From Alphaproteobacteria bacterium (GTDB lineage: Bacteria > Pseudomonadota > Alphaproteobacteria > Methylaequorales > Methylaequoraceae), in assembly GCA_045563025.1 (NCBI GenBank), contig JBJKUS010000005.1, positions 101,988 to 165,987 of the forward strand: a stretch of 64,000 nt of DNA. The letters are read 5' to 3'. Positions 1 through 64,000 of this stretch are shown one piece after another (within the stretch, counting starts at the first letter, position 1; the number at the start of each line of letters is the position of its first letter). The notes under the pieces were generated by a model, which saw only the letters and a program-made list of their open reading frames with translations, had not been told where the DNA came from and made no database searches. Position numbers and translations under genes: made by a program.

Positions 1-716
1 ATTTCTGATTTTCCTGATATTATTAGATCATCAAGTTCAAAAATATCATTGACAAAAAATAATTTCAAAAAATCGACTTTAAAATTTTTAGCATCAAGTT
101 CTAATGAATATTCTTTTTCAGGTGAAAAATTTATTGATACATAATTTTGAGTATTTTCAATTTCATTGAGTAATAAAAAAACTTTCTCATTTTTTATACT
201 CAAGTCAAATGCATATCTGAGGTTAACATTTGATTTATTTGAAATTTGTATTTTTGAATTAATAACTTCTATCTCATCAAAAAAATTAATAAAGGAGTAT
301 TGTTCGAATATATTTCTTTTTTTTCTAATTTCGTTAAGATTATTACTATAAGAATTCATTTCTTTATAAAAAAAAATATCAGCATCAAAAACTTTTAAGG
401 ATGTATTAAAAACTCGTTCTGAAAAGGTAAGATCTAGAGCAATTAATGTTGAGCGAAAATAAGATTGATCAATTAAAACATCTTCAATTATCATCTCAAA
501 GTTTTTTGAAGTTCTATTAAAACTTAGAAAAATATCCCCTATCTCTGTAACATCAATTTTTTTAAAAATTTTACTTTCTCTATCAAAATAATTAGTAAAA
601 TTTAATTTGATTGGTTTTATTGAAATAAATATAGTGAAAATAAAAAGGATTGTTAAAATTGATAGGAAAAAAATAGAAAAAAAAAATGATAGATTTTTTA
701 AATATTTTATTTTCAT
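1..716 (-). CDS. Hypothetical membrane-anchored protein, N-terminal part only; the 3' end of the gene runs off the window start
   Basis: Hand translation of the minus strand from ATG (716-714) gives MKIKYLKNLSFFFSIFFLSILTILFIFTIF..., an N-terminal TM helix, with no stop down to position 1. It is not in the ORF track because it lacks an in-window stop. Family unknown (AsmA/DUF-like?). Confidence 0.55.
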   Translation of the reverse strand, partial: MKIKYLKNLSFFFSIFFLSILTILFIFTIFISIKPIKLNFTNYFDRESKIFKKIDVTEIGDIFLSFNRTSKNFEMIIEDVLIDQSYFRSTLIALDLTFSERVFNTSLKVFDADIFFYKEMNSYSNNLNEIRKKRNIFEQYSFINFFDEIEVINSKIQISNKSNVNLRYAFDLSIKNEKVFLLLNEIENTQNYVSINFSPEKEYSLELDAKNFKVDFLKLFFVNDIFELDDLIISGKSE

Positions 717-774
717 ACTATTAATATTTTACTATAAATAATTTGCTAAGATATAACATATAAAAATAAATAAA

Positions 775-1236
775 ATGAAAATTGGACAAGAATTTAAAAA
801 TATTGAATTAAAAATAGATGAATCAAAATCTTTATCAGAGAATGATTTAAAAGGTAAAAGAATTGTCATTTATTTTTATCCAAAAGACGACACTCCTGGT
901 TGTACTGTTGAAGCGATTGATTTTTCATTGCTGAAAAAGAAATTTGAAAAGCTGAATACCTTAATTATTGGTATTTCAAGAGACAGTATAAAGAAACACA
1001 AGAAATTTGCTGAAAAGCATAATCTTAGTATTTTATTAGCTTCAGACGAAAGTGGATTAGTTACTGAAAGATTTGGTGTATGGGTAGAAAAATCTATGTA
1101 TGGAAAGAAATATATGGGAATCGAGAGGTCTACTTTCTTATTTGATGAAAAATTAAAGCTCATTAAAGTCTGGGAAAAAGTTAAAGTGAAAAATCACGCT
1201 GATGAGGTTTATAACTTCATTTTAGAGTCCTCTTAA
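775..1236 (+). CDS. bcp: Peroxiredoxin Bcp (thiol peroxidase, AhpC/TSA family)
   Basis: 153 aa, FYPKDDTPGCT peroxidatic-Cys motif, length typical of Bcp. Confidence 0.85.
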   Translation: MKIGQEFKNIELKIDESKSLSENDLKGKRIVIYFYPKDDTPGCTVEAIDFSLLKKKFEKLNTLIIGISRDSIKKHKKFAEKHNLSILLASDESGLVTERFGVWVEKSMYGKKYMGIERSTFLFDEKLKLIKVWEKVKVKNHADEVYNFILESS

Positions 1237-2328
1237 GAAAATTTTGTTAATTGACTTTCTAACAGCTTATCTAAATGCCCATTTAAAACACCCGATACAT
1301 CAGCAACCTCTAGGTTAGTCCTGTGGTCCTTCACCATTCTATAGGGCTGCATAACATATGATCTAATTTGATTGCCCCAGCTTATTTCACTTTTTTCAGA
1401 TCGATTCTTCCTATTTTCCTCATTTTCCTTAGAAAGCTCTATTTCATAAAGTTTTGATTTTAGCATATCCATCGCTATTGACTTATTTCTATGTTGAGAT
1501 GGCGTATTCTGACATTGAACGATTATTTTCGTTGGTAAATGTGTAATTCTCACAGCACTGTCTGTTTTATTTACATGTTGTCCGCCTGCTCCTGATGCTC
1601 TGTAAGTGTCAATTCTGATATCTTTATCAGCTATGTCAATTTTGACAGTGTTATCTACTTCAGGATAACAGAAAACTGAAGCGAAGCTTGTATGCCTCCT
1701 AGATTGTGAATCAAATGGTGAAATTCTAACTAACCTATGAACACCACTTTCTAACTTCAACCAACCATAAGTATTTTCACCACTAATTTTTATGGTTACT
1801 GATTTTAGACCAGCCTCATCTCCCACACTTTTGTCAATCAATGAAATAGAAAATTTTCTATTCTCGGCCCATCGCGTGTACATCCTTAGCAACATTTCAA
1901 CCCAATCTTGCGATTCGACACCGCCTGCACCAGAATGAATTTCTAAAATTGCATTTTTATTATCAGCTTCTCCAGACAATAATGTCTCTAGGTAAAGAGT
2001 GCCAATTTTTTTTTCATAAAGCTTTAATGCATCTTCAAGTTCAAGATAAAGACCTTTGTCTTCATTTTCATCTGTTATTTCTAATAATTCGATTGTATCT
2101 TTATAACTCAAACTTAATTCATCTATAGATTTAACAAAATTTGTTAGATAGTTTTTTTTCTTAAGATCTTTATTGATCTGCTGATGATCTTTCCAGCTAC
2201 TCTCATCTTCTAATTTATCTTCAAGACTTTTAAGTACCTCTTTAATTCTTTTTTTTTCAAACAAACCCCCTCAGGTTTTCTAAAAAAACCTTTATTTTGT
2301 TTGATATTTCAATTATCTCATATTTCAT
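1233..2328 (-). CDS. prfB: Peptide chain release factor 2, with programmed +1 ribosomal frameshift
   Basis: The body ORF (1233..2264) carries GGQ (SGAGGQHVNKT) and RF2 motifs. Upstream in the 0 frame, ATG at 2328 encodes MKYEIIEISNKIKVFLENLRGFV and ends at the motif AGGGGG-TTT-GTT-TGA-A. This is the classic prfB SD-like element plus shifty codon plus in-frame UGA. Shifting +1 at GTT-T joins it to the body frame. Confidence 0.9.
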
Positions 2329-4676
2329 TAATAAAAACCCTTTAATTGATTATTTGATTCATCAGTTTTTCGATCAAAATTTTGATCAAAGTTAAAATTA
2401 TTTTTAAAAGACTCTGTAATAAAGTTTTCGTTACTGGGGTTTCCTGAAAATAAGTCTATATTTACAAACTTTATTGATTTCGGGATATGAAATGGTTTAG
2501 GTTTTTTAATTTTGTAAGTTTTTTTCATAAAGTCTCTAAAAATCGGAGCAGCTACTCTAGAACCAGTCTCAAACTTTCCTAATGATTTTGGTACATCATA
2601 ACCCACGAAAACTCCAACAGTTATCTCAGAGTTATATCCAATGAACCAAGCATCCTGATTTTCATTTGTTGTTCCAGTTTTACCTGCAATCTGATAATCA
2701 AATTTATTTATATTTTTTGCAGTTCCTCTTTCTATTACACCCATTAAAAAAGAAGTCATCTGAAAAGCTGTCTCTTGAGAAAAAATTTTTTTTTTATCAT
2801 TTTTAATTTCAGGTAGATTAAAACTTTCAAAAGACGAGTAATTGTCTGTTTTGATATTGCATTTAATGCACCTTCTATTATCCCCATTAAAAATTATCTT
2901 ACCATTTTTATCGTATACCACATCAATCATTCTAGGTTCAACTTTATGTCCTCCACTAGAAATTGAGGAATAACCAGCAGTAATTTTAATTAAAGAGCTT
3001 TCCAAAGAACCTAGGGAGCTTGAAATTAATAGTGGAAAATTATCATAAATACCTAATTGTTTTGAAACCTTAGAAACTTTTTCCAAACCAACTTGGTCTG
3101 ACAACCTAATTGTCATTAAGTTTCTCGATTTTTCAATCCCCAATCTCAAGGTACTAAGTCCATAAAACTTATCACCATAGTTAGTGGGTCTCCAAACTCC
3201 ATCTTTTGATAGGTCATCAATTACAAAGGGAGCATCTAACACTTTACTTATTGGTGAATATCCATTCTCCAGGGCTGTTATATATACAAAAGGTTTGAAG
3301 GATGAACCAAGCTGTCTTTTTGCCTGAGTAACTCTGTTAAAAGATGAACTAGAATCATAACCACCAACCATAGCTAGAACTCTGCCTGTTTTATTTTCTA
3401 AAACCACCATTCCTCCATTAACCTTGGGAATTTGACTAAGTTCGTAATTGTTAAGTTTATCATTAAATGCTAATATGATTACATCACCTGTTTTAAATAC
3501 TTTTTTCAAATCAATCGATTTTTTTTTTAAGACTGACATTTGATCTTTATAAATTTTTATCTTTGTTTTATTTTTTAAAATAACCTCTAAGAACTCATTT
3601 TTTATACTTGTAATAATAGCTAATTCATCTTGATAAAGACCTGCCGGTACTTTGATTTTGCTAAAAAGATCTTTATTTGATTTTTTTAGGTCAATATTCA
3701 TTATTGGACCATTCCAACCATTTCTTTTTGTGTAGGATTTTAAACCATCTCTAAAAGCCTCCTCAGCAGAAAGCTGAAGACCTTCATCAAGAGTTGTCAT
3801 TATTGTTAGACCACCATCATATAGTTTGGTTTCATTAAATTTAGAAATTATCTCTCTTCTAACCTCCTCCTTGAAAAAAGAGGCATTGTCATTAAGAATC
3901 TTTTTACTTTTTGACAATTCTAGCTTCTTTTCCATCATTAAAGTATAAGTTTGCAGATCTATGTATTGCTCATCTAATAATCTCTTCAATACCCAGTTTC
4001 TTCTTTTCAATGCTCTAACTGGATTTTTATATGGATTATAAGTTGATGGAGCTTTAGGTAAAGCAGCCAACATAGCCATCTCATTTAAATCTAAATCAGA
4101 TAATGATTTATTGAAATAGTTTAACGAAGCCGACGCTATACCATATGAACCATTACCCAAATAAATTTCATTCAAGTAAAGCTCCATTATCTGTTTCTTT
4201 TCAAGAACCCTTTCCATCCTAAGCGCGATAATGATTTCCTTAATTTTTCTTTTATATGAAATTTCATTTGTTAATAAAAAATTTTTTGCAACCTGTTGAG
4301 TGATAGTAGAGGCACCTTCCAGCCTTCTATTTGTAAATGTTTTAAGAATATTTTTAAGAAAAGCTCTAACAATTCCTTTGTAGTCAATTCCTATGTGACT
4401 AAAAAAATTTATGTCTTCTGAGACCAAAAAACAATTTATCAATTCATCTGGTATTTCCTCATATTTACTAAAAACTCTATTTTCAGTAGAATAATCTTCC
4501 AGGAAATTTCCATTTGATGTAAAAATTTTTGAAACTAGTCTGGGTTGATAGTATGATAATTTGTCGAAACTTGGGAGATCTTTACCAAAAAAGTAAAAAA
4601 CAAAAATAATGACAAAAAATAAACTAAAAAAACCTATTAATGCAATATATATAAGGCTAAGTAAATTTTTAAACAT
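2328..4676 (-). CDS. mrcA: Penicillin-binding protein 1A (bifunctional glycosyltransferase/transpeptidase)
   Basis: 782 aa, N-terminal TM, GT51 motif EDINFFSHIGIDYKGIVRA, transpeptidase SSFKPF / SRN / KTGT motifs. Confidence 0.9.
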   Translation of the reverse strand: MFKNLLSLIYIALIGFFSLFFVIIFVFYFFGKDLPSFDKLSYYQPRLVSKIFTSNGNFLEDYSTENRVFSKYEEIPDELINCFLVSEDINFFSHIGIDYKGIVRAFLKNILKTFTNRRLEGASTITQQVAKNFLLTNEISYKRKIKEIIIALRMERVLEKKQIMELYLNEIYLGNGSYGIASASLNYFNKSLSDLDLNEMAMLAALPKAPSTYNPYKNPVRALKRRNWVLKRLLDEQYIDLQTYTLMMEKKLELSKSKKILNDNASFFKEEVRREIISKFNETKLYDGGLTIMTTLDEGLQLSAEEAFRDGLKSYTKRNGWNGPIMNIDLKKSNKDLFSKIKVPAGLYQDELAIITSIKNEFLEVILKNKTKIKIYKDQMSVLKKKSIDLKKVFKTGDVIILAFNDKLNNYELSQIPKVNGGMVVLENKTGRVLAMVGGYDSSSSFNRVTQAKRQLGSSFKPFVYITALENGYSPISKVLDAPFVIDDLSKDGVWRPTNYGDKFYGLSTLRLGIEKSRNLMTIRLSDQVGLEKVSKVSKQLGIYDNFPLLISSSLGSLESSLIKITAGYSSISSGGHKVEPRMIDVVYDKNGKIIFNGDNRRCIKCNIKTDNYSSFESFNLPEIKNDKKKIFSQETAFQMTSFLMGVIERGTAKNINKFDYQIAGKTGTTNENQDAWFIGYNSEITVGVFVGYDVPKSLGKFETGSRVAAPIFRDFMKKTYKIKKPKPFHIPKSIKFVNIDLFSGNPSNENFITESFKNNFNFDQNFDRKTDESNNQLKGFY

Positions 4677-4680
4677 ATAT

Positions 4681-5748
4681 CTAAATAGTATTTTTATCTT
4701 TCCATTTAAAATATTTTTTAACTGCTTTTAGTATATCATCACAAATTTTATTATGGTAATTCTTATCGTTTAAAAGTTTAGAATCTTTTAAATTTGATAG
4801 ATACCCCATTTCTATCAAAACAGACGGGATATCTAATGATTTAAGTACAGCAAATCCAGCAAATCTATGTGTCCTTTGTAATAGATTCATATCATTTTTA
4901 AATTCTTTAATCAGAAAATTAACCAAATGACTTGACTGGTTTAAAGTTTCCCTTTTTGTTAAGTCTATCAAAATGTTGGTGACTTCAGATGTTTCATCAG
5001 AAAGATCGACGTTTCCCAAAAAATCAGCTTTATTTTCTCTTCTAGCTAAAGCGGCAGCCTCTTTATCAGATGCATTTTCTGATAATGTGTAAAGAGAAAT
5101 ACCTCTCGTTCGTTTATTTCTGTTGTAATCTGCATGCAGAGAAATAAAAATGTCAGCATTGTGTTTTTTTGCTATTTTTGTTCTATCTCTGAGTTTTAAA
5201 AAAATATCTGTTTTTCTTGTTAAGATAACTTTAAAATTACTGTTATCTTCAATCTTTTTTTTTAACAACAACCCAACTGCAAGTGTTATATTTTTTTCAA
5301 GTTTTTTTCTGATTCCAACGGCTCCAGAATCCTTACCTCCATGACCAGGGTCAATTACTATTATTCTTTTTTTTTGAGTATTTCTAGAATAATCAATTAC
5401 TATTCTAGAATATTTATTTTTTTTTTTTTTTAATAAGTAAATATTAGTGTTGTGAATTGTTTGTTTAAAATTTAAAGTTAGCTTTTTTGATGATTCATTC
5501 AGAATTACATTCTCTAATGAAATATTTTTTTTTGGTCGTTTCTTTAGAAATATTTTTTTGTCAAAATTGATTTCTATTTTCTTTTTTGAAACTTTATTGT
5601 TAAACGTTACATCCTCAGAAATATCTAAAACTATCCTTTTTAAATCTGAATTAGAACCAAATCTAAAGTTTACTATTTCAGCAGAAATTAATTCATTACT
5701 AAAAAGTAAAAATATGATATAAAAAACGAATTTAATAGAAACTTTCAA
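4681..5748 (-). CDS. N-acetylmuramoyl-L-alanine amidase (Amidase_3, AmiC-like)
   Basis: Signal peptide, VIDPGHGGKDSGAVG catalytic motif, 355 aa. Confidence 0.85.
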   Translation of the reverse strand: MKVSIKFVFYIIFLLFSNELISAEIVNFRFGSNSDLKRIVLDISEDVTFNNKVSKKKIEINFDKKIFLKKRPKKNISLENVILNESSKKLTLNFKQTIHNTNIYLLKKKKNKYSRIVIDYSRNTQKKRIIVIDPGHGGKDSGAVGIRKKLEKNITLAVGLLLKKKIEDNSNFKVILTRKTDIFLKLRDRTKIAKKHNADIFISLHADYNRNKRTRGISLYTLSENASDKEAAALARRENKADFLGNVDLSDETSEVTNILIDLTKRETLNQSSHLVNFLIKEFKNDMNLLQRTHRFAGFAVLKSLDIPSVLIEMGYLSNLKDSKLLNDKNYHNKICDDILKAVKKYFKWKDKNTI

Positions 5749-5880
5749 TTTATTTAATTTTATTTTATTATACTATATATAGTAATTTTTTTTAAAAAAA
5801 ATCAATATAATGGAGTTTTTTTATTTTTTTATTAAATTTCAAAAAAAATATATAAACAAAGAATCAAAAGGGTCACAAAG

Positions 5881-7947
5881 ATGAAAAAAATATTAATTGA
5901 TGCAGGTCAAAAAGACGAAGTTAGAGTAGCTATAGTTGATGGTGAGGGTCTAGTAGATTACGAAACTGAAAAAGTTAAAAATGATAGAATTAAGGGAAAT
6001 ATTTATCTTGCTAAAATTGTAAGAGTTGAGCCCTCTCTTCAAGCAGCATTTGTTGACTACGGAGGAAACAAACATGGTTTTTTGGCCTATAATGAAATCC
6101 ACCCTGATTATTTTAAAATACCAACAGCCGATAAAAAAAAACTTTTAGAGCAGGAGTTAGAGGAATCAAAACAAATTACAATAAATGAAGATGATGAAGA
6201 GTTCTTTGATGAAAACTTTCAAGAAAATCAAGAAAGTTTAAAAAAAAAACAATTGCATAATCAAAAAGGTTTTTTATCAAAAGTTTTTGATTTCTTTAAT
6301 TATAAGCCAATTGATGATTTCGCTAGTCCGAAAACAAGAAAAAAAAGAAATTTTAAAACTCAAAACAACAAAAGTAAAGCTGTTATATTTCATAGAAAAT
6401 ACAGTATTCAAGAAGTAATTAAAAGTAACCAAGTTATATTAATTCAAGTAGTTAAAGAAGAAAGAGGTAATAAAGGTGCGGCAGTAACCACAAGACTTTC
6501 ATTGGCTGGAAAGTATTGTGTTTTGATGCCAAATACCAATAAAGGTGGAGGAATCTCAAGAAAAATAATTGAATTAAAATTGAGAAAAAAACTAAAGGAT
6601 GTCGTTAGCAAACTTAAAATAAATAAAGGAATGGGAGTTATAATAAGAACTGCTGGGCAATCAATGGGATTAAAAGAAATTAAAAGAGATTACAATTCAC
6701 TTATAAAGTTATGGAATGAAATCACCTCTAAAACAATTAAGTCTAACGCACCTTGTCTCATACATGAGGAAGATAACTTAATTAAAAGGTGCCTTAGAGA
6801 TTATTTTGACTCAACGTATGATGAGATTTTAATAAATGATAAAAAAACTCTTGTAAAGTGTAAAGAGATAGTCAAACAATTTATGCCTCAATCAATAAAA
6901 TTTCTCAAACAATACAAAGATAAAAAACCACTTTTTTTTAAATTTGGAATAGAAAAAAAAATAATTGATATTAATAATCCAGTCGTAAATCTTAAATCAG
7001 GAGGATACTTAGTTATAAACCAGACTGAGGCACTTGTTGCAATAGATATTAATTCAGGAAAATTTACAAAACAAAGAAATATTGAGGATACAGCATTCAA
7101 AACTAATTTAGAAGCGGCAGAAGAAATCAGCAGACAACTAAGAATTAGAGACCTTGCTGGACTAATTGTTATAGATTTCATCGATATGCTAGACAGAAAT
7201 CACAACTATAAAGTTGAAAAAAAGTTAAAAGATTTTGTAAAAAATGACAGAGCTAGAATACAAATTGGAAGAATAAGTAACTTTGGCTTGCTGGAATTAT
7301 CTAGACAAAGATTAAAAGTTACAGCTGAGGAACAAATTTCTGTAAAATGTGATCATTGCAATGGTTCAGGCAGTAATCTAACAAGTGATTTTTTGATTAC
7401 ACAAATAATGAGAACATATTCAGAGGTTTCATATGATAAACCTAAAGATAAAATATATATATTTTGTAACAATATCCTTAGCAATAAAATCATAGAGATT
7501 AAACAGAAGAAAAAACTTCGTGATGATCAGTTAAGGATAAAGACTTTAGATAGTTTGAGGAGTCAAGACTTTCTTCTTTGCAAAGAAAATGAAATTATAG
7601 TTAAAAACTGTCATATTAATATTGACATTGAAGAAATAAATAAAACTATTAGAACAAAAAAACAACGTAATGAGTTATCTAAAAACAATGAATTAGAAAA
7701 AAAGAGTATCTCAAAAGAGAGAAAAATCTTAGAGACTGAAGAAGATTCTACTAATAAAAAGACCGTTGAAGACAAAAAAAGAAAAAGTTATAGAGCCAAA
7801 GCAATAGATTATAGTCAAACAAAGTTAGCGAAAAATTTGAGTAAAAAACCAAAATCGTCAGAAAATATTGAAATTGTAAATCAAAATATTGAGATTATTA
7901 AAAAACGAAAAAAAGACGAAAAGCGTCATGGCTGGTGGAATCAATAA
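5881..7947 (+). CDS. rne: Ribonuclease E/G family endoribonuclease (RNase E)
   Basis: S1 domain (GNIYLAKIVRVEPSLQAAFVDYG), DNase I-like catalytic region (VIDFIDM), Zn-link CDHCNGSG, K/E-rich C-terminal tail. Confidence 0.85.
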   Translation: MKKILIDAGQKDEVRVAIVDGEGLVDYETEKVKNDRIKGNIYLAKIVRVEPSLQAAFVDYGGNKHGFLAYNEIHPDYFKIPTADKKKLLEQELEESKQITINEDDEEFFDENFQENQESLKKKQLHNQKGFLSKVFDFFNYKPIDDFASPKTRKKRNFKTQNNKSKAVIFHRKYSIQEVIKSNQVILIQVVKEERGNKGAAVTTRLSLAGKYCVLMPNTNKGGGISRKIIELKLRKKLKDVVSKLKINKGMGVIIRTAGQSMGLKEIKRDYNSLIKLWNEITSKTIKSNAPCLIHEEDNLIKRCLRDYFDSTYDEILINDKKTLVKCKEIVKQFMPQSIKFLKQYKDKKPLFFKFGIEKKIIDINNPVVNLKSGGYLVINQTEALVAIDINSGKFTKQRNIEDTAFKTNLEAAEEISRQLRIRDLAGLIVIDFIDMLDRNHNYKVEKKLKDFVKNDRARIQIGRISNFGLLELSRQRLKVTAEEQISVKCDHCNGSGSNLTSDFLITQIMRTYSEVSYDKPKDKIYIFCNNILSNKIIEIKQKKKLRDDQLRIKTLDSLRSQDFLLCKENEIIVKNCHINIDIEEINKTIRTKKQRNELSKNNELEKKSISKERKILETEEDSTNKKTVEDKKRKSYRAKAIDYSQTKLAKNLSKKPKSSENIEIVNQNIEIIKKRKKDEKRHGWWNQ

Positions 7948-9104
7948 TTCTTCAACAACCAAACTTTTAACTTCTTAATACCTTGCTCAACTAATTTTCC
8001 GTTACCAGAAAAAGCAAGCCTGAGATAATTGGAACCATTTTTTTTATCAAAGTCTATTCCTGGTGTTAAAACTACTCCAGTTTCAGAAAGAATTTTTTCT
8101 GATAGTTCTATTGAATTCATTCCTAGTTTACTAGTATTAATATAAAAATAAAAAGCTCCTTTTGGTTTTTTGAAACTTATCTTTTCAATCGTGGATAACT
8201 CTGCGTTTATGAAATCTAGATTTTTTTGATATTCTTTTACTATATTGTCAAAATATTGAGTATGGTTGAATACATCTAAAGCAGAATACTGAGCTATATT
8301 GCCAGAGGAAATAAAAAGATTTTGGGCTAACTTAAGAAAATTATCTTTGATTTCAATTGGGACAATAGCCCATCCTAGTCGCCACCCAGGCATACAAAAA
8401 TATTTTGAAAAGCTATTAATTACAATCGTTTTCGGACCAAAATTTAGCATTGTTTTAGAATTTTTTGAATATTCAATTCTATGGTAAATTTCATCAGAAA
8501 TAATGACTATTTTATTTTTTTCACAGAATTCATATAAATATTTTAATTCATTTTCAGAAAAAACCTGTCCATTTGGGTTATTAGGGTTTGATATTACTAA
8601 GCCATCAAGGTGACTAAATTTTTCAACCATACTAATTTCAATAGTATCTGTAGCATTGGATGGTGGATAAATTTCAACAATTTCAATATTTAATGATTTT
8701 AAAATATTTCTATAGGCTGGATAAACTGGATTAAATATCCCAACTTTTTTTCCTGGATCAAAAACCGACATAAAACTAAGCAAAAAAGCCCCGGATGAAC
8801 CTGTTGTAATAAATATTTGTTCTGGATTAATTTTGATTTTATAGTTCTTTTCATAGAAGTAAGATATATTTTTTCTTAATTTTAATATACCATTCGAAGC
8901 TGTGTACCCTGAAACATTTGAGCTTATGAGCATATTTATTTTTTTCTTTATAGGCCCAGGTGTGCTCTCTATTGGTTCACCTAACTCAAAATGAAATATT
9001 TCTTTCCCTTTTTTTTCAAGCTCTGATGCCTTTTCTAATAAGCTCATAACGTAAAAAGAGTCAACTTTTGATCTAACTGAAGGTAAATAAATTTTATTAT
9101 TCAT
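7941..9104 (-). CDS. PLP-dependent aminotransferase, class I/II
   Basis: 387 aa, SFSKYFCMPGWRLGW lysine-containing motif typical of AAT-fold aminotransferases. Substrate is not assignable from sequence. Confidence 0.75.
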   Translation of the reverse strand: MNNKIYLPSVRSKVDSFYVMSLLEKASELEKKGKEIFHFELGEPIESTPGPIKKKINMLISSNVSGYTASNGILKLRKNISYFYEKNYKIKINPEQIFITTGSSGAFLLSFMSVFDPGKKVGIFNPVYPAYRNILKSLNIEIVEIYPPSNATDTIEISMVEKFSHLDGLVISNPNNPNGQVFSENELKYLYEFCEKNKIVIISDEIYHRIEYSKNSKTMLNFGPKTIVINSFSKYFCMPGWRLGWAIVPIEIKDNFLKLAQNLFISSGNIAQYSALDVFNHTQYFDNIVKEYQKNLDFINAELSTIEKISFKKPKGAFYFYINTSKLGMNSIELSEKILSETGVVLTPGIDFDKKNGSNYLRLAFSGNGKLVEQGIKKLKVWLLKNY

Positions 9105-9141
9105 ATAATGTAATATTTTAATATATATTTATATTTTAAAT

Positions 9142-10446
9142 ATGAGATTATTAAAATTATTTTTATTTCTTTGTTTGTTTTCTTATAATGTCAAATCGGC
9201 GGGTCTTAATGTAATTAGAGACGCAGAAACAGAAAGTCTTTTTAAAGAAATTGCTGTGGAGCTAATGAAGGGTTCAAAGTTCGATGCAAAGCAGATAAGT
9301 TTTTTCATAGATAACCAAGATTACATAAATGCTTTTGTTGTACCTGGTCAAAAAATATTTCTTACTACACAATTAATAATCCAAAGTAAAAGAATAGACG
9401 ATTTAGCTGGGGTTATTGGACATGAAATTGGTCATATTGTCGGCGGTCATTTTTCTAAAAGAATGAGAATGACAGAAAAAACATCAATGATTAATATAAT
9501 TTCTTCAATTTTAGCAGCTGGTGCACTTGCAGTTGGGGCTGGTCCAGCTGGAACAGCAATTTTATTAGGAGCTCAAAATCTAGGAACAGGAAAATTACTT
9601 TCTTTTTCAAGAACTCAAGAATCCTTGGCTGATCAAACTGCTATTAGACTTATGAAAAAATCTGGTTTCTCGTTAGACGGTATGCTCAATATTTTTAAAA
9701 TCCTAGAAAGAAATGAAAGTCTAAAAAAAATTAACCCTTATTTCTTAACACACCCTTTATCAAGTGAGAGAAAAAAGGTAATTAAATTAAATCTACTCAA
9801 TCAAAACATAAAGGAATTCCATACATTAAATGCTAAATTTTCACTTGTAAAAGCAAAAGTTAATGGATTTTTTTTAGAGGAAGAAGAATTAAATGTTCTT
9901 TATCCATCGTTAAGTACTATTGAAAGTTTGTATGCCTTTTCATTCAGAAATTATAAAATAGGTAAGATAGGAGACGCTATAAATTTAATTAATGAATGTA
10001 TTAAAATTGATAGAGAAAATGCTTATTTTTATGAACTAAAAGGTCAGATTCTTTTTGAAAGTGGCAAAACATTTGAATCAATCAAAGCTTTTAGAAAAGC
10101 AAAAGAACTTAAACCCGATGAAAAAAGTTTTAATCTTTTTCTTGCAAAGTCTCTTTACCACTCAGAAAAAGATAGTTTTCTAAATGAGTCAATAAAACTA
10201 CTATGGAATTACATAAAAAATGACGATTTTCCATATGAGGCCTGGCATTATTTAGGATTAAATTATGGAAAAAAAAAGAAATTTGACTTGTCATCATACG
10301 CTCTAGCCGAAAAATATTTGTTAGTTAATGAATTTAAAAATGCTAAAATACATATAAAAAGAGTTAAGAAAATTTCTAAAGATAGAGTTTTACTCAATAA
10401 AATTTTAGATCTTGAACAAGAAATAAAAAAAAGAGAGAATCAATGA
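9142..10446 (+). CDS. Periplasmic M48 zinc metalloprotease with TPR repeats (BepA/YfgC-like)
   Basis: Signal peptide, HEIGHIVGGH (HExxH) motif, C-terminal TPR-like region. Confidence 0.7.
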   Translation: MRLLKLFLFLCLFSYNVKSAGLNVIRDAETESLFKEIAVELMKGSKFDAKQISFFIDNQDYINAFVVPGQKIFLTTQLIIQSKRIDDLAGVIGHEIGHIVGGHFSKRMRMTEKTSMINIISSILAAGALAVGAGPAGTAILLGAQNLGTGKLLSFSRTQESLADQTAIRLMKKSGFSLDGMLNIFKILERNESLKKINPYFLTHPLSSERKKVIKLNLLNQNIKEFHTLNAKFSLVKAKVNGFFLEEEELNVLYPSLSTIESLYAFSFRNYKIGKIGDAINLINECIKIDRENAYFYELKGQILFESGKTFESIKAFRKAKELKPDEKSFNLFLAKSLYHSEKDSFLNESIKLLWNYIKNDDFPYEAWHYLGLNYGKKKKFDLSSYALAEKYLLVNEFKNAKIHIKRVKKISKDRVLLNKILDLEQEIKKRENQ

Positions 10447-10862
10447 AAAAGATTTTAGTAATAAATGGTCCAAATCTAAACTTGCTAGGCACCAGAGAAC
10501 CAGATATTTACGGTAAAAAAACCTTAAATGATATTGAAGAAGAGTGCAAAAAAGAATTTAAGAATATTAAAATAATTTTTACTCAAAGTAATTCAGAAAG
10601 TGAAATCATAGAACTAATTCATAATACTGAGGGGTATGGTGGAATAATAATAAATGCTGGAGCATTTACCCATACTTCAATAGCCATTCATGACGCTCTT
10701 AAAGCAATTAAGTTACCTAAAGTAGAAGTTCACATATCAAATATTTACAACAGAGACGATTTTAGAAAAAAATCTTTTATAAGTCCTGTTGTTGATGGTA
10801 TTATTGCTGGATTTGGAACGAATGTTTATAAATTAGCAATTAATTCATTGGTGAATGGATAA
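10443..10862 (+). CDS. aroQ: 3-dehydroquinate dehydratase, type II
   Basis: 139 aa, ILVINGPNLNLLGTREPDIYG N-terminus and HISNI motif. Confidence 0.9.
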   Translation: MKKILVINGPNLNLLGTREPDIYGKKTLNDIEEECKKEFKNIKIIFTQSNSESEIIELIHNTEGYGGIIINAGAFTHTSIAIHDALKAIKLPKVEVHISNIYNRDDFRKKSFISPVVDGIIAGFGTNVYKLAINSLVNG

Positions 10863-11293
10863 TGACAAGAATAGATAAAAAAATCCTTGAAAATATTGAA
10901 ATACTCTCAAAAGCAATGGTTAAAAATGGTTTATCGGAAGTAAAATTTTCAGATGGAAATATTAGTTATGAATTAAAAAAGCCTGTGAATGGTCAATCAT
11001 TAAAAAATATTAATTTACCTGAACAACCTCCAAAACAAGAAAAAGAAACATCATCTTCGGAAAAAGCACTAAAATCTCCTCTAGTTGGGACAGCTTACCT
11101 TTCTCCAGAACCACAAGCTAAAACTTTTGTGGAGATTGGACAGAATGTTAAAATTGGACAAGTACTATTAATTATAGAGGCAATGAAAACAATGAATGAA
11201 ATAACCGCAGATAGAAACGGGATAATAAAAAAGATTTTTGTCAAAAATGAAACGCCTGTTGAATTTGGCGAACCTCTAGTTCTTATTGAATGA
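10862..11293 (+). CDS. accB: Acetyl-CoA carboxylase biotin carboxyl carrier protein
   Basis: EAMKTMNEI biotinyl-lysine motif; lies immediately upstream of accC. Confidence 0.9.
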   Translation: MTRIDKKILENIEILSKAMVKNGLSEVKFSDGNISYELKKPVNGQSLKNINLPEQPPKQEKETSSSEKALKSPLVGTAYLSPEPQAKTFVEIGQNVKIGQVLLIIEAMKTMNEITADRNGIIKKIFVKNETPVEFGEPLVLIE

Positions 11294-12627
11294 TGCTGAA
11301 GAAAATTCTAGTTGCAAATAGAGGCGAAATTGCTTTAAGAGTTCTGAGAGCCTGTAAGGAACTTGAAATCAAAACCGTTGTTGTTCACTCAACAGCAGAT
11401 GAAAAAGAAATGTTTGTTCGTTTAGCTGATGAAAGCGTATGTATAGGGCCACCTCAAGTAAAGAAATCATATCTAAATATCCCTGCAATTATTTCTGCTG
11501 CGACAATCGCAAATGCGGATGCAATTCACCCGGGTATAGGTATGCTTTCAGAAAATTACAATTTTGCAAAGATTGTTAATGATCATGGATTTACTTTTAT
11601 TGGTCCAAATACAGGTCATATAGAAAATATGGCAAATAAAATTAATGCTAAATCTCTTGCTAAAAGTGCAGGATTACCCGTAATCCCAGGAAGTGAAAAA
11701 AATATTGAGACTCTTGACGAGGCAAAATCAATTGCCGAAGAGATTGGATATCCCGTTATGATAAAGTCAACGAATGGAGGGGGTGGAAGAGGTATTAAAA
11801 TTGTGAAAAATCAAAATGAATTAAAAAAAAATCTTAATTTAGCCAAAACGGAGGCTGAACAAAGTTTTGGAAATGGAGACGTTTACATTGAAAAGTATAT
11901 TGACAACCCAAGACATATTGAAATTCAAATAATAGGAGATAAGTTTGGAAATGTCGTTCACTTAGGTGAAAGGGAATGCTCTATCCAAAGGAGAAATCAG
12001 AAAATCATAGAAGAATGTCCAAGTCCAGCGATAAGTGAGAATGAAAGAAAGAATATTTGTAAGTTAACACTTAATGCTATGAAAAAAATTAAATATTTTA
12101 ATTTAGGTACAGTTGAGTATTTATATAGCAAAGGAAAATTTTATTTTATTGAAATGAATACAAGACTTCAAGTAGAGCACACTGTTACAGAACAAGTCTA
12201 TAATATTGATATTGTTAAAGAACAAATTCAAATATCTAGTGGAGGAAAGATTTCTTTAAAACAAGAAAATCTAAAAAAGAATGGACATTCAATAGAGTGC
12301 AGAATTAATGCTGAAAACCCTCTAACTCTTTTACCCTCTACTGGAGTGATAAAAACATATCATCCACCCAGTGGACCTGGTATAAGGATTGATTCTTCTT
12401 TATACACGGGTTGTAATATAAGTTCCTTCTATGATGGATTAATATCAAAAGTAATTTCTACAGGAAATGATCGTTACGAATGCATTATGAGACTTAAAAG
12501 AGCTCTTGATGAATATGTTATTGAAGGAGTACAAACGAATATTCCTACTCTAAAAAGTATTTTACAAACCAAAGATTTTTTAAAAGGAAATTTTCATATA
12601 AATTGGATTAAGAAAATTATTGATTAA
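11290..12627 (+). CDS. accC: Acetyl-CoA carboxylase biotin carboxylase subunit
   Basis: 445 aa ATP-grasp; MIKSTNGGGGRGIKIV, EMNTRLQVEHTVTE. Confidence 0.9.
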   Translation: MMLKKILVANRGEIALRVLRACKELEIKTVVVHSTADEKEMFVRLADESVCIGPPQVKKSYLNIPAIISAATIANADAIHPGIGMLSENYNFAKIVNDHGFTFIGPNTGHIENMANKINAKSLAKSAGLPVIPGSEKNIETLDEAKSIAEEIGYPVMIKSTNGGGGRGIKIVKNQNELKKNLNLAKTEAEQSFGNGDVYIEKYIDNPRHIEIQIIGDKFGNVVHLGERECSIQRRNQKIIEECPSPAISENERKNICKLTLNAMKKIKYFNLGTVEYLYSKGKFYFIEMNTRLQVEHTVTEQVYNIDIVKEQIQISSGGKISLKQENLKKNGHSIECRINAENPLTLLPSTGVIKTYHPPSGPGIRIDSSLYTGCNISSFYDGLISKVISTGNDRYECIMRLKRALDEYVIEGVQTNIPTLKSILQTKDFLKGNFHINWIKKIID

Positions 12628-12633
12628 CAATAA

Positions 12634-13257
12634 ATGTTTTTATCTCCAGAAATTATTATAGAAGCATATTCAAAAGGCATCTTTCCTATGGCGGATTCTC
12701 ACAATGATCCTTTTGTCTACTGGGTTGATCCTAAAATTAGAGGAATAATAAATCTGAGGGAATTTAAAATATCTAAAAGCTTGAGAAAAGTATTAAAAAA
12801 AAAAAATTATAAAGTAAAAATTAATAAAAATTTTGAGAAAGTAATTAATTTATGTGCAAAAAATCCGTTAAGAAATAACACCTGGATAAATAATCAAATA
12901 ATCATAAATTACATTAAACTTCATAAAATTGGTAAAGCAAATTCTGTAGAATGTTATTATAATAATGAATTAGTAGGCGGATTGTACGGGATCCTCATAG
13001 GAAACATTTTTTGTGGTGAAAGTATGTTTAGCATTCAGAAAAATGCAAGTAAAATTTCAATGGCGTACTTAGCAGCTCATTTAATAGAAGGAGGGTTTGA
13101 ATTTATTGATACACAATTCTATTCAGAACATTTAAAACAATTTGGGACAAAAAAAATAATGAAAAGTGAATATTTAAAATTACTCTCAAGAAATAGGAAC
13201 AAGCCAAAAATCTTTCCTTTAAATATATCTCAGAATATTCTTGAATATTTTAATTAG
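12634..13257 (+). CDS. aat: Leucyl/phenylalanyl-tRNA--protein transferase
   Basis: 207 aa, GESMFS motif, GNAT-like fold family. Confidence 0.75.
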   Translation: MFLSPEIIIEAYSKGIFPMADSHNDPFVYWVDPKIRGIINLREFKISKSLRKVLKKKNYKVKINKNFEKVINLCAKNPLRNNTWINNQIIINYIKLHKIGKANSVECYYNNELVGGLYGILIGNIFCGESMFSIQKNASKISMAYLAAHLIEGGFEFIDTQFYSEHLKQFGTKKIMKSEYLKLLSRNRNKPKIFPLNISQNILEYFN

Positions 13258-13648
13258 AACTAATTTTTTTTAAAAAAATAGGATCATCGACCAAGCATTC
13301 AATTAATTTAATATCGTAGTTAGCATTTACAGGTGAATTAATATACTGCGATGATTTAAAAATCCATCCTAGAAATTCGTCTTCATTTTTTTTTATAGTT
13401 GATTGATGACTTAGAATTGCAATTTCATCCTGCACACCATTCATTTCACTTTTAACACACCTAAATACTTTTAACTTTGCATTATCAAGTTCTAAAGTTT
13501 GTGATAAAGGAATAATATAAGTATTTTTTTGAGTAGTAATTTTATTAATAATACGTAACTTAGCTCCCTGACATTCAATATTTTCTGATTTTACGCTTTT
13601 AAAGTAAAAAGAAAGTAAAAAGAGTAGAAAAAAGTATTTATATTTCAA
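13250..13648 (-). CDS. Hypothetical secreted protein
   Basis: 132 aa, N-terminal signal peptide MKYKYFFLLFLLSFYFKSVKS; no recognisable catalytic motif. Confidence 0.4.
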   Translation of the reverse strand: MKYKYFFLLFLLSFYFKSVKSENIECQGAKLRIINKITTQKNTYIIPLSQTLELDNAKLKVFRCVKSEMNGVQDEIAILSHQSTIKKNEDEFLGWIFKSSQYINSPVNANYDIKLIECLVDDPIFLKKISSN

Positions 13649-13869
13649 TTATTTTTCCCCAATGAAAACTCCAAACTTTCAATTAAATCATTAATTTTTT
13701 TTTTAAAATCTTTTTCATCGCAACCGATTAAAACGGCGTCATCAAAAGCGTTTTGGACTAGTATTTTTATTTCATCGAAATTTTCATTCAAAACTTTATT
13801 AGTCTCATCGCATGAAATTACTTTTTTTTCTTTTGAATACCATATTAGTTGCAATTTAGATTTTGGCAT
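13645..13869 (-). CDS. Hypothetical small protein
   Basis: 74 aa ORF translationally coupled (4-nt overlap) to the downstream gene; no motif recognised. Confidence 0.35.
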   Translation of the reverse strand: MPKSKLQLIWYSKEKKVISCDETNKVLNENFDEIKILVQNAFDDAVLIGCDEKDFKKKINDLIESLEFSLGKNN

Positions 13870-13877
13870 TAAATTAT

Positions 13878-14321
13878 TTACTGGGTCGCTAAAAAGATAA
13901 TTTTACTAACCTGATCTTCAATTGATTCATAGTCCTCAACTTTTTTTATTTCTTGATTGTTTTTAAGAACATTTTCAAGTTCTTTCCCACCCGGGGTAAT
14001 AGATAAGTATTTATTTCCTAAAATTCCGTCACTGGCTATATTTACTTTACTATCATTTGGAACCGAAATATGAGTATAAATTTTAAAATCAACAACAGCA
14101 AAAAAATCCTCATCTAAATATACTTGATTAACTACTCCAATTTTTACACCACGCATTTTCACATCATTACCTGGTGAAATACCTCCAGCTTTCAGGAACT
14201 TAGCCTTTAATTGATAAGTTTCATTATTATCCGTGTTAACATTTACAAATTTCAACAAGAAAACTAACGAAATCATTAATGTGAAAAAACCAAGAATTGA
14301 TTCAAAATAATTTGTTTTCAT
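13878..14321 (-). CDS. MlaD/MCE-domain membrane protein (paralog 1)
   Basis: N-terminal TM plus MCE domain pattern (YQLKAKF..AGGISPGNDVKMRGVKIGVV...DGILGNKYLSITPG). Confidence 0.65.
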   Translation of the reverse strand: MKTNYFESILGFFTLMISLVFLLKFVNVNTDNNETYQLKAKFLKAGGISPGNDVKMRGVKIGVVNQVYLDEDFFAVVDFKIYTHISVPNDSKVNIASDGILGNKYLSITPGGKELENVLKNNQEIKKVEDYESIEDQVSKIIFLATQ

Positions 14322-14755
14322 TTTTTATTTTTCTCCCCTAATTGAATAATATTTTTCAATAAATCCTGAACAAGCATTGAATCCTCAGCAAATGAGAATG
14401 AATCACCACTAACCAAGTAATTGTCATTTCCACCCATCTCAATTGAAAGGAATTTTGAACCAAAAAGTCCATCAGTTTGAATTGATACTGATGAATCATC
14501 TGAAATTCTCAAACCTTTTTTTATTTTCATCTTTAAAACTGGGTAATTTTTATTTAATACAACTTTGTCAACGTATCCAACATTTACACCAGAAATCATT
14601 ACCAAGTTTCCTTCATTGACTCCATCAATTTTATTAAAAGTAGCTATCAAGTCATAATATTTATCATTACTATCATGCCGATCTACAAACATTAGTTCAA
14701 CTAAAATCAGAACCATTAAGATACCAAGAAAGAATTTAACAAATCTGCTATTCAT
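14318..14755 (-). CDS. MlaD/MCE-domain membrane protein (paralog 2)
   Basis: Same architecture as the neighbouring gene (YDLIATF...GNLVMISGVNVGYV...DGLFGSKFLSIEMGG). The two are tandem paralogs. Confidence 0.65.
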   Translation of the reverse strand: MNSRFVKFFLGILMVLILVELMFVDRHDSNDKYYDLIATFNKIDGVNEGNLVMISGVNVGYVDKVVLNKNYPVLKMKIKKGLRISDDSSVSIQTDGLFGSKFLSIEMGGNDNYLVSGDSFSFAEDSMLVQDLLKNIIQLGEKNKK

Positions 14756-15110
14756 CTGGAGACCACACTGTGTAAATATTTTTTATTTTTTTTGATTCTT
14801 TTTTATCTTTGTATTCATAAGCAAATGGAGTTCCTGTTAAATTTGGTTTATGATTTTTTATCCATGAAAGCTTCTTTTCAGCTTTTGGCACATCATCTTC
14901 AATATGATGAATCCATGCATTCCATTCTGGAGGTACTTTGCTTGCTTCAATGATTCCTTTGTATAAAACAAATCTTCTTTGTCTAAAATTATTTTTAGGG
15001 GTAATATTTTTTTTAACAAAATATTTATTCCCGTAATTATCTTCACCGACTTTTTTTGCGAAAAAAAAACAGTAAATTTTAAAAAAAATAGAATTATAAG
15101 ATAATTTCAT
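14748..15110 (-). CDS. NDUFA12-family protein (NADH:ubiquinone oxidoreductase 17.2 kDa subunit-like)
   Basis: GEDNYGNKYF...RRFVLY...ASKVPPEWNAWIHH matches the NDUFA12 signature. Confidence 0.7.
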   Translation of the reverse strand: MKLSYNSIFFKIYCFFFAKKVGEDNYGNKYFVKKNITPKNNFRQRRFVLYKGIIEASKVPPEWNAWIHHIEDDVPKAEKKLSWIKNHKPNLTGTPFAYEYKDKKESKKIKNIYTVWSPDE

Positions 15111-15143
15111 TATATTATATATTAGATTATTATTATCTTACTT

Positions 15144-15974
15144 ATGGATTATTTCAAAGAAATAAAAAAGTTTATAGATCAATTCATTGAATATCATAAA
15201 AAAAAGAAACCACCACTATCGCCTAATTCTGATCAAAACTTCAAAAACTTTTATGATGAGTTTCTAAGTGAATTTGAAAAACAATTTAAGATAAATTTTT
15301 CTAATCTTGATCAAAATATCAAACGAAATAAACTACCGGATAGAAGAAAAGGTTATACCCAAAAAGCCTCAATTAATAACCATAAAGTTTACTTAAGGAC
15401 TGGCGAGTACATGGATGGTAGTCTTGGAGAAATCTTCATTGATATGCATAAAGAAGGTGCTGCATTTAGGAGTTTGATGAATAACTTTGCTATTGCTGTT
15501 TCAATAGGTCTACAATATGGTGTTCCTCTTGAGGAATTTGTTGAGGCCTTTACCTTTACAAAATTTGAACCCAGTGGAGAGGTTAAAGGTAATACAGAAA
15601 TTAAATTCTCAACTTCAATTCTAGATTATATATTTAAAGAATTAGCAATATCTTATCTTGGCAGAGATGATTTGAGTAATCAATCTAGCAATCAAACAAC
15701 AGAACTTTTACCAGAACAAGATGGAAAAGATAATAAAAAAAAGGATGCAGAAATCGTTTTGAAGAACTTCACTAGCAAAGGGTACATAAGAAAAAATGTT
15801 TACGATGGCAATCTTACTCTGATATCAAATAAAAGTGGTAAAGAAGAAACTGATAAAATTAAGCAAATTCAAAAGTTTGAAGGAGACCCTTGCGACAGAT
15901 GCGGAAATTTCACAATGTATAAAGAAGAAAATCAAATTAAGTGTTTAACTTGCTTGCATAAATTTGATGAATAA
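15144..15974 (+). CDS. Stand-alone protein resembling the C-terminal region of class II (B12-dependent) ribonucleotide reductase NrdJ, with C-terminal Zn-ribbon
   Basis: [80 protein letters not shown] is recalled as the conserved C-terminal module of alphaproteobacterial NrdJ. The C-terminus has CDRCGN...CLTCLH. Confidence 0.5.
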
Positions 15975-16443
15975 TTTTTTATCAAAAAAACTTTTATCAC
16001 TAAATTTTCTTGAGGAGTTCACACCTACGAATATTGGAAATTATAAACCATTTATCATTTCTGGAAATTTAGTTTTTATATCAGGTCAACTCCCAATAGC
16101 TCAAAATGAAGTTTTTTGTACGGGAAAAGTTGGACTTGATGTAGATGAGACTAAAGCCAGAGAATCTATAAAAATTGCTACCTATAATCTTCTTTGGAAT
16201 TTGAGCTACGCATTAGAGGACGTTAATAACGTCAAATATATAAAATGTGTAAATATTAAGGGTTATATAAATTGTAAAGACAATTTCAAAAATCATTCGA
16301 CTTTACTAAATTCAGCCTCTGACACCATAGTAGAAGTTTTGGGAAAAGAAAACGGAATGCACACTAGAAGTGTTATAGGAGTAAATTCTCTGCCAAAAAA
16401 TTCTCCTGTTGAAATCGAAGGTATTTTTTCATTAGTTTTTTAG
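15964..16443 (+). CDS. RidA/YjgF-family protein
   Basis: 159 aa; LVFISGQLP and C-terminal SPVEIEGIF pattern of the RidA family. Confidence 0.65.
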
Positions 16444-16444
16444 A

Positions 16445-17569
16445 GTGGAAATAAATACAATATCATCAATAGAAGAAATTAAACTTTTTTGTAAAAAAAA
16501 TTTCTTTGATATATCACCATTTATTAGTTACGAATTTTTTAGAGAACTTGAAACCTCTAAATGTACTTCACCAAGTAATGGTTGGTCTCCAGAGCATCTA
16601 GTTATTACAAATAATAAGGTTTTAGAAGGAATAATCCCAAACTTTAAAAAAAGTAATTCCAATGGAGAATATGTATTTGACCATATTTTTGCTAATGCTT
16701 ACAATCAGATTGGGAAAAAATATTATCCTAAATATCTTTCAGCAATTCCATTTACACCTGTAAAGAGAAATAAATTTTTTTACGCTAATAATAGTAAATT
16801 TTCATTAAAAAATATTTCTAAATATTTAATTTCTTTCTTCTCAAAAAAAGAAATTTCATCCTTTCACATAAATTTTATTGGTAAAACAATGTCAGATGAA
16901 CTTAGCCAACACAACTTTTCCCAAAGATTAGGAATGCAATATTATTGGTACAATAGATCTTATCAGACATTTGACTGTTTCCTATCATCGTTAAAAAGAA
17001 CAAAAAGAAAAAATATTATTAAAGAAAGGAGTTTTTTAAAGGACGAGAAAATCAAGTGTATTGTAAAAAGATCAAATGAAATTACATCAAAAGATATAGA
17101 ATTATTTTACAAATGCTACAGTAATACCATCAAAAAAAAATGGTCAATCCACTATCTCAACCAACTTTTCTTTGAAAAGCTTGTCGAATCAAATTTAAAA
17201 GATCAAATGGTCATCATTCAAGCATTTAAAGAAGATATTTTTTTAGGGTGCTCACTTCATTTTATAGGAGATAACACTCTATATGGAAGATATTGGGGAG
17301 CGCTTCAGGAAGTCCCATTTCTTCATTTTGAATTATGCTATTATCAGGCAATTGAGTTTGCAATACAAAATAAACTAAGTAAGGTTGAAGCTGGTGCTCA
17401 GGGAGAACATAAGATTTCAAGAGGTTATATTCCTGAACTTACATACAGCAACCACTGGTTTGAATCTCAAGAACTGAAAGAATCAATTAACATTTTCTTT
17501 TATGAAGAGGGAAAAAAGGTTAAGGATACAATTGAATACTTGAAAAAGCTCGCACCGTTCAAGAGCTAA
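16445..17569 (+). CDS. DUF482/COG3146 GNAT-like acyltransferase family protein (FemAB-like fold)
   Basis: 374 aa, apparent GTG start; architecture matches the conserved alphaproteobacterial DUF482 family. Confidence 0.55.
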   Translation: MEINTISSIEEIKLFCKKNFFDISPFISYEFFRELETSKCTSPSNGWSPEHLVITNNKVLEGIIPNFKKSNSNGEYVFDHIFANAYNQIGKKYYPKYLSAIPFTPVKRNKFFYANNSKFSLKNISKYLISFFSKKEISSFHINFIGKTMSDELSQHNFSQRLGMQYYWYNRSYQTFDCFLSSLKRTKRKNIIKERSFLKDEKIKCIVKRSNEITSKDIELFYKCYSNTIKKKWSIHYLNQLFFEKLVESNLKDQMVIIQAFKEDIFLGCSLHFIGDNTLYGRYWGALQEVPFLHFELCYYQAIEFAIQNKLSKVEAGAQGEHKISRGYIPELTYSNHWFESQELKESINIFFYEEGKKVKDTIEYLKKLAPFKS

Positions 17570-19829
17570 AAGTAAGTTTTTTTTCTTCTTTAGTATCGTA
17601 TTGAAGTATAAATTTATTTTTATCTTTACAAAAATCTACTTTAATAGTTCCAGTTAGGTGTTTTGATTTTAAAATAAATTCTGATAATGGAATTTTTATT
17701 TTTTCTTGGATAATTCTTGCCATTGGTCTCGCACCGCTAGTCTGATCAAAGCCAAGATCCAAGATCTTTTTTTTAGCTAGAGAAGTAACATTTAGACTTA
17801 GGTTTTTATCCATTAGTTGTGATTCTAACTCCATAAGAAATTTATCGACAATTTTTAATGAATTCTTTTCATTTAACATCTGAAAATTAACTACTGCATC
17901 TAACCTGTTTCTAAACTCTGGACTAAAGAACTTTCTTATCGCATTTTTATTATCAGTTTCTGAAAATTCTCCAAGAAATCCAACTCTTTCTTTTACTATC
18001 TCATTTGCTCCAATATTACTTGTCATTATTAAAATGACATTTGTAAAATCAATGTTTTTTCCGAGGTGGTCAGTTAACCTTCCATAATCCATTACCTGTA
18101 AAAGGATATTAAAAAGATCTGGATGAGCTTTTTCGATTTCATCAAGAAGAACAACAGAAAAAGGATTTTTATCGATTGCGTCAGTTAAAAGCCCACCTTG
18201 ATCATAACCTACATAACCAGGTGGTGCTCCAATTAATTTTGAAACACTGTGTCTTTCCATATATTCTGACATATCAAAACGAACAAAATTTATTTTCATA
18301 ATATTAGCTAGTTGTTTAGCAAGCTCTGTTTTTCCAACACCAGTTGGTCCAGCAAACAAAAAGGAACCAATTGTTTTATCTTTATTTCTTAAGCCAACTT
18401 TTGAAAGTTTAATGGCAGAAGAGATTGTTTTTACAGCTTTGTCTTGACCAAAAATTAAAGTACGAAGATTTCTTTCGAGGTTTTTCAATTTAATTTTTTC
18501 ATTAGAGTTTATTGTATTTTCTGGTATGTTGGCGATTTTTGAAATTATTCTTTGAATATCATTTGTACTGACTACTTTTTCTTTTCTTTTTTCATTTATT
18601 TTGATGGATGCACCCGCTTCATCGATAATATCTATAGCCTTATCAGGCAATTTCATATTAAGAATGTATTTCTTGGATAAGTTCACGGCCTCTTCTGAAC
18701 AATCATCATTAAATTTTACATTATGAAAGTCCTCATAATATTTTTTCAAACCATCTAATATTTTTATCGAGTCTTCAGTTGATGGCTCATCAATATCGAT
18801 CTTTTGAAACCTCCTACATAGTGCTCTATCCTTTTCAAAATAATTTCTGTATTCTTTATATGTAGTGGAACCAATACATTTCAAATCTCCTCTTGTTAGA
18901 GCAGGTTTTAAGATATTAGATGCATCGATTGATCCAGAACTTGTACCCCCTGCTCCAATAATGGTATGAATCTCATCAATAAAAAGAATGTTATCTGTAT
19001 TTGTTTCAAAGTATCTAATAAGTTTTTTTAATCTTTCTTCAAAGTCGCCTCTGAAACGAGTTCCCGCTAATAAACTTCCTAGATCAAGTGAAAATATAAC
19101 AGCATTTTTTAGATTTTCAGGTACTTGTTTGTTAACAATCTTAAGCGCAAGTCCTTCTGCTAATGCAGTTTTTCCCACTCCGGGATCACCAACGAATATA
19201 GGATTACTTTTATTCCTTCTGGATAACACATGAACTGTTCTTTCAATTTCATTATGTCTTCCTATTATTGGATCAATTTTAGATTCTTTGGCCTTATTAT
19301 TTAAATTTGAACAGTACTGATCTAGAAAATTTAGTTCTTTATTATCACTTTCACTTCCTTGACTTTCATCGTTTTGAAAATCATCAAAACCTTGCTTATC
19401 TTTATTAGTTCCATGTGATAAATATTCAACTACATCCAGTCTACTTAGATTTTGTTTTTGTAGATAATAAACAGCATGAGACTCACGTTCACTAAATATA
19501 GCAACTAAAACGTTACACCCACTGGCTTCCACTTTGCCAGAAGACTGTACATGAATAACAGCTCTTTGAATTACTCTTTGAAAACCAAGGGTTGGTTTAA
19601 CTTCTTCTTGACTATCAGAAATAAGATCATTTAAGCTGTTTTTTAAGAAATTTTCTAATTCATCTTTAAGTGCTGAAATATTTATATTACAATCATCAAG
19701 AATCTTCATAACATCTTCATCTTCCGTCATAGCAAATAACAAATGCTCTAGTGTCATATATTGATGGTTTAATGAGGAAGCCTTATCTTGAGCTCTCTGT
19801 AAAGTTTTTTCAAATCTATCAGAAATCAT
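17559..19829 (-). CDS. clpA: ATP-dependent Clp protease ATP-binding subunit ClpA
   Basis: Two AAA+ modules (GDPGVGKT Walker A and GPTGVGKT Walker A). The start is placed at MISDRFEK..., giving a 4-nt overlap with clpS. Confidence 0.9.
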   Translation of the reverse strand: MISDRFEKTLQRAQDKASSLNHQYMTLEHLLFAMTEDEDVMKILDDCNINISALKDELENFLKNSLNDLISDSQEEVKPTLGFQRVIQRAVIHVQSSGKVEASGCNVLVAIFSERESHAVYYLQKQNLSRLDVVEYLSHGTNKDKQGFDDFQNDESQGSESDNKELNFLDQYCSNLNNKAKESKIDPIIGRHNEIERTVHVLSRRNKSNPIFVGDPGVGKTALAEGLALKIVNKQVPENLKNAVIFSLDLGSLLAGTRFRGDFEERLKKLIRYFETNTDNILFIDEIHTIIGAGGTSSGSIDASNILKPALTRGDLKCIGSTTYKEYRNYFEKDRALCRRFQKIDIDEPSTEDSIKILDGLKKYYEDFHNVKFNDDCSEEAVNLSKKYILNMKLPDKAIDIIDEAGASIKINEKRKEKVVSTNDIQRIISKIANIPENTINSNEKIKLKNLERNLRTLIFGQDKAVKTISSAIKLSKVGLRNKDKTIGSFLFAGPTGVGKTELAKQLANIMKINFVRFDMSEYMERHSVSKLIGAPPGYVGYDQGGLLTDAIDKNPFSVVLLDEIEKAHPDLFNILLQVMDYGRLTDHLGKNIDFTNVILIMTSNIGANEIVKERVGFLGEFSETDNKNAIRKFFSPEFRNRLDAVVNFQMLNEKNSLKIVDKFLMELESQLMDKNLSLNVTSLAKKKILDLGFDQTSGARPMARIIQEKIKIPLSEFILKSKHLTGTIKVDFCKDKNKFILQYDTKEEKKLTFSS

Positions 19830-20140
19830 TCTGGCTCCATAATACATTTAAGAGGATGTTGGTCGTTCTTTGCCATTTTCATAACCATAAAAACCTTTGT
19901 CTCTGCGATTTCTTTTGTAAAAATGCCACATACCCCGGAACCTTTTTTATGCACCATAAGCATTATGTTGATAGCTTCACTTTCACTTTTTCTGAATACA
20001 CTTTTTAAAAGCTTAACAACATATTCCATCGGAGTGTAATCATCGTTTAAAAGAATAACTTTATATAGCTTGGGTTTCTTTTCCTTTATCTTTGGTTCAA
20101 GAAGGGTTTCTGATGAAGTATTTTTTGATCTATCGCTCAT
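19826..20140 (-). CDS. clpS: ATP-dependent Clp protease adaptor ClpS
   Basis: 104 aa, YKVILLNDDYTPMEYVV core, immediately upstream of clpA. Confidence 0.9.
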   Translation of the reverse strand: MSDRSKNTSSETLLEPKIKEKKPKLYKVILLNDDYTPMEYVVKLLKSVFRKSESEAINIMLMVHKKGSGVCGIFTKEIAETKVFMVMKMAKNDQHPLKCIMEPE

Positions 20141-20179
20141 TTCGGTATAATATTAAATTAGAAAATATATTCAATTATT

Positions 20180-21562
20180 TCAACCAAATATTTTGTCATC
20201 GAAAGAATATTTTGTTTTTTTCAATGCCTCCATAACATTTCGTTTTTGATTTTCTAGACCATCCTTAGAAAATGATTCGCATCTAACAACAAGTGCTGGT
20301 TGAGTATTAGAAGCTCTAAGCAACCACCAACCCTCTTCATTTGTAACGCGAACACCATCAATACATATTATTTCGTTCTTTGTAGTTTTAATATTACTTA
20401 ACACTTCTTCTATAATTTTAAACTTGGATTCATCATCACACTCAACTCTTATTTCTGGAGTATTGTATAACATTGGTATTTCATCAACTAACTCTGATAG
20501 TTTTTTTTCATTATCATTTATAATCTCAAGCATTTTTACTGCGGCATACAAAGCATCATCAAAACCATAATAATTATCTGCAAAGAAAATATGACCACTC
20601 ATTTCTCCAGCTAATTCAGCTTTGAATTTCTTTAGATTATTTTTTACATGACTATGCCCGGTTTGAGACATTATTATTTCTCCTCCTAATCTTTTAATTT
20701 CATTGAATAATACTTGACTGCACTTTACGTCAGCAATCACTTTAATTTTTTTTTTTTTTAATAATTCTTTTGCTAGCAACAAAAGAATCTTATCCCCAGA
20801 AATTACTCTTCCAAGATCGTCAATCACACCTAATCTATCTCCATCTCCATCAAAAGCTAAACCAATATCTAAATTATTTTTCATAATATTTTTCTGACAA
20901 TCGATTAAATTATCTGCATCAGATGGATCCGGGTGGTGATTCGGAAAATCTCCATTAATTTCGTCGTATAAAATTATTTTTTTACCTTGAATCTTATTTG
21001 CTAGTGTTTTCATTATTTTACCTGCTGATCCGTTACCAGCATCCCAAACAACTTTTATTTCTTTTTTTTGATTAAAATCTTTTAGAAGCCTTTCAAGGTA
21101 TTTACTTTTAAGATCTACCTTTGTTCTTAAACCCCTTGCTTGAGGCATCGAATAGTTTTTTGCTTTATTTTTTAATATAATAAGGTCCTCTCCAAAAAAT
21201 GGAGAATTCTTATAAACTATTTTAAAACCATTGTGATTTTTTGGATTATGGGATCCAGTAACAATTATTCCAGAATTAGAATTTAATTCAAAGCATGAAA
21301 AATATAACAATGGTGTTGGACCTAAACCTATTTCATTTACATTAACTCCAACTTCTAGAAACCCTTCTATTAAATTCTCTTTAAGTATTGGTGAAGACAC
21401 CCTTCCATCAAATGCAATATTTACGCTATTATTCTCACCAATCATCATACCAAATAAATTTCCCAAAACTTTAGCATCTTTTTCAAACAGAGTTTTATTA
21501 AATACACCTCTAATATCGTATTCTCTAATTATAGTGTCATCAAAATAGTGAGTTTTTTTCAT
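20180..21562 (-). CDS. Phosphomannomutase/phosphoglucomutase
   Basis: TGSHNP phosphoserine loop, FDGDGDR metal-binding loop, GEMSGH. Confidence 0.85.
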   Translation of the reverse strand: MKKTHYFDDTIIREYDIRGVFNKTLFEKDAKVLGNLFGMMIGENNSVNIAFDGRVSSPILKENLIEGFLEVGVNVNEIGLGPTPLLYFSCFELNSNSGIIVTGSHNPKNHNGFKIVYKNSPFFGEDLIILKNKAKNYSMPQARGLRTKVDLKSKYLERLLKDFNQKKEIKVVWDAGNGSAGKIMKTLANKIQGKKIILYDEINGDFPNHHPDPSDADNLIDCQKNIMKNNLDIGLAFDGDGDRLGVIDDLGRVISGDKILLLLAKELLKKKKIKVIADVKCSQVLFNEIKRLGGEIIMSQTGHSHVKNNLKKFKAELAGEMSGHIFFADNYYGFDDALYAAVKMLEIINDNEKKLSELVDEIPMLYNTPEIRVECDDESKFKIIEEVLSNIKTTKNEIICIDGVRVTNEEGWWLLRASNTQPALVVRCESFSKDGLENQKRNVMEALKKTKYSFDDKIFG

Positions 21563-21563
21563 A

Positions 21564-22883
21564 TTAAGTTTGAGGACGTCCTAAAGAAAAATATTCAAAT
21601 CCTAGAGATTTCAATTCCAATGGGTTATATATATTTCTTAAATCAATAATTAAAGGTCTGTTAAGTAGTTTTTTTAGTCGTTTTAGATCAAGGGCTCTAA
21701 ACTCATTCCATTCTGTAAGTATAACTAAGGCATCAGAGCCTTTTGAGGCCTCATACGAGTCTCTACACCAAAGTATTTTTTCTGAGTATTCTTTAAAACA
21801 TTCCTTTGCTTCTTTCATTCCCTCAGGATCAAATACTTTTAAATCACATTTATTCTTTATAAGAGCAGGAATTATTTCTAAACTTGGACTGTCTCTCATA
21901 TCGTCAGTGTTTGGTTTAAAAGTCAAGCCTAGTATACAAATAACTTTTTTTTTTCTTTTACCAATAGAATTTAAAATTCTTTTGTGCATAGATCTTTTTC
22001 TTTTATCATTACTCTCAACAACATTCTCAATCAAGCCTAATGGTGATTTGTGATCTTGAGCAGTCTTTACCAAAGCAAGTGTATCTTTTGGAAAACAAGA
22101 ACCACCATACCCTGGTCCTGGATGAAGAAACTTCTTCCCTATTCTTCCATCTAAGCCTATACCTATTGAAACATCATTTACATTTGCCCCCACTTTTTCA
22201 CACAAGTTTGAAATTTCATTTATGAAGGTAATTTTTGTTGCCAAAAATGAATTTGCCGCATACTTTATTAACTCTGCAGTTTCTCTATCAGTAAATATTA
22301 TTGGTGTTTCTAGTAAATATAAAGGTCTGTATAATTCTTTTAATATATTCTTAGCTTTTTCAGATTTACATCCAATAACAACCCGATCAGGACGCATAAA
22401 ATCATTAATTGCCGAACCTTCTCTAAGAAATTCAGGGTTTGACGCAACATCAAACTTAAGATTAGGATTTATTTTTTTTATAATTTTTGAGACATTTTCA
22501 CCTGTACCAACTGGAACTGTTGATTTATTGACAATAACAGAGAAGTTTTTTAAGTTTTTTGCAATTTCCTCTGCCACAGCATAAACATAAGAGAGATCCG
22601 CGTGGCCATCTTTCTTCCTTGAAGGAGTTCCGACCGCTATAAAAATAGCATCTGATCGATTAACAGATTTAGATAGATCAATTTCAAATTTTAAACGCCC
22701 TTGATTAATATTTTTTTTTACTAATTCATCTAACCCTGGCTCATAAATTGGAATTATACCCTTCCTGAGGTTTCTAATTTTTTCTTCATCTTTATCTACA
22801 CAAGTTACATTCACCCCAAATTCGGCAAAACATGTTCCTGAGACAAGGCCTACATAACCTGTTCCAATAATCGTTATATTCAT
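21564..22883 (-). CDS. ugd: UDP-glucose 6-dehydrogenase
   Basis: N-terminal Rossmann IIGTGYVGLV, catalytic GGSCFPKD. Confidence 0.9.
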   Translation of the reverse strand: MNITIIGTGYVGLVSGTCFAEFGVNVTCVDKDEEKIRNLRKGIIPIYEPGLDELVKKNINQGRLKFEIDLSKSVNRSDAIFIAVGTPSRKKDGHADLSYVYAVAEEIAKNLKNFSVIVNKSTVPVGTGENVSKIIKKINPNLKFDVASNPEFLREGSAINDFMRPDRVVIGCKSEKAKNILKELYRPLYLLETPIIFTDRETAELIKYAANSFLATKITFINEISNLCEKVGANVNDVSIGIGLDGRIGKKFLHPGPGYGGSCFPKDTLALVKTAQDHKSPLGLIENVVESNDKRKRSMHKRILNSIGKRKKKVICILGLTFKPNTDDMRDSPSLEIIPALIKNKCDLKVFDPEGMKEAKECFKEYSEKILWCRDSYEASKGSDALVILTEWNEFRALDLKRLKKLLNRPLIIDLRNIYNPLELKSLGFEYFSLGRPQT

Positions 22884-23782
22884 AATTTCCTCAACATTGA
22901 TCTTAATTTTGATTTAATTTCAGTGTCATTCAAACCAAAATTTAAATTAGCTTCAATAAAACCCAGTTTGTTTCCGCAATCATACCTATTTCCATCAAAT
23001 TCAACTCCAAATAAGCCTGGACTACCAACTAAATTTAACAAGCTATCAGTTAATTGTATCTCACCTCCAAAACCTCTTTTTTGGGAAGACAAATATTCAA
23101 ATATTTTTTGATTTAGTATATATCTTCCTACTATCGTTAAGTTTGATGGAGCATCTTTAATCTTTGGCTTCTCGACTAAATTTGAAATAGAATAGAAATT
23201 TGACATTTTTTTTTTTATTTTAATTACACCATATTTTGAAACATCTTTTTTCTTAACTTTTTCTAAACCAATGACAGAGCCACCGCGTGTTTGTGAGTGA
23301 ATATTAATTAGTTGCTTAATAGCTGGAATTTTTGACAAAATTATGTCATCTGGAAGAATTACTGCAAAATCCTCCTTTTTTCCAATTAACTTTCTTGCAC
23401 ACCAAACAGCGTGACCTAATCCTTTAGGCTCATCCTGAATAATAAAGGTAAAAGAACCAAGAGTTGTCTGGGATCGAATCACGTCAATTTTTTCATTTTT
23501 GTTTTTTCTTTTAAGAGCGTTTTCAAGAATTTCAGACTTATCAAAATGTTCGATTATCGAATTTTTTCTCGAAGAAGTCACGAATATCATTTCTTTTATC
23601 CCGGATAAAGCAGCTTCAATAACCGCCCACTCAATAATAGGTTTATCAAGAATGATCAGCATTTCTTTAGGTATTGATTTGGTTGCTGGCAAAAATCTGG
23701 TTCCTAAACCAGCTATGGGAAAGATAGCTTTAGTAATTGACGACATAAAAAAAAGGTTAAAGAAAAAATAAAAAAAACTCAA
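22880..23782 (-). CDS. galU: UTP--glucose-1-phosphate uridylyltransferase
   Basis: AIFPIAGLGTRFLPATK...PKEML signature. Confidence 0.9.
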   Translation of the reverse strand: MSFFYFFFNLFFMSSITKAIFPIAGLGTRFLPATKSIPKEMLIILDKPIIEWAVIEAALSGIKEMIFVTSSRKNSIIEHFDKSEILENALKRKNKNEKIDVIRSQTTLGSFTFIIQDEPKGLGHAVWCARKLIGKKEDFAVILPDDIILSKIPAIKQLINIHSQTRGGSVIGLEKVKKKDVSKYGVIKIKKKMSNFYSISNLVEKPKIKDAPSNLTIVGRYILNQKIFEYLSSQKRGFGGEIQLTDSLLNLVGSPGLFGVEFDGNRYDCGNKLGFIEANLNFGLNDTEIKSKLRSMLRKL

Positions 23783-24225
23783 CCTAAAAGAATTTCTCTC
23801 GCTTCATTCAACTTTTTTGTTATCCAATCGGATCCTCCTAAATCTGGATGATTCTTCTTCATTAATTTTTGATAACTATCTTGTATATCTTTTTTTGTAG
23901 CATTTTCATTGAGGCCAAGAATATCTAAAGCTTCTTTTCTGGACATTGAATTTTTTCTTGGTTGATTATATTGTTTGTTTAAAAAAACTTTTGCAACAAA
24001 CTTTATTAAATTCCCCCATCTGAACAAAATCAGAAAAATTGCTGGAATTGTTGATATAATTGCAGGAAAAAATCTCATCAAATAAATAACAATAAATATT
24101 AAAATGAATAAAAGAATAAATTTTAAATATTTTTTAAAAATCAACTTAGGAAGATGAATAAACTCAGTAAGAAAATACATTAAAATCGCTATTAATATTA
24201 TCGCAGCAACAATATAATAAAACAT
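23779..24225 (-). CDS. Membrane protein with C-terminal DnaJ (J) domain (DjlA-like)
   Basis: Two or three N-terminal TM helices; LDILGL...HPDLGGS J-domain HPD motif. Confidence 0.65.
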   Translation of the reverse strand: MFYYIVAAIILIAILMYFLTEFIHLPKLIFKKYLKFILLFILIFIVIYLMRFFPAIISTIPAIFLILFRWGNLIKFVAKVFLNKQYNQPRKNSMSRKEALDILGLNENATKKDIQDSYQKLMKKNHPDLGGSDWITKKLNEAREILLG

Positions 24226-24234
24226 ATATAACCT

Positions 24235-25368
24235 ATGAAAAAATATAAACTTTTATATTTCGTTAGTGAAGATGAATATTTTATTACTCATAAAATAAAT
24301 CAAGCAAAAACTGCATTTAAGTTTTTTGATGAGATTAGAATAATGTGTAAATTTAGTAGCTACTCTAGAAAAATTAAATTATCAGGTTTTAAAACTATAA
24401 ATTTCAATTTTAGTAGAAAATCAATTAACCCAATATTAAATCTCAAATCATTAACAAAATTTTTTTCAATAATAACTCAATACAAACCAGACGTAATTCA
24501 GTGTTTCGCACTTAAACCAATTCTTTACTCTGTAATAATAAATTTTTTTCTTAAAAAAGACGTAAAAATTATATGTTGTGTAGTTGGAATGGGTTATCTA
24601 ATTATAAATAAAAATTTTTTCGCTAAGGTGTATAAATTCATTTATTTTTTTCTATTAAAAATATTTATAAATAAGAAAGTTTTTTTTGTTTTTCAAAACG
24701 CAGATGATTATTACTTGTTTAGAAAAAAAAAAATAATAACAAAAAATAATTCAAATCTAATTAGAGGGTCAGGAGTTTGTACAGAAAAATTTAAATCAAA
24801 CAATCAAAAAAAAATATATGACCTTATTTTTCATTCAAGAATCATAAAAGATAAAGGAGTCTTTGAATTAATTAATGCAATAAAAATATTAAGAAATCAA
24901 AACGTATACTTTAAAACTTTATTCTTAGGCGACCTAGATAAGGAAAATAGGTCCTTTATAAGCGAAGAACAAGTTAACTTTTGGGTAAAGGAAAAATTAA
25001 TTATTTGGAAAAGAAAAACAAACAATGTTTTACCATTTTTACAAAAATCTAAAATTTCAATTTTACCATCTTATCGCGAAGGACTTCCTAAAAGTTTATT
25101 AGAAGCTGCAAGCTGCAAGCTACCAATAATATCAAGCGATGTTCCCGGTTGTAGAGAAATCTGTATAAATAATTTCAATGGCTTTCTAGTACAACCAAAA
25201 GACTCGGAATCATTATCAAAGTCAATTCAAAAGCTATTGTACAATCCAAATTTAATAAGAAAGTTCGGAAAAAATAGCAGGGAAATTGTAATCAAACAAT
25301 TTAGTGATCAGATTATTTCAAGTGAGTTTCTAAAATTATATAAAAGAGTAATTAAAAAAGCCCTTTGA
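24235..25368 (+). CDS. Glycosyltransferase family 4 (GT-B)
   Basis: C-terminal [28 protein letters not shown] (E-x7-E type GT4 motif). Confidence 0.8.
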
Positions 25369-27034
25369 TATTTCCATCATCTCCAACGCAAACTTCATAT
25401 GCAGCTGGTTTTTTAGGCAAACCTGGCATAGTCATAATATCACCAGCAATCGCAACAATAAACTCTGCACCGGCTGAAAGCCTTATTTCTCTGATATGAA
25501 TCGTGTGACCTTCTGGAGCGCATTTTTTTGATGCATCTGTACTAAAGCTGTACTGAGTTTTTGCCATACATACTGGAAAATCATCAAAACCAAGTTTTGA
25601 AATTTCTGTAAGTTTTTTTTCTGCCTGAGCCGAAAACGTAACTTCTTTAGCCCTGTATATTTCATTACAAATTTTATTAATTTTTTCTTTTGGTTTATCT
25701 TTATCTTCATACAGGAATTTGAGATCAGAGAGGTTTCCTTCAATTGTGCTTACAACAGTTTCAGCCAATTTTGCTGCACCTTCTCCTCCATTTGACCAAT
25801 GTTCAGCAAGCACGGCATTAACACCAGAGTTATTACACACTTCTTGAACTTTTTTTATCTCATTTTCAGTATCAGTTGGGAACCTGTTAATCGCAACAAC
25901 TGTTGGCAATCCAAATTTAGACAGGTTTTCAAGATGTCTTAAAAGATTTGGAAGTCCTGCTTCTAATGCTGAAAGATTCTCTTCACCCAAGTTCTTAGGG
26001 TCAGCATCACCATGAAGTTTTAAAGCCCTAACAGTGGCAACTACAACTGCACACTCAGGTACCAATCCAGCTTTTCTACATTTAATATCTAAAAATTTTT
26101 CAGCACCAAGGTCTGCTCCAAATCCAGCCTCTGTCACAACATAATCAGCGAGCTTAAGTGCTGTTTTTGTAGCAATTACTGTGTTACAACCGTGCGCAAT
26201 ATTTGCAAAAGGTCCACCGTGAATAAAAGCAGGGTTATTTTCCAATGTTTGAACCAGATTAGGTTTTAGAGCGTCTTTTAATAAAACAGACATAGCACCA
26301 TCCGCTTTTATATCCTTGCATAAAACTGGTTCTAAATCTCGAGTATAACCGACAATAATTTTACCAAGTCTGTCTTTAAGATCATCAAAATTCTTTGATA
26401 AACAAAGAATTGCCATTACCTCGGAGGCTACGGTAATGTCAAAACCATCTTCTCTGGAAAAACCATTGGCTATTCCTCCTAGAGAATTGACTATTGATCT
26501 CAGCGCCCTGTCATTCATATCAACAACTCTCCTCCAGGTTACCCTCCTAGGATCTATGTTAGGTTCAATATTCCAATAAATGTGATTATCAATCATAGCA
26601 GATAAAAGCATATGGGCTGACGTAATAGCATGAAAGTCTCCAGTAAAATGAAGATTTATGTCTTCCATTGGTACCACCTGTGCATAGCCTCCTCCAGCCG
26701 CTCCACCTTTCATTCCAAAACAAGGACCTAAGCTAGGTTCTCGCAAGGCTACCATGGCTTTCTTCCCAATAAAATTTAAGCCATCTGTTAAACCCACTGA
26801 AGTGGTTGTTTTACCTTCACCTGCTGTGGTTGGAGTCATTGCTGTAACTAGTATAAGTTTTCCATCTTTACGAGATTCTAACTCTTTCAAACAATCCTCA
26901 CCTATTTTTGCTTTGTAATGACCATAGGGAATTAAATTTTCTTCACTTATTGAAAGGCTTTCAGAAGCTAAATTAGCAATACGGTTTTTCTTAGCTTCAC
27001 GAGCAATTTCTAAATCTGTTTTATAATCAGCCAT
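25352..27034 (-). CDS. fhs: Formate--tetrahydrofolate ligase
   Basis: 560 aa, [17 protein letters not shown]-loop region characteristic of FTHFS. Confidence 0.9.
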
Positions 27035-27039
27035 AAACG

Positions 27040-27519
27040 TTAGTTTAAAACATTTGTTTGGATTGATCTACACTTTTTTAAATTCAGTAGCTGAAGTGAC
27101 TCGCTTTTAGATGATTCCTCAATCAAAAATTTATTTTGAATTTGATATGCCTCTTTTTCTCTAAATATATCTTGTAAATTTTCTCCATTTATGTGTTGAA
27201 GCGCATGTATCATTTCATGAAGAAGAATTGACTTATTGCACAAATGATTAAAGTCAAGTTCAGAAATATAAATTCCCTCTTCCGGAAGAAAAAAACCAAG
27301 AATTGGACATTTTCCTCTGCACGCAATCATTTGTATTTCTTCAGCTTTTAACAGAATAACATCAAAATCAAATAATAATCCGTTAAAATGTGTATTATTA
27401 TTTATCCAATTAACTAAATATTTAATTATTTCCGGATCAAGCATATTTAAGTTATAAAATAAAAATGAAAAAAGAAAATAAAATTTCTGGTTATTCAGCA
27501 AAAATTTTAGTTGAAACAA
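27040..27519 (-). CDS. Hypothetical small HExxH (zincin-like) protein, paralog A
   Basis: 159 aa, hydrophobic N-terminus, [13 protein letters not shown] and [12 protein letters not shown] motifs. It is a paralog of the gene at 53104..53562. Confidence 0.5.
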
Positions 27520-28124
27520 AGTGTGTTGATATCAGCTTAAAAAAAAAATTCAAATTAACATCAGGCAAAGAAAGTCCAATATATTGTGATTGCAGAAGAA
27601 TAATTTCTTTTCCAAAACAAAGGGATCAATTAATTAATTTTGCTATAAAAAAAATTCAAAGTGAATGCTCACTTGAGAAAATTAATAATATTGCAGGCGG
27701 TGAGTCAGCCGGGATCCCATTTGCTTCTTTTATCTCTCAAAAAACTAACCATCCTTTATCATATATCCGTAAAGAGAAAAAAAAATTTGGAAAAAATTCT
27801 CAAATTGAGGGAATCATTAAACCAAAAGAAAATGTCTTATTAGTTGAAGACTTGATGACTGACGGAGGAAGTAAAATTAATTTTATTAAAGCTATTTTAA
27901 AAACAGGAGCAAATATTTCGGCTATATTTGTAATTTTTAATTATGGAATCAATCTTGACTATTTCTTAATAAATAAAAAGAAAATAAAAATTATTTATTT
28001 GGCAACTTGGAGAGAGGTAATTGAAGAATATGTTAAAAAAAAAAGTATTACAAAAAAAGATAGAAAATTAATTGAAGAATTTCTTTATTCAATTGGTGTT
28101 AAAAATTTGAAATCTTACCCTTAA
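27465..28124 (+). CDS. pyrE: Orotate phosphoribosyltransferase
   Basis: PRTase motif LLVEDLMTDGGS; KESPIYCDCR N-terminal region typical of OPRTase. Confidence 0.8.
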   Translation: MKKENKISGYSAKILVETKCVDISLKKKFKLTSGKESPIYCDCRRIISFPKQRDQLINFAIKKIQSECSLEKINNIAGGESAGIPFASFISQKTNHPLSYIRKEKKKFGKNSQIEGIIKPKENVLLVEDLMTDGGSKINFIKAILKTGANISAIFVIFNYGINLDYFLINKKKIKIIYLATWREVIEEYVKKKSITKKDRKLIEEFLYSIGVKNLKSYP

Positions 28125-28914
28125 AAGAAGTTGTAGCTATTGCTTTCTTAGTTTTTCTAATAGCTCCTGATAAGTAACTTTTTCTTCCACTAATGACAGC
28201 TAGTTTCATCGCATCAGCCATATTTATTGGATCATGAGATCTAGCTACTGATGAGTTCAAAAGAACTCCATCAAATCCTAATTCCATAATTCTGCATGCA
28301 TCACTAGGACTTCCAATGCCAGCGTCAACGAATACTAAACCTTTACACATTGATCTTATCAACTCAAGATTATGTTCATTTCTTATTCCTAATCCCGAAC
28401 CAATGGGAGAAATCAGAGGCATAACGACTTCACAACCAAGATCCTCCAGTCTTTTACACAAAATTGGATCGTCAGAACAATAACAGAATATTTTAAATTT
28501 TTTTTTGATCAGATCCTCACATGTTGAATAAAGCTCTATGGGGTCAGGAAGTAACATCTCATCCTCACTTATTAATTCAAGCTTAATCCAATTAGTATCC
28601 AATGACTCTCTTGCTAATTCTGCTGTTAAGATTGCCTCTTTTTTAGTAAAACACCCTGCTGTATTGGGAAGAAATGTATATTCTTTTTTAATTTGATCAA
28701 AAAAGTAATCTTTTTTATTTACGCTAAGTCTTCTTATGGAAATAGTAACTATTTCCGACTCTGACTTTTCAATAGATTTGTTCATTACATCTATATTTGG
28801 AAACATAGAAGATCCCATTATCAGTCTAGATTTAAAGCTTTTATTATCAATTATTAAATTATCATTTTCCAAATCAACCTCCAAAAAAGGGTTGCACAAT
28901 TTCAATTTCGTCAC
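28099..28914 (-). CDS. thiG: Thiazole synthase
   Basis: VMPLISPIGSGLGI...VDAGIGSPSDA..MELGFDGVLLNS signature. Confidence 0.9.
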   Translation of the reverse strand: MTKLKLCNPFLEVDLENDNLIIDNKSFKSRLIMGSSMFPNIDVMNKSIEKSESEIVTISIRRLSVNKKDYFFDQIKKEYTFLPNTAGCFTKKEAILTAELARESLDTNWIKLELISEDEMLLPDPIELYSTCEDLIKKKFKIFCYCSDDPILCKRLEDLGCEVVMPLISPIGSGLGIRNEHNLELIRSMCKGLVFVDAGIGSPSDACRIMELGFDGVLLNSSVARSHDPINMADAMKLAVISGRKSYLSGAIRKTKKAIATTSFKGKISNF

Positions 28915-29092
28915 CCTTGAGAATTTTTTTGCTTTTCCACTTTGACTTTTGAATCAGTTCATAATTTACAGCTACAGCAACTTTAATATTTTTATGTTTA
29001 AGATAGTTTTTAATTAATTCATCTAAAAAATTTTCTTTTTTGGTATCAATTTGGAATTGTTTACCATTAATTGTAAAGTAGTTCTTTTCCAT
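28874..29092 (-). CDS. thiS: Sulfur carrier protein ThiS
   Basis: 72 aa, C-terminal GG, immediately upstream of thiG. Confidence 0.8.
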   Translation of the reverse strand: MEKNYFTINGKQFQIDTKKENFLDELIKNYLKHKNIKVAVAVNYELIQKSKWKSKKILKGDEIEIVQPFFGG

Positions 29093-29104
29093 AAGCTTTA
29101 AAAT

Positions 29105-30193
29105 TCACAGATTAAATCTTTTAGGGGAAAAAAAACAGTACTTATTTGGAATTTTTTTTTCCAAAACGTAATCTGTCACTATTGATGCCGTTATTGGTGC
29201 CAGGAGAATCCCATGCCTATAGTGACCAAAAGAACAAATAACGTCTTTATCAATATTAAGGTTCCCTATAATTGGATTTCCATCAACAATCGCTGACCTT
29301 AATCCTGCAGATATTTTTTTGAATTTAAACTTTTCGATTTCCGGGAGTGATTCCCATAAATATTTACTTAAATATAATATCTCATCTAATGTGACATCCT
29401 CATCAAAACCTTTTTCATCTTCAGTGGCTCCAACAGCAATTTGATTGTTTTGCCGGGGAGCAATATAAATGTTCTTAAACCATAGGTTATTCTCAAACAT
29501 TTTTGTGTTTGTTTGAAATATCATTGAAACACCTTTTAAAGGTCTCATCTCGAAACTTACATTCATTGAATTTTTTAATAAAAGATTGCTCCAGGCACCA
29601 CAACATACAACAATTTTTTCAGCTTTAATTTCCGATTCATTGAAAATTAATTTGTTTTTCTTGAAAATAAATTTTTCAAAATTTTCTACAGTTTTAATCT
29701 CCCCACCCTTTTTAAAAATGCTTTTTCTTAGATAACTTTCTAATAAATGAGGTTCAACTTGGTTATTATTCTTACAATACAATGAGCCCTCTATGTTTGA
29801 ATTCAAATTAGGTTCGATTTTTAATGTTTCATTTTTGTTGAGCAACTCAGTTTTATAACCAAGGTTATCAATAAATTTCTTTTTAAATTGAATTTCTTCA
29901 AGGTCATCTAAATTTTGAGCAACGAGCATTGAAGAATTATTTTTTAAACCAATTATTTTAGATTCACTTTTATATTGTTTTTTTTTATCCCATAGTGCCT
30001 TTGAATCTAACATCAAATCAAAAAGCTCCTTTTCATATGGTTTAGACTCAATTAAAGGGGCTAACATCCCAACTGATGCTGATGTGGCACTCGCTTTTTT
30101 TTTAAGATTGAGAATAGTAACTTTTTTTCCACTTTCTAGAAGTTCATTCGCAATAAAAAGTCCTATGATTCCAGATCCAATAATAACAATCAT
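29105..30193 (-). CDS. thiO: FAD-dependent glycine oxidase
   Basis: N-terminal FAD Rossmann IVIIGSGIIGL; position upstream of thiS-thiG. Confidence 0.75.
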   Translation of the reverse strand: MIVIIGSGIIGLFIANELLESGKKVTILNLKKKASATSASVGMLAPLIESKPYEKELFDLMLDSKALWDKKKQYKSESKIIGLKNNSSMLVAQNLDDLEEIQFKKKFIDNLGYKTELLNKNETLKIEPNLNSNIEGSLYCKNNNQVEPHLLESYLRKSIFKKGGEIKTVENFEKFIFKKNKLIFNESEIKAEKIVVCCGAWSNLLLKNSMNVSFEMRPLKGVSMIFQTNTKMFENNLWFKNIYIAPRQNNQIAVGATEDEKGFDEDVTLDEILYLSKYLWESLPEIEKFKFKKISAGLRSAIVDGNPIIGNLNIDKDVICSFGHYRHGILLAPITASIVTDYVLEKKIPNKYCFFSPKRFNL

Positions 30194-30251
30194 AAAAAAA
30201 AACCTCTTTTTTCTCTTTTCAAAATTATACTTATCTATTATATCAAATAAA

Positions 30252-30632
30252 ATGAATGATGACTTTAAATTAAAGAAAAGGTTAAGTGAGTTAGCTTATG
30301 AGGTAACTCAAAACTCTGCAACAGAACGAGCATTCAGTGGAGAGTACTATGATTTTTTTGAAGAGGGAATATATAAATGTATGTGCTGTGGAAACGAGTT
30401 ATTTCAATCTGATCACAAATTCAAGTCTAATTCTGGTTGGCCAAGTTTTTATCAATCAAAAGGTATAGATGCCACAAACTATTCAACTGATGATTCTTAT
30501 GGTATGATAAGAACTGAAGTTAAGTGTAAAAAATGTGGAGCACATTTAGGGCATGTATTTGATGACGGACCCAAGCCCTCTGGAAAAAGATATTGTATCA
30601 ACTCTGTTGCACTACGATTTTGTAAAAAATGA
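30252..30632 (+). CDS. msrB: Peptide methionine sulfoxide reductase MsrB
   Basis: CxxC...CxxC zinc knuckles and catalytic SGWPSF..RTEVKCKKCGAHLGHVFDDGP. The start is re-set to the internal Met because the track ORF 30084.. overlaps thiO. Confidence 0.85.
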   Translation: MNDDFKLKKRLSELAYEVTQNSATERAFSGEYYDFFEEGIYKCMCCGNELFQSDHKFKSNSGWPSFYQSKGIDATNYSTDDSYGMIRTEVKCKKCGAHLGHVFDDGPKPSGKRYCINSVALRFCKK

Positions 30633-31840
30633 CTGATTATAAAAAAATATTTAAAGAATCTTTGGATAAGCTTAAAGAAGAAGGAAATTACAGAATTTTT
30701 GCTGACCTAGAAAAAATTGCAGGTAATTTTCCCCAAGCACTAAATTATCAGGAAAACAGTGTCTCTGAAGTTACAGTTTGGTGCAGTAACGATTATTTAG
30801 GTATGAGCCAGAATCAATTAGTCATAGAGAATATGATTGAAGCGATTAATAAAGTTGGTGCAGGATCAGGAGGCACAAGAAATATATCTGGTACAAATCA
30901 TTACCATGTTTTATTAGAAAGAGAACTATGTTATTTGCATCAAAAAGAATCTGCTCTACTTTTTAACTCCGGATATCTCGCTAACCAAGCCACCTTGTCA
31001 ACCTTAGGGAAAAAACTGCCTGATTGTGTCTTTTTTTCTGACGAAAAGAATCATGCATCAATGATTCAAGGAATGAAAAACTCCGGTGCGAGAAAAATAA
31101 TATTCGGACACAACAATTTAAATGATCTTGAAAAAAAGTTAAAGGCAAGTAATGCAGAATCAAAGATAATAGTCTTTGAATCAGTGTATTCAATGGATGG
31201 TAATTTTTCGCCAGTTGCAAGGATTTGTGAACTAGCAAAAAAATATAATGCACTTACATTTCTTGATGAAGTGCATGCCGTTGGAATTTATGGAAAAAGA
31301 GGAGCTGGAGTTGCTGAAGAAAAAGGTGTAATGAATAAAATAGACATAATTCAAGGTACATTAGCTAAAGCATTCGGTGTTATAGGAGGATATATTACTG
31401 GAAACAAAGAAATTATTGATTTTATAAGAAGCTTTGCTTCAGGTTTTATATTTACTACATCATTGCCTCCTTGTATAGCAGCAGGTGCTTACGCCTCAAT
31501 AAGACACTTGAAGTTTTCTGACATTGAAAAAGAAAAAATGTTTGCAGTTGTAAATAAATTAAAATCCTATTTAAAAAAATATGAAATACCCTTCATTGAT
31601 AGTGGAAGTCATATAATACCTGTAATTATTGGAGATGCTAAACTATGTAAGAGAGCAAGTAATATTCTACTTGATGAATTCAATATTTATGTTCAGCCAA
31701 TTAACTTCCCTACCGTTCCAAGAGGAACAGAAAGACTAAGAATTACTGCTTCACCAAATCATACAGACAAAATGGTAAAGGATTTAGCCACGGCACTAAA
31801 GAGTGTTTTCAATCAATTAAATATCGTCAAGGCTGCTTAA
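30629..31840 (+). CDS. hemA: 5-aminolevulinate synthase
   Basis: 403 aa; YRIFADLEKIAGNFPQA...VWCSNDYLGMSQ N-terminal signature of alphaproteobacterial ALAS. Confidence 0.9.
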   Translation: MTDYKKIFKESLDKLKEEGNYRIFADLEKIAGNFPQALNYQENSVSEVTVWCSNDYLGMSQNQLVIENMIEAINKVGAGSGGTRNISGTNHYHVLLERELCYLHQKESALLFNSGYLANQATLSTLGKKLPDCVFFSDEKNHASMIQGMKNSGARKIIFGHNNLNDLEKKLKASNAESKIIVFESVYSMDGNFSPVARICELAKKYNALTFLDEVHAVGIYGKRGAGVAEEKGVMNKIDIIQGTLAKAFGVIGGYITGNKEIIDFIRSFASGFIFTTSLPPCIAAGAYASIRHLKFSDIEKEKMFAVVNKLKSYLKKYEIPFIDSGSHIIPVIIGDAKLCKRASNILLDEFNIYVQPINFPTVPRGTERLRITASPNHTDKMVKDLATALKSVFNQLNIVKAA

Positions 31841-31842
31841 AT

Positions 31843-32412
31843 CTAGGGTGATAGTATCTTTCTAAACCACTCATTTTTTTTCAAATAAAAGTATTCTCTT
31901 TTATGCAATCTAAATTCTCCCTCTTCCCAAAATTCATATGCAATGGGAGTGATTTTTATCCCAACCCAATATGCTGGTCTTGGAATAGGAATATTCTTAA
32001 ACTTTTTTTCATAATCTTTATATTTTTTTATCAAAAAAGCTCTATTTTTTATCAAAGAAGATTGTTTAGATGCCCAAGCGCCTATTTGACTTCCTCTCAA
32101 TCTAGACGAAAAATATTCATCAGATTCTTTTTCCAGGCAAATTTTTCCTTTTCCAACTATTCTTATTTGTTTTTTTAAGTTATCCCAATAAAAACACATA
32201 GAAAGATTAGAATTTGACTTAAACTGTTTACCTTTATTACTATTTAAGTTAGTAAAAAAAATAAATCCATCAGGTAATATTTTTTTCAATAATACCATTC
32301 TTGAATAGGGCTTATTATTGATGGAGGTTGATAAATTAAACGCAGTATGATCAAAAGGATATTCCTTTTTGGCTAATCTAAACCAGGCTTTAAACTTACT
32401 AAGTGGATTCAT
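31843..32412 (-). CDS. pdxH: Pyridoxamine 5'-phosphate oxidase
   Basis: 189 aa, RMVLLK and C-terminal EFWEEGEFRLHKR... pattern. Confidence 0.85.
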   Translation of the reverse strand: MNPLSKFKAWFRLAKKEYPFDHTAFNLSTSINNKPYSRMVLLKKILPDGFIFFTNLNSNKGKQFKSNSNLSMCFYWDNLKKQIRIVGKGKICLEKESDEYFSSRLRGSQIGAWASKQSSLIKNRAFLIKKYKDYEKKFKNIPIPRPAYWVGIKITPIAYEFWEEGEFRLHKREYFYLKKNEWFRKILSP

Positions 32413-32486
32413 TATTTCTTTTTTAGCTGAAATGTATTATAAAAACATTAATTAAGATTTATAGGTTAATTTAGTATTATAAAACA

Positions 32487-33296
32487 ATGGATTCAATAAT
32501 AAACTTAAAAGGCAAAAAAGGTGTAATTCTTGGAATTGCAAATGATAAATCTATTGCTTGGGGAATTGCAGACCAACTTCAAGAATGCGGGGCAAAATTA
32601 GCATTCTCTTATGTTAACGACTCAATAAAAAAAAGAGTAATACCACTTGCAGAAAAATGTAATTCAAATCTAATTTTTGAATGTGATGTTCAAAGTGATG
32701 AAAGCATCGACAATTTTTTTTTAAATATAGCAAAAGAATGGAACACAATTGATTTTTTAGTTCATTCAGTTGCATTTTCTGATAAAAATCAACTAAAGGG
32801 TTTTTATGTTGATACTAGCAGAGAAAACTTTCTAAATACTCTTAACGTTTCTTGTTATTCCCTTACAGCAATATGTCAAAGAGCGTCAAAACTTATGACT
32901 AATGGTGGTCAAATATTAACACTTTCTTATTTAGGTGCTGAGAGAGTAATGCCTCATTACAATGTGATGGGTGTTGCAAAATCTGCATTAGAAACAAGTG
33001 TCAAATATTTAGCAGAGGATTTAGGGAAAAAAAATATAAGGGTTAACGCAATCTCCGCTGGTCCGATTAAAACTTTGGCTGCATCGGGTATTTCTGATTT
33101 TAGATATATCCTAAAATGGAATGAATATAATTCTCCATTAAGAAGAAGCACTAATATTGAAGAAGTAGGTAAAAATTCAATTTATTTATTATCAAATTTA
33201 TCATCTGGTGTAACAGGTGAAACCGTTCATGTTGACTGTGGTTATCATGTGGTTGGTATGAAGGCAGTTGATGCACCTGATATAAGCGTTGAGTAA
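32487..33296 (+). CDS. fabI: Enoyl-[acyl-carrier-protein] reductase (NADH)
   Basis: [23 protein letters not shown]-terminus; Y..K catalytic pair region ([12 protein letters not shown]). Confidence 0.9.
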
Positions 33297-33298
33297 AA

Positions 33299-34372
33299 AT
33301 GACAGGAAATAGCTTTGGTAAAATTTTTAGAGTTACAACTTGGGGAGAAAGTCATGGAGCCGCACTTGGGTGCATTGTTGACGGTGTTCCTCCCAATATA
33401 TCGATTGATGAAAAATATATTCAGAAATTTCTGAACAAAAGAAAACCAGGACAATCAAAATACACAACTCAAAGAAAAGAAGATGATATAGTTGAAATTT
33501 TATCTGGAGTATTTAATGGAAAGACAACCGGAACCCCCATTTGTCTTCTTATAAGGAATAAGGATACTAGATCGAAGGATTATTCAGAAATTAAAGACAA
33601 GTTTAGACCTGGACACGCAGACTATACCTATCACCAAAAATATGGATTTAGAGATTATCGAGGAGGTGGAAGATCATCTGCAAGAGAAACAGCAGCTAGA
33701 GTGGCAGCAGGAGCAATAGCCAGAAAGATTTTAGGAAATAAAGTTAAAATTAGAGGTGCACTGATACAAATAGGTAAAAGTAAAGTTGATAAAAATAAAT
33801 GGAATTGGAACGAAATTGAAAAAAATGATTTTTTTTGCCCAGACAAATCTGCAGTTAAAAGTTGGGAAACTTACATTAGAGATATTAGAAAAAAGGGCTC
33901 ATCAGTTGGCGCCATCATTGAAATAAATATAACAGGAATAAAAGCAGGATTAGGAGAACCAGTTTTTGATAAGGTAGATGCATTGCTTTCCTTTGGCATA
34001 ATGAGCATACCAGCAGTCAAAGGAGTTGAAATTGGAGCTGGCTTTAAAAGTGCTGAACTTAGAGGGGAAGAAAATTCTGACCCAATTTCTTCCAAAAAAA
34101 ATAAAGTTTCTTTCTTGTCAAATAATTCTGGTGGAACACTCGGTGGAATAACATCTGGACAAGATATTATCGTTAGATTTGCTGTAAAACCAACAAGCTC
34201 TATTTTAATCCAAAAAGATACAATTGATGTCAAAGGAAAGAATACAAAGATTAAAACCGTCGGAAGACATGATCCATGTGTAGGCATTAGAGCTGTTCCC
34301 ATTGGAGAAGCAATGGTAGCAATAGTTTTAGCAGATTTAGAACTTATTCAAAAAAAAAATAGAAAGTTATAA
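33299..34372 (+). CDS. aroC: Chorismate synthase
   Basis: [26 protein letters not shown] signatures. Confidence 0.95.
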
Positions 34373-35134
34373 AATACCAAAATAAGCAAGAAACTCTTTA
34401 TTGCCTTTTTGACCAGTAATAGGACTATCCATAATTCTCAAAAAATCAGGGTCAAACTTCTTATGGATCCAGCATTTGAAGTCCTCGCAAACATCTTTAT
34501 GAATTTTTTCGTCTTTGATAATGCCTCCACGGCTGACCAATTTTTTTTGCACCTCAAACTGTGGTTTAATTAAAACTAAAATTTGAAATTTTTTTTTTAA
34601 AAATCTCACATTAGGCTCAATTACTTTTTTTGCTGAAATAAAACTTACATCACATACTATTAAGTCAATAGGATCTAAAATCATTTCTGGTTTAATATAT
34701 CTAGCATTTGTTTTTTCGTACAATGTAATTTTTCTTGAAGATCTTAGTTTCCAATCAAACTGACCATAGCCGACATCAACTGCAAAAATTTTTTTTATTT
34801 TATTTTTTAAAAGAACATCACTAAATCCGCCAGTTGAACAACCAATATCTAGACATACTTTTCCTTCAACATTAATTTTAAATTTCTTTATGGCTGCATC
34901 TAGTTTTATACCTCCTCTTGAAACCCAATCTAAACTACTTTTTTTAAGATGTATTTTCTGATTTATTTTTATAATCTTCCCAGGTTTACTTACTTTTTCT
35001 TCTTCAACAAAAACATTACCTCTCATAATTAAAGATACAGCTTTTTGTCTAGAAGAAACTAAATTCATTTCGACTAATATTGAATCTAGTCTCTTATTCT
35101 TAAACTTTTCAGTTACAACTTTTGTGTCCGACAT
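34367..35134 (-). CDS. tlyA: TlyA-family 16S/23S rRNA (cytidine-2'-O)-methyltransferase
   Basis: N-terminal S4 domain [18 protein letters not shown] plus FtsJ-like MTase ([15 protein letters not shown]). Confidence 0.85.
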
Positions 35135-35137
35135 ACA

Positions 35138-36031
35138 CTATTTAGTTCTAGAAATAATAAACTCTGTTAAATTAATTAAATTTTCAGCTTTTTTTCCAAA
35201 TTTTTTTAGAATTTTTAGTGATTCATCTATTAATTCTTTAGATTTTTTTTTGGCATTTTCTTTTCCTAAAAGAGAAATTAAAGTCTCTTTACCCAGAGAA
35301 GAATCTTTCTGGGTTTTTTTTCCTATCTCTTTTTCATTTCCTTCAACATCTAAGAGATCATCTTTAATTTGAAAAGCTAAACCTAGGTTAGAGGAGAATT
35401 CCTCAAATAATCCAATTTCTACTTTTTTACTTGCAAGAATGCAAGGAGATACACAGGAAAATCTAAATAACTCTCCCGTTTTAAGCCTTTGAAGATTGTA
35501 AATTTGCTTAAGATTCAATTTTTTTTTTTCCGCCTCTAAATCTAGCATTTGTCCCCCCACCATACCTTCGCAACCTGATGACTTTGCCAACTCATTTATA
35601 AGCATAATTCTTTTGTTTGGATCATAATGCGTTTTTTCATCTGCTAGTATTTGGAAGGCCAATGTTTGAAATGCATCCCCAACTAAAACAGCAGTTGCCT
35701 CATCAAACATTTTATGACAGGTGGGATTACCTCTTCTTAAATCATCATTATCCATTGCAGGAAGGTCATCATGAACTAAAGAATAACAATGAATAAACTC
35801 AACACTAGCTGCAGCTCTAAATGCGTTTTCATTTTTTACGCCTAAGAGTTTAGAAATTTCAGTTAAAAAAATTGGTCTTAACCTCTTTCCACCAACTTCA
35901 ATTACATAGCTCATAGCTTTGTGTAAGTGCTTTGATGTGTTTTTTGCCGATGGAATTAATTCAATAAGACCTTTGTCAAATTTTTCAGAAAAAGATGATA
36001 ACAATTTCTGAGTATGATCTTTATCTTCCAT
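35138..36031 (-). CDS. ispA: Farnesyl diphosphate synthase / short-chain polyprenyl synthase
   Basis: FARM LVHDDLPAMDNDDLRRG and SARM FQIKDDLLD. Confidence 0.85.
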   Translation of the reverse strand: MEDKDHTQKLLSSFSEKFDKGLIELIPSAKNTSKHLHKAMSYVIEVGGKRLRPIFLTEISKLLGVKNENAFRAAASVEFIHCYSLVHDDLPAMDNDDLRRGNPTCHKMFDEATAVLVGDAFQTLAFQILADEKTHYDPNKRIMLINELAKSSGCEGMVGGQMLDLEAEKKKLNLKQIYNLQRLKTGELFRFSCVSPCILASKKVEIGLFEEFSSNLGLAFQIKDDLLDVEGNEKEIGKKTQKDSSLGKETLISLLGKENAKKKSKELIDESLKILKKFGKKAENLINLTEFIISRTK

Positions 36032-36256
36032 TTAAATAGGTTCTATTTTATTAGAAATGACTTTTTTTATTTTTACTTCCGCATTTTTCAATTTTTTTTC
36101 ACAATGGTTTTTTAAGAGAATACCTGTTTCATAATACTGTATTGATTCATCGAGACTAACCTCACTATTCTCCATTTTATTAACAATTTCGTTTAGCTTC
36201 TCGTATGCTTCTTCAAAACTCATTCCTTCTATATTTAATGATTCTATATCATTCAT
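36032..36256 (-). CDS. xseB: Exodeoxyribonuclease VII small subunit
   Basis: 74 aa, SFEEAYEKLNEIVNKMEN...LDESI pattern. Confidence 0.8.
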   Translation of the reverse strand: MNDIESLNIEGMSFEEAYEKLNEIVNKMENSEVSLDESIQYYETGILLKNHCEKKLKNAEVKIKKVISNKIEPI

Positions 36257-36489
36257 TAGTAAACTTTTTCAATTTTGTAGGTTAATTTATTTGTTTGTTT
36301 AACTTTATCCAATATTTTGATTTTAATGTTTTGAACTAATTCTTCAATGTCATTTTCAGCTTTTGGGTCGTCAACATTAACTATTAATATATCACCAACA
36401 TTAATTTTTTTAATATTTTTTGCAATTTTTAAAACAGGTATTGGACATTTAAGTCCAATTAAGTCTAACTTTACTTGTTTTTTTCTCAT
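36256..36489 (-). CDS. TusA-like sulfurtransferase
   Basis: 77 aa, LDLIGLKCPIP (CPxP) motif. Confidence 0.8.
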   Translation of the reverse strand: MRKKQVKLDLIGLKCPIPVLKIAKNIKKINVGDILIVNVDDPKAENDIEELVQNIKIKILDKVKQTNKLTYKIEKVY

Positions 36490-36575
36490 AGTATGGATAA
36501 TTTAATAATATATAATTTGTAATAAGATTGATAACAAATTAATTATTAAATAAGATATTTTATTAAGGATATATT

Positions 36576-37535
36576 ATGAAATTGCTAATCTCTCTTTTAT
36601 TTAGTTTTTTATTTTTTGTAGGTGTAAATGCTCAGACTATAAAAATAGGATCACTTCAATATGGAAGTGTAAATTGGGAATTAAAATTAATTAAGGAATT
36701 AGAGTTAGACAAAAAAAATGGCATTGACCTTGAAATAGTAGAGTTAGCCAGTAAGAATGCTGCCGCTGTTGCTTTGCAGGGTGGAGCTGTCGATCTTATT
36801 GTAACTGATTGGTTTTGGGTTTCAAGACAAAGAAATGAAGGCAGGCTTTTCAGCTTCGTTCCTCATTCTATGGCCGCCGGGGGTCTAATTGCTTCAACAA
36901 ATTCAAAAATCTCTCAAGATATTGATCTAAAGAATAAAAAGATAGGAATAGCAGGTGGACAAGTTGATAAAGGTTGGTTGATATTTAGAGCTTTCTATAA
37001 AAAAAAATATGGTGAAGATCTTATAAAACTTAGTAAACCAATATTTGGCGCTCCTCCACTTCTAAATAAAAAATTAAAACAAAATAGTTTTGATGCAATA
37101 CTTACTTATTGGCCTTACCAGGCAAAACTATTGACAGATGATAATTTTAAAAAAGTAATCGATATTAGAGATATTTTAAGTGAGTTAGGAATACCTAGAG
37201 GAATGCCAGTAATTGGGTGGGTTTTTAAAGAAAAGTGGGTAGGTGAATCAGAAGAAGTTTTTAAAAATTTCTTAAAAGCTTCAGACGAGGCAAAAAGGCT
37301 TATGCTCGAATCTGATGATATTTGGGAGAAAGTGCGTCCTTACATGAATGCATCAGATGATAAATTATTTAAAAATCTCAGAGATATTTATAGAGAAGGT
37401 ATCCCTACAGGTAAATTCACAGATAACCAACTAGAGGGTTCAAAAAAACTTTACTCAATTCTTTCAAAAATTGGTGGAAAAGAGTTAGTTGGTAAAGCAA
37501 CCGAGTTATCTCCAGGAACTTTCTGGAGAAACTAA
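36576..37535 (+). CDS. ABC transporter substrate-binding protein (NitT/TauT, NMT1/THI5-like fold)
   Basis: Signal peptide, periplasmic SBP fold, first gene of an SBP-permease-ATPase operon. Confidence 0.7.
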   Translation: MKLLISLLFSFLFFVGVNAQTIKIGSLQYGSVNWELKLIKELELDKKNGIDLEIVELASKNAAAVALQGGAVDLIVTDWFWVSRQRNEGRLFSFVPHSMAAGGLIASTNSKISQDIDLKNKKIGIAGGQVDKGWLIFRAFYKKKYGEDLIKLSKPIFGAPPLLNKKLKQNSFDAILTYWPYQAKLLTDDNFKKVIDIRDILSELGIPRGMPVIGWVFKEKWVGESEEVFKNFLKASDEAKRLMLESDDIWEKVRPYMNASDDKLFKNLRDIYREGIPTGKFTDNQLEGSKKLYSILSKIGGKELVGKATELSPGTFWRN

Positions 37536-37537
37536 AA

Positions 37538-38287
37538 ATGAATGCCTTCAGCTCTAATGCAGTTTTGAGGATTGCATCGATTCTCTCGTTTTTTCTAATT
37601 TGGCATCTAGCCAGTATTTTCGTTGATGTTGAGCTTCTTCCAGGTCCAGATGAAGTTTCAAAAAAGATTATTGAGGAGGCAAAAAGTTCCGAACTTTTTT
37701 TTCATACCCTCATAACTCTTAAAAGGGTCTCCATTTCATTTATTATAGCAATGCTAATAGGAACTTTTTTTGGTTTATATATGGGTAGAAATGAAAGAGC
37801 TAATACCATCCTTGATGATTGGCTTGTTTTAGGGCTTAACGTTCCTGCATTAGTAATTATTATTTTATGTTATGTATGGTTTGGTTTAAATGAAATGGCA
37901 GCAATCCTTGCAGTTTCACTTAACAAAATCCCAATGGTAGCAGTTATTATGAGAGAGGGCTCAAGAGCTATAGAAAAAGATTATTTGGATGTTGGAAAGT
38001 TCTACAAAATTGGGAAAAATAAGCTTTTTTTAAAGGTAATTTTGCCACAATTGTATCCTTACCTTTTATCCTCAGCAAGATCTGGTTTGTCGTTAATATG
38101 GAAAATTGTTTTAGTTGTAGAGTTATTAGGTAGAAGTAATGGAGTTGGTTTCAAGTTATATGGTTTTTTTCAATTCTTTGACATTTCAGGAATTCTCGCG
38201 TATACACTTGCTTTTGTAATTTTAATAATATTTGTCGAATTCTTACTAATTAGACCCTTTGAAAGAAAAATGTCGGTGTGGAAGTAA
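37538..38287 (+). CDS. ABC transporter permease (NitT/TauT family)
   Basis: 249 aa, 6 TM, EAA-like loop region. Confidence 0.8.
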   Translation: MNAFSSNAVLRIASILSFFLIWHLASIFVDVELLPGPDEVSKKIIEEAKSSELFFHTLITLKRVSISFIIAMLIGTFFGLYMGRNERANTILDDWLVLGLNVPALVIIILCYVWFGLNEMAAILAVSLNKIPMVAVIMREGSRAIEKDYLDVGKFYKIGKNKLFLKVILPQLYPYLLSSARSGLSLIWKIVLVVELLGRSNGVGFKLYGFFQFFDISGILAYTLAFVILIIFVEFLLIRPFERKMSVWK

Positions 38288-38288
38288 A

Positions 38289-39041
38289 ATGAGTTTTACC
38301 ATAAAAATTAAAGAAAAAACATTTCACAACAAACACAATGATTCTAAAATATTAGTTCTCAAAGACATTGACATCAGAATTAAAACAAACGAATTTTTGT
38401 GTATAGTTGGTCCATCAGGGTGTGGAAAAACCACTCTAATGAATATGATAGGAGGCTTAGTTAAAAGTGATGGTCAAATGCTTAAATTTAATAATAATCC
38501 AAACAATGAAGATGAAAATTTTGGTTATGTCTTTCAAACCTCAAGATTACTTCCCTGGTTAACTGTAAAAGAAAATGTTGCCTTAGTATGTAACAAAAAA
38601 GAAATAGATGAATACCAAATTGAAGACATTTTAGAGAGCTTTGGTTTGAAAGATTTTATAAACTATTATCCAAAATCAATTTCTGGAGGAATGAGACGAA
38701 GGGTTTCGTTGGCGAGAGCATTTATTAATAACCCAAAAGTTTTATTAATGGATGAGCCGTTTGTATCGCTAGATCAACCAACGGCTGAGAATTTATATGA
38801 AGTTTTAATAAATTATTGGAAAAAAACAAAAACTACAATTATTTTAATCACTCACGTACTCAAGGAAGCAATTCTCCTAGGTGATAGAATACTATTCTTT
38901 TCTAAAAACCCTGGCACCGTTGTATTTGATTACCAAGTAAAATCAAACAGAAATAACCTTAGTGTTGAAAGTAAATTGGTAAACAAAGAATACTTAGAGT
39001 TAACAAAAAAATACCCAAACCTGTTGAATGGTTTGTTGTGA
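38289..39041 (+). CDS. ABC transporter ATP-binding protein
   Basis: GPSGCGKTT Walker A, LSGGMRRRVSLARA signature, LLMDEPF Walker B. The start is set to the second Met of the track ORF. Confidence 0.85.
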   Translation: MSFTIKIKEKTFHNKHNDSKILVLKDIDIRIKTNEFLCIVGPSGCGKTTLMNMIGGLVKSDGQMLKFNNNPNNEDENFGYVFQTSRLLPWLTVKENVALVCNKKEIDEYQIEDILESFGLKDFINYYPKSISGGMRRRVSLARAFINNPKVLLMDEPFVSLDQPTAENLYEVLINYWKKTKTTIILITHVLKEAILLGDRILFFSKNPGTVVFDYQVKSNRNNLSVESKLVNKEYLELTKKYPNLLNGLL

Positions 39042-39658
39042 ATGTTATAGATACATAAAAAAAATGGGTGAATTTCAAAACTATATTGATAAGGGTGGTG
39101 TGATCTTTACCATTCTGCTGGTTATGTCAGCCATTGGAACGACTATAATTTTATACAAATTTATAGAATTATACTTATTTGATAACGATAAATTTCTTAA
39201 TTGTGATGAACTACTTGATCAGTCTAAAAACATTTCTGATTTTAAAGAACATTTAACAGGTTTAGAAAAAAGTAATTTTCTAAGTAAGGTTTTAACAGTA
39301 TTAGATAGGAAAACCCCAGCTGACAATGATGAAATCTTTAGTTTAATCGAGAAAGGAAATCGAAAAGTCGCAAAAACTCATGCCCACCTTGGAAATAATT
39401 GCTCAGGTCAGCCCTCTAATCGGTTTATTGGGAACAGTGATTGGAATGATTGACTCATTCAACGAGTTAGAATTAGGAGGTAGTCTGGTGGATCCATCCA
39501 TTTTAGCAGGAGGTATTTGGACAGCTTTATTAACAACAGCAATGGGTCTAATAGTGGCAATTCCTGCTTTGATTAGTCATTACTTTTTTGACAGGAAAAT
39601 TATGCAAAAATACAAGCGAACAGAAACAATAATTTTCAGAATTAAAAGTATAGCTTAG
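39028..39658 (+). pseudogene. exbB: ExbB/TolQ (MotA family) proton-channel gene interrupted by a frameshift near 39385
   Basis: The N-terminal part lies in the ORF 39028..39453. The conserved LEIIAQVSPLIGLLGTVIGM...GIWTALLTTAMGLIVAIPAL continues in ORF 39380..39658, a different frame. Confidence 0.6.
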
Positions 39659-39670
39659 TTTTCATTTACA

Positions 39671-39964
39671 GTGCAAAACCAAAATAAAAAATTAAAAATT
39701 AATATTATACCCTTGATAGATATTATTTTCTTAATGCTCGTTTTTTTTATGTTAGCAACAAATTTCAATGAGAAAAGAGAGTTGGATTTTTCAATAGAAA
39801 AAAAAATAGGAGAAAGTTCCGAACTTGAGAAAACGATAATTATCAACATTAAGAATAATGAATTTCTCTATAATAACAAGATTTTAGGAAAAAGAGAATT
39901 TAGAGCAAGATTTATTAAAGATTTGGAAGAGTTCAAATTCCAAGAATTTTGTAATCCTAAATGA
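39671..39964 (+). CDS. exbD: ExbD/TolR biopolymer transport protein
   Basis: 97 aa, INIIPLIDIIFLMLVFFM TM motif. Confidence 0.8.
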   Translation: MQNQNKKLKINIIPLIDIIFLMLVFFMLATNFNEKRELDFSIEKKIGESSELEKTIIINIKNNEFLYNNKILGKREFRARFIKDLEEFKFQEFCNPK

Positions 39965-40044
39965 CAAATCTTCTGAAATAGAAAATTTGATTAAAATCTT
40001 AGATATTTTGAAAGTCAACAAAATAAAAAATGTAACATTTTCTG

Positions 40045-40446
40045 ATGATCCGAAAAAAGAGAAATAGTAAAAAAATAAACTTTGGTGATTCTGTTAATTT
40101 AATCCCAATGATAAATATTATCTTTTTATTATTAATTTTTTTTTTATTGACAGGAGTTATTCAGAAAAAAAATGAATCAAACATTTCTTTGCCTGAATCC
40201 TTTTTTGGAAAAAAGAAAGTTAATGAAAAAAAAGAACTAACTATAAGTTCAGACGGGAAAATTTTATTTAAAAATTCTCCTTCTAACTTAGATTCCATAA
40301 AGTCAATGAAAATTATTTCTGATGAAATATTAGTTATAAATATTGATGAAAAAGCAAAAATTAGAAGATTTAATGAAATAGTTAATATCTTTAAATCTAA
40401 GGGACTAAAAAAAATATACATAAATGTGAAGCACAAAAATGATTAG
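40045..40446 (+). CDS. exbD: ExbD/TolR biopolymer transport protein (second copy)
   Basis: 133 aa, NLIPMINIIFLLLIFFLLTG TM motif plus periplasmic domain. Confidence 0.8.
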   Translation: MIRKKRNSKKINFGDSVNLIPMINIIFLLLIFFLLTGVIQKKNESNISLPESFFGKKKVNEKKELTISSDGKILFKNSPSNLDSIKSMKIISDEILVINIDEKAKIRRFNEIVNIFKSKGLKKIYINVKHKND

Positions 40447-41170
40447 ACTAAATCAACTCTTTATTGCCTCTGGCCTTTCATTAATGATTCACGGCTTTTT
40501 TATATATCAATTTGAGGAATCAAAAAAAGTTGAAGAAATTTATGTTGTTGACCTCAGTTCACATAAAGAATTCAAACCAAAAGAGATTCCGAAGAAAAAA
40601 ACAAAAAAAGTTAATAATCAACTCAACAAAAAAACCTTAAAGAAAGAGGAAATAAAAAAAGAAAAAGATGTTATTCCAATAAAAAAGAAAGAAATAAAAA
40701 AAGAAATAAAAGAAATTGAAACCAAAAACCAAATCAACCCTGAGAAACCAAAGATAATTGAAAAAAAAAAAGTAAAAAAAATAGAAAAAGTTGAAAGCAA
40801 TGAAAGAAATAAATTTAGTTTAGGTCAAAAAAAATCTACTGCTAACAACAACGCAAAAAAACTTTTAATTGATCAAAAAATCAAATCGTTTCTAATTCAA
40901 ATTTCTGAAGAAATTAATAAGATTGCTATGAGGTCATACCCCATACAATCTATTAAAAGAAGAGAACAAGGAACCATCATCGCTGTGATTGTTTTAAATG
41001 CTAATGGAAATCTATTAGACATTAGTTTTGAAAACAGAAGACCTAGGCGATTACACGAGAAAACAAAGGAAATAATTAAAAATTATAAATTTCCTAAACC
41101 ACCGTCCTTAATTTTCGAGACCAAAGAAACTCTGAAGATAAAAATTCCCGTTAATTTTATCTTGAGATAA
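40439..41170 (+). CDS. tonB: TonB-like energy transducer with Lys/Glu-rich (not Pro-rich) linker
   Basis: N-terminal TM (LFIASGLSLMIHGFFIY), low-complexity KKEEIKKEK... spacer, C-terminal TonB_C-like domain (YPIQSIKRREQGTIIAVIVLNANGNLLDISF). Confidence 0.65.
   Translation: MIRLNQLFIASGLSLMIHGFFIYQFEESKKVEEIYVVDLSSHKEFKPKEIPKKKTKKVNNQLNKKTLKKEEIKKEKDVIPIKKKEIKKEIKEIETKNQINPEKPKIIEKKKVKKIEKVESNERNKFSLGQKKSTANNNAKKLLIDQKIKSFLIQISEEINKIAMRSYPIQSIKRREQGTIIAVIVLNANGNLLDISFENRRPRRLHEKTKEIIKNYKFPKPPSLIFETKETLKIKIPVNFILR
40590..40800 (+). repeat. Low-complexity Lys/Glu/Ile-rich coding repeat inside tonB-like gene
   Basis: Reiterated KKEIKKE / KKKVKKIEK units in translation; A-rich purine tract in DNA. 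Confidence 0.6.
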
Positions 41171-41176
41171 TGAGGC

Positions 41177-41196
41177 CTGTTGTAAATATACAACAG
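41177..41196 (+). terminator. Hairpin downstream of tonB-like gene (putative terminator)
   Basis: CTGTTGTA-aata-TACAACAG perfect 8-bp stem followed by an AT/T-rich tail. Confidence 0.45.
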
Positions 41197-41304
41197 ATAT
41201 ATGCTTTTAATATGTGATATGCCATTTATTTCTTCAATAATCGATATTTTCTAATATGATGAGATGGATATTATTTAAATACTAACTATAAGGAAGGAAA
41301 TAAT

Positions 41305-42780
41305 ATGAATATTAAAAAGAAAATTGCTTTAGCTGCTATACCTGCTGTTATGGCTCTTTCCGCAACTGATGTAAGCTCAAAAGTCTTACTTATGAGTGAC
41401 AGCGGCTGGGAAGTGTCTTTCGACGGTGCTGCTAACGCATTTCATACAACCATACCTCAACAGGAACTATGGAAACGCTAGGCTGACTACAACGAGTATA
41501 CAACTGGTGGTGAAACTGACGGCCTCAGGTATTATCCAAGGTGGTGGTGAATCTGGTAACGTTGTAAACCGTGGTGGCATGTCCAAAACTTGGACAGGGT
41601 GCAGGTGGATCTGATATTTCAGGTCAATCTCTGTCGGTCTATTACCAAACGTATGGGGTTTCACTGTAAAAGCTCCAACTAAAAGTGGTTTAGACGTTTC
41701 AGGTCGTTTGGGTCTTATACACACACATGAACGGCGACTGGTGCTTCAGCATGAAGCTAACAGTAGTAAACATTCGTGAAACTTCACTTAACTGTTGCAG
41801 GGTCTTTCGGTTCTGTTCTAATGGGAAGAAGTTTAGGCATTCACCAGTCAAACGCCATCTCTAAACGATATGACGCTATTTGGTGTCGGTGCCGCTGCAG
41901 GTAACATCGTCACTGGTACTACATCTAGGTAGAATTGGTGTAGGATACGTCTACGCTGACTGGTATCCACAAATCACTTGGACGACTCCAGGTCTTAGGA
42001 CCAATTGGAGCTAAAATTGGTATTTTACAAGCGACTCCGCTTCAGTCTAGTACTGGTGCCGACGCAACAAATACAAAATACCCAAGAGTCGAAGCTCAGT
42101 TAGACTATACGGTTGAAGTAGGCGGTCTTAGGCGGTTACGTTTGGGTTGATGGTCAATACCAGAACGTCGATGCGAGATACATTGGGCTGAGAGTCTAAG
42201 CTTTACCGAAGCAAGAAACACTGGTAGTTCGTAACCTTAAGTGGTGTAGCTAGCACGTTGCAGTCGGCGACGAATCAGTCTGAAGGCATTGAAGTGGGTG
42301 GAGTATGGTTTCGGTACGAGATTAACATTCCAAGGCTTCAAACTAGTTGCTTCTGGTTTCTATAACCAAGGATATAGGCTCATGCAGTTGCAAGGTAACA
42401 CAAATGGCGGCGCTTATTCCGGATCTCTTGATGAGAGAGGTAAAGCCTAGACACTTCTATGGTGGGTACATCCAAGGTACATATGACTTCGGTCAAGGTA
42501 CAAACGTAGGTTATTCTTACGGTTCCAACCACTCAAGTTCAAACCGGACAGGATGCAGGTGAACTCAACCAACGTTACACACTTGGTGGCGGTGGCACTG
42601 CAGTTAGAACAGATGCTCTATCCAAAACTATGTTGAGTCACACATGGGTATGATCTGGCACAATGTCACTGATGACTTCAGAGTAATCGCCGAAGGTGTA
42701 TTCTTCAGAGAGCGCACTGGCATGGTGCTGGTTCACAAGAAAGCACACAGGTATCTGTTGGTGCATTCTTTTTCTGGTAG
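41305..42780 (+). pseudogene. Porin-like Gly-rich outer-membrane beta-barrel gene, disrupted by about 10 frameshifts/stops
   Basis: Strong RBS AGGAAGGA 7 nt upstream of ATG. Signal peptide MNIKKKIALAAIPAVMALSA. Gly-rich segments appear in all three + frames (TASGIIQGGGESGNVVNRGG; LGQGAGGSDISGQSLSVYYQTYG; FGVGAAAGNIVTGTT; GGYVWVDGQYQNVDARYIGL; FYGGYIQGTYDFGQGTNVGYSYGS; LGGGGTAVRTDALS). The sequence ends ...VSVGAFFFW-stop, the aromatic C-terminal signature of beta-barrel proteins. GC is elevated. No ORF over 72 aa exists in the track. Confidence 0.6.
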
Positions 42781-42810
42781 AATTTTTACCTGAGAATAAA
42801 CTATACACTT

Positions 42811-42842
42811 AGGGGAAGGTTTTATTAGCCTTCCCTTTTTGT
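42811..42842 (+). terminator. Rho-independent terminator of the porin-like gene
   Basis: GGGGAAGG-ttttattag-CCTTCCC followed by TTTTT. Confidence 0.75.
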
Positions 42843-43989
42843 TATGAGACGCAAATTAATAGATACTAATTTCCGCTTTCTTTTTAACTGAGTTGTTCAA
42901 CTTCGTAACCGATTCACTTGATTCATTTACCGGTTCTTTTACAAATATACGACAAAGTGACGAAATATTATTTCTCAGTGCATACGAGAACGTAAAAGTC
43001 GTTGAACAAGACTCACAACTTAACTGGGAAGAACATTCTCACCCAGTTAATATCTCTGAAGAGAGAGTAGAGGGGGCATCTAAAATTACTCTTGTTCAGG
43101 GTGGGTAGCAAAACTAAGTCCTCTGTTCCCAGGAGAAAAAATTAGAATCCATATCAGACAGTATCTCCGAAGGGTCTATGCAAAAGCGAATAGAAGTGAA
43201 GATGTCGTTTTTACTAGCGGAAGAGTTGGTATTCAGAGACTCTGCCGGGCACAAGAGTTAAAAGACAACAGAGTAGTCTCAGGAAGGGTGTTTTACAACA
43301 AAGATGGGCTTAAATGTCATTTTTGGCTCAGTTTTGACGAAAAGGGTTCTCAAAGCACAACAGATCCAATGCTAGAAAGTCGAAACCCAGACCTAAAAAC
43401 TAAACCCATACGTATGCCGGGATCAAGATTAGTATCCGTCAAAAACCCTTTTACGCTATGGCAGTACCACCCAACTCAGGAATCCAAGAGACCACGAGTA
43501 GCCAAGAGGAAGGGTGGATTGGATAATACTCACACGTAAGTCACTCATGGTGGCAAGAACCAATCTCTCTGAAAGTGAAAGAAAACTCCGCAAGGTCATC
43601 TAACATATTGAAGTCCAGGGGCTAAAAAGCGAAGTTCAGAGCAGCTAAGACAAGAGCTTCACGAGTCATTAAAGGGAGGTCCAAGCCAACAGATATCAGA
43701 TATCCGTGCGCAAGGCCATGTGTATCATCGTCACCCAAATGTTCAACCTTCTGGTTATCAATATCCAAGACCGCTATCCCGCTACCGACACCCATACCCA
43801 TACCAACATACCGTCAAGCCATACCCAAACCCCAATCAACAGGCTTATCCAAATCAACGAATTATCAGGACAATCCCAATCAAGGGCCGACTAATCAAGC
43901 GAGTTAAGTTTAAAATCACTTGAAAGTATGAGATCGAGAGGTTTAATCAGCGAGGAGTCTTATCTAAGAAAGCTAAAAGAGCTGGGTTA

Positions 43990-44716
43990 TTAATTAAATT
44001 CAACCTCGAAGTTCCATATTATGGTGTGGTTGGCAGATGCATCAGTCAGTCCGTGCAAATAACCAACTGCCCACTCATAATCCATGTCACCGTACAGTTT
44101 AAACCCAGACTCTAACTGAAAACCATACTGATGCTCCTGTTCTCCAAAGACTCTAAATTTTGAAATCTCTCCAAAGTCACTAAACCCAATCAACCCAAAA
44201 TCAATGAGTTCGAAAAAATACCTCTTTGATGTAAAAGTAATTACTTAAATCGAAGGTTGTTGACCCCCCGGCTCTACTTCCAACTTGTTTTTCAAATATA
44301 AAATTAGTAATTAAACCTAATTCATCATTATACAGTTCATTTAAGTATTTGTATTCTATTTCGTCACCTTCAGAGTTTTCTGTTACAAAGTTATACGAAA
44401 AATAAAGTGCGGCAGCAAAATTTTCAAAATCAAAAATTTGCACTTGATTCTGAAATTCAGTTTTTTCCCAATCCAGCGGAGTATCTTCCTTGTCAGAAAT
44501 ATGAAATTCCAATTCACTTTGCCAGAAACTTGTCCAAGAATATTCAGTCTCAAGAACGTGATGATGATTTTTATTTTCTTCGTTCCTATCATCGACATCA
44601 AAATGACCTCTCCATTCAAAAGATTGTCTTCCCTCTTCAACTTTTGGACTGTATATTTTATGGTGAGCTTGTAAATAAGAAAATTTAAAGAATAAAATTA
44701 AAAAAACAAGTTTCAT
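43990..44716 (-). pseudogene. Outer-membrane beta-barrel protein (His-rich N-terminal region; MipA/CopB-like?) interrupted by a frameshift at a C6/G6 homopolymer (about 44194-44200)
   Basis: ORF 44201..44716 has a signal peptide MKLVFLILFFKFSYLQA and alternating beta-strand pattern. It continues in a shifted frame as ORF 43990..44193, ending ...WNFEVEFN. The junction falls at the run gaCCCCCCgg. Confidence 0.5.
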
Positions 44717-44932
44717 TTAACTATCCAAAAGATCTTCTCTAAGGATTGTCATATGAAACTGATATGAAATCTCACCCTCATCTTCCTCTATGTAGACCAA
44801 ACCTATGAATTCATTATCATGAAAAATTTCACAAGAATCGTCTATTGATTTTCTTTTTTTAGCAACAAACTTTTCAGAACCAAATTTACTATTTAAATAC
44901 TCTTGTATTTGTTTTATCTCGAAATCGTTCAT
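44717..44932 (-). CDS. Hypothetical small protein
   Basis: 71 aa ORF abutting the upstream gene; no motif recognised. Confidence 0.4.
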   Translation of the reverse strand: MNDFEIKQIQEYLNSKFGSEKFVAKKRKSIDDSCEIFHDNEFIGLVYIEEDEGEISYQFHMTILREDLLDS

Positions 44933-44977
44933 TTGTTGTAAGGTCTTTTTAAAATGTTATGATAAACAATAATTCTA

Positions 44978-45424
44978 ATGAGGCAAGAACATAAATTAAC
45001 TTCAAAAAGAATGATAGAGTTTCTGAGCATTCTCGGCATTATTCCGTTTTATTTTGAACTCTTTGATCATCTCTTACATTTAAATACTCAATTCGAATAC
45101 GAAACAAGATTTAGGAATTTTAGTTTTATATACGGAAGTTTAATTATTTCATTTTTATCTGGAATGCATTGGCAAAAATTAATCAATGCTGAGAGTATAA
45201 AGCTATTGTACTTGCCAATGATTCCAGTAATCTTAGTTTGGTTATCATTTCTTTTTACCCCAGAATTTTTTTTCAAAATAATAATTATTATCGGACTTAT
45301 TTGGTGTTTGTTAGTGGACCTGCTAATTCTTAGAGAATTAAATCAAGATTGGTTTTTAAAATTGAGGTCCATAGTAACCTTCTTGGCCATACCTCCTCTT
45401 TTTGTAATATTTTTTGTTAAATAA
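44978..45424 (+). CDS. Hypothetical integral membrane protein (4 TM)
   Basis: 148 aa, four hydrophobic helices; a conserved-DUF membrane protein (DUF3429?) is my guess. Confidence 0.45.
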   Translation: MRQEHKLTSKRMIEFLSILGIIPFYFELFDHLLHLNTQFEYETRFRNFSFIYGSLIISFLSGMHWQKLINAESIKLLYLPMIPVILVWLSFLFTPEFFFKIIIIIGLIWCLLVDLLILRELNQDWFLKLRSIVTFLAIPPLFVIFFVK

Positions 45425-45630
45425 AATCAATATGATAGAGAGTTTTTTGATTTTTTTTCTTGAATTCAATATTTTTTAAGTCATCCTATACCATAAGGAT
45501 ATGGGGAGGTTTTTGGATGAGTGTTTTTGTCATCCGTAGATCTACTTGTATGTTATAATTAACTAGTCGGCCTAATTTGAATAGTTACGAGTTTGTCCGA
45601 CAATTTTAATAACTACGAAAGGATAATATT

Positions 45631-46341
45631 ATGGATTATCAGCTTAAAGCGGATGATTTCGTGGGTGTAACTTTTTGGATAATTTCTGTATCAATGGTTG
45701 CATCAACAGCATTCTTCTTTTTTGAATCTAACAGTGTTGCTAGACACTGGCAAACATCTGTGAGAGTGGCTGGACTAGTTACACTTATCGCAGCTGTTCA
45801 CTACTACTATATGAGAGATGTTTGGGTTGCCACTGGTGAATCTCCAACTGTTTACCGATACATCGATTGGCTCCTAACCGTTCCACTTCAGATGATAGAA
45901 TTCTATCTAATTCTTGCAGCAGTTGGCGCAGCAACCGCTGGAATTTTCTGGAGACTTCTAATTGGTACACTTATAATGCTTATTGGTGGCTTTATGGGTG
46001 AAGCTGGTTACATAAATGCAACTGTTGGCTTCATAATCGGCATGGCAGGATGGATTTATATTTTGTACGAAGTCTTTGCCGGTGAAGCTGCACAAGCTAG
46101 TGCATCAAGTAACTCGGAAGGAATGAAATCAGCATTCAATGCATTAAAATGGATTGTATCAATCGGTTGGTCAATTTACCCAATCGGTTATTTCCTAGGT
46201 TATCTTTCAGGTGCGGGTGCAGATGCATCTACACTTAACTGGGTATATAACTTAGCTGATTACATTAATAAAATTGCATTTGGTGTAATTATATGGGCTG
46301 CTGCTAAAGCTGACATCAGCCAAAGCTTAAATTTTATGTAA
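45631..46341 (+). CDS. Proteorhodopsin, blue-tuned (Gln at position 105 equivalent)
   Basis: 7-TM protein. RYIDWLLTVPLQMIEFY contains the proton acceptor D97, donor E108 and Q at the L/Q105 tuning site. Schiff-base Lys is in YNLADYINKIAFGVIIW. Confidence 0.95.
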   Translation: MDYQLKADDFVGVTFWIISVSMVASTAFFFFESNSVARHWQTSVRVAGLVTLIAAVHYYYMRDVWVATGESPTVYRYIDWLLTVPLQMIEFYLILAAVGAATAGIFWRLLIGTLIMLIGGFMGEAGYINATVGFIIGMAGWIYILYEVFAGEAAQASASSNSEGMKSAFNALKWIVSIGWSIYPIGYFLGYLSGAGADASTLNWVYNLADYINKIAFGVIIWAAAKADISQSLNFM

Positions 46342-46351
46342 ATCTTAAGGT

Positions 46352-46388
46352 AAGGGAAACATCCTAAAATATGTTTCCCTTATTTTTT
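46352..46388 (+). terminator. Rho-independent terminator after the proteorhodopsin gene
   Basis: Perfect 11-bp inverted repeat AAGGGAAACAT-cctaaaat-ATGTTTCCCTT followed by ATTTTTT. Confidence 0.8.
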
Positions 46389-47480
46389 ATGATAAAAAAC
46401 CTAAGTTATAAAAATTATCTAAAAAATCTTAATTTTGTCCGATCATCTGATAATTGGACGGACCTAAATAATTTTTCAAATAGTATAAAATCATCACTAC
46501 CTGATAAGTTAGATTATGTAAGTAGATTAAACATAGTCGATTTAAAAATGAGAGAGATTTTATGCGATGACTCGTGGATGGGACATTGTGCAAAGTATCA
46601 ATTACAATCAGGGGGGAAAAGATTTAGAGCATTACTAGCTTTGATGTCTGCAGACCTTTTCGATTTAGACATTAATTCATCCATAAACGTTGCAGTTTGC
46701 TGTGAATTTATTCATAATGCATCTCTAATACACGATGACCTTCAAGATAGAGACCTTCTTAGAAGAGGTCTTCCCACAATTTGGAATAGATTTGGTGATC
46801 ACACAGCCATAAATTTAGGTGATTACTTTATTTCAGGTTCATTTGAAATATTAACTAATATAAAAGTAAATCCCAACTACAAGTGTACTGCAATATCTGA
46901 ACTTAGCCAGATAATAAAGCAAACTTTAAAAGGACAATCACTAGAAATTTTAGGAAGATCTGATTTTGATTTACAAATGGAAGATTATGAATCGACTGCT
47001 AAGGCAAAAACTGGAGGATTGATTTGCTTGCCAATCAAACTCATTATGATACTAAAAGGAAAAAAAATTGATGATGATATGTTTCAACCTTTGTATGAAG
47101 CTGGACTTGCTTATCAGATTCAAGATGATCTTTCAGATTTTCTGGGAATTAAAGACAGAGGTTTACCTGGACGAGACTTAAAAGAAGGAAAAATGAATGT
47201 ACTAATAATGCATTTCTTAAAATATGCTACAAACGGAGAAAAATTTTTATTGCAAGAATTTCTAAAAAAGAAAACTGAATCAATTTCTGAAGAAGATATT
47301 CTTAATTGGATAAAAACAATAGAAAGCAAAGGTATAATTGAAAAATCAATTCAGCACTTAATTGATGTATCAAAAAAATCAATTGACTTGTCTAGCGAAA
47401 TGGACATAAGATTGACAGAAATTGTGAAGTTTGTTAATAAAAATATACTAAATAGAATTTCAAAAAAAATTAAAAATTAA
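46389..47480 (+). CDS. crtE: Geranylgeranyl diphosphate synthase
   Basis: GGKRFRALLAL, FARM IHDDLQDRDLLRRG, SARM YQIQDDLSDF. The track start (46371) lies inside the terminator hairpin, so the start is moved to the next Met. The true start is uncertain, and could be as late as about 46548. Confidence 0.8.
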   Translation: MIKNLSYKNYLKNLNFVRSSDNWTDLNNFSNSIKSSLPDKLDYVSRLNIVDLKMREILCDDSWMGHCAKYQLQSGGKRFRALLALMSADLFDLDINSSINVAVCCEFIHNASLIHDDLQDRDLLRRGLPTIWNRFGDHTAINLGDYFISGSFEILTNIKVNPNYKCTAISELSQIIKQTLKGQSLEILGRSDFDLQMEDYESTAKAKTGGLICLPIKLIMILKGKKIDDDMFQPLYEAGLAYQIQDDLSDFLGIKDRGLPGRDLKEGKMNVLIMHFLKYATNGEKFLLQEFLKKKTESISEEDILNWIKTIESKGIIEKSIQHLIDVSKKSIDLSSEMDIRLTEIVKFVNKNILNRISKKIKN

Positions 47481-47481
47481 A

Positions 47482-48954
47482 ATGAAAAAAGCCATTGTAG
47501 TTGGTTCAGGTTTTGGTGGTATCGCATCAGCATTAAGACTAAGAGCAAATGGTTACGACGTAGAGATTTATGAGAAACTTGACCAAATCGGAGGCAGGGC
47601 AAGAGTATTTAAAAAGTCTGGATATACATTTGATGCGGGGCCAACTGTAATTACTGCACCATTTTTATTTGATGAACTTTTTGAATTGTTCAGTAAAAAA
47701 AGAGAAAAATATATAAAGTTTGTAAAGTTAGAGCCTTGGTATAGATTTTATTTTTCTGAGAATAATAAACATTTTGATTACTCAGAGAGTCTAAAGAAAA
47801 CTGAAAAAGAAATAGCTAAATTTAACAAAGAAGATATTGAAGGTTATTATAAATTAGTAGCTTTCTCTGAAAAAATATTCAATGTTGGTTTTTTAAAACT
47901 ATCAACTGCACCATTTCACAATTTCTTCTTTATGCTTAAACAATTACCCTCTTTATTTAAACTTAAAAGTTATCACACCGTATTTGGATTAGTTGGAAAA
48001 TTTATTAAAAATAAACAATTACGACAAGCGCTAAGCATACAGCCACTGCTATTAGGAGGAAATCCAACTTCAACTACATCTATATACAACTTAATACACT
48101 TTTTAGAGCGAAAATGGGGAGTTCATTATGCAGTTGGGGGCACAGGTGGCCTGATAAAGGCCTTAAAAAAGCTTATGATTGAGGAGAATATTAAAATTAG
48201 CATAAAATCTGAAGTAACAAAATTAATTACTGATAGAAATAAAGTCTTGGGTATTGAAGTAAATAATAAGAAAAAAATATTTGCTGATAAAGTTGTCATA
48301 AATGCAGACCCTGCTTTTACTTATAAAAATCTGTTGAAAACGCCATACAATAAAAAATGGAATCAGAATAGATTAAGTAAACTTGATTATTCAATGGGTC
48401 TTTTTGTTTTGTATTTTGGCACCAAGAAAAAATATAAAAACATAGCTCATCATACAATCTGGATGGGAAAAAGGTATGAAGGATTATTAGATGATATTTT
48501 TAATAAACAGATTCTTGCTGAAGATTTTAGTTTATATCTTCATAGACCAACTGCAACTGATAAAACAATGGCTCCAAAAAATTGTGATTGCTTCTACGTT
48601 TTGTCACCTGTACCAAATCTATTAGCCAAAATTAATTGGAAAGTTGAAGCAGAAACATATAAAAATAAAATAATCAAAGCTCTGGAAAATACCATCCTAC
48701 CCAACCTTCAAAAAAATATTGATGTCTGTTTTTATATGACACCTGATGACTTTAAAAATGATTATTTATCATTAAATGGAACTGGTTTTTCAATAAGCCC
48801 TATATTTACACAATCTGCATGGTTTAGATTCCATAATAAATCTGAAGACTTCAAGAATCTTTACTTTGTTGGAGCAGGCAGTCATCCAGGTGCTGGAGTT
48901 CCGGGGGTATTAAGCTCTGCAAAGGTTCTTGAGAATATAATTGCAAATGAATAA
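47482..48954 (+). CDS. crtI: Phytoene desaturase
   Basis: AIVVGSGFGGIASALRL FAD fold, 490 aa, and crt cluster context. Confidence 0.9.
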   Translation: MKKAIVVGSGFGGIASALRLRANGYDVEIYEKLDQIGGRARVFKKSGYTFDAGPTVITAPFLFDELFELFSKKREKYIKFVKLEPWYRFYFSENNKHFDYSESLKKTEKEIAKFNKEDIEGYYKLVAFSEKIFNVGFLKLSTAPFHNFFFMLKQLPSLFKLKSYHTVFGLVGKFIKNKQLRQALSIQPLLLGGNPTSTTSIYNLIHFLERKWGVHYAVGGTGGLIKALKKLMIEENIKISIKSEVTKLITDRNKVLGIEVNNKKKIFADKVVINADPAFTYKNLLKTPYNKKWNQNRLSKLDYSMGLFVLYFGTKKKYKNIAHHTIWMGKRYEGLLDDIFNKQILAEDFSLYLHRPTATDKTMAPKNCDCFYVLSPVPNLLAKINWKVEAETYKNKIIKALENTILPNLQKNIDVCFYMTPDDFKNDYLSLNGTGFSISPIFTQSAWFRFHNKSEDFKNLYFVGAGSHPGAGVPGVLSSAKVLENIIANE

Positions 48955-49840
48955 TGCTAAAAAACTTACTCTTAAGTTCAGGGCTAAAACATTTTACTTT
49001 GCTTCAGTATTTCTCCCAAATAAAATAAGAAAAGATATTGAAAATTTATATATCTTCTGCAGATATGTAGATGATATTGGTGATGGTGGGAATTTTACAA
49101 AAAAAAATGCTATTAAAAAGCTTAGTCAAATAAAATCACAGATATTAATAAAAAAATCAGATAACCTAATTATTTCTGAATTTATTTCTTTGCAAATCAA
49201 ATACAAAATTAACGCTTCAATTCCTATTGATTTAATAAATGGAGTAAAGAGTGATCTCAATAATGTTGATTTTAAGAATAATAAAGAATTACTAAAATAT
49301 TGTTATCAAGTTGCTGGAACTGTAGGGTATATGTTTTGCAAAATCATAAAGGTAAATAACACTAAATTGATTTTTAGAGGAGTACAGCTAGGAATAGCAA
49401 TGCAACGCACAAATATTTCTAGGGATATAAGAGAAGATTTAGAATCTAATAGGATGTATTTGCCTAGGGAGGCAAGACAATATAGAGGCGAAAAAAAAAA
49501 AATAATACATAATAATAAGTTGAAGAAAACTATTTCTGAAGATTTGTTAAGTTTTTTAAAGCAAACTGAAAAATTTTATCAAAACTCTTGGATAGGTATA
49601 CGCAAACTTCCATTTAAATACGCTGTCCCCGTAAGTATAGCGGCAGAACTTTATCAGAGGATTGGAAATAAAATTATAAAAAATAATTGTAATATTTGGG
49701 ATAGAAGAATACATCTCAACAAATTTGAAAAAGTAAAATATTCCTTCTTTGCACTTTATAAATTATTTTTCTTAAAAACAAAATTAGAAAGCAAAATAGA
49801 TATCGAATGTAAATGTCTTATAGATAATATAAAAGGTTGA
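48941..49840 (+). CDS. crtB: Phytoene synthase
   Basis: YIFCRYVDDIGDG and YQVAGTVGYM squalene/phytoene synthase signatures. Confidence 0.9.
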   Translation: MQMNNAKKLTLKFRAKTFYFASVFLPNKIRKDIENLYIFCRYVDDIGDGGNFTKKNAIKKLSQIKSQILIKKSDNLIISEFISLQIKYKINASIPIDLINGVKSDLNNVDFKNNKELLKYCYQVAGTVGYMFCKIIKVNNTKLIFRGVQLGIAMQRTNISRDIREDLESNRMYLPREARQYRGEKKKIIHNNKLKKTISEDLLSFLKQTEKFYQNSWIGIRKLPFKYAVPVSIAAELYQRIGNKIIKNNCNIWDRRIHLNKFEKVKYSFFALYKLFFLKTKLESKIDIECKCLIDNIKG

Positions 49841-50973
49841 ATATATATATTATGAATAATTACGATATTATAATAATTGGAGCTGGCCTATCTGGCTTAA
49901 CTTTAGCCTTAGAACTTTCAAAGAAAACTGCTAAAAGTATTTTAATTCTTGAAAAAAAAAGAAAATTATTTTTTGACAAAAATTGGTGCTTTTGGAATCA
50001 ACCATATAATCCATTTACCTCTAAATATGATAATCAATGGGAAAATATTGCAATTAAAATAGATGGTAAAGAGATAGTCCATAATGATTTTAACATAAAA
50101 TATTTACACATCAAATCATCAACATTTTATAAAAAAGTAAGTAAGGAACTAAAACAAAAAAAAATAGAAATAAAAATGAATCAAAATATTGAAAAAATAG
50201 TTAACACTGATGATGAACAAACGGTTTTATCAAATAAAAAACAATATAAGACTAAATTAATTTTTGATAGCAGACCCGATTTTTATAAAGAAAATAAAGG
50301 ATACTTATATCAACATTTTTATGGTGTGGAAGTGATCTTTAAAAATGCCTTATTAGATGATAAAAAAGTAATGTTAATGGATTTTCAAAATTTTCAAAAT
50401 GGCATTAATTTTTTTTACGTACTTCCTTTTTCAAAAAGAAAGGCTTTATTTGAAACAACTTATTTTTCCACAAAAGTTTTAAAAGAAGAAGAATATAAAA
50501 ATGATATAAAAAATTACTTAAAAGCTAATTACCCAAATAAGGAATTTTCACATAAATTTGTTGAAAAAGGCGTCATTCCTATGTTTTTAAAAAACATAGA
50601 AACCTCCTCGCTGGTTAAAATCGGTACACCAGCAAATTGGGTAAAAATCTCCACGGGATATTCATTCCAAAATTCATTTATTAATTCTAAAGAAATCGTA
50701 AACAAACTAATAAATAAAAAAGAACTTAAAATAAAAAAAAATATAATAAATGATTTTTTAGATAGGACTTTTTGTTTTTACATTAAAAATTACAGTGAAG
50801 ATTCAAAACAATTTTTTAAATGTTTCTTTTATAAAAACAATATTAAGAACATTGTTTGTTTTTTAGTTGGAAAGGCAAGTTTTATTCAAGTTGTAAGAAT
50901 TATATTGACTCTCCCTAAAGTTAAATTAATTATTTCAGCTTTTAATATCTTGAAAGAAAGTTTAGTAAAATGA
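49837..50973 (+). CDS. crtY: Lycopene beta-cyclase
   Basis: N-terminal FAD/NAD fold YDIIIIGAGLSGLTLALEL, 378 aa, between crtB and blh. Confidence 0.8.
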   Translation: MNIYIMNNYDIIIIGAGLSGLTLALELSKKTAKSILILEKKRKLFFDKNWCFWNQPYNPFTSKYDNQWENIAIKIDGKEIVHNDFNIKYLHIKSSTFYKKVSKELKQKKIEIKMNQNIEKIVNTDDEQTVLSNKKQYKTKLIFDSRPDFYKENKGYLYQHFYGVEVIFKNALLDDKKVMLMDFQNFQNGINFFYVLPFSKRKALFETTYFSTKVLKEEEYKNDIKNYLKANYPNKEFSHKFVEKGVIPMFLKNIETSSLVKIGTPANWVKISTGYSFQNSFINSKEIVNKLINKKELKIKKNIINDFLDRTFCFYIKNYSEDSKQFFKCFFYKNNIKNIVCFLVGKASFIQVVRIILTLPKVKLIISAFNILKESLVK

Positions 50974-51851
50974 TTAAAATTGAAACTAAGATTTTTTTAC
51001 TTGTGAATGTTTTTTTTGTTATCCTTCTATCATTTTTTGAAAATATGATCTATTCAAGTTTTATAACTCAAATTTATATTTTTATTATTCCATTACTATG
51101 GCCTGGACTAGCACATGGTAGTATTGATATTCTAACCGCTAAAAGAAAAAATATTATTTCAAGTGATAAAAATAATCTTATTTTCCTAATATCATATGTA
51201 ATAATTCCTGTTTTTTTTTTTTTAATTTGGCTAAATTTTCCAAATTTTACTTTTACAGTTTTTTTAGTTCTTTCATTACTTCATTTTGGAATAAGTGATA
51301 AATTATATTTTGACAAATTAATTAGTTTAATTGAAATTTCATTAAGAGCGTTAATTGTTTTCACATTACCAATTGTATTTCATAATTATGAAACAATTCA
51401 GATTGTAAGGTTTCTTTATGTTTCAGATGAATATTTACTAACTTTGACTAAATTTTTTGAGTATCTAGTTTATTTTATAATTCCCCTAATGGCTTTGTTC
51501 ATCTACTATTCTTTTATTAAACAAAATGTTGGAGGAATTTTAGAAATATTTATAATTCTATTTTGTTTTTATTTCTTTAAACCTCTTGTTTCTTTTTTAC
51601 TTTATTTTTGTTTTCTTCATTCCACAAGACACCTTTTAAATGAAAAAAAATTATTAAATTTATCTTTTAAAAAAATATTTTTTAAAACAATTCCAATGAC
51701 ATCAATTGTTGTTGTGGGAACCTTTATACTTCTTTTTTTAAGTTATTTTTTCTTTAAATCTTCTAGTTTATTATTTTCCAGCTATATTATCATAGCCCTT
51801 TTCTGCTTTACAATACCACATATAATTTTAATAAATTTTACAAAGAACTAG
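50970..51851 (+). CDS. blh: Brp/Blh-family beta-carotene 15,15'-dioxygenase (retinal synthesis)
   Basis: 293 aa polytopic membrane protein with conserved His (PGLAHGSID, LLHFGISD, FLHSTRH). It is the terminal gene of the crtEIBY cluster next to a rhodopsin. Confidence 0.8.
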   Translation: MIKIETKIFLLVNVFFVILLSFFENMIYSSFITQIYIFIIPLLWPGLAHGSIDILTAKRKNIISSDKNNLIFLISYVIIPVFFFLIWLNFPNFTFTVFLVLSLLHFGISDKLYFDKLISLIEISLRALIVFTLPIVFHNYETIQIVRFLYVSDEYLLTLTKFFEYLVYFIIPLMALFIYYSFIKQNVGGILEIFIILFCFYFFKPLVSFLLYFCFLHSTRHLLNEKKLLNLSFKKIFFKTIPMTSIVVVGTFILLFLSYFFFKSSSLLFSSYIIIALFCFTIPHIILINFTKN

Positions 51852-52654
51852 TAAATTTCTTTTTTTAAATTACTAAACCAATTTTTTTTTTTTACTTTTG
51901 TATATGAATCAATGTTTTTAGGAATTTTAAATTTATATTCATCTTGATTACTTATTGTTCTCGTCTCTAAATTTAGTCTTTTTGTGTTACTTAAAAGACT
52001 ACCGTGAATATGATTACCAGAGAATATTAATACATCGCCAAATTCTAAATCAATACTTTTTGTGTCACTTTTTTTAAATTTAAAATTTGAAAAAGGTGTT
52101 GATGGATAGTTTTTTGAAGTTTTATATTTTTCAAAACTCCACTCCTTGCTCGTATTTTCTACTTTTTTATTAAAATATTTTGGAATTAAATAAATAGAAT
52201 TATTCTCTTTCACATTTTGCAATGGAATCCACCAATTTATTTGGTGAAAAATGTTAGACGCCCAGGTATCTCTATGGGCTTTAGCGGGTTTTAACAAACC
52301 TTTAGCTTTAGAATTGTTTTTTGGACTATATCTAAATGTAATTTTATCAGATAAGATTTCATCTATATTAAACTTCAAATGTTCAAGAAACACTGCAAAT
52401 TTCTTTAATAGTACTTTTGATTCTTTAATATTTTTTTGAAAGCTTACGAGTGAAACTTCATTAATCTCTTTAGCTCTATCATTGTTAATAAAATCATCAA
52501 CATCAATTTTAAAAAAACTTTTAAACTTTTTTAGCACGTAATTATTAAGATCAATAATTTGAATGTTATTTCTTAAAATAAAAACTTTGCCATCATAAAT
52601 AGACTGTTTAAATAGTTTGATATCTTTTATTTGTCTAATTCTTACAAATTCCAT
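51848..52654 (-). CDS. Fe(II)/2-oxoglutarate oxygenase superfamily protein (PhyH-like)
   Basis: 268 aa; HRDTW (HxD) and a later HGS His consistent with the 2-His-1-carboxylate facial triad. Confidence 0.5.
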   Translation of the reverse strand: MEFVRIRQIKDIKLFKQSIYDGKVFILRNNIQIIDLNNYVLKKFKSFFKIDVDDFINNDRAKEINEVSLVSFQKNIKESKVLLKKFAVFLEHLKFNIDEILSDKITFRYSPKNNSKAKGLLKPAKAHRDTWASNIFHQINWWIPLQNVKENNSIYLIPKYFNKKVENTSKEWSFEKYKTSKNYPSTPFSNFKFKKSDTKSIDLEFGDVLIFSGNHIHGSLLSNTKRLNLETRTISNQDEYKFKIPKNIDSYTKVKKKNWFSNLKKEIY

Positions 52655-52697
52655 ATTATTTTTAGAATTTTTCGTTAATATATTATTGAATCATTTT

Positions 52698-53114
52698 ATG
52701 AAGTATTTATCAAAGAAAATAGCGTTAAAAATTTTAGGAGTCGAAAAACTTGAACATAGCATCGTAATTAGTGACCCTAATACAGAAGGTTGTCCAATGG
52801 TTTATATAAGCGAAGAGTTTTCTAAACATACAGGATATAGTGTTGAAGAGTCATTAGGTAGAAACTGCAGATTTCTTCAAGGCCCTGAAACTGATGAAAA
52901 TGACATAGAACATATAAGAGTAGCTTTGAGGTCAAAGAAAAAAATTACAATAGATATACTGAATTATAAAAAAAATGGAGAAAAATTTTGGAATAGACTT
53001 AGAATTAGACCAATTTTTAATGAAAAAAACGAATTAATATATTTTGCAGGTGAACAGAACCCTATATCAGTTGAATCCGTTAGGAGATATATTTTTAATA
53101 AAATTATTGAGTAG
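52698..53114 (+). CDS. Short LOV-domain protein (flavin-binding blue-light photoreceptor; no effector domain)
   Basis: LGRNCRFLQGPETD flavin-adduct Cys motif and canonical LOV core ...ILNYKKNGEKFWNRL...YFAGEQ. The start is set to the internal Met MKYLSK because the track ORF start overlaps the divergent neighbour. Confidence 0.85.
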   Translation: MKYLSKKIALKILGVEKLEHSIVISDPNTEGCPMVYISEEFSKHTGYSVEESLGRNCRFLQGPETDENDIEHIRVALRSKKKITIDILNYKKNGEKFWNRLRIRPIFNEKNELIYFAGEQNPISVESVRRYIFNKIIE

Positions 53115-53562
53115 AGCTTTGGTATTCATACTGAAGATCCAAATAAGACCCTCCTTCACACTGTATAACATTTTCAGGACCCTTATTATCATTTTTCCTC
53201 TTTTGGGATATTAAAAACAAATTCTGATAATAAATAGCCTGTCTCTCTTGTAACGTCCATAAAGTCCTTTCATCTAAATCAAATGATCTTTTTGAATTTT
53301 TTTGGAAGTGATGAACCATTTCGTGTAATATTATTGATTGATCACATATGTTTTTTTCAGGCTCCATATCATTAATAAAATATATTCCATCGGATTTAAC
53401 ATAATAAGCTTTTACTTTGCAGTTATCCGAAGAAAAACATGCTTTTTGAGACATTTCTGTTTGTGACAATGCAAAGAATTGGGGAGCATCAATTTTTTTA
53501 CTAAATTCAGTATTTTCGATTATCCAAGATGTTAAAAAAACTAGTAGCTTTTCAGATATCAT
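53104..53562 (-). CDS. Hypothetical small HExxH (zincin-like) protein, paralog B
   Basis: 152 aa; SIILHEMVHHFQ and ERQAIYYQNLFL. It is a paralog of 27040..27519. Confidence 0.5.
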   Translation of the reverse strand: MISEKLLVFLTSWIIENTEFSKKIDAPQFFALSQTEMSQKACFSSDNCKVKAYYVKSDGIYFINDMEPEKNICDQSIILHEMVHHFQKNSKRSFDLDERTLWTLQERQAIYYQNLFLISQKRKNDNKGPENVIQCEGGSYLDLQYEYQSSTQ

Positions 53563-53852
53563 TTTTCCCTACTTACAATTATTTTACTGATTTGAAGGCC
53601 AGTTTTTAAATCAAATACCTTTATGACTTTCGTGTTATTTTCAGTAAAAATTCCAACATATAATTTTTTGCCGCTTATCTCAAAGGAATTTGCAGAGCCA
53701 TTATTATTTGAAATTGGGCTAAGTTCCAAATTTTCAACAATTTTTATATCATTATTTTTAAATTTATATATTAAAGCTACTATAGTAACTGAAAATAATA
53801 GTAGAATTACTATACCAAGCGAAATAACTATTTTTTTAAGGTTTTGAACCAT
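53559..53852 (-). CDS. Hypothetical small membrane-anchored protein
   Basis: 97 aa, N-terminal TM IVISLGIVILLLFSVTIVALI; 4-nt overlap with the downstream HExxH gene, which suggests a two-gene operon. Confidence 0.45.
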   Translation of the reverse strand: MVQNLKKIVISLGIVILLLFSVTIVALIYKFKNNDIKIVENLELSPISNNNGSANSFEISGKKLYVGIFTENNTKVIKVFDLKTGLQISKIIVSREK

Positions 53853-54847
53853 TGAATGAAGATTATATTACTATTTCTGTAACTATCAATGACTTAAATC
53901 AAAGAATTGATGTGTTTTTGTCTAAAAAAATAGAACAGATTTCAAGAAATAGAATAATTAAGTTAATTAAAGAAAATAAAATTTTATTTAATAAAAAACT
54001 AATAGATTCACAGTCGTTCATTATTAAAAGTATAGGTTTAATAGAAATTAATATTCCCAAGCCAAAAGAATATTTTTTAAAACCTCTCAAAATGAAGTTA
54101 GATGTTCTTTATGAGGACGAAAATTTAATTTTAATAAATAAAGAGGCTGGTATTGTCGTTCACCCTGGAGCAGGTAATTATGAAAACACTCTAGTTAATG
54201 GTTTACTACATCACTGTAAGAGCAGCCTCTCAGGTATTGGTGGAGTATTAAGACCCGGGATCGTCCATAGAATAGATAAAATGACAAGTGGTATCTTAAT
54301 CGCAGCAAAAGATGACTTTACACACTTTGAACTATCAAAACAATTCAAAAATAGGACTATAGATAGAAAATATATTTGCATAACTATGAACTCACTGGCT
54401 AAAAATGAAGGTGAGATAAATGAAAATATTAAAAGATCAAAAATAAATAGAAAAAAAATGATTGTTTGTAAATCTAATGAAGGAAAAAAAGCAATAACTA
54501 CTTATTCTTTATTGAAGAAATTTGCTATTACTAAAGATTTAAATTTTAATTTCTATGAGTGCAAACTTAAAACCGGTAGAACTCATCAAATTAGAGTCCA
54601 CTTTAGTTATATGAAAACTCCAATTTTAGGCGATTCTACTTACAAAAGAAGTAAAAGTTTTAAAAATATACCAGAAAAAATTGAAACAATCATAAAAAGT
54701 CATTTTATTACTCCAAAAAGACAGGCATTACATGCTAAATCAATTGGTTTTTTTCATCCCGTTAAAAGAGAAGAAATGAATTTTGAATCGGAACTTCCTC
54801 TTGATTTTAAGTACTTATTAGATTGTCTTGAAAAGCAACGATATTAA
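53852..54847 (+). CDS. rluD: RluA-family 23S rRNA pseudouridine synthase (RluD-like)
   Basis: N-terminal S4-like region, catalytic HRIDKMTSGILIAAKD. Confidence 0.8.
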   Translation: MNEDYITISVTINDLNQRIDVFLSKKIEQISRNRIIKLIKENKILFNKKLIDSQSFIIKSIGLIEINIPKPKEYFLKPLKMKLDVLYEDENLILINKEAGIVVHPGAGNYENTLVNGLLHHCKSSLSGIGGVLRPGIVHRIDKMTSGILIAAKDDFTHFELSKQFKNRTIDRKYICITMNSLAKNEGEINENIKRSKINRKKMIVCKSNEGKKAITTYSLLKKFAITKDLNFNFYECKLKTGRTHQIRVHFSYMKTPILGDSTYKRSKSFKNIPEKIETIIKSHFITPKRQALHAKSIGFFHPVKREEMNFESELPLDFKYLLDCLEKQRY

Positions 54848-54925
54848 GGCTTTCTTTAATTAGTTAATATGCCGTTCATCTTGTGTTCATTTTTTACTTG
54901 AATAAATTTTTTATAACACTAATAT

Positions 54926-58248
<3,323 letters not shown>

Positions 58249-58256
<8 letters not shown>

Positions 58257-59313
58257 ATTTATTAAAAGACCAATCTAACCAATTTGTTAGAGCAATTAAA
58301 TCATTTTTTTTTATATTTGGACCATTCCATATTCTAATTCCATCTCTTACTTTCCTAAAATTTTGAATATCATAAGCAATTTTATTTTCACTTAAATAAG
58401 CAAATATTTTTTTATGATTTAATTTTCTTTTAAAAATAAAAAAGCTTGGCGTTACAGATTGAAATTTTTTGTTTTGACAAAAATACTTTATGTAAGGATG
58501 ATTCTTTTCCCATAAATCTAAAATCTTCTTATTTTGCCTGCAAACACTTATATTAAAATTCAAACCTCCATTTTTATTATATAAATCAATACATTGCTCT
58601 AGATCTGCAAAAGATAATAAAGAAGGAGTATTGATCAAAAAATCAAAATTTTTTAAATCGAATAGTTTTAATTGGTTTGTTTTTAGTCTTTCTAATGCCT
58701 TAGGGCTCAATACCACAACACCTTTCTGTGACTCTGCACCAAGGGCTTTTTGAAGAGAAAAAACTGATACATCGAGATTCTTCCAAGGTAATTTGCAAGC
58801 AAAAACAGCCGAGGTTAAGTCAGAAATCACTAATCCTTTATGATTATTTGAAATAAAACTTAAATTAGAAATACTCATTCCATTTGATGTTGCATTCCAA
58901 ACAAAAATAACATCATTATTTAATGGTATACCCTGAAGAGATGGAAGATTTCCGTTCATTTTTTTTCTAGCATTAACTTTAAGGTTTAATTTTTTTAATT
59001 CCTCGTACCAGAATTGTCCCCAATAATCATAAATAATAGAAGTAATTGAATTTTTACCTAATATAGAATTTAAAACTGAAGTCATTGCACCAGTGCAGGA
59101 TCCTGGAAGAAAAAAAATTTTATGCTCTTTGGGTATTTTTAATGTTTGCTTTAGTTTTAGGATTATTTTTTCTAAGTAATCCTTAACATCCTCAGACCGG
59201 TGGTACCTTCCCAAATATTTTATTTCTAATTTTTTTATGGACCAGCCCTCTGGCTTTTTTGTCGGTCCAGATGAAAAATTTGGGCATCCTGGTTTTTTTA
59301 AATTTAACTTCAT
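58249..59313 (-). CDS. Class-V aminotransferase, phosphoserine aminotransferase-like
   Basis: NFSSGPTKKP N-terminal motif resembles the SerC FNFSAGPA motif. Confidence 0.6.
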
Positions 59314-61136
59314 ATTTTATAGATAAACGGAAATACAAAGAAGAAAACAACCCAACACAAAATAGTTAATGGCAAACCAAATTTCACGTAATCTATAAAT
59401 TTATAATGTCCAGGGCCCATAACTAATAAATTTGTCTGATAGGCTAAAGGGGTTGCAAAAGAGGTATTAACAGAAAAAATAAGAGCAATAGCAAATATCT
59501 TGGGGTCCACATCTATTTTCTCAGCAATATCAATTGCTATCGGTGCAAAAAGAACTGCACAAGCATTGTTTGATATAAAATTGGTTGTAATCGAAACTAA
59601 GGCGTAAAAGCAGATTAAAATCGTAAGCGGACTAGATCCGTCAAGGATATCTAATAAATATTCTGATAAAAAAGTAGCTGCACCAGTTACTTGAATGACC
59701 TTCCCTAATGCAAGTGATGTAACAATAAGTAATAATAGGTTATTATCTACACTCCTCAAAGCTTGTCTTAAAGAGAGTACTTTTGAAGCAATCATTGTTA
59801 CAACTCCAATTAAAGAAGCCACTACAAGAGGAAGTATTTCAAAAGCTCCAAATATGATTACACATAAGAAAATAAAAATTGAGATTTTAGCGATGTTTTT
59901 ATTTTGAATCTCTGAGGTGGTCCATTCCATTGGCAGTAAGTCGCTTTTAGTTCTTAGTGCCTTAATTGACTTTTTGTCTCCTTGAATTAATAAAGTATCA
60001 CCTGGTTCAAGAGGAAGCTCTCCCATATTAGTTGTTATTATTTTGGACTTTCGCTGAAGTCCAATTACGATACAATCATATCTATATCTAAAACTCACAT
60101 TTTCTATTGTATTACCAACTAAGCTTGATGAAGGAGTTACCATTGCCTCTGTAATAACTTGTTTTTTTGTTTCAGAATCATCTTCATTTTCATCAAAAGA
60201 TTCTATTGAGCCAATATTCTTTGATAAAATTGATGTAAGTTGTTCCCTACTAGTAGAAATCACTAGGATATCACCTTTTTCCATTACAAAACTATAAAAA
60301 GGCGTGTGTTCAGCATGTTCACCTCTTTGTATCATAAGTATTTCTGAGTTCTCTAAACCTTCTAATTTATCTTCATCAGCTTTCTTTCCAATAAGGTTAG
60401 AGTTTTCATTAACTATGATTTTAGTTATAAAATTATTTTTTTTATCTTTAATCAACTGGTTAGAAATTGGGGATCTATCTGTCAGAAGAAATTTTGAGAA
60501 GATTACAACATATATAAGTCCACAAAAAGCTATAATTGAACCAGGAATAGCAAATTCAAAGAAACTTATTTCAAAATTAGAATACGTCTTCAATGAGTCT
60601 GATACCAATAAATTAGTACTTGAACCAATGATTGTTATCATTCCTCCTAAAATTGCTACAAAACTTAATGGCATTAGATATTTGCCTATTGATTGATTTG
60701 AATTTTTCACAACACTTTGCAGTATTGGTATAAAAATAATAACAACAGGTGTATTATTAATAAAAGCACTCAGAACTAGAACAAAAAATAAGCATACAAT
60801 TATTATGAGTTGAGTATTATCTGGAAAATATTTTAATAAATTTGAAATAAATCCGTCTAGAACTCTTGTATTTACTACACCTTGTCCAAGAATTAAAAGA
60901 GAAATTACTGTAATTAGCGAGGTATTACTAAAACCATTTAAAATACTCTGAGGGTTTAAAAGGTTTACGTCAGTTGCTCCTTTAAATGGGAAAATTGAAA
61001 AAAAAATCAAAAGAAATGTCAAAATTACAATAGATTTAAATGCCATTGAAAATTTATCTATGGCATAAAAAACCATACTTGAAAAAGCAATTAAAAGGCT
61101 CAAATATATAAAAGTTTGATTTTCTAAATTAAACAT
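59310..61136 (-). CDS. SLC13/DASS-family anion transporter with two central TrkA-C domains
   Basis: 608 aa; two TM bundles flanking two about 70-aa TrkA_C-like modules. Confidence 0.7.
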   Translation of the reverse strand: MFNLENQTFIYLSLLIAFSSMVFYAIDKFSMAFKSIVILTFLLIFFSIFPFKGATDVNLLNPQSILNGFSNTSLITVISLLILGQGVVNTRVLDGFISNLLKYFPDNTQLIIIVCLFFVLVLSAFINNTPVVIIFIPILQSVVKNSNQSIGKYLMPLSFVAILGGMITIIGSSTNLLVSDSLKTYSNFEISFFEFAIPGSIIAFCGLIYVVIFSKFLLTDRSPISNQLIKDKKNNFITKIIVNENSNLIGKKADEDKLEGLENSEILMIQRGEHAEHTPFYSFVMEKGDILVISTSREQLTSILSKNIGSIESFDENEDDSETKKQVITEAMVTPSSSLVGNTIENVSFRYRYDCIVIGLQRKSKIITTNMGELPLEPGDTLLIQGDKKSIKALRTKSDLLPMEWTTSEIQNKNIAKISIFIFLCVIIFGAFEILPLVVASLIGVVTMIASKVLSLRQALRSVDNNLLLLIVTSLALGKVIQVTGAATFLSEYLLDILDGSSPLTILICFYALVSITTNFISNNACAVLFAPIAIDIAEKIDVDPKIFAIALIFSVNTSFATPLAYQTNLLVMGPGHYKFIDYVKFGLPLTILCWVVFFFVFPFIYKI

Positions 61137-61226
61137 CTACAAAATAATATGAAGGAAATTAAATATATCTATTTTTTTAGTTTTTTAAATATTATAATAG
61201 AATAATTAGATATGTTTATAAATTAA

Positions 61227-62996
<1,770 letters not shown>

Positions 62997-62999
62997 AAA

Positions 63000-63776
63000 C
63001 TAAAGCACAGGACCATAATCAACCCCAAGCTTGGGTGATTTCTTTAGACTCTCAACCACAAATTTGTTAGATTTCTCTAATGACTTATGAAGGTCATAAC
63101 CTTTTGATAAAAAAACAGCAAGGGCTGCTGAAAAGACGCATCCAGTTCCATGTTTATCTTGAACATTTATTTTTAAGGATTTTAATACCCTAACTTCCCC
63201 TTCGTTTACAAAGTATCCTAAAATTTCGTCATTTTTATTTTGGACACTTTTAATAATAAAAGGAGTTTTGTACATCGAATATAATTCTTCAATCAATCTT
63301 AATCCTGTTTTTTTTTTAGATGAGGATTTAGCTAATAAAGATGCTTCTTCAAAATTCGGTGTTATTACCGGTCTTAAAGTTGATAAAAGTTTTGTAATAG
63401 TTTTATAGTCACTTTTTTTATGAAAAAACCTGCCATTAGTCGACTTAAAAATAGGATCGAAAACGATTGGACATTTAATCTTATTTTTAATAAGAAAATT
63501 GACTAAAAATCTTGTAACTTTGACATCGTTTAATAATCCAATTTTTATTGCATCTACTTTAAATTCATTAAAAACCGTTTTAATTTGAGATTTAATTAAT
63601 CGTAGCGAAACAGGTTCAACACAGTCTACTTTTTTAGAATTCTGTGATGTAACCAATGTTATGACATTTACACAGTAAACTTTAAGCAATTGACAAGTTT
63701 TAATATCAGCTTGTACTCCAGCACCAGAGGAATTATCACTTCCAGCAATTGATAAAATTATTTTTTTGCTAACCAT
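63000..63776 (-). CDS. thiD: Hydroxymethylpyrimidine/phosphomethylpyrimidine kinase
   Basis: ILSIAGSDNSSGAGVQADIKT signature. The track ORF begins TTG-ATG, and ATG at 63776 is taken as the start. Confidence 0.85.
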   Translation of the reverse strand: MVSKKIILSIAGSDNSSGAGVQADIKTCQLLKVYCVNVITLVTSQNSKKVDCVEPVSLRLIKSQIKTVFNEFKVDAIKIGLLNDVKVTRFLVNFLIKNKIKCPIVFDPIFKSTNGRFFHKKSDYKTITKLLSTLRPVITPNFEEASLLAKSSSKKKTGLRLIEELYSMYKTPFIIKSVQNKNDEILGYFVNEGEVRVLKSLKINVQDKHGTGCVFSAALAVFLSKGYDLHKSLEKSNKFVVESLKKSPKLGVDYGPVL

Positions 63777-64000
63777 CAAGTTTTTTTACAAGTTGGACGA
63801 TTCTTTTAATGGAGTTATCAACTTCACTTTTAATTGAAGATTGTACCATTATCCGTAGCAGATTTTCAGTACCCGACTTTCTAATAAGAAGATCTAAATC
63901 TTTTTTTGAGGATATTTCTTTTTTTATCTTCAATATCTCTTTTTCTTTAATGATCTTAATTGGATCCTCTTTTGTTGATATATTAATCAGTCTCTGGTAG
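63769..64000 (-). CDS. glmM: Phosphoglucosamine mutase / phosphohexomutase, C-terminal fragment (5' end beyond window)
   Basis: Hand translation of the minus strand gives ...RKSGTENLLRIMVQSS...LVKKLDG-stop, with stop at 63771-63769. This is the conserved C-terminal RxSGTEP motif of the alpha-D-phosphohexomutase family. The frame is open to the window edge. Confidence 0.55.
   Translation of the reverse strand, partial: YQRLINISTKEDPIKIIKEKEILKIKKEISSKKDLDLLIRKSGTENLLRIMVQSSIKSEVDNSIKRIVQLVKKLDG

What the first reader, a model, noticed from the sequence alone, without database searches (positions are those of the whole stretch)
39028..41170. exbB-exbD-exbD-tonB cluster with frameshifted exbB and K/E-rich TonB linker, adjacent to degenerate OMP genes
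A complete Ton-type energy-transduction module is present: a MotA-family channel, two ExbD/TolR paralogs, and a TonB-like protein with a TonB_C domain. Two things are odd. ExbB is split by a frameshift around 39385, where the conserved LIGLLGTV motif resumes in another frame. The TonB spacer is Lys/Glu-rich rather than the usual Pro-rich. No TonB-dependent receptor (plug plus 22-strand barrel) is visible downstream. Instead, only the porin-like and small-barrel genes follow, both disrupted. Together with the next three findings, this suggests the whole 39-44.7 kb envelope locus is either decaying or was poorly sequenced.
Basis: partly seen in the sequence, partly recalled or inferred. Interest (0 to 1): 0.55.

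Follow-up and report, generated by a model that had tools for sequence, protein, structure and literature searches.

The report
Intact Ton motor, broken by sequencing errors
A conserved ExbB-ExbD-ExbD-TonB energy module of a streamlined marine alphaproteobacterium is really there. Its 'frameshifts', and the shattered outer-membrane genes next to it, are insertion-only errors in this assembly, not gene decay.

Summary
The cluster is real. ExbB (39064-39658), ExbD1 (39671-40067), ExbD2 (40045-40446) and a TonB_C protein (40439-41170) all pass Pfam thresholds.

exbB is split by one extra G at 39351.

These two lesions belong to a stretch (39057-44219) with about 60 insertions and essentially no deletions relative to natural contigs 98-99% identical through the Ton genes. 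Those contigs, and 25 of 26 related species-level genomes, carry every gene intact in the same order.

Three features point to a technical cause:
- The inserted bases have uniform composition (50% GC).
- They are not homopolymer extensions.
- Deleting them restores full ORFs whose substitutions are third-codon-position biased.

The source is a public MAG contig of 354 kb. I read this as an assembly or consensus artefact, not decay.

The Lys/Glu-rich, Pro-poor TonB linker is real. No TonB-dependent receptor lies in the window, and the downstream 470-aa gene models as a 16-strand porin.

Two leads are worth noting. The module sits 22 nt behind an ABC importer whose binding protein is 35% identical to the PQQ-binding protein PqqT. 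ExbD2 always has Asn where ExbD1 keeps the proton-carrying Asp.

Ordinary overall; low interest.

The parts
36576..37535 (+). Periplasmic substrate-binding protein of an ABC importer, PqqT-like (319 aa, intact)
   Evidence: phmmer against PDB: 9B1U/9B1V, E 7.3e-56, residues 20-315. 34.8% identity over 296 aa, with PqqT K142 conserved as K132. 9B1U is the PQQ-binding protein PqqT (PMC11331073). Weak Pfam NMT1 and NCBIfam SsuA_fam hits.
37538..38287 (+). ABC permease (249 aa, intact)
   Evidence: The orthologue in L001 carries PF00528. Collinear in 26 species loci.
38289..39041 (+). ABC ATPase (250 aa from the ATG at 38289; the listed ORF starts at TTG 38259)
   Evidence: The L001 orthologue is 250 aa with PF00005. 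ORF list.
39064..39658 (+). exbB (MotA/ExbB/TolQ family), split in this record by one inserted G at 39351. Frame 1 runs to about 39350, frame 2 from 39347.
   Evidence: PF01618, 95 bits when repaired. Intact 197-205 aa homologues at up to 97% identity. L002 is 98.7% identical in nucleotides and lacks the G. The only JGI contig matching the site has the intact allele.
39671..40067 (+). exbD1 (GTG start; transmembrane motif PLIDIIF with the conserved Asp), split in this record by one inserted G at 39887
   Evidence: PF02472, 65.8 bits when repaired. Ten independent short-read contigs (L030-L039) lack the G. Asp is present in all 21 species loci where the motif could be read.
40045..40446 (+). 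exbD2 (133 aa, intact; transmembrane motif PMINIIF with Asn in place of Asp)
   Evidence: PF02472, 62.6 bits. Asn in 25 of 25 species loci. 2 mismatches in 402 nt against L031.
40439..41170 (+). TonB-family protein (243 aa, intact): N-terminal transmembrane helix with SxxxH (SLMIH), Lys/Glu-rich linker, TonB_C domain at residues 166-242
   Evidence: PF03544, 35.1 bits against a cut-off of 24.6. TIGR01352, 24.9 bits against a cut-off of 27.1. Composition. 1 mismatch in 732 nt against L031.
41305..42790 (+). Porin gene (about 470 aa in relatives), shattered here by about 29 insertions
   Evidence: 29 insertion events and 0 deletions against L030. The repaired ORF has no stops, and substitutions by codon position are 24/28/69. 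AF2 model of a homologue has pLDDT 66.8. Best Foldseek PDB hits are DcaP (E 7.5e-16), PorB, Omp32 and OmpF. Weak PF13609.
42811..42837 (+). Terminator-like hairpin after the porin gene
   Evidence: 11-pair stem followed by a T run.
42844..43993 (+). Lipoprotein gene (359 aa in L001: lipobox, coiled coil, Tyr/Pro-rich stretch, SHOCT-like C-terminus), shattered here by about 28 insertions
43990..44716 (-). Small outer-membrane-type gene (240 aa in relatives; ends ...NFEVEFN), split here by a 1-nt insertion at 44219
   Evidence: No Pfam or NCBIfam hit.
39057..44219 (.). Stretch of insertion-only sequence errors. A further small cluster lies at 46315-46363 and alters the rhodopsin C-terminus.

Best explanation
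The locus encodes a normal, conserved and presumably functional Ton-type motor. ExbB forms the proton channel, an ExbD1/ExbD2 pair sits in its pore, and a TonB-family protein spans the periplasm through a Lys/Glu-rich linker.

The motor lies directly behind, and is probably co-transcribed with, a PqqT-like ABC importer. A 16-strand porin, a lipoprotein and a small outer-membrane protein follow.

The exbB frameshift, a second frameshift in exbD1, and the fragmentation of the three downstream genes are not biological. They are single- and few-base insertions introduced when this MAG contig was assembled or its consensus was called.

- Shown: family membership, conserved synteny, the insertion-only pattern, and intact near-identical natural copies.
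- Inferred: co-transcription, motor stoichiometry, and what the motor energises. That is most likely a TonB-dependent receptor encoded elsewhere in the genome.
For: 1. **Family membership.** PF01618, PF02472 (twice) and PF03544 are all above gathering scores.
2. **Source.** The window's exact proteins, including the 92-aa and 97-aa fragments, are NCBI MAG proteins MFL2676051-64 on a 354,554-bp contig.
3. **Collinear relative.** L001 is 89.7% identical over 17 kb and has every gene intact. In the 17-kb alignment, nearly all of the 86 indels fall between 39057 and 44219, and all but three of those are insertions in the window.
4. **Near-identical natural contigs.** Short-read contigs from different runs carry intact ExbB (L002, 98.7% nt), and intact ExbD1, TonB and porin (L030-L039, up to 99.2% nt). 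The window differs by 33 insertions and 0 deletions against L030. Binomial p = 2e-10; for 62 versus 1, p = 1e-17.
5. **Nature of the inserted bases.** A36 C28 G38 T30, so 50% GC in a 29-44% GC setting. Only 9 of 26 single-base insertions repeat a neighbouring base.
6. **Repair test.** Removing the insertions restores full-length ORFs. Substitutions are third-position biased: porin 24/28/69, p240 7/5/50.
7. **Synteny.** 26 species-level genomes keep SBP-permease-ATPase-ExbB-ExbD1-ExbD2-TonB-porin-lipoprotein-p240. All are intact except one nanopore-plus-Pilon MAG.
8. **Population check.** A metagenome scan that allowed either allele at the exbB site returned only the intact allele.
Against: - I had no read-level data, so the technical cause is not identified. 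Candidates are an unpolished long-read stretch, a single-read bridge, or a consensus over mixed strains.
- The repaired porin is only 85-91% identical to any known allele, so no truly identical natural copy of that gene was found.
- Other assemblies of related strains show exbB lesions: an in-frame TAA in L042 and a replaced 5' half in L041. Occasional real loss in the lineage therefore cannot be excluded.
- Whether a TonB-dependent receptor exists elsewhere in this genome is untested.
Confidence: 0.88

Rival explanations
1. Genuine, recent pseudogenisation. This strain is losing its Ton module and the adjacent outer-membrane genes through accumulated frameshift mutations.
For: - The lesions are in the public record and split five neighbouring genes.
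- Related assemblies show other exbB lesions (L042 in-frame TAA, L041 truncation).
- The rest of the 64-kb window is cleanly coding, so the damage is local.
Against: - About 62 insertions against 1 in-frame deletion, whereas bacterial decay is deletion-biased (established knowledge).
- The inserted bases are compositionally uniform.
- No nonsense mutations remain after repair in four of the five genes. p359 keeps two stops beside its uncertain start.
- Substitutions remain third-position biased.
- tonB and exbD2 inside the same stretch are 99.5-99.9% identical to intact natural contigs.
- The locus is conserved and intact in 25 of 26 species.
Confidence: 0.05
2. Programmed +1 ribosomal frameshifting or transcriptional slippage produces full-length ExbB, and ExbD1, from the split genes.
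For: Both lesions need the same +1 correction, and each sits next to an A-run (GAGAAAGG; TTTTAGGAAAAAG).
Against: - Every relative, including contigs 98-99% identical, encodes the proteins in a single frame without the extra G.
- There is no conserved slippery site or stimulatory structure.
- The same kind of insertion occurs about 55 more times in the next 3 kb.
Confidence: 0.01
3. The module is real, but it is the lineage's Tol-type envelope system (TolQ-TolR-TolA) and not a Ton uptake system. The K/E-rich linker would then be a TolA-like domain II.
For: - The best NCBIfam hits for ExbB and ExbD1 are tolQ and tolR, both far below cut-off.
- TolA also has the SxxxH motif and a Lys/Glu/Ala-rich helical linker (established knowledge).
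- The neighbours are outer-membrane proteins and a lipoprotein.
Against: - The C-terminal domain passes Pfam TonB_C.
- Two ExbD paralogues are typical of Ton clusters. Myxococcus TonB1-ExbB1-ExbD1-ExbD2 is one example (PMC11658791).
- No TolB (beta-propeller) or Pal (OmpA-like) signature occurs in the three downstream genes.
- The module is fused to an ABC importer operon.
Confidence: 0.06

Closest known systems
TonB-ExbB-ExbD energy-transduction system (E. coli type)
   Same: - MotA/ExbB-family channel, ExbD with a transmembrane Asp (ExbD1), and a TonB with an N-terminal SxxxH helix and a TonB_C domain.
- Gene order exbB-exbD-tonB next to an ABC importer.
   Different: - ExbB is short (197 aa).
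- There are two ExbD paralogues.
- The linker has 4% Pro, against about 25% for E. coli TonB (that sequence recalled from memory).
- No plug-and-barrel receptor lies in the neighbourhood.
- NCBIfam equivalog cut-offs are not reached.
Two-ExbD Ton clusters (e.g. Xanthomonas TonB-ExbB-ExbD1-ExbD2; Myxococcus xanthus TonB1-ExbB1-ExbD1-ExbD2, PMC11658791)
   Same: One ExbB, two tandem ExbD genes and one TonB in a single cluster.
   Different: - Here ExbD2 has Asn at the proton-carrying Asp position in all 25 species examined. I did not establish whether that also holds in the named systems.
- Those systems have known receptor partners.
PqqT / PqqU PQQ-scavenging route (M. extorquens PqqT; E. coli TonB-dependent PqqU)
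   Same: - The binding protein is 34.8% identical to PqqT over its full length, with the PQQ-contacting Lys conserved.
- PQQ import in E. coli is TonB-dependent (PMC12124388).
   Different: - No PqqU-like receptor lies nearby, and PqqU is reported as nearly absent from Alphaproteobacteria.
- Two other PqqT ligand residues differ (N143 to G, E111 to A).
- Substrate is untested.
Tol-Pal (TolQ-TolR-TolA)
   Same: Same motor superfamily, and a charged helical linker in the TolA/TonB-like subunit.
   Different: No TolB or Pal next to it, and the C-terminal domain scores as TonB_C.
16-strand general porins (DcaP, PorB, Omp32, OmpF)
   Same: The model of the downstream 470-aa protein matches these folds (TM up to 0.76 on the target). 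It has a C-terminal aromatic signature ...FFFW.
   Different: - About 130 residues longer, through loops.
- Only a sub-threshold Pfam Porin_4 match.
- The mature N-terminal segment is nearly invariant and its role is unknown.

Membership tests
MotA/ExbB/TolQ proton-channel family (PF01618) | Profile match above the gathering score across the transmembrane 2-3 core | tested here: met
   C-terminal ORF scores 88 bits. Repaired ExbB scores 95.2 bits over profile positions 8-125, against a cut-off of 22.9.
ExbD/TolR family (PF02472) | Profile match above the gathering score | tested here: met
   Repaired ExbD1 65.8 bits and ExbD2 62.6 bits, against a cut-off of 25.4.
ExbD/TolR family | Conserved protonatable Asp in the single transmembrane helix (E. 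coli ExbD D25, established knowledge) | tested here: inconclusive
   ExbD1 has PLIDIIF (Asp), in 21 of 21 readable loci. ExbD2 has PMINxIF (Asn), in 25 of 25 loci. One paralogue therefore meets the feature and one does not.
TonB family | C-terminal TonB_C domain (PF03544) | tested here: met
   35.1 bits against a cut-off of 24.6, residues 166-242. The NCBIfam tonB_Cterm hit is just below cut-off, 24.9 against 27.1.
TonB family | N-terminal membrane anchor with the SxxxH motif | tested here: met
   Read directly from the sequence: GLSLMIHGFF at residues 12-21. TolA shares this motif, so it does not separate the two.
TonB family | Pro-rich rigid spacer (Glu-Pro / Lys-Pro repeats in E. coli) | tested here: not met
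   Linker residues 27-150 are P 4.0%, K 31.5%, E 13.7%.
Ton uptake system (functional unit) | A TonB-dependent receptor (Plug PF07715 plus a 22-strand barrel PF00593) as partner | tested here: not met
   None found among the eight window ORFs of 459-781 aa that I scanned, which include all those of 559 aa or more, or in the three downstream genes. The rest of the genome could not be searched with these tools.
NCBIfam equivalogs exbB / tolQ / exbD / tolR | Score above the equivalog cut-off | tested here: not met
   Best hits are tolQ at 77 against 221, exbB at 59 against 206, tolR at 48.5 against 127, and ExbD_2 at 41 against 123.
Tol-Pal system | tolB and pal adjacent to tolQRA | tested here: not met
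   The downstream 470-, 359- and 240-aa proteins have no TolB, PD40 or OmpA-like hits.
Pseudogene (real gene decay) | Lesions present in natural populations, mixed indel types, and relaxed selection | tested here: not met
   Insertions only. The lesions are absent from 11 near-identical natural contigs and from the JGI scan. Third-position bias is retained.
PqqT-type PQQ-binding protein | Full-length homology and conservation of PQQ-contacting residues | tested here: inconclusive
   E 7.3e-56 and 34.8% identity. K142 and D141 are conserved; N143 and E111 are not. Binding is not testable here.

The most novel reading that the evidence does not exclude
In this streamlined marine alphaproteobacterial lineage, a PqqT-like ABC importer is fused in one operon to an ExbB-ExbD1(Asp)-ExbD2(Asn)-TonB motor. 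The operon is invariably followed by a 16-strand porin with an invariant, unstructured N-terminal segment.

The motor might energise uptake of PQQ or a similar scarce cofactor without a canonical 22-strand plug-and-barrel receptor. It could do so by gating the neighbouring porin or the lipoprotein.

The evidence does not exclude this, but nothing here tests it. A conventional receptor elsewhere in the genome is the simpler reading.
Probability: 0.07. Interest if true: 0.7.

Novelty: new member of a known kind. Interest (0 to 1): 0.2.

Why it matters
**Quality control.** A 5-kb stretch of a deposited MAG carries about 60 spurious insertions. They turn five conserved envelope genes into apparent pseudogenes and also alter the rhodopsin C-terminus. 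Anyone inferring 'loss of Ton or porin genes' in this lineage from such records would be misled.

**Biology.** The corrected locus shows that an abundant, genome-streamlined marine lineage keeps a complete Ton-type motor welded to a PqqT-like ABC importer. That is a concrete lead on how such cells might scavenge a scarce cofactor. The lead is untested.

Tried and rejected
- **RNA genes.** Rfam (gathering thresholds) and tRNA scans of the whole window found nothing. The GC-rich 41.3-44 kb block is therefore not an RNA gene.
- **Promoters.** The sigma-70 scan gave no excess over shuffles (40 sites against 37.7 expected). It says nothing about operon structure, and only the terminator after the porin stands out.
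- **Source genome.** The genome-contig scan did not retrieve the window's own genome or a close relative (best 65% ExbB identity). The source was instead identified through an exact-protein look-up.
- **Recurrent 92-aa ExbB product.** I considered that this product in 23 contigs meant a shared natural frameshift. I rejected that. All those contigs start exactly at 39380, one base after a common C/T SNP at 39379, so the product is a contig-edge effect.
- **Other 92-aa calls.** They trace to a Pilon-polished long-read contig (L040), a scaffold with an in-frame TAA (L042) and a scaffold with a replaced 5' half (L041). None shares the window's insertion.
- **Literature.** Searches for Ton genes or receptors in SAR11, HIMB59 or AEGEAN-169 gave only the known absence of receptors in Pelagibacter ubique (PMC3400609) and nothing on this lineage. 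I could not fix the lineage beyond 'SAR11-like or AEGEAN-169-like alphaproteobacterium'.
- **Link to LRMED.** A link to the LRMED long-read MAG project (PMC12379486) is only a guess from accession style.
- **Error type.** Homopolymer-type error was rejected, because 9 of 26 matches to a neighbouring base is about chance. A mixed-strain consensus could not be tested without reads.
Full report
**What is in the window.** The window is about 29% GC and densely coding. A proteorhodopsin and carotenoid genes lie just downstream of the locus.

On the + strand, 36576-39041 encodes an ABC importer: binding protein, permease and ATPase. The ATG of exbB follows 22 nt later.
- ExbB is read in frame 1 from 39064 to about 39350, then in frame 2 from 39347 to 39658.
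- ExbD1 starts at GTG 39671 in frame 2 and continues in frame 3 to 40067.
- ExbD2 (40045-40446) and a TonB-family protein (40439-41170) are uninterrupted.

Pfam confirms the families:
- PF01618: 88 bits for the C-terminal ExbB ORF, 95 bits for the repaired protein.
- PF02472: 65.8 bits for repaired ExbD1, 62.6 bits for ExbD2.
- PF03544: 35.1 bits for the TonB C-terminal domain.

The exbB lesion is at 39351, not 39385. The first ExbD is also frameshifted.

**The frameshifts are part of a larger, one-sided pattern.** The repaired ExbB has thousands of intact relatives, typically 197 aa, at up to 97% identity.

A single-cell genome contig (L001) is collinear with the window over 17 kb at 89.7% identity. 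It carries ExbB (205 aa), ExbD (131), ExbD (133), TonB_C (241), a 470-aa protein, a 359-aa protein and a 240-aa protein, all intact.

In the pairwise alignment, nearly all of the 86 indels lie between 39057 and 44219. All but three of those are insertions in the window. The flanking 6 kb upstream has one indel, which is intergenic.

Closer natural contigs give the same picture.
- L002 is 98.7% identical and lacks only the G at 39351 and one A in the poly-A before the start codon.
- Ten short-read contigs from different runs (L030-L039, up to 99.2% identical) all lack the G at 39887.
- Against L030 the window shows 33 insertions and no deletion.

Gene by gene, the counts are as follows:

| Gene | Insertions | Deletions |
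|---|---|---|
| exbB | 2, one of them in the 5' leader | 0 |
| exbD1 | 1 | 0 |
| porin | 29 | 0 |
| lipoprotein gene (p359) | 28 | 1, of 3 nt |
| 240-aa gene (p240) | 2 | 0 |

A 62:1 split has binomial p of about 1e-17.

**Why this is a technical artefact and not decay.**
- The 132 inserted bases in the porin and lipoprotein genes are A36 C28 G38 T30. That is 50% GC in a gene block that is 38-42% GC in relatives, within a 29% GC genome.
- Only 9 of 26 single-base insertions repeat a neighbouring base, which is about chance. They are not homopolymer slips.
- Deleting the insertions restores full-length reading frames without internal stops in exbB, exbD1, the porin and p240. The p359 repair still shows two stops beside its uncertain start.
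- The remaining substitutions are concentrated at third codon positions (porin 24/28/69; p240 7/5/50). This is the same shape as between two natural strains (59/43/143 for L001 against L030).
- tonB and exbD2, inside the same stretch, differ from natural contigs by 1 and 2 bases.
- A scan of JGI metagenome contigs with a pattern accepting either allele at the exbB site returned one contig, with the intact allele.
- The window's exact proteins, including the 92-aa and 97-aa fragments, are NCBI MAG proteins on a 354,554-bp contig. The lesions are therefore in the deposited assembly.

Real decay would be expected to include deletions and nonsense mutations and to show relaxed codon-position bias. 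None of that is seen.

I could not identify the technical cause without reads. Possibilities are an unpolished long-read stretch, a single-read bridge, or a consensus over co-assembled strains in a hypervariable surface-protein region. Two other long-read, Pilon-polished assemblies of relatives (L019, L040) also carry frameshifts, scattered through this locus.

A small second cluster of three single-base insertions at 46315-46363 changes the rhodopsin C-terminus from ...ADSAKA to ...ADISQSLNFM. The resulting 236-aa rhodopsin is known only from this contig.

**A false lead.** The exact 92-aa ExbB fragment is 'encoded' on 23 other contigs. All of them begin exactly at 39380, one base after a common C/T polymorphism at 39379. 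That is what de Bruijn-graph contigs do at a variant, so these are contig-edge products and not shared frameshifts.

**What the corrected locus is.** Across 26 species-level genomes, with ExbB identity of 47-65%, the gene order is fixed. It runs binding protein, permease, ATPase, ExbB, ExbD1, ExbD2, TonB, porin, lipoprotein, 240-aa protein (opposite strand), DUF3126, DUF3429, rhodopsin. This is a core, conserved locus.

*TonB.* The protein has an N-terminal anchor with the SxxxH motif (SLMIH) and a linker of 31.5% Lys, 13.7% Glu and 4% Pro. Other proteins in the window average 11% Lys and 3% Pro. The Pro-poor, Lys-rich linker is real, and it fits the AT-rich coding bias.

*ExbD pair.* ExbD1 keeps the transmembrane Asp (PLIDIIF) in every species where the motif could be read. 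ExbD2 has Asn (PMINxIF) in all 25. By analogy with the ExbB5-ExbD2 structures reviewed in PMC11658791, this suggests a heterodimeric ExbD1/ExbD2 plug with a single protonatable site. That is inference, and I did not check whether other two-ExbD systems share it.

*Downstream genes.* An AlphaFold model of a homologue of the 470-aa protein (44-sequence alignment, pLDDT 66.8, pTM 0.69) is a beta-barrel. Its best PDB matches are 16-strand porins: DcaP (E 7.5e-16), PorB, Omp32 and OmpF. It has no plug, so it is not a TonB-dependent receptor. The other two downstream proteins have no TolB, Pal, Plug or receptor signatures. None of the eight window ORFs of 459-781 aa that I scanned, which include all those of 559 aa or more, is a receptor.

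**Functional context.** The binding protein matches PDB 9B1U over its whole length (E 7.3e-56, 34.8% identity). 9B1U is PqqT, the periplasmic PQQ-binding protein of Methylorubrum extorquens. The PQQ-contacting Lys142 is conserved, while Asn143 and Glu111 are not.

PQQ import in E. coli needs the TonB-dependent receptor PqqU, which is reported as almost absent from Alphaproteobacteria (PMC12124388). A Ton motor placed 22 nt behind a PqqT-like importer, with no terminator between them, suggests one uptake route for PQQ or a related scarce compound.

The outer-membrane partner is unknown. The simplest assumption is a receptor elsewhere in the genome, which I could not search.

**Verdict.** The Ton module itself is an ordinary, conserved member of a known kind. 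The PqqT link, the Asp/Asn ExbD pair and the missing receptor are leads, not findings.

Noticed in passing
window 36576-39041: The ABC importer directly upstream of exbB has a binding protein 34.8% identical over its full length to PqqT, the PQQ-binding protein (PDB 9B1U). The key Lys is conserved. This linkage to the Ton genes is kept in 26 species.
   Followed up: partly
window 40045-40446 (ExbD2) against 39671-40067 (ExbD1); loci L003-L028: ExbD1 always has the transmembrane Asp (PLIDIIF). ExbD2 always has Asn at that position (PMINxIF), in 25 of 25 species. This implies a heteromeric ExbD pair with one protonatable site.
   Followed up: partly
window 46315-46363: Three more single-base insertions sit at the 3' end of the proteorhodopsin gene. 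The first changes the C-terminus from ...ADSAKA* to ...ADISQSLNFM*. The resulting 236-aa protein is known only from this contig, whereas the 232-aa form is on hundreds of contigs.
   Followed up: yes
window 41305-41440; alignment A2: The mature N-terminus of the porin (SKVLLMSDSGWEVSFDGAANAF) is nearly invariant across 44 homologues that are otherwise 52-86% identical. It is modelled with low confidence ahead of the barrel. Its role is unknown.
   Followed up: no
L042 2236-2560; L041 3100-3180: Two short-read metagenome scaffolds of a related strain carry other exbB lesions. One has an in-frame TAA about 50 codons in. In the other, the 5' half of the gene is replaced by unrelated sequence. These could be real variants or assembly chimeras.
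   Followed up: partly
window 39379-39380; L030-L039: Twenty-three independent contigs start exactly at 39380. This is best explained by a common C/T SNP at 39379 breaking de Bruijn-graph contigs, and it creates a spurious recurrent '92-aa ExbB' in protein databases.
   Followed up: yes
window 61230-62996: A full-length ThiC (HMP-P synthase) gene is present. I recall from memory that SAR11 subclade Ia lacks thiC, which hints that the organism is not that subclade. Relatives' complete contigs of 1.49-1.65 Mb also point to a somewhat larger genome.
   Followed up: no
window 42844-43993; L001 10036-11115: The 359-aa downstream protein is a predicted lipoprotein (lipobox LNSC). It has a coiled-coil stretch, a Tyr/Pro-rich repeat region (YPYPYPYP) and a SHOCT-like C-terminus. 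It matches no known family.
   Followed up: no

What the first reader, a model, noticed from the sequence alone, without database searches (positions are those of the whole stretch)
41221..42842. Highly-expressed-looking porin-like gene riddled with frameshifts inside a GC-elevated island
The locus has a promoter-proximal strong SD (AGGAAGGA), a clean signal peptide, Gly-rich beta-strand segments, a ...AFFFW C-terminal barrel signature and a textbook terminator. Coding continuity is nevertheless broken about ten times, so the porin-like segments are spread over all three forward frames. GC is about 45%, against about 29% genome-wide. Streamlined SAR11-type genomes carry almost no pseudogenes, so a heavily decayed but still motif-rich OMP gene is anomalous. 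Possible explanations: (i) a local sequencing or assembly indel cluster in a compositionally atypical, highly expressed gene; (ii) a genuine pseudogene; (iii) a consensus collapse of hypervariable strain alleles. Explanation (i) would mean the real genome encodes an intact abundant porin directly downstream of the ExbBD-TonB cluster.
Basis: partly seen in the sequence, partly recalled or inferred. Interest (0 to 1): 0.8.

Follow-up and report, generated by a model that had tools for sequence, protein, structure and literature searches.

The report
Two porin alleles merged by assembly
The "frameshift-riddled porin" is not a decaying gene: the deposited metagenome-assembled genome interleaves, almost base by base, two intact natural versions of a variable outer-membrane porin locus, so it is an assembly artefact.

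Summary
Window 41305-42780 is a porin-like gene with the SD, signal peptide, AFFFW end, terminator and about 45% GC as described. It has about 25 frameshifts, not 10.

It is not a pseudogene. Metagenome contigs with a 100% identical TonB protein and near-identical flanks carry an intact 471-472 aa porin.

The window differs from them only between 38.0 and 46.3 kb, by substitutions and insertions and almost no deletions.

- **Two parents.** 93% of positions that disagree with allele type L001 match allele type L004, and vice versa. The allele-informative sites fall into 335 alternating blocks in 3.1 kb.
- **Supersequence.** The window is close to a common supersequence of both alleles.
- **Base rule.** Where the alleles differ, the base higher in G>C>A>T is written.
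- **Simulation.** A simulated merge with these rules gives 149 differences from the window, against 377 and 408 for either parent.

The same broken ORFs are in the public record (MFL2676055/056/059/060/061/064). Five neighbouring genes are also hit: ExbB, ExbD, a 350 aa lipoprotein-like gene, a 240 aa gene and the proteorhodopsin 3' end.

Biological interest is low.

The parts
38014..38438 (+). Upstream footprint of the merge in the ABC permease/ATPase genes: 14 substitutions relative to the natural contigs, all 'upward' in G>C>A>T, with no indel.
39064..39658 (+). ExbB (197 aa in natural contigs), split into 141 aa and 92 aa ORFs by a one-base G insertion at 39351. The 92 aa piece is deposited as MFL2676055.1.
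39671..40070 (+). First ExbD (132 aa in natural contigs), cut to 97 aa by a one-base G insertion at 39887. Deposited as MFL2676056.1.
40439..41170 (+). TonB, intact and 100% identical to the protein on the natural contigs. Used as the anchor for synteny.
41291..41298 (+). Shine-Dalgarno AGGAAGGA of the porin gene, invariant in all aligned natural alleles.
41305..42780 (+). Porin gene as written in the window: 1476 nt against 1416-1419 nt in nature. It is an interleaved merge of an L001-type and an L004-type allele, with 32 insertion events (25 frameshifting, 60 extra bases). Only its first 58 codons are annotated in the record (MFL2676059.1).
42811..42842 (+). Intrinsic terminator of the porin gene: 11-pair stem plus T run. 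It is conserved in natural alleles, but here carries a 3-nt merge insertion in the loop region.
42844..43993 (+). Gene for a 350-360 aa lipoprotein-like protein with a lipobox-like LTGC/LMSC, a Pro/Tyr/Gln-rich stretch and a weak SHOCT-like end. It is the most divergent part of the cassette (67% identity between the alleles) and the most damaged: 35 insertion events, 97 extra bases. Only 3% of its 25-mers exist in any natural contig.
43990..44716 (-). Gene for a 240 aa protein of unknown function, broken by a one-base insertion at 44212 and carrying an in-frame CCG insertion at 44090. The 171 aa fragment is deposited as MFL2676061.1.
45631..46341 (+). Proteorhodopsin gene. A one-base excess near 46312, at a site where natural contigs differ by a 6-nt tandem copy (GACTCA), shifts the last codons and gives a 236 aa product seen only in this MAG (MFL2676064.1). 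Natural products are 232-234 aa.

Best explanation
The stretch from about 38.0 to 46.3 kb of this public metagenome-assembled genome is a chimeric consensus of two co-existing strains, and the damage is concentrated at 41.2-44.3 kb.

The two strains are practically identical in the flanks. They carry deeply different alleles of a cell-surface cassette: the porin gene (79% identical) and the lipoprotein-like gene after it (67%). During assembly, merging or polishing the two versions were aligned to each other and written out as one sequence.

Three rules describe the output:
- where only one allele has a base, that base was kept, so the result is close to a common supersequence and shows only insertions relative to either allele;
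- where the alleles differ, the base higher in the order G>C>A>T was written;
- the rest is shared sequence.

This produces about 60 frameshifts across six genes and raises the GC content.

**Shown:** the two-parent decomposition, the supersequence property, the base precedence, the intact natural alleles, and the presence of the broken ORFs in the deposited record.

**Inferred:** that the step was a consensus of two equally weighted sequences (two contigs, haplotigs or read groups) with a deterministic tie-break. The program responsible is unknown.

The organism itself almost certainly has an intact, probably abundant, general porin directly downstream of exbB-exbD-exbD-tonB.
For: **Natural loci are intact**
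- Eight independent contigs with a 100% identical TonB protein have an intact ExbB(197)-ExbD(132)-ExbD(133)-TonB(243)-porin(471-486)-350/360 aa-240 aa arrangement.
- All 32 full-length natural porin loci examined have an open frame.

**The differences are localised and one-sided**
- Against L001-L003, the window shows essentially no differences per 500 bp outside 38.0-44.5 kb. Inside there are 337 substitutions, 177 inserted bases in 79 events and 3 deleted bases.
- Substitutions are mainly synonymous. In the porin gene 66 of 102 are at third codon positions and none creates a stop. The underlying sequences were therefore under selection.

**Two parents account for the window**
- L004 explains 349 of 375 positions that do not match L001. 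L001 explains 368 of 394 that do not match L004. The control L009 explains 225 and 121.
- 158 of 173 extra bases relative to L001 are L004 bases.
- 717 informative positions form 335 alternating blocks with a median span of 2 nt.
- Supersequence property: +173 extra / 3 missing against L001, and +154 / 21 against L004.

**Base precedence G>C>A>T**
- It holds at 74-84% of differing sites for all six base pairs.
- It holds at 38 of 40 sites in the cleanly aligned upstream part.

**Forward simulation**
- A unit-cost alignment of L001 and L004, with base beating gap and G>C>A>T, gives 149 differences from the window. Either parent gives 377 or 408, random picks give 307-329, and the reverse order gives 504. 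G>C>A>T is the best of all 24 orders. Dropping the indel bases gives 336.

**The chimeric sequence is not seen elsewhere**
- Only 23% (porin) and 3% (next gene) of the window's 25-mers occur in any natural contig, against 100% in the flanks.
- A chimeric 30-mer has no match in the JGI metagenome contigs, although a separate scan of the same collection with the natural porin protein returned 39 related loci.

**The public record has the same breaks**
- The fragment ORFs are deposited as MFL2676055/056/059/060/061/064 on a 354,554-bp contig.
Against: - No reads are available, so the two haplotypes in the source sample are inferred from other samples' contigs.
- About 7% of the deviating positions match neither L001 nor L004. 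The true parents are close relatives of these two contigs, not the contigs themselves.
- The upstream variants at 38.0-40.2 kb are explained by none of the contigs in hand except partly L009 (18 of 43).
- The simulation still leaves 149 differences in 3.19 kb.
- I cannot name a program that uses G>C>A>T.
- In the divergent part the precedence is about 80% rather than 100%. This may reflect alignment ambiguity, or a weighted vote rather than a strict tie-break.
Confidence: 0.95

Rival explanations
1. A genuine pseudogene cluster: the porin and its neighbours were inactivated in this strain and are decaying.
For: - Many frame breaks hit several adjacent genes while the promoter-proximal signals remain.
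- The breaks are present in the deposited record.
Against: - There are 79 insertion events against essentially no deletions. From general knowledge, bacterial gene decay is biased towards deletions.
- No substitution creates a stop codon in the porin gene, and substitutions are concentrated at third codon positions.
- 93% of the 'mutations' are exactly the bases of a second natural allele.
- The base choice follows a fixed order G>C>A>T that is defined on one strand.
- The flanks are identical to contigs with intact genes, which leaves no time for about 500 changes to accumulate.
- All 32 natural loci are intact.
Confidence: 0.01
2. An ordinary cluster of sequencing errors (low coverage, homopolymer or long-read indels) on one true allele.
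For: - The contig is 354 kb long, which suggests long reads.
- Other very long contigs named *_pilon from related lineages also have this porin split into 3-4 ORFs.
- One insertion is a plain A7-to-A8 homopolymer change at 39057.
Against: - Only 1 of 46 single-base insertions lies in a homopolymer of 4 or more, in a genome full of A/T runs whose flanks have no indels at all.
- 91% of the extra bases and 95% of the mismatches relative to L001 are the L004 allele's bases.
- Random errors would not be mostly synonymous.
Confidence: 0.03
3. A real biological mosaic: recombination or gene conversion between the two alleles in a cell, possibly with GC-biased repair of a heteroduplex.
For: - Both parental alleles exist in nature in identical flanks, so recombination between them is possible.
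- W>S changes dominate, 209 against 35, which resembles GC-biased conversion.
Against: - 335 switches in 3.1 kb with a median block of 2 nt is far beyond any known conversion tract pattern.
- Both alleles' indel bases are retained, which destroys six genes.
- The precedence also ranks A over T (121:23) and G over C (32:7) on one strand. A repair bias towards G:C pairs cannot produce that.
- The sequence is absent from independent assemblies.
Confidence: 0.01

Closest known systems
Strain-collapsed ('strain-oblivious') consensus contigs in metagenome assemblies (described for Flye and Canu assemblies in Vicedomini et al. 2021, PMC8302730)
   Same: Two conspecific strains with near-identical genomes are represented by one contig, so the written sequence belongs to neither strain.
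   Different: The collapse here spans a cassette only 67-79% identical. The output is therefore not a majority haplotype but a base-level interleaving. It keeps both alleles' indel bases and follows a fixed base precedence (G>C>A>T), giving about 60 frameshifts in about 6 kb.
General Gram-negative trimeric porins (OmpF, Omp32, PorB, DcaP; Pfam Porin_4, PF13609)
   Same: For the natural alleles:
- a signal peptide, a mostly beta-strand model and a C-terminal aromatic end (...AFFFW);
- Foldseek probability 1.0 and E 7e-17 to 1e-11 to these solved porins;
- weak Porin_4 hits.
   Different: - The protein is longer (about 470 aa against 310-350 aa) with long loops modelled at low confidence.
- Sequence similarity is below Pfam's gathering score.
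- A profile search of PDB sequences finds nothing.
- No functional data exist.
Bacterial pseudogenes of reductive genome evolution
   Same: Multiple frameshifts in neighbouring genes, with regulatory signals still recognisable.
   Different: - The changes are insertions only, with no nonsense substitutions.
- The changes are those of a second functional allele.
- Orthologues in contigs with identical flanks are intact.
Hypervariable surface-protein loci in marine bacterioplankton (for example the putative SAR11 porin with high dN/dS in Brown et al. 2012, PMC3421443)
   Same: The natural locus under the artefact has flanks 99.96% identical, while the porin is 79% and the next gene 67% identical between co-occurring types.
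   Different: That literature describes real allelic diversity. The window shows the technical consequence of such diversity. It was not established that this is the same porin gene as in that paper.

Membership tests
Chimeric consensus of co-assembled strain alleles (assembly artefact) | Deviations from one natural allele are the bases of another natural allele | tested here: met
   349 of 375 (93%) and 368 of 394 (93%) in the two directions. The control allele L009 gives 60% and 31%.
Chimeric consensus of co-assembled strain alleles (assembly artefact) | The alleles share near-identical flanks, so they co-assemble | tested here: met
   L001 against L004 is 99.96% identical over 6.8 kb of flank. 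The window against L001-L003 shows essentially no differences per 500 bp outside 38.0-44.5 kb.
Chimeric consensus of co-assembled strain alleles (assembly artefact) | Switching between the alleles is too fine for biology and follows an algorithmic rule | tested here: met
   - 335 blocks in 3.1 kb.
- G>C>A>T precedence.
- Best of 24 orders in the simulation.
Chimeric consensus of co-assembled strain alleles (assembly artefact) | The junction sequences are absent from independent assemblies | tested here: met
   - A chimeric 30-mer has no hit in the JGI metagenome contigs.
- 23% and 3% of the 25-mers are found in 49 natural loci, against 100% in the flanks.
Chimeric consensus of co-assembled strain alleles (assembly artefact) | Reads of the source sample split into two intact haplotypes | not testable with these tools
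   No read data are available.
Pseudogene (evolutionary decay) | Disruptions of mixed kinds (nonsense substitutions, deletions at least as common as insertions) | tested here: not met
   79 insertion events, 3 deleted bases and no substitution-made stop in the porin gene.
Pseudogene (evolutionary decay) | Relaxed selection: substitutions spread evenly over codon positions | tested here: not met
   Porin substitutions by codon position 1/2/3 are 17/19/66. Changed codons are 56 synonymous and 35 non-synonymous.
Pseudogene (evolutionary decay) | Divergence of the flanks is commensurate with the amount of decay | tested here: not met
   The flanks are identical to contigs with intact genes.
General Gram-negative porin (Pfam Porin_4 / OmpF-like beta-barrel); applies to the natural alleles | Pfam PF13609 match above the gathering score | tested here: not met
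   14.3-16.5 bits against a cut-off of 27 for the L001-type and L004-type proteins. 18 of 62 relatives match at E<=0.01, best 4e-07.
General Gram-negative porin (Pfam Porin_4 / OmpF-like beta-barrel); applies to the natural alleles | Beta-barrel fold like solved porins | tested here: met
   - AlphaFold2 model of P0003 (99.6% identical to the L004 allele): pLDDT 69.6, pTM 0.72, about 17-18 strand segments.
- Foldseek top hits are DcaP, Omp32, PorB and OmpF, with probability 1.0 and target TM-scores of 0.6-0.74.
- Confidence is moderate because the loops are poorly modelled.
General Gram-negative porin (Pfam Porin_4 / OmpF-like beta-barrel); applies to the natural alleles | N-terminal signal peptide and C-terminal aromatic residue | tested here: met
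   Read directly from the sequence. M1...A17 and A468 F469 F470 F471 W472 are invariant in 62 relatives.
General Gram-negative porin (Pfam Porin_4 / OmpF-like beta-barrel); applies to the natural alleles | Trimeric channel with measured conductance | not testable with these tools
   Requires biochemistry.

The most novel reading that the evidence does not exclude
Beneath the artefact lies a real balanced polymorphism. One planktonic alphaproteobacterial population, with genomes otherwise 99.96% identical around the locus, maintains at least two deeply divergent alleles of a two-gene surface cassette directly downstream of exbB-exbD-exbD-tonB: the porin (79% identical) and a lipoprotein-like protein (67%). 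This would be expected under negative frequency-dependent selection, for example by phages that use these proteins as receptors. The evidence shows the two allele types in identical flanks. It does not show that they coexist at stable frequencies, or why.
Probability: 0.5. Interest if true: 0.35.

Novelty: not a real feature. Interest (0 to 1): 0.1.

Why it matters
Biologically it matters little. The organism has an ordinary intact porin, not an anomalous pseudogene in a streamlined genome.

Practically it is a clear worked example of how strain collapse in a public MAG can fabricate frameshifts:
- six genes are deposited as fragments or with a false C-terminus (MFL2676055, 056, 059, 060, 061, 064);
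- the porin is reduced to a 58 aa 'hypothetical protein';
- local GC is inflated by about 4 points.

Errors of this kind inflate pseudogene counts, remove abundant surface proteins from gene catalogues and proteomics databases, and could mislead models trained on such sequence.

The signature is simple to screen for: insertions only relative to every relative, each 'error' being another allele's base, and a fixed base precedence. The site also marks a truly hypervariable surface cassette.

Tried and rejected
- **rRNA or other RNA gene.** A GC-rich, ORF-free 3 kb stretch in an AT-rich genome could be one. Rfam found nothing at gathering thresholds and ARAGORN found no tRNA in the whole window. 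Rejected.
- **Pfam on my hand-stitched translation.** No hit.
- **tblastn of homologues against the region.** BLAST bridged the shifts with gaps, so it did not resolve the frameshifts. I replaced it with DNA-to-DNA alignment to syntenic contigs.
- **Both scans of genome contigs found nothing.**
  - The TonB protein patterns were low-complexity.
  - A conserved 28-mer had no exact match.
  - No GTDB representative of this species was therefore obtained and the organism name is unresolved.
- **The look-up of encoding contigs for the source contig.** Look-ups of the 171 aa and 141 aa fragment ORFs and of the 236 aa rhodopsin found nothing on record. The source contig's DNA could not be fetched. 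The exact-sequence cluster look-up then showed that the fragments are in the NCBI record.
- **Horizontal-transfer island.** Rejected, because GC3 equals that of the neighbours and the gene is syntenic in a lineage only 88% identical.
- **Programmed frameshifting or slippage.** Rejected, because the shifts are explained base by base by the second allele and only one lies in a homopolymer.
- **PDB sequence search with a profile of the family.** Nothing found. Only the fold comparison links the protein to porins.
- **The *_pilon contigs L052 and L053.** I could not resolve whether they carry the same kind of merge, because no close natural allele of that lineage was in hand.
- **The program behind the G>C>A>T order.** Not identified.
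Full report
**1. The observation**

- AGGAAGGA lies at 41291-41298, just before the ATG at 41305.
- The translation starts with a signal peptide (MNIKKKIALAAIPAVMALSATDVSS) and ends with ...VSVGAFFFW* at 42780.
- A terminator-like hairpin sits at 42811-42837, followed by a T run.
- GC is 0.44-0.47 across the gene, against 29.8% for the window.

Porin-like peptide segments are spread over all three forward frames. No ORF above 85 aa lies between 41.2 and 44.2 kb, in a window otherwise tightly packed with long ORFs. The gap is therefore about 3 kb, twice the size of the reported feature. Rfam and tRNA scans found nothing in the window, so this is not an RNA gene.

**2. Intact relatives and synteny**

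A hand-stitched translation found 507 proteins. The best are 465-473 aa at 73-79% identity, and almost all come from marine metagenomes.

Looking up the window's intact TonB protein by exact sequence returned eight independent contigs (L001-L008). All have the same gene order: ExbB (197 aa), ExbD (132), ExbD (133), TonB (243), an intact 471-486 aa porin homologue, a 350-360 aa protein, a 240 aa protein on the other strand, DUF3126, DUF3429, then proteorhodopsin. A more distant lineage, 88% identical (L009), has the same order. A scan of the JGI metagenome contigs added 39 more loci. Every full-length copy has an open frame.

In the window four further genes of this set are broken or altered:
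- ExbB is split into 141 aa and 92 aa ORFs.
- The first ExbD is cut to 97 aa.
- The 350 aa gene is in pieces.
- The 240 aa gene is cut to 171 aa.

**3. How the window differs from the natural contigs**

Aligned to L001-L003, the window shows essentially no differences per 500 bp outside 38.0-44.5 kb. Inside there are 337 substitutions and 177 inserted bases in 79 events, but only 3 deleted bases.
- The porin gene carries 32 insertion events (25 frameshifting). The next gene carries 35 (30 frameshifting).
- Only 1 of 46 single-base insertions lies in a homopolymer of four or more.
- After the insertions are removed, the substitutions are mostly synonymous. In the porin gene the counts by codon position are 17, 19 and 66, and none creates a stop codon.
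- Substitutions run strongly from A/T to G/C (209 against 35), and also from T to A (70 against 5).

Insertions only, no nonsense changes, and selection-shaped substitutions next to identical flanks are not what gene decay or random sequencing error looks like.

**4. Two parents**

The multiple alignment shows that the window alternates between the L001-type allele and the L004-type allele. L004 is from a Tara contig whose flanks are 99.96% identical to L001. Its porin is 79% and its next gene 67% identical to L001's.

Quantitatively, for 41.2-44.3 kb:
- L004 explains 349 of the 375 positions that do not match L001.
- L001 explains 368 of the 394 that do not match L004.
- The control allele L009 explains 225 and 121.
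- 158 of the 173 bases that are extra relative to L001 are L004 bases, and 146 of the 154 extra relative to L004 are L001 bases.
- The 717 allele-informative positions fall into 335 alternating blocks with a median span of 2 nt.
- The window has +173 extra and 3 missing bases against L001, and +154 and 21 against L004, so it is close to a common supersequence of both.

**5. An algorithmic rule**

Where the two alleles differ, the base written does not depend on which allele carries it. It depends on the base itself:

| Pair | Counts |
|---|---|
| G over A | 110:27 |
| G over C | 32:7 |
| G over T | 33:10 |
| C over A | 55:19 |
| C over T | 146:36 |
| A over T | 121:23 |

In the cleanly aligned upstream part (38.0-40.7 kb), 38 of 40 differences from L001 go upward in the order G>C>A>T.

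I simulated the artefact by aligning L001 and L004 at unit cost, keeping every base that faces a gap, and resolving mismatches by G>C>A>T.
- The simulated merge is 3179 nt long (window 3190 nt) and differs from the window at 149 positions.
- Either parent differs at 377 or 408 positions.
- Random picks give 307-329, and the reverse order gives 504.
- Dropping the bases that face a gap gives 336.
- G>C>A>T is the best of all 24 possible orders.

A precedence that ranks A over T and G over C on one strand cannot come from a repair bias towards G:C pairs. It looks like a tie-break between two equally weighted sequences. That last step is inference, and I could not name the program.

The rule also explains why the window's porin gene has 45.5% GC while both natural alleles have 40.4-41.7%.

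**6. The error is in the public record**

Exact-sequence look-ups show that the window's ORFs are deposited for one NCBI MAG ('Alphaproteobacteria bacterium', contig of 354,554 bp):
- the 92 aa ExbB piece (MFL2676055.1);
- the 97 aa ExbD (MFL2676056.1);
- a 58 aa 'hypothetical protein', which is the porin's first 58 codons (MFL2676059.1);
- a 71 aa piece of the next gene (MFL2676060.1);
- the 171 aa piece of the 240 aa gene (MFL2676061.1);
- a 236 aa rhodopsin found only in this MAG (MFL2676064.1).

The rhodopsin's odd length comes from a one-base excess at a site where natural contigs differ by a 6-nt tandem copy.

The chimeric sequence has no independent support. A junction 30-mer has no match in the JGI metagenome contigs. 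Only 23% (porin) and 3% (next gene) of the window's 25-mers occur in any of the natural loci, against 100% in the flanks.

**7. What the real gene is**

- The natural protein has a signal peptide and an invariant AFFFW end.
- Pfam Porin_4 hits are below the gathering score: 14-16.5 bits against 27. 18 of 62 relatives match at E<=0.01, best 4e-07.
- An AlphaFold2 model has moderate confidence (pLDDT 69.6, pTM 0.72) and is almost all beta strands.
- Its best matches among solved structures are all general porins: DcaP, Omp32, PorB and OmpF, with probability 1.0 and E-values of 7e-17 and weaker.
- A sequence-profile search of PDB chains finds nothing.

It is therefore best called a distant, long-looped member of the general porin fold. 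Membership of Porin_4 by Pfam's own cut-off is not met.

The raised GC of the natural gene lies in codon positions 1 and 2 (0.50-0.53 and 0.47). GC3 (0.24-0.26) equals that of the neighbours. This points to amino-acid composition, not foreign origin. High expression was not tested.

**8. Why this locus**

The porin and the following lipoprotein-like gene form a hypervariable cassette inside otherwise identical genomes. A published SAR11 study likewise reports a putative porin with high dN/dS (PMC3421443); whether that is the same gene was not checked.

Strain-oblivious assemblers are known to collapse conspecific strains into one consensus (PMC8302730). Where the strains are 67-79% identical, the consensus becomes nonsense.

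Other very long contigs named *_pilon from a related lineage also carry this porin in 3-4 pieces. I could not resolve the nature of their breaks.

**9. Rivals**

- **True pseudogene:** contradicted by the insertion-only pattern, the lack of nonsense changes, the synonymous bias, the identical flanks and the two-parent decomposition.
- **Plain sequencing indels on one allele:** contradicted because the 'errors' are the other allele's bases and avoid homopolymers.
- **Real recombinant mosaic:** contradicted by 335 switches in 3.1 kb, retention of both alleles' indels, the strand-defined base order and absence from other assemblies.
- **Horizontal transfer and programmed frameshifting:** set aside for the reasons given in paragraphs 3-5 and 7.

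**10. Verdict**

The real genomes encode an intact porin downstream of ExbB-ExbD-ExbD-TonB. Interest is low. The useful products are a correction to a public record, a recognisable artefact signature, and a pointer to a truly hypervariable surface cassette.

Noticed in passing
window 45631-46341 (about 46312): The proteorhodopsin gene ends with a shifted tail (236 aa; ...AAKADISQSLNFM*), whereas natural contigs give 232 aa (...AAKADSAKA*) or 234 aa. The one-base excess sits where natural contigs differ by a 6-nt tandem copy, GACTCA. This 236 aa product is deposited as MFL2676064.1 and is unique to this MAG.
   Followed up: yes
window 39351 and 39887: Single G insertions split ExbB (141 + 92 aa) and truncate the first ExbD (97 aa). 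They lie among about 40 mostly synonymous differences at 38.0-40.2 kb that match neither the L001 nor the L004 type (18 of 43 match L009). The second strain in the source sample therefore differed upstream from every contig I had.
   Followed up: partly
L001:8337-9389 and L004:8344-9426 (window 42844-43993): The gene after the porin encodes a lipoprotein-like protein. It has a lipobox-like LTGC or LMSC near the N-terminus, a conserved middle part, a Pro/Tyr/Gln-rich repeat region (PYPYPQPYQYQ...) and a weak SHOCT-like C-terminus (E 0.002-0.03). It is only 67% identical between contigs whose flanks are 99.96% identical, so it is more variable than the porin.
   Followed up: partly
L052 (erskine_4 contig_28715_pilon, 328 kb) 6001-7420; L053 (monsoon_2 contig_15185_pilon, 402 kb) 6001-7426: Two other very long contigs from a related lineage (88-90% identical to L009) also carry this porin split into 3-4 ORFs. 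Their names suggest long-read assembly with Pilon polishing. In L052 most neighbouring genes are intact, but a few others there are also fused or split. In L053 many genes are broken. The locus seems to be a recurrent trouble spot for such assemblies.
   Followed up: partly
window 41.2-44.3 kb and 38.0-40.7 kb: The fixed base precedence G>C>A>T at sites where the two alleles differ is a possible fingerprint of the software step that made the merge. The program was not identified.
   Followed up: partly
window 45631-51851: Proteorhodopsin is followed by a polyprenyl synthase and an amino-oxidase family (phytoene-desaturase-like) gene, according to the Pfam labels on the syntenic contigs. This is the usual retinal/carotenoid neighbourhood. 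These genes appear intact in the window.
   Followed up: no
window 39057: An A8 run where natural contigs have A7, just upstream of the ExbB start codon. This is the only insertion in the tract that looks like an ordinary homopolymer-length error.
   Followed up: yes

What the first reader, a model, noticed from the sequence alone, without database searches (positions are those of the whole stretch)
45631..53114. Light island: blue-tuned proteorhodopsin + crtEIBY-blh retinal operon + PhyH-like oxygenase + stand-alone short LOV photoreceptor
The PR gene carries Gln at the 105 tuning position (PLQMIEF), which indicates a blue-absorbing, open-ocean-type pigment. It is immediately followed, after a strong terminator, by a full GGPP-to-retinal pathway on the same strand. 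Directly downstream and divergent are a 2OG-oxygenase-like gene and a 139-aa LOV-only protein with the canonical GRNCRFLQG cysteine. Co-localisation of an ion-pumping rhodopsin, its chromophore pathway and a flavin blue-light sensor suggests coordinated light sensing and energy harvesting. A short LOV protein lacking any output domain must signal through a partner, possibly the adjacent PhyH-like enzyme or the HExxH pair.
Basis: partly seen in the sequence, partly recalled or inferred. Interest (0 to 1): 0.7.

Follow-up and report, generated by a model that had tools for sequence, protein, structure and literature searches.

The report
Proteorhodopsin retinal operon with LOV sensor
A marine HIMB59/AEGEAN-169-type bacterium carries the well-known blue-light proton pump and its retinal-making operon, and next to them a small flavin blue-light sensor related to one that controls pigment synthesis in another marine bacterium; close relatives have lost that sensor, so a working link between sensor and pump is plausible but unproven.

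Summary
The window has a Q105 (blue-tuned) proton-pumping proteorhodopsin, a conserved intrinsic terminator, crtE-crtI-crtB-crtY-blh, a divergent Fe(II)/2OG oxygenase, and a 138-aa (not 139) LOV-only protein with GRNCRFLQG.

The organism belongs to the HIMB59/AEGEAN-169 clade (MED-G10-like), not Pelagibacterales proper.

The block is inherited chromosomal synteny, not a mobile island. It is collinear from DUF3126 to purA/hisS in all related genomes examined. GC3 is native, and there are no tRNA genes in the window.

LOV is the only variable gene. It sits on the opposite strand, inside a minus-strand unit of a TM protein, an HExxH protein and the oxygenase. An abundant sister lineage keeps that unit and the PR operon but lacks LOV, with a 12-bp junction. 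A rooted tree nests this lineage among LOV+ clades, which implies one loss. So the oxygenase and the HExxH protein do not depend on LOV.

The LOV is a DsLOV-type short LOV (PDB 4KUK) with all flavin-contact residues conserved. DsLOV controls carotenoid and BChl synthesis in Dinoroseobacter. One Geminicoccaceae lineage independently places such a LOV beside a rhodopsin-crtEIBY-blh cluster. Elsewhere the family sits beside photolyase and photo-oxidative-stress genes.

Verdict: known parts, an apparently unreported adjacency, regulatory coupling unproven.

The parts
45459..45630 (+). PR 5' region. It holds motifs conserved across lineages (CTTGAAT 45459-45465, TATGGGGAGG 45500-45509, Shine-Dalgarno-like GAAAGGA 45617-45623) and a promoter-like TTGTCA-16-TATGTT / TGTTATAAT at 45527-45558.
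   Evidence: Alignment of 14 upstream regions and the promoter scan. The motifs occur in both LOV+ and LOV- lineages. Function is inferred, not shown.
45631..46341 (+). Blue-absorbing (Q105) proton-pumping proteorhodopsin, 236 aa, with no cleavable signal peptide.
   Evidence: Pfam PF01036 E=4e-49. Alignment to 4JQ6, 2L6X and 4KLY shows Q at 105 and conserved D97, T101, E108, H75, D227 and K231. Q105 is present in all 22 related HIMB59-clade loci.
46347..46388 (+). Intrinsic terminator (16-bp stem, 8-nt loop, U-tract) between PR and crtE.
   Evidence: dG -19.4 kcal/mol, z=-4.63. Conserved with compensatory stem changes in 23 loci.
46389..47480 (+). crtE (GGPP synthase), 363 aa, with a conserved N-terminal extension of about 60 aa. 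The start codon abuts the terminator U-tract.
   Evidence: Pfam polyprenyl_synt E=7e-56. An ATG lies 0-9 nt after the T-run in 11 lineages, and the N-terminal motif is conserved.
47482..48954 (+). crtI (phytoene desaturase)
   Evidence: Pfam Amino_oxidase E=4e-27 and NAD_binding_8. Collinear in relatives.
48941..49840 (+). crtB (phytoene synthase)
   Evidence: Pfam SQS_PSY E=1e-48.
49837..50973 (+). crtY (lycopene beta-cyclase)
   Evidence: Pfam Lycopene_cycl E=2e-48.
50970..51851 (+). blh (beta-carotene 15,15'-dioxygenase, makes retinal)
   Evidence: Pfam BCD E=4e-33.
51848..52654 (-). Fe(II)/2-oxoglutarate oxygenase of the PhyH superfamily, 268 aa, substrate unknown. It converges on blh (4-bp overlap) and diverges from LOV (43-bp spacer).
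52698..53114 (+). Stand-alone short LOV photoreceptor of the DsLOV type, 138 aa.
   Evidence: PAS_9 E=4.6e-18. Best PDB match is 4KUK DsLOV, E=3e-36. C57 in GRNCRFLQG and all flavin-contact residues are conserved. A 138-aa family with more than 1200 homologues.
53104..53562 (-). 152-aa HExxH (HEMVH) protein with four conserved Cys, a putative small Zn-metallopeptidase-like protein. Its 3' end overlaps LOV by 11 bp.
   Evidence: Invariant H80, E81, H84, H85, C42, C48, C73 and C135. Weak hits to DUF6647 in 11/11 members, DUF6782 in 7/11 and Peptidase_M76 in 7/11. No usable structure model.
53559..53852 (-). 97-aa single-TM protein, first gene of the minus-strand TM-HExxH(-oxygenase) unit.
   Evidence: ORF and hydrophobic N-terminus. 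Conserved position in relatives, with a 4-bp overlap with the HExxH gene.

Best explanation
This is a vertically inherited chromosomal neighbourhood of a HIMB59/AEGEAN-169-clade alphaproteobacterium. It is built around the classical proteorhodopsin photosystem.

(a) Shown: a Q105 blue-absorbing, DTE-type proton pump is followed by a conserved intrinsic terminator. The crtE start codon abuts the terminator's U-tract, and crtEIBY-blh follows on the same strand.

(b) Inferred: there is no room for a promoter between the terminator and crtE. The retinal operon is therefore most likely transcribed by partial read-through of the PR terminator, or from a promoter inside the PR gene. This would give much PR mRNA and little crt/blh mRNA.

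(c) Shown: a clade-specific minus-strand unit lies next to blh. It comprises a TM protein, an HExxH protein and a PhyH-superfamily 2OG oxygenase. It occurs with or without LOV, and its function is unknown.

(d) Shown: a DsLOV-type short LOV gene sits on the opposite strand between the HExxH and oxygenase genes. It was ancestral to this group and has been cleanly lost in at least one abundant lineage.

(e) Inferred: the LOV protein binds FMN and forms the Cys57-flavin adduct in blue light, probably with fast dark recovery (M34 corresponds to DsLOV M49). It dimerises through its N-cap and signals in trans by protein-protein contact with a regulator that is not identifiable in this window. Its likeliest output is light/dark tuning of pigment (retinal/carotenoid) and photo-stress genes. 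It is an accessory modulator, not an obligate part of the photosystem, and not a partner of the adjacent oxygenase or HExxH protein.

My estimates: LOV is a photoactive flavin sensor, about 0.9. It regulates the PR/retinal genes specifically, about 0.3. The adjacent oxygenase or HExxH protein is its effector, about 0.1.
For: Identity of the parts.

Taxon: exact protein matches to 'alpha proteobacterium MED-G10', which clusters with HIMB59 (bioRxiv 10.1101/134635).

Synteny: the block from DUF3126 to purA/hisS is collinear in 11 GTDB species representatives and in long metagenome contigs.

Terminator: conserved, with compensatory changes. crtE starts 0-9 nt after the U-tract and has a conserved N-terminus.

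LOV-less sister lineage: the locus is otherwise identical, and the oxygenase-HExxH junction is 12 bp. A crtI+crtY NJ tree rooted on Geminicoccaceae places this lineage inside the LOV+ clades, bootstrap 196/200.

Composition and mobility: LOV GC3 equals that of its neighbours. No tRNA genes were found. No integrase appears among the gene calls for the related loci.

LOV chemistry: the window equivalents of DsLOV V38, M49, N71, C72, R73, Q76, R89, N104, N114 and Q135 are all present.

Function of the closest characterised relative: deleting dslov abolishes spheroidenone and BChl a accumulation, and the dark state is the active state (PMC4335406).

Contexts of the LOV family elsewhere:
- A rhodopsin-crtEIBY-blh cluster in one Geminicoccaceae lineage.
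- Photolyase-related genes, SDR, a FAD oxidoreductase and an RpoH-like sigma factor.
- A GSHPx, SDR, DUF3833, CMAS and DUF1365 cluster.
Against: - No expression or biochemical data exist for any gene here.
- Read-through is inferred from geometry only. A promoter inside the 3' end of PR is not excluded.
- The tree uses only two operon genes, neighbour joining and a distant outgroup. Gain of LOV twice at the same site is unlikely but not impossible.
- The PR upstream region carries the same conserved motifs in LOV+ and LOV- lineages, so there is no LOV-specific cis element.
- The Geminicoccaceae adjacency is confined to one narrow lineage. LOVs at 78-85% identity lack it, so it counts as a single extra event.
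- The window LOV has a 15-18-aa C-terminal tail and a Cys where DsLOV has N47, so its kinetics and oligomerisation may differ from DsLOV.
- I could not test whether the LOV-less genomes carry a LOV gene elsewhere.
Confidence: 0.6

Rival explanations
1. A true functional 'light module'. LOV is the dedicated blue-light/dark regulator of the adjacent PR and retinal genes. It would match chromophore and opsin synthesis to illumination, as DsLOV does for photopigments in Dinoroseobacter.
For: - DsLOV is the closest solved and characterised relative, and it is required for carotenoid and BChl accumulation.
- LOV lies within 900 bp of blh in every LOV+ genome.
- A rhodopsin only 33% identical, with its own crtEIBY-blh, lies divergently next to a DsLOV-type gene in a Geminicoccaceae lineage.
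- LOV absorbs near 450 nm (DsLOV dark-state maximum about 449 nm), the same spectral range as a Q105 blue-absorbing PR.
Against: - The whole region, including housekeeping genes, is collinear, so adjacency is not informative.
- The LOV-less lineage keeps an unchanged PR promoter region, terminator and operon.
- Most DsLOV-type genes are not near pigment genes.
- No DNA-binding partner can be seen in the window.
Confidence: 0.3
2. LOV is a general light / photo-oxidative-stress sensor. Its output could run through RpoH-type or other stress regulons. Its position beside the retinal operon is incidental inherited synteny.
For: - In other Alphaproteobacteria the orthologues sit beside photolyase-related DPRP genes (8 loci), FAD_binding_7 photolyase genes (5 loci), an FAD amine-oxidase-like gene, SDR and DUF4149.
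- Others sit in a GSHPx-LOV-SDR-DUF3833-CMAS-DUF1365 cluster.
- An RpoH-like sigma gene is divergently adjacent to LOV in L023 and L044.
- rpoH lies 1.8 kb downstream of LOV in the window.
- RsLOV is reported to affect photo-oxidative-stress genes (as cited in PMC4335406).
Against: - None of the photolyase or stress genes is adjacent to LOV in the HIMB59 clade.
- rpoH adjacency in the window is part of general synteny and is kept in LOV-less genomes.
- This rival does not exclude the first one.
Confidence: 0.4
3. LOV signals through its immediate neighbours, by light-gating the 2OG oxygenase or the HExxH metalloprotease-like protein. A variant of this idea is antisense or transcriptional interference, since LOV lies inside their operon.
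For: - The architecture is tight. There is a 43-bp divergent spacer to the oxygenase and an 11-bp convergent overlap with the HExxH gene.
- In LOV-less genomes the three minus-strand genes are contiguous, which looks like an operon. Transcription across LOV would therefore be antisense to it.
Against: - Both neighbours are fully conserved where LOV is absent.
- Neither neighbour occurs next to any distant LOV orthologue.
- Synonymous sites at the LOV 5' end show no excess conservation that would mark an embedded promoter.
- Such tight packing is normal in streamlined genomes.
Confidence: 0.1
4. The region is a horizontally acquired genomic island that carries a complete light-use kit.
For: - PR genes are known to move between lineages (general knowledge).
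- LOV shows a presence/absence pattern.
- GC is raised just upstream, at 41.3-44.2 kb.
Against: - The block is collinear with housekeeping flanks in all relatives.
- GC3 is native for every gene.
- There are no tRNA genes in the window, no integrase or transposase among the gene calls for related loci, and no Rfam hits.
- The raised GC belongs to envelope-protein genes, not to the PR block.
Confidence: 0.04

Closest known systems
Proteorhodopsin photosystem gene cluster (PR + crtEIBY-blh), described on BACs MED66A03/RED17H08 (Sabehi et al. 2005, PMC1175822)
   Same: The gene set and order are the same: PR linked to crtE-crtI-crtB-crtY-blh. The host is also alphaproteobacterial-type. All five enzyme families are confirmed here.
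   Different: No idi gene was seen in the block. A conserved terminator sits immediately before the crtE start codon. The cluster is followed by a clade-specific oxygenase/HExxH/TM unit and, in some lineages, a LOV gene.
Blue-absorbing proteorhodopsin (Med12 BPR, PDB 4JQ6; HOT75 BPR, PDB 4KLY)
   Same: Q at position 105, the DTE motif, H75 and K231. E=1e-81 to 4JQ6.
   Different: There is no N-terminal signal peptide: the protein starts at the equivalent of the mature N-terminus, and clade members are 231-236 aa. The spectrum has not been measured.
DsLOV, short LOV protein of Dinoroseobacter shibae (PDB 4KUK; PMC4335406)
   Same: A stand-alone LOV with an N-terminal cap and no effector domain. 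It aligns over residues 12-123 at E=3e-36. The adduct Cys, all flavin H-bond residues and the M49 'fast-recovery' methionine are conserved.
   Different: The window protein has an extra, conserved 15-18-aa C-terminal tail after QNP. It has Cys at the DsLOV N47 position (CPM instead of NPM). The host is a rhodopsin phototroph, not a BChl phototroph. The gene lies next to a retinal operon.
PtlH / PhyH-type Fe(II)/2OG dioxygenases (PDB 2RDN, 2A1X) and TIGR04324 'sporadic carbohydrate cluster 2OG-Fe(II) oxygenase'
   Different: Sequence identity is only 10-16%. The protein is below the curated thresholds of both PF05721 and TIGR04324. It belongs to an uncharacterised family of 854 cluster representatives. 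The substrate is unknown.
PmSB-LOV / LitR pair of Pseudomonas mendocina (PMC9758184)
   Same: It is the precedent that a 'short' LOV acts by binding a separately encoded transcription factor (abstract).
   Different: It belongs to a different short-LOV subfamily (PpSB type, with a J-alpha helix). No LitR/MerR gene was seen next to the LOV here.

Membership tests
Proteorhodopsin, blue-absorbing proton pump | Seven-TM microbial rhodopsin fold with a Schiff-base lysine (K231) | tested here: met
   PF01036 E=4e-49. K aligned in ...DYINK....
Proteorhodopsin, blue-absorbing proton pump | Proton acceptor D97, T101 and donor E108 (DTE motif), plus H75 | tested here: met
   RYIDWLLTVPLQMIEF and AVHYYYMR aligned to GPR and BPR structures.
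Proteorhodopsin, blue-absorbing proton pump | Gln at tuning position 105 (Leu or Met in green PRs) | tested here: met
   Q is aligned to Q105 of 4JQ6 and to L105 of 2L6X. The tuning rule is as stated in PMC12137139.
Proteorhodopsin, blue-absorbing proton pump | Absorption maximum near 490 nm and light-driven H+ export | not testable with these tools
   Needs expression and spectroscopy.
PR photosystem operon (crtEIBY-blh) | All enzymes from GGPP to retinal present, contiguous and on the same strand as PR | tested here: met
   Five Pfam families above the gathering thresholds. Genes overlap or abut each other.
PR photosystem operon (crtEIBY-blh) | Retinal production in vivo | not testable with these tools
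   Shown for homologous clusters in PMC1175822, not for this one.
LOV photoreceptor domain | PAS fold with the GXNCRFLQ motif carrying the adduct-forming Cys | tested here: met
   PAS_9 E=4.6e-18. G54-R-N-C57-R-F-L-Q61-G.
LOV photoreceptor domain | Flavin H-bond and phosphate residues (DsLOV N71, R73, Q76, R89, N104, N114, Q135) | tested here: met
   The window equivalents N56, R58, Q61, R74, N89, N99 and Q120 are present. Most are invariant in the family.
LOV photoreceptor domain | Blue-light photocycle (about 447 nm to 390 nm) with thermal recovery | not testable with these tools
   Needs purified protein.
DsLOV-type short LOV | No fused effector domain, and an N-terminal cap preceding the core | tested here: met
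   138 aa with only PAS domains. The alignment to 4KUK begins at residue 12, inside the N-cap.
DsLOV-type short LOV | No C-terminal (J-alpha) extension after the core | tested here: inconclusive
   The window protein has a conserved tail, ISVESVRRYIFNKIIE, after QNP. DsLOV is described as lacking a C-terminal extension, and the Geminicoccaceae LOV ends at QNPV.
DsLOV-type short LOV | Met at DsLOV position 49 (linked to the 9.6-s recovery) | tested here: met
   M34 is invariant in the family. Its role is as discussed in PMC4335406.
DsLOV-type short LOV | Controls photopigment synthesis | not testable with these tools
   Known only for D. shibae.
Fe(II)/2OG dioxygenase, PhyH superfamily | HxD...H iron-binding triad and a 2OG-binding Arg | tested here: met
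   H127, D129, H215/H217 and R226/R232 are invariant in 24 sequences. Which His and which Arg is functional is inferred.
Fe(II)/2OG dioxygenase, PhyH superfamily | Double-stranded beta-helix fold | tested here: met
Fe(II)/2OG dioxygenase, PhyH superfamily | Scores above the curated thresholds of PF05721 or TIGR04324 | tested here: not met
   18.9 bits against 22. 42.9 bits against 150. It is therefore a superfamily member but not a member of either curated family.
HExxH zinc metallopeptidase | HExxH motif conserved | tested here: met
   H80-E-M-V-H84(H85) is invariant in 11 sequences.
HExxH zinc metallopeptidase | Membership of a defined peptidase family or fold | tested here: inconclusive
   Only sub-threshold hits to DUF6647, DUF6782 and M76. 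No PDB match. The model has pLDDT 37.
Horizontally acquired genomic island | Atypical composition, mobility genes or a tRNA target, and a variable chromosomal site | tested here: not met
   Native GC3. No tRNA genes. No integrase or transposase among the gene calls for related loci. Collinear flanks in all relatives. Only the LOV gene varies.

The most novel reading that the evidence does not exclude
In a subset of the abundant HIMB59/AEGEAN-169 bacterioplankton, a DsLOV-type flavin sensor is the light/dark switch for the rhodopsin photosystem. It would control PR expression, read-through into the retinal operon, or both. This would be the first identified photoreceptor-based regulator of proteorhodopsin phototrophy in a streamlined oligotroph. 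Natural LOV-plus and LOV-minus sister lineages provide a built-in comparison. As a secondary reading, the conserved PhyH-like oxygenase next to blh might act on an isoprenoid or retinoid product of the operon.
Probability: 0.25. Interest if true: 0.75.

Novelty: new member of a known kind. Interest (0 to 1): 0.42.

Why it matters
How streamlined oligotrophic bacteria control proteorhodopsin phototrophy by light, if they do at all, is poorly understood, and I know of no dedicated photoreceptor identified for it. Here a DsLOV-type sensor sits beside the retinal operon in one of the ocean's abundant clades. Its only characterised close relative governs pigment synthesis. A sister lineage has precisely lost it.

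This makes the question testable with existing diel metatranscriptomes, by comparing LOV+ and LOV- genomes, and with simple biochemistry. If there is no coupling, the locus is an ordinary PR photosystem with unrelated neighbours. It also flags two conserved families of unknown function, a PhyH-like oxygenase and an HExxH protein, that consistently accompany the retinal operon in this clade.

Tried and rejected
- Rfam over the whole window at gathering thresholds gave no hits. ARAGORN found no tRNA genes.
- The consensus terminator scan missed the PR terminator because its loop is longer than the scan allows. I recovered it by reading the sequence and folding it.
The single-sequence AF2 model has pLDDT 37 and is unusable, so I ran no fold search. 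A profile search of PDB sequences gave only noise.
- I looked for a promoter embedded antisense in the LOV 5' end, using synonymous-codon identity in sliding windows over 14 orthologues. The 5' end gave 0.59 against 0.56 overall, which is no signal.
- I considered a sigma-32-type promoter (CTTGAA ... CCTATA) upstream of PR, given that rpoH is nearby. The spacer is about 20 nt, too long by my recollection of the sigma-32 consensus (general knowledge). The -10-like element is absent in clade B. Rejected.
- I considered that the oxygenase makes a hydroxylated carotenoid antenna. There is no supporting evidence. In the source read here, such antennas are described as serving xanthorhodopsins and green-absorbing PRs (PMC12137139), and this PR is blue-tuned. 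The nearest sequence family is a 'carbohydrate cluster' oxygenase. I kept it only as a low-probability idea.
- The acquired-island reading is rejected on composition, synteny and the lack of mobility genes.
- I searched for further LOV-rhodopsin adjacencies among metagenomic relatives of the Geminicoccaceae LOV. Only the two closest contigs have the adjacency. Contigs at 78% LOV identity with 7-kb flanks do not, and one at 85% shows no rhodopsin in its only ~0.8 kb of upstream sequence.
- Literature searches for LOV together with PR, blh, HIMB59 or AEGEAN-169 found no report of this adjacency. The library is incomplete, so this does not prove novelty.

Full report
**1. What is there**

The 45.6-53.9 kb stretch of this roughly 29% GC window is tightly packed with genes.

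- The 236-aa ORF at 45631-46341 is a microbial rhodopsin (PF01036, E=4e-49). Residue-level alignments to solved structures put its Gln opposite Q105 of the blue Med12 PR (4JQ6) and opposite L105 of green PR (2L6X).
- D97, T101, E108, H75, D227 and K231 are all conserved. It is therefore a DTE-type proton pump with the blue-tuning residue. The tuning rule is as restated in PMC12137139.
- The protein begins at the equivalent of the mature N-terminus of GPR, so it has no signal peptide. Clade members listed are 231-236 aa.

**2. Terminator and retinal operon**

- The consensus scan reported no terminator after PR, because the loop exceeds its limit. The sequence folds into a 16-bp hairpin followed by UUAUUUUUU at 46347-46388, with dG -19.4 kcal/mol, z=-4.6 and 0/200 shuffles folding as well.
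- An equivalent hairpin plus T-run follows PR in all 23 related loci I examined. The stem sequences differ but stay complementary (GGGAAACA, GGGAAGCA, GGGGAATAT, GGGGGATT and others).
- In 11 lineages an ATG lies 0-9 nt after the T-run. It opens a frame whose first ~60 residues carry a conserved motif (...S-x-x-NW...) ahead of the polyprenyl-synthase domain. The crtE start is therefore 46389, not the 46371 ATG that lies inside the stem.
- crtE, crtI, crtB, crtY and blh all match their Pfam families far above threshold and overlap or abut one another.
- No space is left for a promoter between terminator and crtE. I infer that the retinal operon is fed by partial read-through of the PR terminator, or by a promoter inside PR. 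This is an inference from geometry, not a demonstrated fact.

**3. The downstream genes**

*Oxygenase.* The minus-strand 268-aa gene (51848-52654) hits Pfam PhyH only below threshold.
- A 24-sequence alignment has invariant H127-x-D129, H215/H217 and R226/R232.
- NCBIfam gives a full-length but sub-threshold match to TIGR04324.
- An exhaustive profile search finds 854 cluster representatives. All of those I scanned are uncharacterised.
- It is a PhyH-superfamily Fe(II)/2OG oxygenase of unknown substrate.

*LOV.* The gene starts at ATG 52698, 43 bp from the oxygenase start, and encodes 138 aa.

*HExxH and TM genes.* The 152-aa minus-strand gene overlaps the LOV 3' end by 11 bp. It has an invariant HEMVHH and four invariant Cys, and only weak DUF6647/DUF6782/M76 similarity. 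The 97-aa gene upstream of it is a single-TM protein.

**4. The LOV protein**

- It belongs to a large family of 138-140-aa proteins (over 1200 hits). The best PDB match is DsLOV of Dinoroseobacter shibae (4KUK, E=3e-36, residues 12-123).
- I mapped the residues listed in the DsLOV paper. V38, M49, N71, C72, R73, Q76, R89, N104, N114 and Q135 correspond to V23, M34, N56, C57, R58, Q61, R74, N89, N99 and Q120 here. All are present and most are invariant in the family.
- Two differences stand out. There is a Cys at the DsLOV N47 position (CPM instead of NPM in the HIMB59-clade sequences). There is also a conserved 15-18-aa C-terminal tail.
- DsLOV binds FMN and recovers in 9.6 s. Its deletion abolishes spheroidenone and BChl a accumulation, with the dark state proposed as the signalling state (PMC4335406). 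Its effector is unknown.

**5. Whose genome, and is it an island?**

- Several window proteins are identical to proteins of 'alpha proteobacterium MED-G10'. That MAG clusters with HIMB59 (bioRxiv 10.1101/134635). HIMB59 is synonymous with AEGEAN-169 / 'SAR11 subclade V' (PMC10308909).
- A scan of one genome per GTDB species with the LOV alignment found 11 species with at least 66% LOV identity. All are titled Alphaproteobacteria or Rickettsiales bacterium, and none Pelagibacter.
- In all of them, and in long metagenome contigs, the order is strictly collinear: DUF3126, DUF3429, PR, crtEIBY, blh, oxygenase (-), LOV (+), HExxH (-), TM (-), rluD, rpoH, purA, then hisS.
- GC3 of LOV (0.20) equals that of its neighbours. 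There are no tRNA genes in the window and no integrase or transposase among the gene calls for related loci.
- This is conserved chromosomal synteny, not an acquired island. Because housekeeping genes are equally conserved in place, the conserved adjacency of LOV to the retinal operon is not in itself evidence of functional coupling.

**6. LOV is the one variable gene**

- PR homologues at 82% identity form a very abundant cluster (seen on 408 contigs). They come from genomes whose locus is identical except that LOV is missing.
- In those genomes the oxygenase start and the HExxH stop are 12 bp apart, and the three minus-strand genes form a contiguous operon-like unit. This holds in four independent assemblies.
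- An NJ tree of CrtI+CrtY rooted with Geminicoccaceae places this LOV-less lineage as sister to the window's clade, with a second LOV+ clade outside (196/200 bootstraps). The most parsimonious reading is that LOV was ancestral at this site and was lost once, cleanly.
- Three consequences follow. The PR photosystem works without LOV. The oxygenase and HExxH protein are not LOV-dependent. LOV in effect sits antisense inside their transcription unit.
- I looked for an embedded promoter signal in LOV synonymous sites and found none.
- The PR upstream motifs (CTTGAAT, TATGGGGAGG, GAAAGGA) are shared by LOV+ and LOV- lineages.
- All PRs at this locus carry Q105, whether or not LOV is present.

**7. 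What the wider LOV family says**

- Among about 70 more distant orthologues (50-62% identity; Rhodobacteraceae, Rhodospirillales, Defluviicoccus and others), none has the oxygenase or HExxH neighbours.
- Recurrent neighbours are photolyase-related DPRP (8 loci), FAD_binding_7 photolyase (5), an amine-oxidase-like flavoprotein (5), DUF4149 (6), SDR (4) and, twice, a divergent RpoH-like sigma factor.
- A marine Tara contig has GSHPx-LOV-SDR-DUF3833-CMAS-DUF1365. By my recollection this gene set resembles the singlet-oxygen regulon of Rhodobacter (general knowledge, not tested here).
- One exception is notable. In a Geminicoccaceae lineage (L056, L079, and metagenome contigs L098 and L099), LOV is divergently adjacent to a green-type (L105) rhodopsin. 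That rhodopsin is only 33% identical to the window's PR and is followed by its own crtE-crtI-crtB-crtY-blh.
- LOV relatives of that lineage at 78% identity, with 7-kb flanks, lack the rhodopsin; one contig at 85% shows none in its short (~0.8 kb) upstream flank. It therefore counts as one independent event.
- The family is thus habitually placed among light-related genes, and twice beside a rhodopsin photosystem.

**8. Interpretation**

- The parts are secure. The PR plus crtEIBY-blh module is the classical photosystem cluster (PMC1175822).
- The LOV is very probably a functional FMN blue-light sensor of the DsLOV type that signals in trans.
- Its target cannot be read from this locus. A role in tuning retinal/PR expression is plausible, at about 0.3. 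A general light-stress role is at least as likely, and the two are not exclusive. A partnership with the adjacent oxygenase or HExxH protein is unlikely, at about 0.1.

**9. Novelty**

- I found no paper in the searchable library that mentions a LOV gene next to a PR/blh cluster, or LOV in HIMB59/AEGEAN-169.
- Every component is nonetheless a member of a known family.
- The real value of the finding is the natural LOV+/LOV- contrast. It makes the question of light regulation of PR phototrophy testable.

Noticed in passing
window 41300-44716: Three consecutive envelope genes appear broken by frameshifts, while the flanking genes are intact: a porin-like gene, a ~360-aa lipoprotein-like gene with a Q/P/Y-rich repeat, and a 242-aa beta-barrel protein. 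The region has GC of 0.42-0.50 against about 0.29 elsewhere. The homologues are intact in L010, L011 and L013. These are either pseudogenes or assembly/polishing errors in a hypervariable surface-protein region.
   Followed up: partly
window 45631-45680 (PR N-terminus): The PR of this clade lacks the cleavable signal peptide seen in GPR and SAR11 PR. It starts at the mature-equivalent N-terminus, and homologues are 231-236 aa.
   Followed up: partly
window 45459-45630; alignment A4: The PR upstream region holds invariant motifs in both LOV+ and LOV- lineages: CTTGAAT, TATGGGGAGG about 120 nt upstream of the ATG, and GAAAGGA. This suggests a long conserved leader or regulatory element of unknown nature.
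   Followed up: no
window 46389-46570 (crtE N-terminus): CrtE carries a conserved N-terminal extension of about 60 aa (motif S-x-x-NW) ahead of the polyprenyl synthase domain. Its start codon touches the PR terminator U-tract.
   Followed up: partly
window 52788-52799 (LOV residues 31-34): HIMB59-clade LOVs have Cys at the position of DsLOV N47 (motif CPM instead of NPM). Per PMC4335406, that residue influences adduct decay.
   Followed up: no
L023 8803-9732 and L044 8818-9672: In two Rhodospirillales-type MAGs, an RpoH-like sigma-70-family gene lies divergently 270-330 bp from the LOV orthologue, with a DPRP photolyase-related gene nearby. In the window, rpoH (54926-55819) lies 1.8 kb downstream of LOV.
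   Followed up: partly
L079 2978-11118; also L056, L098, L099: A Geminicoccaceae lineage has LOV divergently adjacent to a green-type rhodopsin-crtE-crtI-crtB-crtY-blh cluster. A Peptidase_M50+CBS gene follows downstream of LOV.
   Followed up: yes
L095 2314-6722: A marine Tara contig places a DsLOV-type gene in a GSHPx-LOV-SDR-DUF3833-CMAS-DUF1365 cluster. By my recollection this gene set resembles photo-oxidative-stress regulons.
   Followed up: no
protein P0539 (representative library): A 506-aa relative of the oxygenase is fused to an N-terminal SAM methyltransferase domain. This hints that the wider family acts in small-molecule modification.
   Followed up: no
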